From: a virus
Taxonomy: Duplodnaviria; Caudoviricetes
Direction: 5' to 3' (one strand)
IMG/VR virus record: IMGVR_UViG_3300049173_000004
Span: 1-25,565 of that record
DNA: 25,565 bases
The translations under genes and the position numbers were made by a program. The notes beneath the pieces were generated by a model. It was given only the letters and a program-made list of their open reading frames with translations. It had not been told where the DNA came from and did no database searches. Of this stretch, positions 1 to 25,565 are shown in pieces; the first letter of the stretch is position 1, and every line of letters starts with the position of its first letter.

Positions 1-2
1 AG

Positions 3-386
3 ACATTTGAGCCAAAGCAATACGTCCGAACTGGTAACTCTGAAAGAGCAATAAGACTTGGAAGAGTTAAGAAGATTAGTGAAGACGAGTTTGGTATTGA
101 GCTTACATTTGATGATGACCTTGCTTATCATCCTTCCGTTATAAAGAGCAAATCTAAGACAAATAAGGAAGGTCATTCTTTTATGTTAATCAGTGAGGGT
201 TGGAATGCTACCAAGCTAGAAGAGAAAATCGGAAGAAGCGTTTACAGGCTCACATATTTTGAGGGGATTAACTACATCGGGAGAGTCAGAGAAGCATTTA
301 ACTCAAAAGCTCCAGATGGTATTTTACTAGTCGTCAACTGGAGAGGAAAGCAATTCAAGAAAGGACGACGACCGTATACAAGGTAG
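3..386 (+). CDS. Phage hypothetical protein, 5'-truncated by the window edge
   Basis: The frame of the 183..386 ORF is open back to position 3 (TFEPKQYVRTGNSERAIRLGRVKKISEDEFGIELTFDDDLAYHPSV...GHSFMLISEGW...). The real start is therefore probably upstream of the window. Its TAG stop overlaps the RBS of the next gene. Confidence 0.75.
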   Translation, partial: TFEPKQYVRTGNSERAIRLGRVKKISEDEFGIELTFDDDLAYHPSVIKSKSKTNKEGHSFMLISEGWNATKLEEKIGRSVYRLTYFEGINYIGRVREAFNSKAPDGILLVVNWRGKQFKKGRRPYTR

Positions 387-396
387 GTGAAACAAA

Positions 397-1398
397 ATGG
401 CAAGAAAGAAGATTCCAGAGGTAACAGAAGAGTTCTGGGAAAACGTTGTTCATGAAGACAACAAAGAGCTTATTGAGGCTTTTCTAGAACAGGAAAACTT
501 ATCAGATGACACATTAAAACAATACAGGTCAGCATTGCGGATATTCGCAAAGTGGATATATGACAATCATTTCAGTAAGAAGAAAGGTGAGGAAAAACTC
601 ATCACAGAGCTTTTACCGCGTGATGCATTAAGTTATCAAAACTGGCTCGTTAAACAGGGTTTAGGAGCAAGTTCAATCCGCTTTAAGCGTTCGGCTGTAT
701 CTAGTTTATGTGGATACATAGAAGTTTATTGGAGTGACAAGTATCCAAACTTTAGAAATATTTACTCCAAGTCAATCAAAAATGTAGCGAAGACAAAGAC
801 AGAAAAAGACCCGCTCACAAAAGATGAATTGGAAACGATTGCACGAGAGCTTGAGGAAAGAGAAGAATGGCAAAAGTTAGCGTATCTCTGGTACACATAT
901 GCAACTGGATGTCGACGTGAAGAATCTCGTCAATTGCGTACAGAGGTTGCTACATACGAATTAGCTGTTGATAAAAAAGGTAATGTAAAAGATTTCTATT
1001 GGACGCACACGATACGTGCAAAAGGTGCTGGAAAAACTGGTAAACCTAGAAAATTCAAATTCAATCAAAAAGCGATGGATGCCATTAAGAAATGGCTGGA
1101 TTATCGCGCTACTCAAGTAGATGAAGACGATTGTGAGTTTGTCTTTGTTTCAAAGAATAAAGGTGAGTATAGACAACTATCTGCTAACACTTTCAATAGA
1201 TGGTGTGAGTACTTTAGTACGTTTATCGGTGGAAAGAAAGTTCACCCTCACTTATTCCGTACTTCACGCGCAACAATTGCAAAAGAAGACGGTGTAGATA
1301 TTAAGAAGATTCAAAGTCTTTTGGGTCATGAGAGTTCACAAACGACAGAGATTTATATTGTCTCTGACGACTCAGATGATTCAGATGGCTTATTCTAA
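397..1398 (+). CDS. Tyrosine recombinase/integrase family protein (SPbeta YomM-like position upstream of the tape measure gene)
   Basis: Core-binding segment (LSDDTLKQYRSALRIF) and all catalytic motifs are present: TGCRREE (R), AKG (K), HPHLFR (HxxR), LLGH (H), TTEIY (Y). RBS AGGTAGGTG lies before the ATG. Confidence 0.93.
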   Translation: MARKKIPEVTEEFWENVVHEDNKELIEAFLEQENLSDDTLKQYRSALRIFAKWIYDNHFSKKKGEEKLITELLPRDALSYQNWLVKQGLGASSIRFKRSAVSSLCGYIEVYWSDKYPNFRNIYSKSIKNVAKTKTEKDPLTKDELETIARELEEREEWQKLAYLWYTYATGCRREESRQLRTEVATYELAVDKKGNVKDFYWTHTIRAKGAGKTGKPRKFKFNQKAMDAIKKWLDYRATQVDEDDCEFVFVSKNKGEYRQLSANTFNRWCEYFSTFIGGKKVHPHLFRTSRATIAKEDGVDIKKIQSLLGHESSQTTEIYIVSDDSDDSDGLF

Positions 1399-1425
1399 GA
1401 AGGTTAGGTTGCAGTCCTAGCCTTC
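1399..1425. repeat. Imperfect 10-bp inverted repeat with 7-bp spacer directly after the recombinase stop codon
   Basis: GAAGGTTAGG-TTGCAGT-CCTAGCCTTC (9/10 arm match). There is no T-tract downstream on either strand. Confidence 0.7.
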
Positions 1426-1481
1426 AAAGAAGAGGTTAGGGTGTGCAACAGCACCCACAGTATAACAAGGGGTGAAACAAT

Positions 1482-4400
1482 TTGGCAAATAACAACGGCA
1501 GTAACGATTTGAATATGATATTAAAAGCGAAAGTCGTTAAGTTAAAAGTAGAACTTGATTACAAAAATAGTAAACTTCCAAAACAAGTACAGGATATTAC
1601 CAAGTTTCTTGAGAATAAACCTGTCAAACTTAAGGTTAAATTAGACGGTTCGATTGGTGAGTTAAACAAGCAACTAGGCACACTAAGTAAAACTCTTCAA
1701 AACAGCAAGTCTTTTAAACCTTTAAAAATTGGTGTAAGCATTGATGTAGCTGGTTCTGCCAAGACTATTAAAAAAGACTTACGTGATATTTATGATACTG
1801 TTGAAGACTTTAACCGTAAATATGGTGAACAGCTTCGACGCATGAAACAACAAACTGACAAGTTCAACCAGACTAAAGGCAATGTTCCAATGGATGCTGG
1901 TGTTCAGAACTTTAATAACATCAAGCGTTACACAGAACAATTAAAGCAAGCGGAACAACAACTTCGCTCTAAGTTTTCAGATGGTAAAGGATTATTCTCT
2001 ACCGCTGAAATGAAAGATGCACAAGGAAATCTTCGCGGATTCATTTCATCTTTAGAGAGAGCAAACGGTGTAGTTGAGAAAATCCGCTACGAGTGGAATA
2101 GCGAAAAGAATAAGTTCCAAGTCATGGATAGACAGACTGTAACAAACACTGAAAAGAATATCCAAAGAGCAATGCAAGCCTTAGAGAATCTGCAACGAGA
2201 AATTGACAAAACAGGTGATGAATCCAAGCAATTCCAAAGAGAATACAATGCTCTACTAAGAGAAGGTAAAAATGGAACACTAGGCATGGATGCAGTAAAA
2301 GACCTCCAAACACGACTTCGCAATGAGCAAGCCATCATTCAAGCTACTAAGAAAGAAAACGCATTATTACGGGAGCAAGAAAAACTAGTTGCGGAAATCG
2401 TAAGAGAACGTAACAAAGTTAAAGGAAATGCTCAAGTATCTGGCGACCTCACAGGTTTAAAAAATCAATTAAACTCAATGAAAATGAGCGACTTCAAAGA
2501 CCCAAATTCAGCTAATATGTTGGCTGAAATTAAACGTCAATTCAATGAAGTGAAACAAAGCTATAATGACCAGATTAAGAAAGAAAAAGAATTAATCAAT
2601 GTCCAAGAAAAACGTAAGGATATTATGTCTGAATTACGTCAAATTAGTAAGACAACAGATACAAGAGGCGGAGTTCTAGGCGGTCTAAACATTACAGAGG
2701 TTAAGAGATTAGCTTCTACAATCCGCACAATGGAAGACTACATAGCAGTTAAAAGACGTATGGATGAAATCAATCGTGCTCGTAAAGAGATTGCGATTAA
2801 TGATAAAGCTTCTGCACAGTTAGACAAGTTACGTAAAGCAATGCTTGACTGGGCTACAGCAACAGGGAAATCTGTTCCTGCTGTTGAAAAGCGCTTTGAC
2901 CAGCTTAAACGAAACATGGGTTCAAACTTAGCTCAATTAACAAATGAAACAAGAAAATACGTTAACCAGTTAAATAACTTCAAACTTGATATGAGTTTAG
3001 TACGTGAAGCCAATTCTCTAGTTAAAGATGTTAGCCATGTCAGAGTGGCAAAAATGGTTGAACGAAACGATGTTGAAGGTTTAAAAGAATACATCGGTCA
3101 ACTTAATAAAGCAAAAGTAAGCATGCTTAAACTAGAAGAAGGTGCAAATGGAGTTAAGAGAATCCGTGTTCAATTTGAGAGTACTGGTAAAACAGCAAAG
3201 CAATTAACTTATCAAATTGATGATGTAACGAAAAAACTACGTCACTTAAACTCTGGTGAAACATTTAACCGAAATGCCAACTTAGGTATTTTTGAACAGT
3301 TACGAGTGGCAATGGCTCGTGTGCCTGTCTGGATGACAGCTATGACAGCGTTTTATGGGACTATTGGATCAGTTCGCGCCATGTCTAATGAAATTTTAAA
3401 ACTAGATTCTGCTATGACAGAATTACGACGAGTAGCATCTGACAGCTTGAATATCGAGTCTGTTTTTGATGGCTCAGTGCAAATGTCAAAAGAACTTGGA
3501 AACAACGTTCATGACGTTCTAGGTGCTGTAAATGAATTGTCTCGTACATTTGGCGACTTCAACGAAAGACAATTACTTGCTATCACTCGAACAGCAGTAT
3601 TAATGTCAAACGTTTCCGATTTAAAAGTACAAGAGGCTAGTGATACATTAGTTGGTACAATGAATGCATTTAACATTAGTGCAGAAGAATCAATTCACAT
3701 TGTAGACGCATTGAACGAAGTAGATAATGACTATGCTATCAGTACCGCTCAATTGGCAACTGGACTTTCTAAATCCGCTTCAACAGCCAAAACATTCGGT
3801 GTATCGATGGAAGAGAGTGTCGGACACATTACCGCTATCGGTGCGGTTACGATGGAATCTGGTAATATCATTGGTAACTCTTTGAAAACTATCTATTCTC
3901 GTATCACGACATTAGACAAGTCACAAGCTGTACTTCAAGACGTAGGAGTTAGACTTTATGATATCGGTGAAAATGGTAAAGAAATTCGTCCAGTAAATGA
4001 TATCTTAGAAGACTTAGGTAAACGCTGGTTGAGACTAAGTGATGAGCAACGTCAAAACATTGGTGTACAAGTCGCTGGTCGTTACCAACTATCTAGATTT
4101 TTAGCTCTTATGAACAACTGGAATATGGCTCTACAAGCAACGAACACCGCTACATATTCTCAAGGTTCAGCAATGCGCGAGAACGCTCAGCGTATGAAAT
4201 CATTCGAAGCACGTATTAATACATTAAAGAATAGCTTCACAGACCTTTCTAGAGCAGTCGGAGACGCTGTATTAAGTGACGGTATGATGAGTGTTATTCG
4301 CGGTCTTACAGAACTTGCAGGAGTGGCAATCAAAGTTGTAGACACGTTCGGTGCATTACCTATCGCCCTAGGTGCAGTTTCGGCTGTATTACTAAAAATG

Positions 4401-7400
4401 GGTGTCTTTGAAAAAGTTAAAGATGGTATCGTATCTGGCTTAACAGCTATGCAAGGAGCTTACACATCAACCGCTACAAGAGCAAACGTTTTCGCAACGA
4501 CGATGGCTCGTTCATCAGCTATGGCTGGTGCAGGATTCGGAGCTATGAGAACACAGGCTGTCACAGCGTTATCAGCAATGGGAGTTGCTGTTAAAGGATT
4601 TGCTGTAACATTTAAAGCAATGTTAGCGTCAACGCTTATCGGTGGAGCATTTGTTGCACTAGGTATTGCGATTGAGAAAATCATGAAGCTTTACAATGAA
4701 AAGAAACAAAAAGAAGAAGAACTTGTCAAGATGAACAAAAAGATGGTGGATAGCTACCGTCAAAGTGAAGATGGTTTACAAGGTCTTGCTAAGAAATATG
4801 AAGACTTAAGCAACATCACAAATCGCACTACAGAGCAACAATCAGAGCTAGATGGAGTAACAAAGAGTTTAGCGGAACGCCTACCTACTACAGTCCAATT
4901 CATTGACGCAAATGGTAAAGCACACTTGAAATCAAGTGAGCAAATCAAGAAAGAAATCGAGGCTGTTAAAGAGTTATCTAGACAACAAGCTAAATTAGAG
5001 CAAGCCAAATTCGCTCAGAAGATGGAGAAACAAGCTCAGTCATTTGACAATATTACTGAAAAGATTAAGAAGTTGAATGATGAACAGAAGAAGCTTTATG
5101 AGAACGATGGAAAGTCTTCATTGTTTGCTGGTCTTAATGACGATGTTAGCGGTGGAAAAATCGATAACAAAAAAGCAATTGAACAAAATAAACTTGAAAT
5201 CTTAATGGCTGAATCAGAGAAAACAAAAGCTATACAAAGCACAATTAAGACAATTCAAGAACAAACATTGGCATATTTCGAAGCGAATAAACAACTTGGT
5301 ATGTTAGGGGAAGAACAACAAAAAGCAATCGAAAACTTCATCGGCTACAATGAGGCTATGTTACGTAATGCTAAAACACCAGAACAATTCAAGAAATCTT
5401 ATCAAGAGTTATTCGAGCTTGGTAAAGATGTTGGAGACGTTTATGTTGAAGCATACAAGAAAATGGCAGATGGAATTGATAGAAATAGACATCCAGAGCA
5501 ACTTAATGAAGTTAAGAAATCTCTTAATGATATTGCTAAACAAGTTCCTCAATCATTCTATACAGTCACTAACTCAATGGGTAAAGTTAAGAAATCATCT
5601 GGAGAAGTTCAAACAGGATTAAAAGAAATTATCAACGTAAGTAATCGTGTTGACGCTGGAGATAAAAACTTTAAAAGCTTACAGAAACGTTTAGAAAAAA
5701 CGGGATTGAGTGCGGAAGATGCTGGATACATGTTATTAAACATGGGTCAACAGTATGGTAATACAGCTATTGAATCAGAAGGATTTGCTCAAGGTCTAGG
5801 TGAAGCAAATGCAGAAATGGATAGCTTAAACGAGAAAGCTATGGAAGCTATTGATTTACTTGGTGATTTATTTGATGTCAACAAAGAGCAACTAGCTGGC
5901 ATAAAGTCTCACATTCAAGCAATGGAGCTTCAAGTTGACATTCAAGGTGAAGGCGCTAAAAAGAGTGAAAAGTATTTAGAACATCAAAAGCAAATTGTTG
6001 ATTTCTTAGGTATTAGTACGACAGAGTACCAAAAGAATAAAGATGAAATCTTTAAAACAATCGAAGCTTTAGAAACACTTGACTTAAGTACATATACAAC
6101 ATCAGATAGCTTTGAAGGGTTCGTTAACAAAAGTGAAGATTTAACAGATGCTCAAAAGAACTTGTTAATTGAGTGGAGTAAAACAAAAGGCGCGAAAGAC
6201 ATCTTAACAGGTGCACATAAAGATATTCAAAAATCTACAGAAGACACAAATAAAAAATTAACAGAAGCGCAACTTAAAAACGCTGAAACATTCCCTAACG
6301 CTAGAGTTGATAAAAAGGATAATGGCGCAGTCCAAAACATGAAAGATATCCAAGATGAAGGTAATAAAACTAATAAGTGGATGACAGGCTTCAAGAAAGT
6401 TATGGCTACAGCATTCAGAGGTTTATTCCCAACGATGTCATTCTCATTTAGTGGTCTAGCTAATAGAGGTAGAAATTCACTATATCAAGAACTTGGTTCA
6501 CTGGGTGGAGATATTGGTAAATGGTTCGCTGATATTGGTAAGAAAACTGGAGGCTGGCTAAAAGCTGGATTCGGTGGGATTGGAGACTACTTCGGTAGAT
6601 TTTTAACTCCTAAAGTGAAAGAAAGCTTATCTGGAATCGGTAAATCAATTAGTGACTTCTTCGGTGGAATGGGTAAGAAATCCAAAGATGGCGCTAAAAA
6701 CATGGGTCAAGGATTTGACGACTGGGTTAAGAAAGACGGTTCAGTTCAGAGAAAAATCATTGACGGAACAGTTAAGTGGACTGGAATTATTGTTGATTGG
6801 TTTAAGAAGTTGCCAAGCGACATTGCAAACAGTACAAAAAATATGGGTGCTGGTATTGGAGATTTCTTTAAAGATTTACCAGAAAAATCAGCACCATCAC
6901 TAGAGAGATTTTACTTTGCAACATTAGACTTTTTCAAAGGTTTACCATCTAAATTATCAGAAGGATTCCAAGCAGTCGTAAACTGGGTTAAAGGTATTCC
7001 AAGTTACCTAGCTCAAGGATGGGATTCAGTAGTTGAATGGTTTAAAGGTATTCCACAAAGAATAGTAGACGGATTCACAGTATGGAAAGAAAATCCACTT
7101 GTTGGATGGATTGACTCAAAACGTGAAGGTATTTCTACAGCATTTGAAGGATGGTGGGTAGAAATTTCAGCTTGGCTAGTGGCTCTTCCAGCACGTATTA
7201 AAGCCAAAATTGCTGAATGGGGCAATCTACTTGAAGGTTTTGTAGAGTCTCAGAACGAAGAGAATAAGCGTGTATACGGTGAATGGCTCAATAACATTTT
7301 AGGTTTCTTTGGAGGCTTACCAGAAAAAATCGGTACAGAGTTATCGAAAATGGGTGGAACACTTTCATCATTCTTCACAGGAAAAGTTCCAGAAATTGCA

Positions 7401-10400
7401 TTAGGAATTGCTACTTGGTGGAAGCCAATTAATGACTGGTTTGTTGGTCTGATTCCTAAAACATTTACAGCAGTTTCCACATGGTTCAGTTCATTCCTTA
7501 CACAACTAAAAGGAAACGCTTCAATGATTGGTGGAGTCATGTCAGAATGGTGGACACCAATTGGAAAATGGTTCTCTGACCTTATTCCAAAAAGTACTGA
7601 GAAACTAAAAACATGGTGGAGTAGTGTTTGGACTTCTGTTACATCGAATGCTAGTAACTGGGCTACAGCTCTTGGTACATGGGGTACAGCAATCGGTAAC
7701 TGGTTTGCTGGGTTGCCTAGTGCAACAAAAGGCAAATTCGACGCATGGCTTGGGAATATCGGCACATGGTTTTCTAACGGAAAAGAAACATGGAGTAAGC
7801 GCCTCTCTGAATGGAGTACGAGCGTATCCAGTTGGTTTACTAACCTTCCTAGCAAAACAAAAACAGGATTTGACACTTGGGTAAATAGTATCTCTACATG
7901 GTTCTCTAACGCGAAAGAAAGATGGTCTAAGAGATTATCAGAGTGGGGTACAACAATAAGCTCATGGTTTACAAATCTACCTTCAAAAACAAAAACAGGA
8001 TTCGATTCTTGGGTAAACAGCTTCGGCACATGGTTCAACAATACTAAGAAAAACTGGTCAGCAAATTTAGATAAATGGTGGGGTACTATCAAAGGATGGT
8101 TCACTGGTCTAGGTAAACGTAAAGAAATTGAAAAATCTGGTTCTGATATGATTGATGCAGTCGGTAAAGGTATTGTTAAAAAGAAACCAGCACAGCTTGA
8201 AAAGTTATCCGAAACAATTCTTGATACAGCAGAAAAAGTCGGAGCGATGGCGCTTGTATTATTACTTGCACTAGGTCGTGAGATGATTGAACGTTTAATA
8301 ACTGGTATCGGAAAAACTGTTGGTGCTTTATACAACACTTGGAACAAAATTAAAGCATGGGTAATTAAAACATTAGCAAACTTAGCTATTGATGCATTCA
8401 AGAAAGGTAAGGAAATTCTTGGAAAATTAGTTGATGGAGTCGCTTCTCTAATCTCTAGATGGGGTAAAAAGTGGGATGAAATCAAGGCTAGTGCAATCAA
8501 GAAAATGGAAGAAATGATTAAGAGTGTCGTTAAGATGGCTAAATCACTTCCAGAAAAAATCGGTGATGCGATTAGTGGAGCAAAAGAAGGCGCAACAAAA
8601 GGCATTAAGAGTCTTGCAAACTTTATCTCTGATTTAGTTGAAAAAGGCTTAAACAAAGTAATTGTTGGCGGTATTAATAAAGTCCTAGATAAAATGGGTG
8701 TAGACGAAGGAAAGCAACTAAAAGACTTCAAATTACCTCACTTTGCAAAAGGTACACCAAACGGTAAGAAACATAAAGGTGGTCATGCATTAGTCGGTGA
8801 GGAAGGACGAGAGTTAGCTTACATTCCAAACAAAGGTGTTACAATGCTTGGTCAACGTGGAGCGGAAATTCGAAACTTACCTAAAAATACATCTGTACTT
8901 CCTAACAAAGAAACTGAACAAATCCTTACGAAATATGGATTCCCAGCATATAAAAGTGGAGTTGGTGACTTCTTCGCAGATGTAGGAGACGCATTTACTG
9001 ACCCTAAGAAACTACTAACAAAAACATGGGAAAAAATGGGTCTAAACTTTAATCTACCAAAAGGACTATATGCAGATGTAACAATGGCTGGGGTAAGTAA
9101 AGTCAAAGACGCTGGTGTAGACTATGTAAAGAACGCATACGATGAGTTCATGTCGATGTTCGACTGGGGCGGTGGAGACTCTGTTCCTGTAGGTGCTGGT
9201 AGTGGTAAAGGTGGTATGCATCCTTTCGTTGAGAAATGGTACAACCAAGTTAAAGACCGCTTCGGTAAAACACGATTCATGGGTGGATATAACAACCGTA
9301 ACATGGTTGGTGGAAACTCTAAGTCAATGCATGCTTACGGGCGCGCGTTCGATATTGGCGGTTCTAAGGAAACTATGGGACAAATTGCTGAATGGTTACG
9401 TAAAAATGCAACAAATGTTCAGTATGTCATCTATAACCATAGAAGCTCTAAGAACGGTGGAGCATGGAAACCTTACGGTGGAGCAGGGAAAAATCCTCAT
9501 ACTGACCACGTACATGCTGACTTCTACCCACCAAAAGGTAGTGGAAACAATGCAAAAGGCGCTGGTCAAAGTGCACAAGCATGGAAACCTAAAATTATCC
9601 AAGCATCTAAACAGATGCATGAGGATATGACAGGTGGACAATTAAAAGGTATTATCGCCCAGATTCATAGAGAATCTAAAGGTAACGAAAAAATCACTCA
9701 ATCTAGTTCTCTACGTGATATCAACGTTTTAGCTGGAAATCCAGCTCGTGGACTTTTACAATATATTCCACAAACATTCAGAACGTACGCGATGCGCGGA
9801 CATACAAACATCTATAGTGGTTATGACCAATTACTAGCGTGGTTCAACAACACTAACTGGAGGAAAGATTTACCATACGGTCACTCTGGATGGGGTCCGA
9901 CTGGTCATCGTAAATATGCGAAAGGTGGACTTATTGACAAGCCTCACTTTGGTCTTGTAGGTGAAGCTGGACGCGAGTATATCATTCCTGTTCAAAACAA
10001 TAGAAAAGAAGGACTTGAACTATGGCAACAGGCTGGACGCGAGTTAGGAGTACGTCCTTACGCAAAAGGTGGAGCAGTAGGGAAACCTAAATTAACATAC
10101 ACAGCGAGAGAAGGTAACACGCTTAGTGGTATCGCTAAGATTTTCAAAACATCTGTTGAAACATTGAAGAAACTGAATAGCGGTTTAGCCAAGTTAAACA
10201 AAGACTCGAAACTCAAAGAAGGTCAAAAAGTAAACGTAACAGGTATTATTAAAGACGATGATTCATTCAACTCTAATAGCTTACTTGACCCTAACCGTAA
10301 GAAGAAAGGCTATGTACAGGCAGAGGATGGCTCATGGGTTACTTCTAGTACATACAAAGACCCTTCTTACAAGGCATCACAGAAAGCTGGAAAACCAGTT

Positions 10401-12890
10401 TCAACAACAAAGAAAACATCATCATCTGTATTAAAACGTGGCTCAAAAGGTGAAGACGTTAAAACACTTCAAAAGAAACTAGGCATCAAAGCAGACGGTA
10501 TTTACGGAGCACAAACAGAAAAAGCGGTTAAAGCTTATCAGAAAAAGAATGGTCTATCAGCAGATGGAATTGTCGGTGCAAAAACAATGTCTAAGATGGG
10601 TATGACATCTAGCAAAGGTTCATCAAGTAAAACACCAACAAAGACAACAACACCAGCACCAACAAAAGCATTAACACCAGTGCAAATCCTTGGTAGTACA
10701 CCAGAACAAAAGATTAAAGATGTTACAAACAGTATGAGTTTACTTGAAGCGCAAATGGCTGACTTAGATAAAACATCATTGAAATACAGAGACTCCACTA
10801 AGAAATTAGCAGAGTATCAAGTCCAGTTGCTTGCTCTACAAAAATTAGACTTGTCTACAACTCAAAAACGTCAGACAGAAATTGAAAAGAAAATGGGTGC
10901 GATGGGCGACCCTAAGAAATTATCCGAAGAAAAACGTGAAGAATACAATACTCTGAAAGATGAGTATGCAAACAACGCGGATAAGATTGCAAACTTAAAA
11001 TCTACAATCGAACAAACATATGATGCTATCGATGATAAGTTACTTGAAATCTTCACTAGTTACATCAGTGAAATCACAACAAAATACGACCAGTACTTAA
11101 AAGGATTCACAGATAGAATCGATGACGTAGAATTTAAAATGAACGTTCAAGCAATCACTGACCCAGACAACAAGAAAGCATTACTAAACAATCAAATCGA
11201 TAAAGCTAACCTCTCTAAAGAAGCTCAAGCTACAGCCTACAACAAAAAGAACAGCATGGAAATCCAACATACAAACGCTGTTAAAAAATATGGTTATCAT
11301 TCTGAACAGGCGAAAGCTGTACGTGCAGAATTAGAGCAAGCTAGAGAAGCATACGAAGAGTACACATTAGCAGTATTAAACGCTGAAAAAGAAATTAAAG
11401 ATACTCGTGGTGCAATCGCAGATGAGGCTATCGCACAGCTTAAAGGTTACTACGGTAAAGTGAAAGAAATGGCGACAAGCGCTATCGATAAACAAAAAGA
11501 AGCAATGCAAAAAGCTCACGATGATGAGATGAAGCTCTATGATGAAAAAGTCAACAAGATAAACGCGGTTTATGACGCTGAAATGAGTAAGCGTGATAAG
11601 AAGAAATCAGAAGATGATTACCAGAAAGAGCTTGATAAGAAAAACGCTAAGAAGGCTGAATTAAGTAATAAAATCGCACTTTTATCACGTAATGGCTCTG
11701 CTAGTGATAAAAAGAAAGTAGCGGACTTACAGAAAGAACTTGATGATGTAAACGAAGAAATCCTAGATTTCACAACGGCTCGTCAAGACGATTTATTCAA
11801 ACAAGATATGGATGCTCAGAAAAACAAACAGATTCTAGATATCACTGGCGGATACGATGAAAACGGAAACCTAGTTGTAGGAGAGAAAGAAAAGAAACAA
11901 GAAGCTCACGACAAGGCAATGGAAGAGCTAGATAAAGAGAAAGAAGCTATTTCCAAGAAGTATGACGACATGATTAACGATGAGAAAAAATGGGCTGATA
12001 TGCGTAATGAAGCTACTAAAGGAAACTTCGCAACAATCAACACAGAATTAACAAACATGTCAACTAACCTAAACAACATGAATAAAGGAATCTTCGATGG
12101 CTTAACGGCTGGATTCAAAGGTTATGCAGAAGAAGCGAAAAAAGAGATTGCTGAAATGTTCGGTCTAGATATCGACAACATGATTTACGGTTCGAAAGAG
12201 CCAATCAGCGATGTCAAAGAAGCTCAAGGTGCGAAGAAATACGATGCTAATTCAGATGGTACGGTGAAGACAAGAGGTAAGAAAGTTGATAATCCTAAAA
12301 CAACTACACCACCACCAGCTAAAACACCAGACAAAACACCACCTAAAACATCAACACCACCTAAAGGAAGCACAGGAGGCAAAACACCTACGACGAGTAG
12401 TCAGCGTCAAACAACCGCTAACCTAAACTTCCGTAAGACAGCAGGATACGGCAACAACATCATGCTGACAATTCCTAAGAGCGCGAAAGTTGAGTTTGTA
12501 GGAATGGAAAAAGGATGGGCTAAAGTTAAGTACAATGGTAAGACAGGATACGTAAGCAACGACTACCTCAAGAAATTCGACACGGGCGGATATACGGGTA
12601 ACTGGGCTGGAAACGATGGTAAGGTGGCTATGCTTCACAAGAAGGAGCAAGTACTTAACAGAGACGATACAAAGAACTTATTCAGTGCCGTGAAAGTCGT
12701 CGAACACTTTAAACACTTACTTCCAGATTTTGCGAATGGAAGTATTGATGGAAAGCTTGCTACGGCTGGCAACATCACAAACAATATCACTTATGGTGAT
12801 ATCAACGTAACAGTCGAAGGCGGAGATAAAAAGAAAGCTAAAGACATCGCAAAAGAAATCTTGACAGGAATGAAGAAGAAGGGTAAGTAA
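1482..12890 (+). CDS. Phage tail tape measure protein (3802 aa) with cell-wall hydrolase and cell-wall binding modules
   Basis: TTG start with RBS AAGGGGTG. TP901-type core (LDSAMTELRRV...NEVDNDYAIST...GNSLKTIYSR...AGRYQLSRFLALM, ~3390-4250), long coiled coils, and Trp-periodic repeats (~6500-8500). Modules: M15-like peptidase (SMHAYGRAFD...HTDHVH, ~9220-9530), SLT (IHRESKG...GLLQYIPQTF, ~9570-9910), LysM (~10095-10245), PG_binding_1 (~10410-10600), SH3b (~12405-12570). It lies directly upstream of Dit. Confidence 0.95.
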   Translation: MANNNGSNDLNMILKAKVVKLKVELDYKNSKLPKQVQDITKFLENKPVKLKVKLDGSIGELNKQLGTLSKTLQNSKSFKPLKIGVSIDVAGSAKTIKKDLRDIYDTVEDFNRKYGEQLRRMKQQTDKFNQTKGNVPMDAGVQNFNNIKRYTEQLKQAEQQLRSKFSDGKGLFSTAEMKDAQGNLRGFISSLERANGVVEKIRYEWNSEKNKFQVMDRQTVTNTEKNIQRAMQALENLQREIDKTGDESKQFQREYNALLREGKNGTLGMDAVKDLQTRLRNEQAIIQATKKENALLREQEKLVAEIVRERNKVKGNAQVSGDLTGLKNQLNSMKMSDFKDPNSANMLAEIKRQFNEVKQSYNDQIKKEKELINVQEKRKDIMSELRQISKTTDTRGGVLGGLNITEVKRLASTIRTMEDYIAVKRRMDEINRARKEIAINDKASAQLDKLRKAMLDWATATGKSVPAVEKRFDQLKRNMGSNLAQLTNETRKYVNQLNNFKLDMSLVREANSLVKDVSHVRVAKMVERNDVEGLKEYIGQLNKAKVSMLKLEEGANGVKRIRVQFESTGKTAKQLTYQIDDVTKKLRHLNSGETFNRNANLGIFEQLRVAMARVPVWMTAMTAFYGTIGSVRAMSNEILKLDSAMTELRRVASDSLNIESVFDGSVQMSKELGNNVHDVLGAVNELSRTFGDFNERQLLAITRTAVLMSNVSDLKVQEASDTLVGTMNAFNISAEESIHIVDALNEVDNDYAISTAQLATGLSKSASTAKTFGVSMEESVGHITAIGAVTMESGNIIGNSLKTIYSRITTLDKSQAVLQDVGVRLYDIGENGKEIRPVNDILEDLGKRWLRLSDEQRQNIGVQVAGRYQLSRFLALMNNWNMALQATNTATYSQGSAMRENAQRMKSFEARINTLKNSFTDLSRAVGDAVLSDGMMSVIRGLTELAGVAIKVVDTFGALPIALGAVSAVLLKMGVFEKVKDGIVSGLTAMQGAYTSTATRANVFATTMARSSAMAGAGFGAMRTQAVTALSAMGVAVKGFAVTFKAMLASTLIGGAFVALGIAIEKIMKLYNEKKQKEEELVKMNKKMVDSYRQSEDGLQGLAKKYEDLSNITNRTTEQQSELDGVTKSLAERLPTTVQFIDANGKAHLKSSEQIKKEIEAVKELSRQQAKLEQAKFAQKMEKQAQSFDNITEKIKKLNDEQKKLYENDGKSSLFAGLNDDVSGGKIDNKKAIEQNKLEILMAESEKTKAIQSTIKTIQEQTLAYFEANKQLGMLGEEQQKAIENFIGYNEAMLRNAKTPEQFKKSYQELFELGKDVGDVYVEAYKKMADGIDRNRHPEQLNEVKKSLNDIAKQVPQSFYTVTNSMGKVKKSSGEVQTGLKEIINVSNRVDAGDKNFKSLQKRLEKTGLSAEDAGYMLLNMGQQYGNTAIESEGFAQGLGEANAEMDSLNEKAMEAIDLLGDLFDVNKEQLAGIKSHIQAMELQVDIQGEGAKKSEKYLEHQKQIVDFLGISTTEYQKNKDEIFKTIEALETLDLSTYTTSDSFEGFVNKSEDLTDAQKNLLIEWSKTKGAKDILTGAHKDIQKSTEDTNKKLTEAQLKNAETFPNARVDKKDNGAVQNMKDIQDEGNKTNKWMTGFKKVMATAFRGLFPTMSFSFSGLANRGRNSLYQELGSLGGDIGKWFADIGKKTGGWLKAGFGGIGDYFGRFLTPKVKESLSGIGKSISDFFGGMGKKSKDGAKNMGQGFDDWVKKDGSVQRKIIDGTVKWTGIIVDWFKKLPSDIANSTKNMGAGIGDFFKDLPEKSAPSLERFYFATLDFFKGLPSKLSEGFQAVVNWVKGIPSYLAQGWDSVVEWFKGIPQRIVDGFTVWKENPLVGWIDSKREGISTAFEGWWVEISAWLVALPARIKAKIAEWGNLLEGFVESQNEENKRVYGEWLNNILGFFGGLPEKIGTELSKMGGTLSSFFTGKVPEIALGIATWWKPINDWFVGLIPKTFTAVSTWFSSFLTQLKGNASMIGGVMSEWWTPIGKWFSDLIPKSTEKLKTWWSSVWTSVTSNASNWATALGTWGTAIGNWFAGLPSATKGKFDAWLGNIGTWFSNGKETWSKRLSEWSTSVSSWFTNLPSKTKTGFDTWVNSISTWFSNAKERWSKRLSEWGTTISSWFTNLPSKTKTGFDSWVNSFGTWFNNTKKNWSANLDKWWGTIKGWFTGLGKRKEIEKSGSDMIDAVGKGIVKKKPAQLEKLSETILDTAEKVGAMALVLLLALGREMIERLITGIGKTVGALYNTWNKIKAWVIKTLANLAIDAFKKGKEILGKLVDGVASLISRWGKKWDEIKASAIKKMEEMIKSVVKMAKSLPEKIGDAISGAKEGATKGIKSLANFISDLVEKGLNKVIVGGINKVLDKMGVDEGKQLKDFKLPHFAKGTPNGKKHKGGHALVGEEGRELAYIPNKGVTMLGQRGAEIRNLPKNTSVLPNKETEQILTKYGFPAYKSGVGDFFADVGDAFTDPKKLLTKTWEKMGLNFNLPKGLYADVTMAGVSKVKDAGVDYVKNAYDEFMSMFDWGGGDSVPVGAGSGKGGMHPFVEKWYNQVKDRFGKTRFMGGYNNRNMVGGNSKSMHAYGRAFDIGGSKETMGQIAEWLRKNATNVQYVIYNHRSSKNGGAWKPYGGAGKNPHTDHVHADFYPPKGSGNNAKGAGQSAQAWKPKIIQASKQMHEDMTGGQLKGIIAQIHRESKGNEKITQSSSLRDINVLAGNPARGLLQYIPQTFRTYAMRGHTNIYSGYDQLLAWFNNTNWRKDLPYGHSGWGPTGHRKYAKGGLIDKPHFGLVGEAGREYIIPVQNNRKEGLELWQQAGRELGVRPYAKGGAVGKPKLTYTAREGNTLSGIAKIFKTSVETLKKLNSGLAKLNKDSKLKEGQKVNVTGIIKDDDSFNSNSLLDPNRKKKGYVQAEDGSWVTSSTYKDPSYKASQKAGKPVSTTKKTSSSVLKRGSKGEDVKTLQKKLGIKADGIYGAQTEKAVKAYQKKNGLSADGIVGAKTMSKMGMTSSKGSSSKTPTKTTTPAPTKALTPVQILGSTPEQKIKDVTNSMSLLEAQMADLDKTSLKYRDSTKKLAEYQVQLLALQKLDLSTTQKRQTEIEKKMGAMGDPKKLSEEKREEYNTLKDEYANNADKIANLKSTIEQTYDAIDDKLLEIFTSYISEITTKYDQYLKGFTDRIDDVEFKMNVQAITDPDNKKALLNNQIDKANLSKEAQATAYNKKNSMEIQHTNAVKKYGYHSEQAKAVRAELEQAREAYEEYTLAVLNAEKEIKDTRGAIADEAIAQLKGYYGKVKEMATSAIDKQKEAMQKAHDDEMKLYDEKVNKINAVYDAEMSKRDKKKSEDDYQKELDKKNAKKAELSNKIALLSRNGSASDKKKVADLQKELDDVNEEILDFTTARQDDLFKQDMDAQKNKQILDITGGYDENGNLVVGEKEKKQEAHDKAMEELDKEKEAISKKYDDMINDEKKWADMRNEATKGNFATINTELTNMSTNLNNMNKGIFDGLTAGFKGYAEEAKKEIAEMFGLDIDNMIYGSKEPISDVKEAQGAKKYDANSDGTVKTRGKKVDNPKTTTPPPAKTPDKTPPKTSTPPKGSTGGKTPTTSSQRQTTANLNFRKTAGYGNNIMLTIPKSAKVEFVGMEKGWAKVKYNGKTGYVSNDYLKKFDTGGYTGNWAGNDGKVAMLHKKEQVLNRDDTKNLFSAVKVVEHFKHLLPDFANGSIDGKLATAGNITNNITYGDINVTVEGGDKKKAKDIAKEILTGMKKKGK
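7764..8060 (+). repeat. 132-bp (44-aa) tandem repeat inside the tape measure gene
   Basis: TWFSN.KE.WSKRLSEW.T..SSWFTNLPSKTKTGFD.WVNS units start at 7764 and 7896, and a third partial unit starts at 8028 (ACATGGTT at each, 132-nt period). Confidence 0.9.
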
Positions 12891-12915
12891 TTACCCTCTT
12901 CCTCCCTGTTTTTTT
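12875..12915 (+). terminator. Probable intrinsic terminator/attenuator overlapping the TMP stop codon
   Basis: Stem AGGGTAA/TTACCCT (12880-12886/12891-12897) with GTAA loop, extendable by GAAG/CTTC. A T7 run follows a few nt later (12909-12915). Confidence 0.55.
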
Positions 12916-12933
12916 AATAAGGAGAGAAAAGGA

Positions 12934-13701
12934 ATGCCAACGATTAAAGATAAATTATATTTCAATTTAGACGGTGTTTGGTCATCCGAATACGGTTTAG
13001 TTCATGTTGTATTAGACGGTGGAATGTACGAAGAAAATCTTGGTGCAAATCGTGAAATCAATGAGAAGAAAGTAAGAAACAATCCAAAGCCTTTATTAAA
13101 TGGTGTAGAAGAAAGTCCAATAGAATTTGAGATGTCAATTGCATTTAAAGATGATTATACAGACGAACTTTTAGACCAAGTTATTAGATGGCTATTTAAA
13201 GATTATTATAGACCGCTTTATTTCCAAGGAGCAGAAAATAAAGTATTCCGTGCAATGGTAGTAGGACAGCCACAAATTGTACATAATGGTCTTCAACAAG
13301 GATATGTGAATCTTTCAATTAGATGTGATTCATCCAACGTTTATTCACCTACAAACATTACACCTATGTATACGGTGTCTGGAACAAAAACCATTACTAT
13401 GAATAGTACGGGTCATGTGGATATATACCCAGAAATCTCAATCTTAAAAATCGGTAACGGTACACTCAAAATTGAATCACTTGATGACATGGGGAATACT
13501 TTCTTGATTAATAATCTAACCAATGGTGAAGACCTTTACCTTAATTGTCAAAGAGAAATAATTACAACAGATGCAATCGGTGTCTATCACTTTGATGACG
13601 TAGTTGGAGAATACCCTCGTCTTATTTATGGAGCTAATCGTTTCAAAATAACGGGAGATTGCAAGATACAATTTCGCTATATTGACAAATACAGATTTTG
13701 A
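12934..13701 (+). CDS. Distal tail protein (Dit; SPbeta YomH-like, Sipho_tail)
   Basis: 255 aa directly after the TMP. Dit-like features: YFNLDGVWSSEYGL, WLFKDYYRPLYF, CDSSNVYS, IYPEI, PRLIYGANRFKITGDCKIQFRY. RBS AAGGAG. Confidence 0.88.
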   Translation: MPTIKDKLYFNLDGVWSSEYGLVHVVLDGGMYEENLGANREINEKKVRNNPKPLLNGVEESPIEFEMSIAFKDDYTDELLDQVIRWLFKDYYRPLYFQGAENKVFRAMVVGQPQIVHNGLQQGYVNLSIRCDSSNVYSPTNITPMYTVSGTKTITMNSTGHVDIYPEISILKIGNGTLKIESLDDMGNTFLINNLTNGEDLYLNCQREIITTDAIGVYHFDDVVGEYPRLIYGANRFKITGDCKIQFRYIDKYRF

Positions 13702-13715
13702 CAATAAGACAGAAA

Positions 13716-13744
13716 TTGACAAATGCTAAAAATTATGATATAAT
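13716..13744 (+). promoter_or_regulatory. Consensus sigma-A promoter (copy 1)
   Basis: TTGACA (13716-13721), 17-bp spacer, TATAAT (13739-13744), with the extended -10 TG at 13736-13737. Confidence 0.85.
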
Positions 13745-13754
13745 AGGAGATATA

Positions 13755-14255
13755 ATGATGATTGGTGATGTACTATTTTTTAAAAAAGAAAATACATTTA
13801 TTTCAAAATTGATTGCAAATATCACAAGTAGTGAATATACACACGTTGGATTGATTGTCGCGTATGACAACATGACAGGTGTAGCAACAATCATCGAATC
13901 TGACCGCTTTGTTAGGACACGCGTTTCCAGAGTTCAATTAGACGACAAGCATGTAGTCTTTACCGCTGGAGATTTGTCAGATGAGACAAGAAAGAAAATA
14001 GTCGACCACGCTTTTAAATCAATTGGTGTGAGTTATGACTATTTGCAAGTAGCTGGATTGTTCTTCTCAATGCTTTTTAAGGGAAAGCGATGTGCGCTAT
14101 TCAACAGTACAAACAAATTAATATGTTCAGAGTTAATTGACTTAGCTTATTATTCTTCTGGTGTCAAAAGAATATCGGTAGAGAATCTTGGGAATATCAT
14201 GCCTTCTGAGCTTATACGTTTTTATGAGTTAAAGAGCTTTGTCAAGGAGGTGTAA
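13755..14255 (+). CDS. Permuted papain-like NlpC/P60 cysteine hydrolase (YaeF/YiiX, peptidase C92-like)
   Basis: GDVLFF...ITSSEYTHVGL (His first)...IGVSYDY...LICSELI (Cys last) is the permuted catalytic order. The start is moved from 13698 to ATG 13755 (or 13758) because AGGAGA lies at 13745-13750 and the family motif starts there. Confidence 0.85.
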   Translation: MMIGDVLFFKKENTFISKLIANITSSEYTHVGLIVAYDNMTGVATIIESDRFVRTRVSRVQLDDKHVVFTAGDLSDETRKKIVDHAFKSIGVSYDYLQVAGLFFSMLFKGKRCALFNSTNKLICSELIDLAYYSSGVKRISVENLGNIMPSELIRFYELKSFVKEV

Positions 14256-14258
14256 AGA

Positions 14259-16925
14259 TTGTTTATTGATGTTGATTACAAGAAAAGATTAAAAGGTGCG
14301 AAATTCCATTTAGCAAGACCTAACCGTATTCCGATTGACGTAATCCATGAAAGATTTGAAGAATCCATTTCTGTAAAGCTAGGAAATATTGGAGAGCTAA
14401 GCTTTTCAATCCCTTATGAAATTGAAGATGCCAATACAGGAGAATACATAACTAATCCTCAAATTCACTCAATTAAAGAACTTATGCTCATAAGAGTTAC
14501 GATGGAGTCATTTGAAGAATGGTATGTCGTAAGCGAAATAAAGGAAGATAGCGACGATGATGAAGTCTTCAATGTAACAGCATTCTCTCTTGGATATGAG
14601 CTACGTAGAAAGAAAATAACAGGCATAGAAGAGGAATCAATTAACCTCACTCAATTAATGACCATGTTGTTAAGTGAGACTGTTTGGAAAATCGGAACAA
14701 TCGACCCTATGTTTGATGCTATGTTCCGCTCGTTTGAGTCTGGAGATAATACAAATATTCTAGACTGCATTACACAAGCGATTGAGACATTTGGTGCGTT
14801 GATTATTTGGGATACGATTAACAAAACGATTTCATTCAAAGATGCAACAAAGAATGGCAAGTTTAGAGGGATGATTGTTAAAGATGGTCAATTCCTTAAC
14901 ACCGTTTCAAGAACAAGAAGTACCGATGAAATGGTAACACGCTTCCATATGGAAGGTAGTGAAGGTCTAACAATTCACAGTGTCAATCCTACAGGTATGG
15001 GTTATGTTGAGAACTTTGATTACTTCATGCATCCATTTAAGCGTGATGCAAATAAGAATGTTATCCAGAGTTCATATTATATGTCAGATGCCTTGTGTCA
15101 CGCTTTACTAGACCAGCAGAGCTTATTGTTTGCGAATGCACCTAGAATTAAGACATTAAGTGATACACTCATTGCAAAGCAAACGGAATTGATTACAGAA
15201 CAATCTAAACTAGATGAGCTTAATAATCAATTAAAGAATCTAGAAGGGCTACTTGATACAGCAAAAGGTACAGAAGACAAAAAAGCAATCACGGATAGAA
15301 CAAATGATATCAACACTAAGAAAGGTCAGATTGCTACACAGGAGCAAGTCGTAAACTTAATCAAAGTGGCAATGGCAAATGCTGAATTAGAGTTAGAGAC
15401 GTTACAAAATCAAATCTCTCACGAAGCAAATTTCACACCTCAACTTGTTGAAGAGCTTGATTCGTATATTCTTGATGATACTTGGATAGATGACAATTAC
15501 ACAACAGCAAAAGACCTCTATGAAGAGGGTTTAAAGAAGTTTGAAGAAATTAGAAAACCAAAAGTAGTTATAGAAATTGAGATTGAAAATCTTTTAAACA
15601 TTATTGAAGAACAATACTACTGGGACAAAATCGTTATTGGCGATTTAATCAAGGTTAAATATCCTCGAATGAACATTGAGTACATGGCAAAAATCATTGA
15701 GATTACATTCAATTTAGAAGAGCAGACCGCTACTCTAACTGTTGCCAATAATGCAGATTTGTTAAACGACACAGAGAAGCTTGTACAGCTACTCAACCAA
15801 ACCTCGAATGCAGTTTCATTAGTCACAGCAAACAAATACAAATGGGATAAGATTAATGCCGTACAAAAAGAAGTAAGCTCTATTTTAACGAGTGAATGGG
15901 ATGCCACGAAGAATAAGATTACCGCTGGTGTCAATAACTCTGTTGAAGTAGGAAGACGCGGTATCATTATTAAAAATCCAGACTTTCCTCAAGAGGTTGT
16001 CATCATGCAAAGTGGTGTCATTGCTTTATCGATGGATGGCGGAGAGACATGGAAGACAGCTATTAAACCAGATGGTATTGTAGCAGAGCGGTTGATTGGT
16101 CAGATTATCGCTGGTCAAGAATTACTTATTACGAATAGTAGCGGTTCATTCACATTAGATAATAATGGTGCAAAATTTAACGTAAACTCATTTATCATTG
16201 AATCTGGAAACGGTACGAATGTTGTCGAGAAATGGCAAAGTGCTTCGGAGTTCATAGATGAGTTTAAGGATGATGGAATTATCACTCCTTATGAGAAAAA
16301 GATGTTAAAGATTGAGTTCGATAAAATTATCGATAAATACAACGCTTATCAAGTCAAGATAGATACATATTTTCCAGACCATAATGGAGCATATCAATTT
16401 ATCAATAATTATGTAAGCGCTTACCAAGCTTTATATGATTACTTGTTTGTTGAGCTTCAAGGAGATAAACCGCTCCTAGCAAGTACAAATATGGCATATT
16501 CTACACGAGTAGATAGCGCGGTATATGCATCGAAATTTAAGAGCTACGAAACATCTGAAACAGAACTAGATAAGCAGATTACGATTAAGTTTAAGAATCA
16601 GCTTCAAGATTTAAAAGACCAGACTCAGAGTGATATTGAAGAGGTTATGAATGATGTAGCCTACAGTATAAGTCTTTTCTCTACGAATGGACTAATCTTC
16701 AAAAATGGGAATGTTCAAACAGATATCATTGCGACTGTCTATAAAGGCACACAGGATATCACAAGCACACTTTCCAACTCACAATTTATCTGGAAGAAAT
16801 TCAATGAAGGCTTAGTAGACATTGCATGGAATACAGCTCATGCAAATGTCGGTAATAGAATTACAGTGACAAAAGCGGATGTATATAAAACAGCAGATTT
16901 TCAGTGTTTTATTGATATCCCTTAA
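14259..16925 (+). CDS. Tal/baseplate-hub tail protein (SPbeta YomG-like, prophage tail endopeptidase-like N-terminus) with C-terminal helical and Ig-like extension
   Basis: Follows Dit. TTG start with RBS AAGGAGGTG. Motifs ELSFSIP, MVTRFHMEGSEGLTIHSVNPTG, IGDLIKV, DGGETWKTAIKPDGIVAERLIG are typical of this family. Confidence 0.88.
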   Translation: MFIDVDYKKRLKGAKFHLARPNRIPIDVIHERFEESISVKLGNIGELSFSIPYEIEDANTGEYITNPQIHSIKELMLIRVTMESFEEWYVVSEIKEDSDDDEVFNVTAFSLGYELRRKKITGIEEESINLTQLMTMLLSETVWKIGTIDPMFDAMFRSFESGDNTNILDCITQAIETFGALIIWDTINKTISFKDATKNGKFRGMIVKDGQFLNTVSRTRSTDEMVTRFHMEGSEGLTIHSVNPTGMGYVENFDYFMHPFKRDANKNVIQSSYYMSDALCHALLDQQSLLFANAPRIKTLSDTLIAKQTELITEQSKLDELNNQLKNLEGLLDTAKGTEDKKAITDRTNDINTKKGQIATQEQVVNLIKVAMANAELELETLQNQISHEANFTPQLVEELDSYILDDTWIDDNYTTAKDLYEEGLKKFEEIRKPKVVIEIEIENLLNIIEEQYYWDKIVIGDLIKVKYPRMNIEYMAKIIEITFNLEEQTATLTVANNADLLNDTEKLVQLLNQTSNAVSLVTANKYKWDKINAVQKEVSSILTSEWDATKNKITAGVNNSVEVGRRGIIIKNPDFPQEVVIMQSGVIALSMDGGETWKTAIKPDGIVAERLIGQIIAGQELLITNSSGSFTLDNNGAKFNVNSFIIESGNGTNVVEKWQSASEFIDEFKDDGIITPYEKKMLKIEFDKIIDKYNAYQVKIDTYFPDHNGAYQFINNYVSAYQALYDYLFVELQGDKPLLASTNMAYSTRVDSAVYASKFKSYETSETELDKQITIKFKNQLQDLKDQTQSDIEEVMNDVAYSISLFSTNGLIFKNGNVQTDIIATVYKGTQDITSTLSNSQFIWKKFNEGLVDIAWNTAHANVGNRITVTKADVYKTADFQCFIDIP

Positions 16926-16961
16926 ATATAAAAAATAATGGTATAAAAGGATGATTTTATT

Positions 16962-18704
16962 ATGGCACAAGTGGCTTCTGGGCAAATCACGCTCACAGAT
17001 TTAAACGATTCAAAACAATTGGTGATGTATATTGGTGCATCACAATCTCGAACAGTAATTTTTAATGGAGTATCTACATATGCTCCAAACTATGCAAGTA
17101 CAAACCAAATTCTAACACCTCAATTATTTATTGCAGGAACAACGACAGATGTATCCGCTCAATCTACATCTACTAAATGGTTCGTACAAGTAAATGGCTC
17201 TGGAACACCAACAGAGATTACAGCGACTACAACTGATTACACACTAGGTGTAGGAGCACCTAAGACATTAACTCTTAAGACAAACTTACTAACCAGTAAC
17301 ACATCAATGACTTATATTTGTGAAATGCAATATCCAGACCCTTCAACTGGATTCACTGTAACAGCTAAAGCAGAAATTGAGATTGTTAAAGTAACGAATG
17401 GTACGAATGGTGCAAATGCTATTACAGCAGTTCTAACAAACGATGCAGATTCGGTTGGTGCGGATTCTTCTGGTGGTAGCCAAATTATCACAGGTGTATC
17501 TTCTACTATTACAGTTTATGAAGGTGCAACAGATGTAACAAGTTTATGGAGTATGGGTACTCCTGTAGTAACAGGTTTAGGAGCTTTAAATACAGCATAT
17601 ACATTAACTGGTGCACCTGCAAATAGAACATTTACCTTAACAGGAACAAATCCAATGACAGCAGATGTAGCAACAGTTACATGGACATTGACTCGTAGTG
17701 GATACTCAAGCATTACAAAAATGTTTACAATCAATAGAATTAGAAATGGTGTAGCTGGTACATCACCAACTATTTATCGTTTAATTCCAAGCACGAATGC
17801 GTTTCAGCAAAACATCTCTGGAGTATTTACTCCAACGACTCTTACGGTTACTGGTAAATCACAGACTGGTACAGGCGCATATGGTAACTATGCGGGTAAG
17901 TTTATGATTTTTGAATCAACAGATGGAACTAACTTTGGTACAGCTAAGTACACAACAGGTGCAACAGATGAATCATCAAAAGTCTACACTCCTTCTGCAA
18001 CAAATGTTAAAGCTATCAAGGTTCAAATGTATCTGGCTGGAGGAACAACTACACTACTTGATGAGCAAATTATCCCTGTAGTTAAAGATGGTGCAACTGG
18101 TGCAGTAGGTAATGACTCACTGTATGCAAATGTTTGGACTCCAGATGGTAACACGGTTCGTAACTCACAAGGTAGTTTAACGGTTGAAGTTGACCTATTC
18201 AAAGGCGCTGGTCAAGTTACTCCATCAGCATTTAAATGGTACATCCAAGACCCAACAGCAACAACCGCTTCTGGTGGAGACACAGATGGTGGAGATGGTT
18301 GGAGACTATTAACATCAACTTATAACGTGGGTATTACAGGCTATACAGCGGATAAGATTACTGTTCCTGCTTCTGCTATTGCTGGAGTAGAATCATTCAA
18401 ATCTGTCGTTACATACAGCTCTGCAAAGTATAGTGGAGTAGCAACTGTAATTGATGTAAGTGACCCTATCATGGTTCGTATCGATGGAATTAACGTCTTC
18501 AAGAATGGTCAAGGTACAACAACGCTGACAGCAACATTACTTCGTAACGGTGAAGTATTAAGTCCAACTGGATACACATTTGCATGGTCAATCTATAATG
18601 CAAGTAATGTTAAGACAGCATTTACAGCTAGTACACAAACAATTACAGTCAATGCCTCAGACGTTGCGGGTAAAGCAAATGTTGTCTGTGAAGTATCGAA
18701 ATAA
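16962..18704 (+). CDS. Tail fibre segment made of about five tandem Ig-like beta-sandwich domains
   Basis: 580 aa, Thr/Gly/Ser-rich and beta-strand patterned. Domains are separated by short collagen-like linkers (NGTNGAN, NGVAGT, DGATGAVGND). It lies between Tal and the large fibre gene. Confidence 0.75.
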   Translation: MAQVASGQITLTDLNDSKQLVMYIGASQSRTVIFNGVSTYAPNYASTNQILTPQLFIAGTTTDVSAQSTSTKWFVQVNGSGTPTEITATTTDYTLGVGAPKTLTLKTNLLTSNTSMTYICEMQYPDPSTGFTVTAKAEIEIVKVTNGTNGANAITAVLTNDADSVGADSSGGSQIITGVSSTITVYEGATDVTSLWSMGTPVVTGLGALNTAYTLTGAPANRTFTLTGTNPMTADVATVTWTLTRSGYSSITKMFTINRIRNGVAGTSPTIYRLIPSTNAFQQNISGVFTPTTLTVTGKSQTGTGAYGNYAGKFMIFESTDGTNFGTAKYTTGATDESSKVYTPSATNVKAIKVQMYLAGGTTTLLDEQIIPVVKDGATGAVGNDSLYANVWTPDGNTVRNSQGSLTVEVDLFKGAGQVTPSAFKWYIQDPTATTASGGDTDGGDGWRLLTSTYNVGITGYTADKITVPASAIAGVESFKSVVTYSSAKYSGVATVIDVSDPIMVRIDGINVFKNGQGTTTLTATLLRNGEVLSPTGYTFAWSIYNASNVKTAFTASTQTITVNASDVAGKANVVCEVSK

Positions 18705-18715
18705 CCGCACAGAAA

Positions 18716-18744
18716 TTGACAAATACTAAAAATAATGATATAAT
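18716..18744 (+). promoter_or_regulatory. Consensus sigma-A promoter (copy 2)
   Basis: TTGACA (18716-18721), 17-bp spacer, TATAAT (18739-18744), with extended -10 TG. It matches copy 1 at 35 of 37 positions over 18709-18745. Confidence 0.85.
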
Positions 18745-18758
18745 ATAAGTATGGAAAT

Positions 18759-18793
18759 GAAGGAGAGCTTTTGGATGAAGGCTCTCTTTTCTT
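18759..18793 (+). terminator. Probable intrinsic terminator
   Basis: Stem GAGAGCTTT/AAGGCTCTC (18763-18771/18778-18786, one G-U pair), loop TGGATG, followed by TTTTCTT. Confidence 0.65.
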
Positions 18794-18824
18794 AGATACG
18801 AGGGAAATAAAGGAGTAAAGAGAT

Positions 18825-21800
18825 ATGGCAGATATGTTTAATAACTATGCCGAACTGTCAGCGGTCTATGTCGAAGGTACAGACTATAGAGTCACACTTA
18901 CTAAAAAGATTAAAGACATTGGTATTACCGCTTATCACGGTGGCGGTATAGAGATTGGTTCTACTGAATTAATGCAATATATCTACGAGAAGAAAACAAC
19001 TTGGTCATGGTATGGCTTTGAAGGCTTGTTATCCGCTGACAATAGCAATTTACATATCACATCGACTCACTATGATGAGCCTAGAGGGATGGACTTTGTT
19101 AGCTATGTAAATAGAGCGGTTTCACTTCATGGAGCAAGTGGAACAGACCCTATCACTTACATTGGTGGTATGGATGTTATTACAAAAGCTTTCATTAAAT
19201 CTAGACTTGAAGCAAAAGGTTTCGTAGTAACATCTGCATCTACTGAAAGTGGTATAGCAGGAGAGACGGTAGAAAACTTTGTGAATAGACCACCAAAAGG
19301 TGGGGTTCAACTAGAAATGTCTACTCAGTTAAGGAAGAGTTTCTTTCTTAATGATGACTGGTCAAAAACAGCTAGGTCAAACAAAGCAAATTGGACACAA
19401 AAACTGAAAGACTATGGCGATGCAGTCATGGAAGGGATTGAGATGGCGTTGGCTTTAAAAACGATTGGAACAGGTCAATTAACCTTATCAGACTTAAATG
19501 ATGCAATTATCAGTGGGACAGCACCAGTTAATCCTACTGTGGGTACACTATGGATAGATACAAATGGAGCAATAAATATTCTTAAAGAGTGGAATGGAAA
19601 CGCTTGGATTAGTCGAGGCGATTTAGACCCTCAAATGGGTACGAAAATTGACAGCATTCAAACTACTTTAGGAAACATGGCGAATGATGACAAGATAGAT
19701 ATTCAAGAGAGAAGAATATTGAAAGATAAGCTAACAGAAATTCTTGGTACTGTAATGAGTGATACAGCTACGACAATGCCTACAACAGCCACACTAGACA
19801 GTAGTGGTAAGGGTAGTTTTTATCAAGTACGGAAATCGGCACTGCTCGTTGGTATTTCAACAGGCGATACAAAGTACTTAAACGTAGCCACACAATACAA
19901 TAACTTGAAAACATATCTAGAAGGTTTAACACCTGTGGAAGTTTGGGACGTTCGAGCCGTAAATAAAGATGTTGTTATTAATGTTACGAAGGCTACATTC
20001 AGAGATAAATGGCTACAGTATTTTAATGCAGTCAATGATTTACTTAATGCAATTGATGAAAAGCAAAAGGCAAATGTTGATAATATCGAAATTGGTCACA
20101 CCAACTATGGAAGTAATGGCAACTTTGAAATGGACATTACAACGTCATTGTGGAAGGATTCTTATACTGGTCAATTAAAAGAAGTGGTCGACATTGGAAC
20201 AGAAACACCACCTCATAAATTTGCATACCATGTGAAAAATACAACAAATGCAAATGGAGGTATTTTTACTCCAACATTGTTTAGTGGAGCTGTAGCAAAT
20301 AACCTACTTGGAAAAGAAATCACAGTTTCTTTCTGGCTCAAGTATACGGGAATTGTTGTAGGAGCTAATAGTTGGAATAATGGTCGATTTGGAGAAATCA
20401 TTATCAGTGCTAAAAAAGCAGATGCCTCAATGATTTACACTTATCCAGCAGTATTAAATGTAAGCGGTAGCAATGCTGGATGGGTCAAGTATTCGAAAAC
20501 AATTAAGATTGATATGCCAACAGGTGGAACAGAAATTACAAACATCCAATTCAAACACGGTATGGAAGGTTGTACAGGCGAATTTTGGACAACAGGAATT
20601 AAGATTGAGTTCGGTAACAAGGTTACAGATTGGAGTCAAAGTCCATTAGACTTACAACAGCGATTAACAAGTGTTGAGTTTAAGGTTTCTGATAACGAAA
20701 TCATTTCTAAAGTGACATCTAGTAGCAAATATATGACAGACTTCCAAGCGGTTAATACAAGAATTGATATGGCTGGTTCGGCTGGAGTTAACCTAGTCGA
20801 TGGGTCAGAGTTTAAAACATTACCTCTGTCTTGGAATGGAGCGGGATTACTATTAGTCGAAGGTGCAAGTGGTCAACCTAACTCATTAATTGTAAGCAAA
20901 CCCGCTGGTGGAGCATCGTATGCATTCACTCTATACGGAACATCAATGTTTAAGAAAGATGAGTATTATACAATTTCTTTCGAGGCAAAAACAGATGGAA
21001 CGCTAGACCAATTCAACTACATATACCTTCGAGGCAACGGTGTATCAAACTATCAAGTACCAACATCTATTACGATTGATAAAACGAATACGACAGGATT
21101 TGTATTCTATAGTGTAACGGTCAAAGCACCATACGATTTTCCAGCGAATGCAGGAATCATGATAGGAACAAATGGACAGACAGCACCATTTGAAATTAGA
21201 AAACCACAGATTGAACGTGGTGGGAAAGCATCAGATTGGAAATCATCTAATACAGACCGCTCAAATGCTTTAGGAGCTTCAATGGATGCAAGCAGTATGG
21301 TTACTAACTCAACTTTCTATAAGTGGGGTGGAACACACTCTAAATACCCAACAGGCATGACGCATTGGACTGGTACATTCTATGGTCAACGTGAATTGAC
21401 ATTAACTAAGAATGGTGGAAATGCTTTACGATTCCAGAACACAGGGACAAATGACGCAGGAGCAAACCTTAGTACTGGATTCTTTAAACCAAATTTAGCT
21501 AATACAAAGTATCTAATGGTCGAAGTTGATTTCTATGTTAACAGCGGAACAGACTTAACAGCATCGGGAATCTTGATTGACTGGCTATCTAATGGAAGTA
21601 TAAGAAGGCAACACAGGCTTCAAGATATGGTCAACGAAACGATTGTAACAGGTAAATGGTATTCTGGTCGAAAACTATTTGTCAGACCTACAGATACCGT
21701 CACAGGCTTTACAGGAGCAATGAGTGGATACATAATGGCTAACTGGGCTACTCTTGGAACAAAAGCAGATAAAGACATTATCTTTGATAGACTATCAGTT

Positions 21801-23774
21801 AGAGAGGCAACAGTCGAAGAGATTAAAGCATATAGTGCAGATGCAACAATCGCTGATATGATGAGCGATATGAAGATTACTCCAGTTGAAAAGAGTACAT
21901 TAAAACAAACATGGGACAACATTAAATCAGAGTATGCAATTTTAGTAGCTCAAGCGCAAGCAACGGCTGTTACATATTCTGTATACAATAATGCTTATAC
22001 AGTATTAAACGGCTCAACCCCTAAAATTGAATCCGAAATTTTGGCTTCAATGACTACAACATATACCTTCGCTTCAACAACAGCTCGTGACACATTTAAA
22101 ACTCAATTAAACACATATTATAACGAAGCTTTACGATTAAGAAAAACGATTGATGATGTACTTGCTAGTCCTAAGAACTTAATTCTCAATTCAACATTTA
22201 ACCGAAAAGATGACGCAGGAGCTTTAACAAGCTGGAACAATGTCAATGCAGTATGGAAAGTTATTGACCCAGAATCAGATAAACCAACAAGCAATATTTT
22301 AAAAGCCACAGCAACAGGAAATACAACAAATCCTATTTACTCAGCTCATTCAAACTGGTTTACAGTCAAGCAAGGAGATATCTTCACTTTCGCAATTGAC
22401 TTCAAGGTAACAAGTGCTACAGCATGGGATGTTAAAAATCCATTCATCATTGAGTTTTGGGATAGTGCTACAACCTCTACTCGTGTCCAATATCAAGACG
22501 TTTCCGCTACGAATCTAGGAGTCACTACAGTAGCAGATAACACTTGGTATCGCGGTTCAATCACTGTACAAGTGACAAGTGCCACAGCTACCAGAGGAAG
22601 AATCAGATTAGGATTATTTAAGAATGGTGAGCTATTTATCCGTGAGGTGCAAGTACAACGTGGACATAAAGCTACTGATTATCAATATGCACCAGAAGAT
22701 ACATATGAGCAAATCAACTTGATTCAAGAACAGGTCAATCAAGCAATGACGCAGATTACGTCAGATGCGATTATCGACACAGTAACAAAAGGAATTAACT
22801 TTGATGCTTATGCATTAGCAGATAAGCTAGGAGACTATGCAACAAACACTGACCTTGATGGTGCAGTTTCGGATACTTTAAATGAAGTAGATAACAAGAT
22901 TAAAGCAATCGATTATTCAGATTATGTAACACAATCACAGTTTACGAGAACAGCATCAGACATCACAGCCAAGTTTAAATCTAGTGGCGGTATCAATATG
23001 CTACGAAACTCTGTTGGGTTCTCATATCTAGACTTCTGGACAATAAGTGGAGCGGTTGAAACGACAACCAATCGAGAGCTTGAAGGACTAGGATATACGA
23101 GTGGATTCATGTTTAGACAAGGTGTAGCGGGATACATTGAGCAAAATGTTTATACGGTTGTAGGTCAACAATACACAGTCTCATTCTTACTAAATAAAAC
23201 AAAAGACAATACAACTAACAACTATGCTGGAATGGATATCTACGATGCAAACGGTGGCAAGTTGATATTCACAGGTTTAGGAACAGGTTTAACATCTGGA
23301 TATGATTTATATTCATTCACATTTGTAGCACCTACCGCTTTTGTGAAAATTAGATTTACAGTCGGGTCAAATGCAGAAGCAATCATTACAGGAGCTATGT
23401 GCAACATTGGCGACCAACCTCTTCAATGGAGCATGCATCCACAAGAGATTTACAATACGAATATCAGAATGGATTTGAACGGTATTCGTGTCACACAAAT
23501 CGATTCTACGGATGCAAGTAATCCAATCCAAATTGGTTACACAGTTATGACTCCAGATAAGTTTGCTGGATACTACGATGTCAACGGTGACGGTGTAATT
23601 GATAGCTCGAAAGGTTCAATCGATGAAGTCTTTCGAATGGATAAAGATGAGTTTGTGATGAAGAAGGCTAACGTCAAAGAAGAGATTACGATGGGAACGA
23701 TTAAAGTAATCAAAATCGACACGGCAGGAAGTCCATATGTCGGATGGGCGTTTGTAAGTAATCAAACTAGTTAA
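18825..23774 (+). CDS. Large tail fibre / receptor-binding protein with N-terminal poly-gamma-glutamate hydrolase (PghP/DUF867-like) domain and about five CBM-like domains
   Basis: Residues ~1-205 carry PghP-family motifs (YHGGGIEIG, LHITSTHYDEP, VSLHG, GGVQLEMSTQLR). Then come TAPVNPTVGTLWIDT, helical bundles, repeated N(L/M)xxNSxF...E/QxGxKxxDW/Y CBM_4_9-like units, and a Tal-type C-terminus (EIYNTNIRMDLNGIRV...GWAFV). RBS AAGGAG. Confidence 0.88.
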   Translation: MADMFNNYAELSAVYVEGTDYRVTLTKKIKDIGITAYHGGGIEIGSTELMQYIYEKKTTWSWYGFEGLLSADNSNLHITSTHYDEPRGMDFVSYVNRAVSLHGASGTDPITYIGGMDVITKAFIKSRLEAKGFVVTSASTESGIAGETVENFVNRPPKGGVQLEMSTQLRKSFFLNDDWSKTARSNKANWTQKLKDYGDAVMEGIEMALALKTIGTGQLTLSDLNDAIISGTAPVNPTVGTLWIDTNGAINILKEWNGNAWISRGDLDPQMGTKIDSIQTTLGNMANDDKIDIQERRILKDKLTEILGTVMSDTATTMPTTATLDSSGKGSFYQVRKSALLVGISTGDTKYLNVATQYNNLKTYLEGLTPVEVWDVRAVNKDVVINVTKATFRDKWLQYFNAVNDLLNAIDEKQKANVDNIEIGHTNYGSNGNFEMDITTSLWKDSYTGQLKEVVDIGTETPPHKFAYHVKNTTNANGGIFTPTLFSGAVANNLLGKEITVSFWLKYTGIVVGANSWNNGRFGEIIISAKKADASMIYTYPAVLNVSGSNAGWVKYSKTIKIDMPTGGTEITNIQFKHGMEGCTGEFWTTGIKIEFGNKVTDWSQSPLDLQQRLTSVEFKVSDNEIISKVTSSSKYMTDFQAVNTRIDMAGSAGVNLVDGSEFKTLPLSWNGAGLLLVEGASGQPNSLIVSKPAGGASYAFTLYGTSMFKKDEYYTISFEAKTDGTLDQFNYIYLRGNGVSNYQVPTSITIDKTNTTGFVFYSVTVKAPYDFPANAGIMIGTNGQTAPFEIRKPQIERGGKASDWKSSNTDRSNALGASMDASSMVTNSTFYKWGGTHSKYPTGMTHWTGTFYGQRELTLTKNGGNALRFQNTGTNDAGANLSTGFFKPNLANTKYLMVEVDFYVNSGTDLTASGILIDWLSNGSIRRQHRLQDMVNETIVTGKWYSGRKLFVRPTDTVTGFTGAMSGYIMANWATLGTKADKDIIFDRLSVREATVEEIKAYSADATIADMMSDMKITPVEKSTLKQTWDNIKSEYAILVAQAQATAVTYSVYNNAYTVLNGSTPKIESEILASMTTTYTFASTTARDTFKTQLNTYYNEALRLRKTIDDVLASPKNLILNSTFNRKDDAGALTSWNNVNAVWKVIDPESDKPTSNILKATATGNTTNPIYSAHSNWFTVKQGDIFTFAIDFKVTSATAWDVKNPFIIEFWDSATTSTRVQYQDVSATNLGVTTVADNTWYRGSITVQVTSATATRGRIRLGLFKNGELFIREVQVQRGHKATDYQYAPEDTYEQINLIQEQVNQAMTQITSDAIIDTVTKGINFDAYALADKLGDYATNTDLDGAVSDTLNEVDNKIKAIDYSDYVTQSQFTRTASDITAKFKSSGGINMLRNSVGFSYLDFWTISGAVETTTNRELEGLGYTSGFMFRQGVAGYIEQNVYTVVGQQYTVSFLLNKTKDNTTNNYAGMDIYDANGGKLIFTGLGTGLTSGYDLYSFTFVAPTAFVKIRFTVGSNAEAIITGAMCNIGDQPLQWSMHPQEIYNTNIRMDLNGIRVTQIDSTDASNPIQIGYTVMTPDKFAGYYDVNGDGVIDSSKGSIDEVFRMDKDEFVMKKANVKEEITMGTIKVIKIDTAGSPYVGWAFVSNQTS

Positions 23775-23803
23775 AGATTTTAGAATAAAAGGAGTGTTGA
23801 TAA

Positions 23804-25565
23804 ATGGCTCTTTCGGGCAGTTTTTATCAAAATGTAGGTTCGGGATATCGTTTACAGACTGAATGGAGCGCAACCCAGAGCGTTGCAAATAATACAAGTA
23901 CAATTACAGTTAAATTATACTGGATGAGTTTAGGTTCGGCTTACTATGTTAACTCAAGTGATAGTAAGCCAGTATCTATCCAAATTGACGGAGAAGCATT
24001 TCCCGCTAACAAAGCTGGTTTAGCGGATTTGAACGGAAACCAAAAGAAGCTGATTCACTCAGCTTCTAAAACGGTTTCACATAATAGTGTTGGTGAGAAA
24101 TCTGCTTCAATCGTCGTCAACTTTGACCTTCAAGGAATTAGATTGAGTGGTACAACTTACAACAATATTTCAGATAGTGGAACGGCAAATTTAAATACAA
24201 TTCCACGAGCAAGTACGATTACATCATCTCTGAATTGGAAAGCACCAAATGCTTTTCCGATTTCGATAAGTCGCTCAAGCTCAAACTTTTATCATGACAT
24301 TGAAGTGCATGTGAAAAGAAAATCATCATCTACTTGGACACTGATTAAGACATACTCTAATGTGTCAACATATGTCGGTGGAGGATATGAATTAGATGAG
24401 ATGAAAAAAGTATTCCAGACACTTGCTACAGATTCTAGCGGTCATACACGTATTATTATTAAAACTTATAACGGCTCTGGCTCTGGTCGTACATATGTTG
24501 GAGCACACGACTATGGGGTTGATAGTGGATATGATGGTGGAGAAGTAGTAGTAGAATATTCCAGTAAGATTACAACCTCTGCAAGCTGGAATATAGGCGA
24601 TTCTGTTGGAGTTTCGATTGCTCGTAATCATCCTAGTTACACACATGTAATTAAATTCTATGCAAACAACCAATTGATACACACATCTCCTACGGTTGAA
24701 TACAGTTATACGTGGAATCCAACAACTACCGAAAATAATAATATGTATGCTCAAACACCAAACTCAAACACGGTTGCATCAAAAATAGAAACAATTACTT
24801 ATTACAATGGAATACAAGTTGATGTTTCGAAAAATGCAACAGGCACAGCTACAGTAACTAATTCAAATCCCACTTTCGGTACGGGTTATACATATGCAGA
24901 TACAAATGCAACCACTATTGCAATCACAGGGAATGACCAATACATCATTCAAAACAAATCAACTGTTCGAGTTAGTATACCAACAACAGCAAATGCTACA
25001 GCAATCAATAGTGCATCAATGAAGTCATACAGCGTGACATTGAATGGGGTTACGAAGACCGCTAACTACTCTACAACCACCACATTGACATTCGATTTTG
25101 GAGCGGTGAATATAAGCTCCAACTTAACATTAGTGGTAAAAGCAATAGATAGTCGTGGAAACTCTACACAGACCTCTAAAACGGTTTTAATCGTTCCTTG
25201 GTCGCCTCCAGTAGTAAATACAGATGCAAAGCGATTAAACGGATTTGAAGACTCTACGACAGTTACAATGAAAGGTAGTATTTCCAATCTAAAAGTAGGA
25301 ACAACTGACAAGAATGCAATCCTGTCTATGCAGTATCGATACAAAGATGCAGTTACAGCAAATGCTGTTTTTGGTGCTTGGACTAACTTTACATATACGA
25401 CAACTGGTATGAACTATACAGCTACAGATGTAACTCTTACTCTAGATAAGTTAAAATCTTGGACATTTGAAATTAAAACAACTGATAAGCTCGGAACAAC
25501 AACAATTACAAAAACAGTAAATAAAGGGCAACCGATTCTATTCATAGATTCAAAGTTAAACTCTG
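23804..25565 (+). CDS. DUF859-like siphovirus minor structural/tail-tip protein, 3'-truncated by the window edge
   Basis: Absent from the ORF track, apparently because no stop occurs before the window end. RBS AAGGAG, ATG at 23804. MALSGSFYQNVGSGYRLQTEWSATQSVANNTSTITVKLYW...VSHNSVGEKS...LNTIPRAS is the typical DUF859 N-terminus. The same frame ends ...KGQPILFIDSKLNS. Confidence 0.85.
   Translation, partial: MALSGSFYQNVGSGYRLQTEWSATQSVANNTSTITVKLYWMSLGSAYYVNSSDSKPVSIQIDGEAFPANKAGLADLNGNQKKLIHSASKTVSHNSVGEKSASIVVNFDLQGIRLSGTTYNNISDSGTANLNTIPRASTITSSLNWKAPNAFPISISRSSSNFYHDIEVHVKRKSSSTWTLIKTYSNVSTYVGGGYELDEMKKVFQTLATDSSGHTRIIIKTYNGSGSGRTYVGAHDYGVDSGYDGGEVVVEYSSKITTSASWNIGDSVGVSIARNHPSYTHVIKFYANNQLIHTSPTVEYSYTWNPTTTENNNMYAQTPNSNTVASKIETITYYNGIQVDVSKNATGTATVTNSNPTFGTGYTYADTNATTIAITGNDQYIIQNKSTVRVSIPTTANATAINSASMKSYSVTLNGVTKTANYSTTTTLTFDFGAVNISSNLTLVVKAIDSRGNSTQTSKTVLIVPWSPPVVNTDAKRLNGFEDSTTVTMKGSISNLKVGTTDKNAILSMQYRYKDAVTANAVFGAWTNFTYTTTGMNYTATDVTLTLDKLKSWTFEIKTTDKLGTTTITKTVNKGQPILFIDSKLNS

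Follow-up and report, generated by a model that had tools for sequence, protein, structure and literature searches.

Candidate strand-completion joints between separately encoded proteins of a phage central tail fibre

The stretch of DNA analysed here (the window; 25,565 nucleotides) is a 25.6-kb piece of a virus record that is ~16% complete. It carries a tail module with genes for an integrase, the tape measure protein, Dit, a C92 peptidase-like protein, Tal, a 580-aa protein (the adaptor), a 1649-aa protein and a cut-off tail protein (Table 1). Family matches place a Dit gene upstream and a hub domain at the N-terminus of Tal. Tal, the adaptor and the 1649-aa protein are encoded by three open reading frames (ORFs) with separate starts, and not as an extension of one polypeptide. 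As the named relatives of the 580-aa protein include proteins of the Bacillus phages Kirov, Thrax3 and Sophrita (50-54%) and a Priestia protein, the window probably derives from a large Tsamsa-like phage of Bacillaceae. Note that the tyrosine integrase gene (397-1398) sits directly 5' of the tape measure gene. A permuted papain-like C92 (YaeF/YiiX) gene (13698-14255) lies between Dit and Tal and is kept in many related loci; in two of them (L012 and L015) it occupies another place in the module.

Table 1. Tail genes and candidate joint elements, in window coordinates.
Feature	Position	Strand	Evidence
Dit, distal tail protein	12934..13701	+	phrog_33 E 1.7e-24; PF20195/PF20753
Tal, 888 aa, YomG-type tail tip protein, base of the chain	14259..16925	+	PF24049 YOMG_N E 4.9e-21; phrog_6211, phrog_8704
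Socket 1, C-terminal Ig-like domain of Tal, predicted strands A-F, without G	16659..16922	+	alignment to complete copies
580-aa adaptor: plug, four complete Ig-like domains, terminal socket	16962..18704	+	phrog_3267; tandem Ig-like fold matches
Plug 1, N-terminal candidate donor strand, SGQITLTDLND, aa 6-16	16965..17012	+	conserved in alignment A2
Adaptor domain 4, socket and plug complete in-chain; last strand SGVATVIDVSD	18114..18467	+	model strands; motif score
Socket 2, adaptor domain 5, stops after strand F	18468..18701	+	last strand 573-579 in model
1649-aa distal fibre protein	18825..23774	+	phrog_6613, 2929, 38688; resembles single-chain Tal P0205
Poly-gamma-glutamate hydrolase domain, precedes plug 2	18837..19409	+	PF05908 aa 5-195, E 2.4e-48
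Plug 2, candidate donor strand, TGQLTLSDLND, aa 216-226	19461..19505	+	motif score
Next tail gene, cut by window end	23804..25564	+	phrog_372 'tail protein'

The initial annotation had read the ends of these genes as complementary parts of split Ig-like domains, and the motif positions it gave were all recovered in plus-strand ORFs. The C-terminal domain of Tal begins with AYSISLF at 16659, and the ORF ends in QCFIDIP with the stop codon at 16923-16925; the 580-aa protein terminates in VCEVSK (18704). In both proteins the chain ends as soon as strand F of an Ig-like domain (the socket) is complete. Near its N-terminus the 580-aa protein contains ASGQITLTDLNDS (16974-17012), and in its domain 4 the strands encoded at 18357-18422 are followed by YSGVATVIDVSDP (18429-18467). 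The 1649-aa protein contains GTGQLTLSDLNDA (19467-19505; aa 215-227). The two terminal domains had been described as closely resembling each other; profiles bear out their homology but not the closeness, with only 29.6% identity over 71 aa (pairwise E 1.8e-5).

A motif matrix trained on the N-termini of 98 relatives of the adaptor scored 33.1 at the adaptor start, 14.0 at the last strand of adaptor domain 4 and 29.4 at residue 216 of the 1649-aa protein. In a shuffled control for the latter motif, the best of 300 shuffles reached 15.7 bits compared to 29.4 bits for the real sequence, and its occurrence is therefore not due to chance. This second copy of the motif (the plug) is internal in the 1649-aa protein of the window and N-terminal in most relatives. 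The gene that follows has no plug motif at its start (best score 4.2 in the first 80 aa) and no DUF859 match (Pfam, E<=0.01; the ORF is cut by the window end).

In an AlphaFold2 monomer model of the adaptor (mean pLDDT 85.3), domains 1-4 end in a two-strand pair (residues 476-485 and 488-499 in domain 4) and domain 5 ends one strand earlier. The free plug was disordered (residues 1-15, pLDDT <50). Thus, folding of the GQxTLxDLND peptide into its own chain, which the initial annotation had held to speak against a joint, was not seen. An N-terminal extension, as expected of a donor, was found for the adaptor and at 58 junctions, that of the adaptor being the one modelled as disordered. A homologue of the adaptor terminal domain aligned to solved Ig domains only through approximately strand F. 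Antibody V-domain matches to a socket-type domain stopped near residues 99-106, beyond which we take strand G of the V-domain to lie. The socket domains are predicted to end without a G strand. No PDB sequence match was found for the joint of the window. In the model of a natural fusion of adaptor and distal protein (L045), the motif formed an ordered strand (85-90, 93-98; pLDDT 72-75), with only three near-identical alignment rows spanning it. Among the 50 structural matches listed for this model none extended past residue 84, so that the motif was not superposed on a known Ig G strand.

These models bear on an alternative in which the three proteins join without completing a fold. The six-strand domain would then be self-sufficient or closed by the trimer, and the peptide would bind elsewhere, by edge-strand addition or through a metal-bridged DxxD. 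Such a joint would agree with adaptor domain 5 being modelled at pLDDT ~80-92 without the extra strand, with the lack of a match between the fused L045 strand and G, and with two Asp being the best-kept plug positions, which recall the DxND calcium linker of cadherins. However, the motif copy of domain 4 forms the last strand in the model, and in all aligned in-chain copies the motif occupies the last-strand position, separated from strand F by a short turn. We consider joining without fold completion very unlikely.

Pairing of socket and plug was analyzed in 92 fetched loci and the window, with exact duplicates dropped and the motif sought in the first 80 residues from the preceding stop. In this set, which was gathered with the adaptor as query and consists of mutually related loci whose counts are not independent, a socket-ending ORF was followed by an ORF with the motif in 59 of 61 adjacent pairs, compared to 4 of 330 control pairs in which the upstream ORF lacked a socket end. 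Absence of co-occurrence across phages, which had been named as grounds for abandoning the split-domain reading, was not seen. All four motif-positive control pairs have, by eye, sub-threshold socket-like upstream ends. The two misses are the window and L016, in which the motif is internal, behind the poly-gamma-glutamate hydrolase and a GH113 domain, respectively. The Tal-to-adaptor half of the count is partly circular, as it overlaps the matrix training set; the adaptor-to-distal junctions do not, and the motif was present at 28 distinct junctions of this kind, none of them used for training.

Eight annotated phage regions were chosen from 339 tblastn matches (GenBank phage records). The motif opens the gene after the Tal-type socket in all eight, and in six a separate distal gene opening with the motif is present after the adaptor. 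In phiNIT1, adaptor and distal motif are fused in frame (orf1237). The adaptor of Blautia phage NatCom_24097 ends in a partial socket, and no plug was found in the next two genes. The same gene split occurs in annotated phages of four host genera. The protein upstream of the adaptor is a siphovirus Tal in some phages and a myovirus protein in phiNIT1, annotated as A511 gp99-like; going by part of the phage 812 paper (PMC13433997), the latter is probably the central spike.

Four of the six regions with a separate distal gene (three streptococcal or lactococcal phages and VRE9_4) have an additional gene of 50-59 aa separating those for adaptor and distal protein (L093:6389-6562, L094:6389-6562, L097:6411-6590 and L100:7408-7560; Streptococcus, Lactococcus, Enterococcus). 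It is absent from the window, and its Sfi11 copy has no Pfam match; an assembly helper is a possible role. Enterococcus phage VRE9_4 (L100:3428-7411) carries three phrog_3267 genes in a row, encoding a fused socket-plug-adaptor, a short socket protein and a free adaptor, and loci of this type may therefore chain more than two joints. Adaptors also differ by whole domains (3, 5 or 7 in L018, L022, L043 and P0121, the last with 1305 aa). The variation in domain number, with plug and socket kept, suggests that the adaptor serves as a length spacer.

We next consider whether the downstream genes yield separate chains. At the 58 junctions a start codon lies 4-7 codons ahead of the motif in every case, with a Shine-Dalgarno (SD)-like site in 50. 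Intergenic gaps measure 25-152 nt, and the reading frame of the motif relative to the preceding stop shows no preference (10/11/9 and 8/9/11). With a start codon of their own and no fixed frame relative to the gene before, the downstream genes encode, as judged from sequence, separate chains; together with the gaps, these features make readthrough or frameshifting unlikely.

Relatives in which the junction is continuous were also found. A search of 1.84 billion representatives with a profile of 33 Tal ends gave 2647 proteins (clusters at 50% identity) at E<=0.001. The best 150 of these 2647 contained 183 full-length socket copies, 142 ending within 12 residues of strand F and 41 internal (3 partial matches were excluded; the profile is biased towards terminal copies, and truncation of some records is possible). 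Of the internal copies in these best 150, 25 of 41 run on into the motif (score at least 8; background 1.4%) and 16 score below 8. In-frame fusions, to which the initial annotation had pointed as informative, exist for both junctions and for Tal directly to the distal protein. P0177 combines in one chain a match to the last 230 residues of the window Tal (E 1e-18) with an adaptor, and in L045, L048 and L049 a single chain comprises both adaptor and distal protein. In P0205, a Tal socket (42% identical to that of the window) is in frame with the motif and a body 52% and 36% identical to segments of the 1649-aa protein, and no adaptor part was found in this single-chain Tal. P0292-P0294 are similar fusions of Tal and distal body. 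Note that P0123, P0126, P0130, P0131, P0165 and P0226 open with a complete socket-plus-plug domain (~aa 14-120), and some also end in a socket.

Downstream of the Tal genes of Streptococcus phages O1205, Sfi11 and TP-J34 lie three unassigned ORFs that are jointly Tal-like, for which sequencing errors or introns have been suggested (PMC7533335, in part). When Sfi11, the one phage of the three compared, was aligned with TP-778L, the single-chain Tal of the latter corresponded to residues 1-908 of Sfi11 gp1000 (93.5%) plus gp695 from residue 14-17. No match in the TP-778L Tal was found for residues 909-1000 of gp1000 (socket), for gp373 (adaptor), for gp57 or for the first residues of gp695 (plug). 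By this comparison, the split Sfi11 Tal is a single-chain Tal with an inserted connector cassette. The extra socket, adaptor and plug argue strongly against the sequencing-error or intron account of Sfi11. The DT1 Tal has an Ig-like domain at 402-490 (part of PMC9437275, Table 1). The window socket is homologous to this domain (E 8.4e-9), and the last DT1 strand aligns with the plug. Long single-chain Tals of S. thermophilus phages (DT1, STP1, TP-778L) share with the window the Dit-Tal-next gene order and, after a helix, a homologous Ig-like domain of ~90 aa that precedes binding modules. In contrast to the window, their domain is complete in one chain, and no split form is described in the part of the source consulted (PMC9437275).

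A single polypeptide made by readthrough, frameshifting or splicing, a split due to sequencing errors, or a functionless scar of gene fission would explain why the split falls where fused relatives run continuous. The random frames, gaps and own starts at the 58 junctions, the identical split in four host genera and the cassette added in Sfi11 argue against all of these. In addition, each of the 7 hydrolase fusions retains the plug despite its internal position. We regard this group of explanations as extremely improbable.

The layout with a poly-gamma-glutamate hydrolase ahead of the plug is shared by the window and 6 relatives. Because chain also precedes the plug in fused forms, N-terminal cargo in this position appears plausible. 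An independent case is L016:1688-7222, with GH113 (E 9.6e-19) fused ahead of the plug. An SD-like sequence, GGAAGGGA (19429-19446), is located a few bases 5' of Met209 in the 1649-aa gene. Initiation at Met209 could give a hydrolase-free isoform beginning 6 residues ahead of plug 2; a Met is present at this site in 2 of 7 relatives.

Gene layout, separate starts, conserved pairing and in-frame fusions are direct observations, and the split-domain reading of the initial annotation is supported. We conclude that Tal, the adaptor and the 1649-aa protein very probably link head to tail by strand completion into one central tail fibre. The upstream chain would end in an Ig-like domain without G, and the GQxTLxDLND peptide of the next chain would supply the strand, completing the beta-sheet by insertion beside strand F. 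Tals are trimeric, so that one adaptor and one distal chain would be attached per Tal chain, resulting in a defined three-part fibre equivalent to the long single-chain Tals. The hydrolase ahead of plug 2 would hang from joint 2 and likely clear poly-gamma-glutamate capsule, while the complete fibre would likely bind the host. In 26 pairs compared, plug 1 and plug 2 of the same locus share 68% identity, and the joint order may therefore rest on features other than the plug core, such as the sockets, flanking residues or assembly timing.

Similar plugs might also permit an open-ended polymer, with the adaptor chaining on itself like a pilin or being skipped, so that the distal protein would cap fibres of varying length. 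Plug cores are 0.61-0.68 alike between junctions compared to 0.68 among adaptors, Tal-type sockets take a distal-type strand in cis in P0168, P0205 and P0292-P0294, and adaptors of 3-, 5- and 7-domain length exist. However, the two sockets differ (30% identity) and remain distinct, and length is tuned by domain number within the adaptor gene, making such a polymer unlikely. A broader version of the strand-completion joint is somewhat doubtful, though conceivable: any plug-bearing protein, even behind an enzyme, would dock any socket. Such a chaperone-free portable standard would allow segments to be inserted, left out, stacked or swapped between siphovirus Tals and the tail-tip proteins of myoviruses, with possible self-polymerisation of the adaptor and mixed fibres per virion.

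In chaperone-usher pili, the C-terminal Ig-like domain lacks strand G, which is supplied by the N-terminal extension of the next subunit, disordered when free. The window proteins are alike in having an acceptor Ig-like domain predicted without G and a candidate donor in the extension of the next chain. They differ from pili in their cytoplasmic assembly, in likely forming a defined heteromeric chain on a trimeric Tal instead of a homopolymer, in their frequent natural fusions, and in that the plug may sit internally behind an enzyme. No sequence relation to chaperone-usher pili was found, and no chaperone or usher was detected among the 7 window proteins scanned (Pfam; record ~16% complete). 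By analogy, the phage joint would work like pilus donor-strand complementation, without being classed as a member.

The nearest phage precedent, going by part of the published account, is BppU-BppA of the Lactococcus phage Tuc2009, in which a C-terminal 25-residue beta-hairpin of BppU completes the titin-like domain of BppA (PMC4742702). In both cases one protein of a siphophage adhesion device supplies, or in the window would supply, what is missing from the C-terminal titin-like beta-sandwich of its partner. In Tuc2009 the donor is a C-terminal hairpin in a single tail-to-tail joint that is not chainable, whereas the window joint would use a single strand, N-terminal or internal, head to tail and twice in series, in central fibres. 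The gp39/gp42 nozzle of the Pseudomonas podophage A1002 likewise has a split gene of which one product gives missing beta-strands; it involves, however, nozzle beta-propeller and platform domains, with no Ig connector and no series repeat in the part of the report consulted (PMC13730344). No description of this Ig plug-socket connector was found in the literature searched, and the portions of PMC9692632, PMC11741397 and PMC3952083 consulted contain no account of it.

If true, the joint would explain how thousands of unassigned 'tail proteins' are attached to the virion (2647 clusters at 50% identity; 339 GenBank phage records). A connector cassette would replace the published suggestion of sequencing errors or introns for Sfi11, O1205 and TP-J34, with Sfi11 alone compared. 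The joint provides a short peptide-domain pair open to direct testing; as a small non-covalent protein connector, it might also serve for display on dairy or Bacillus phages. For the phages themselves, it would provide a route to the modular evolution of receptor-binding fibres.
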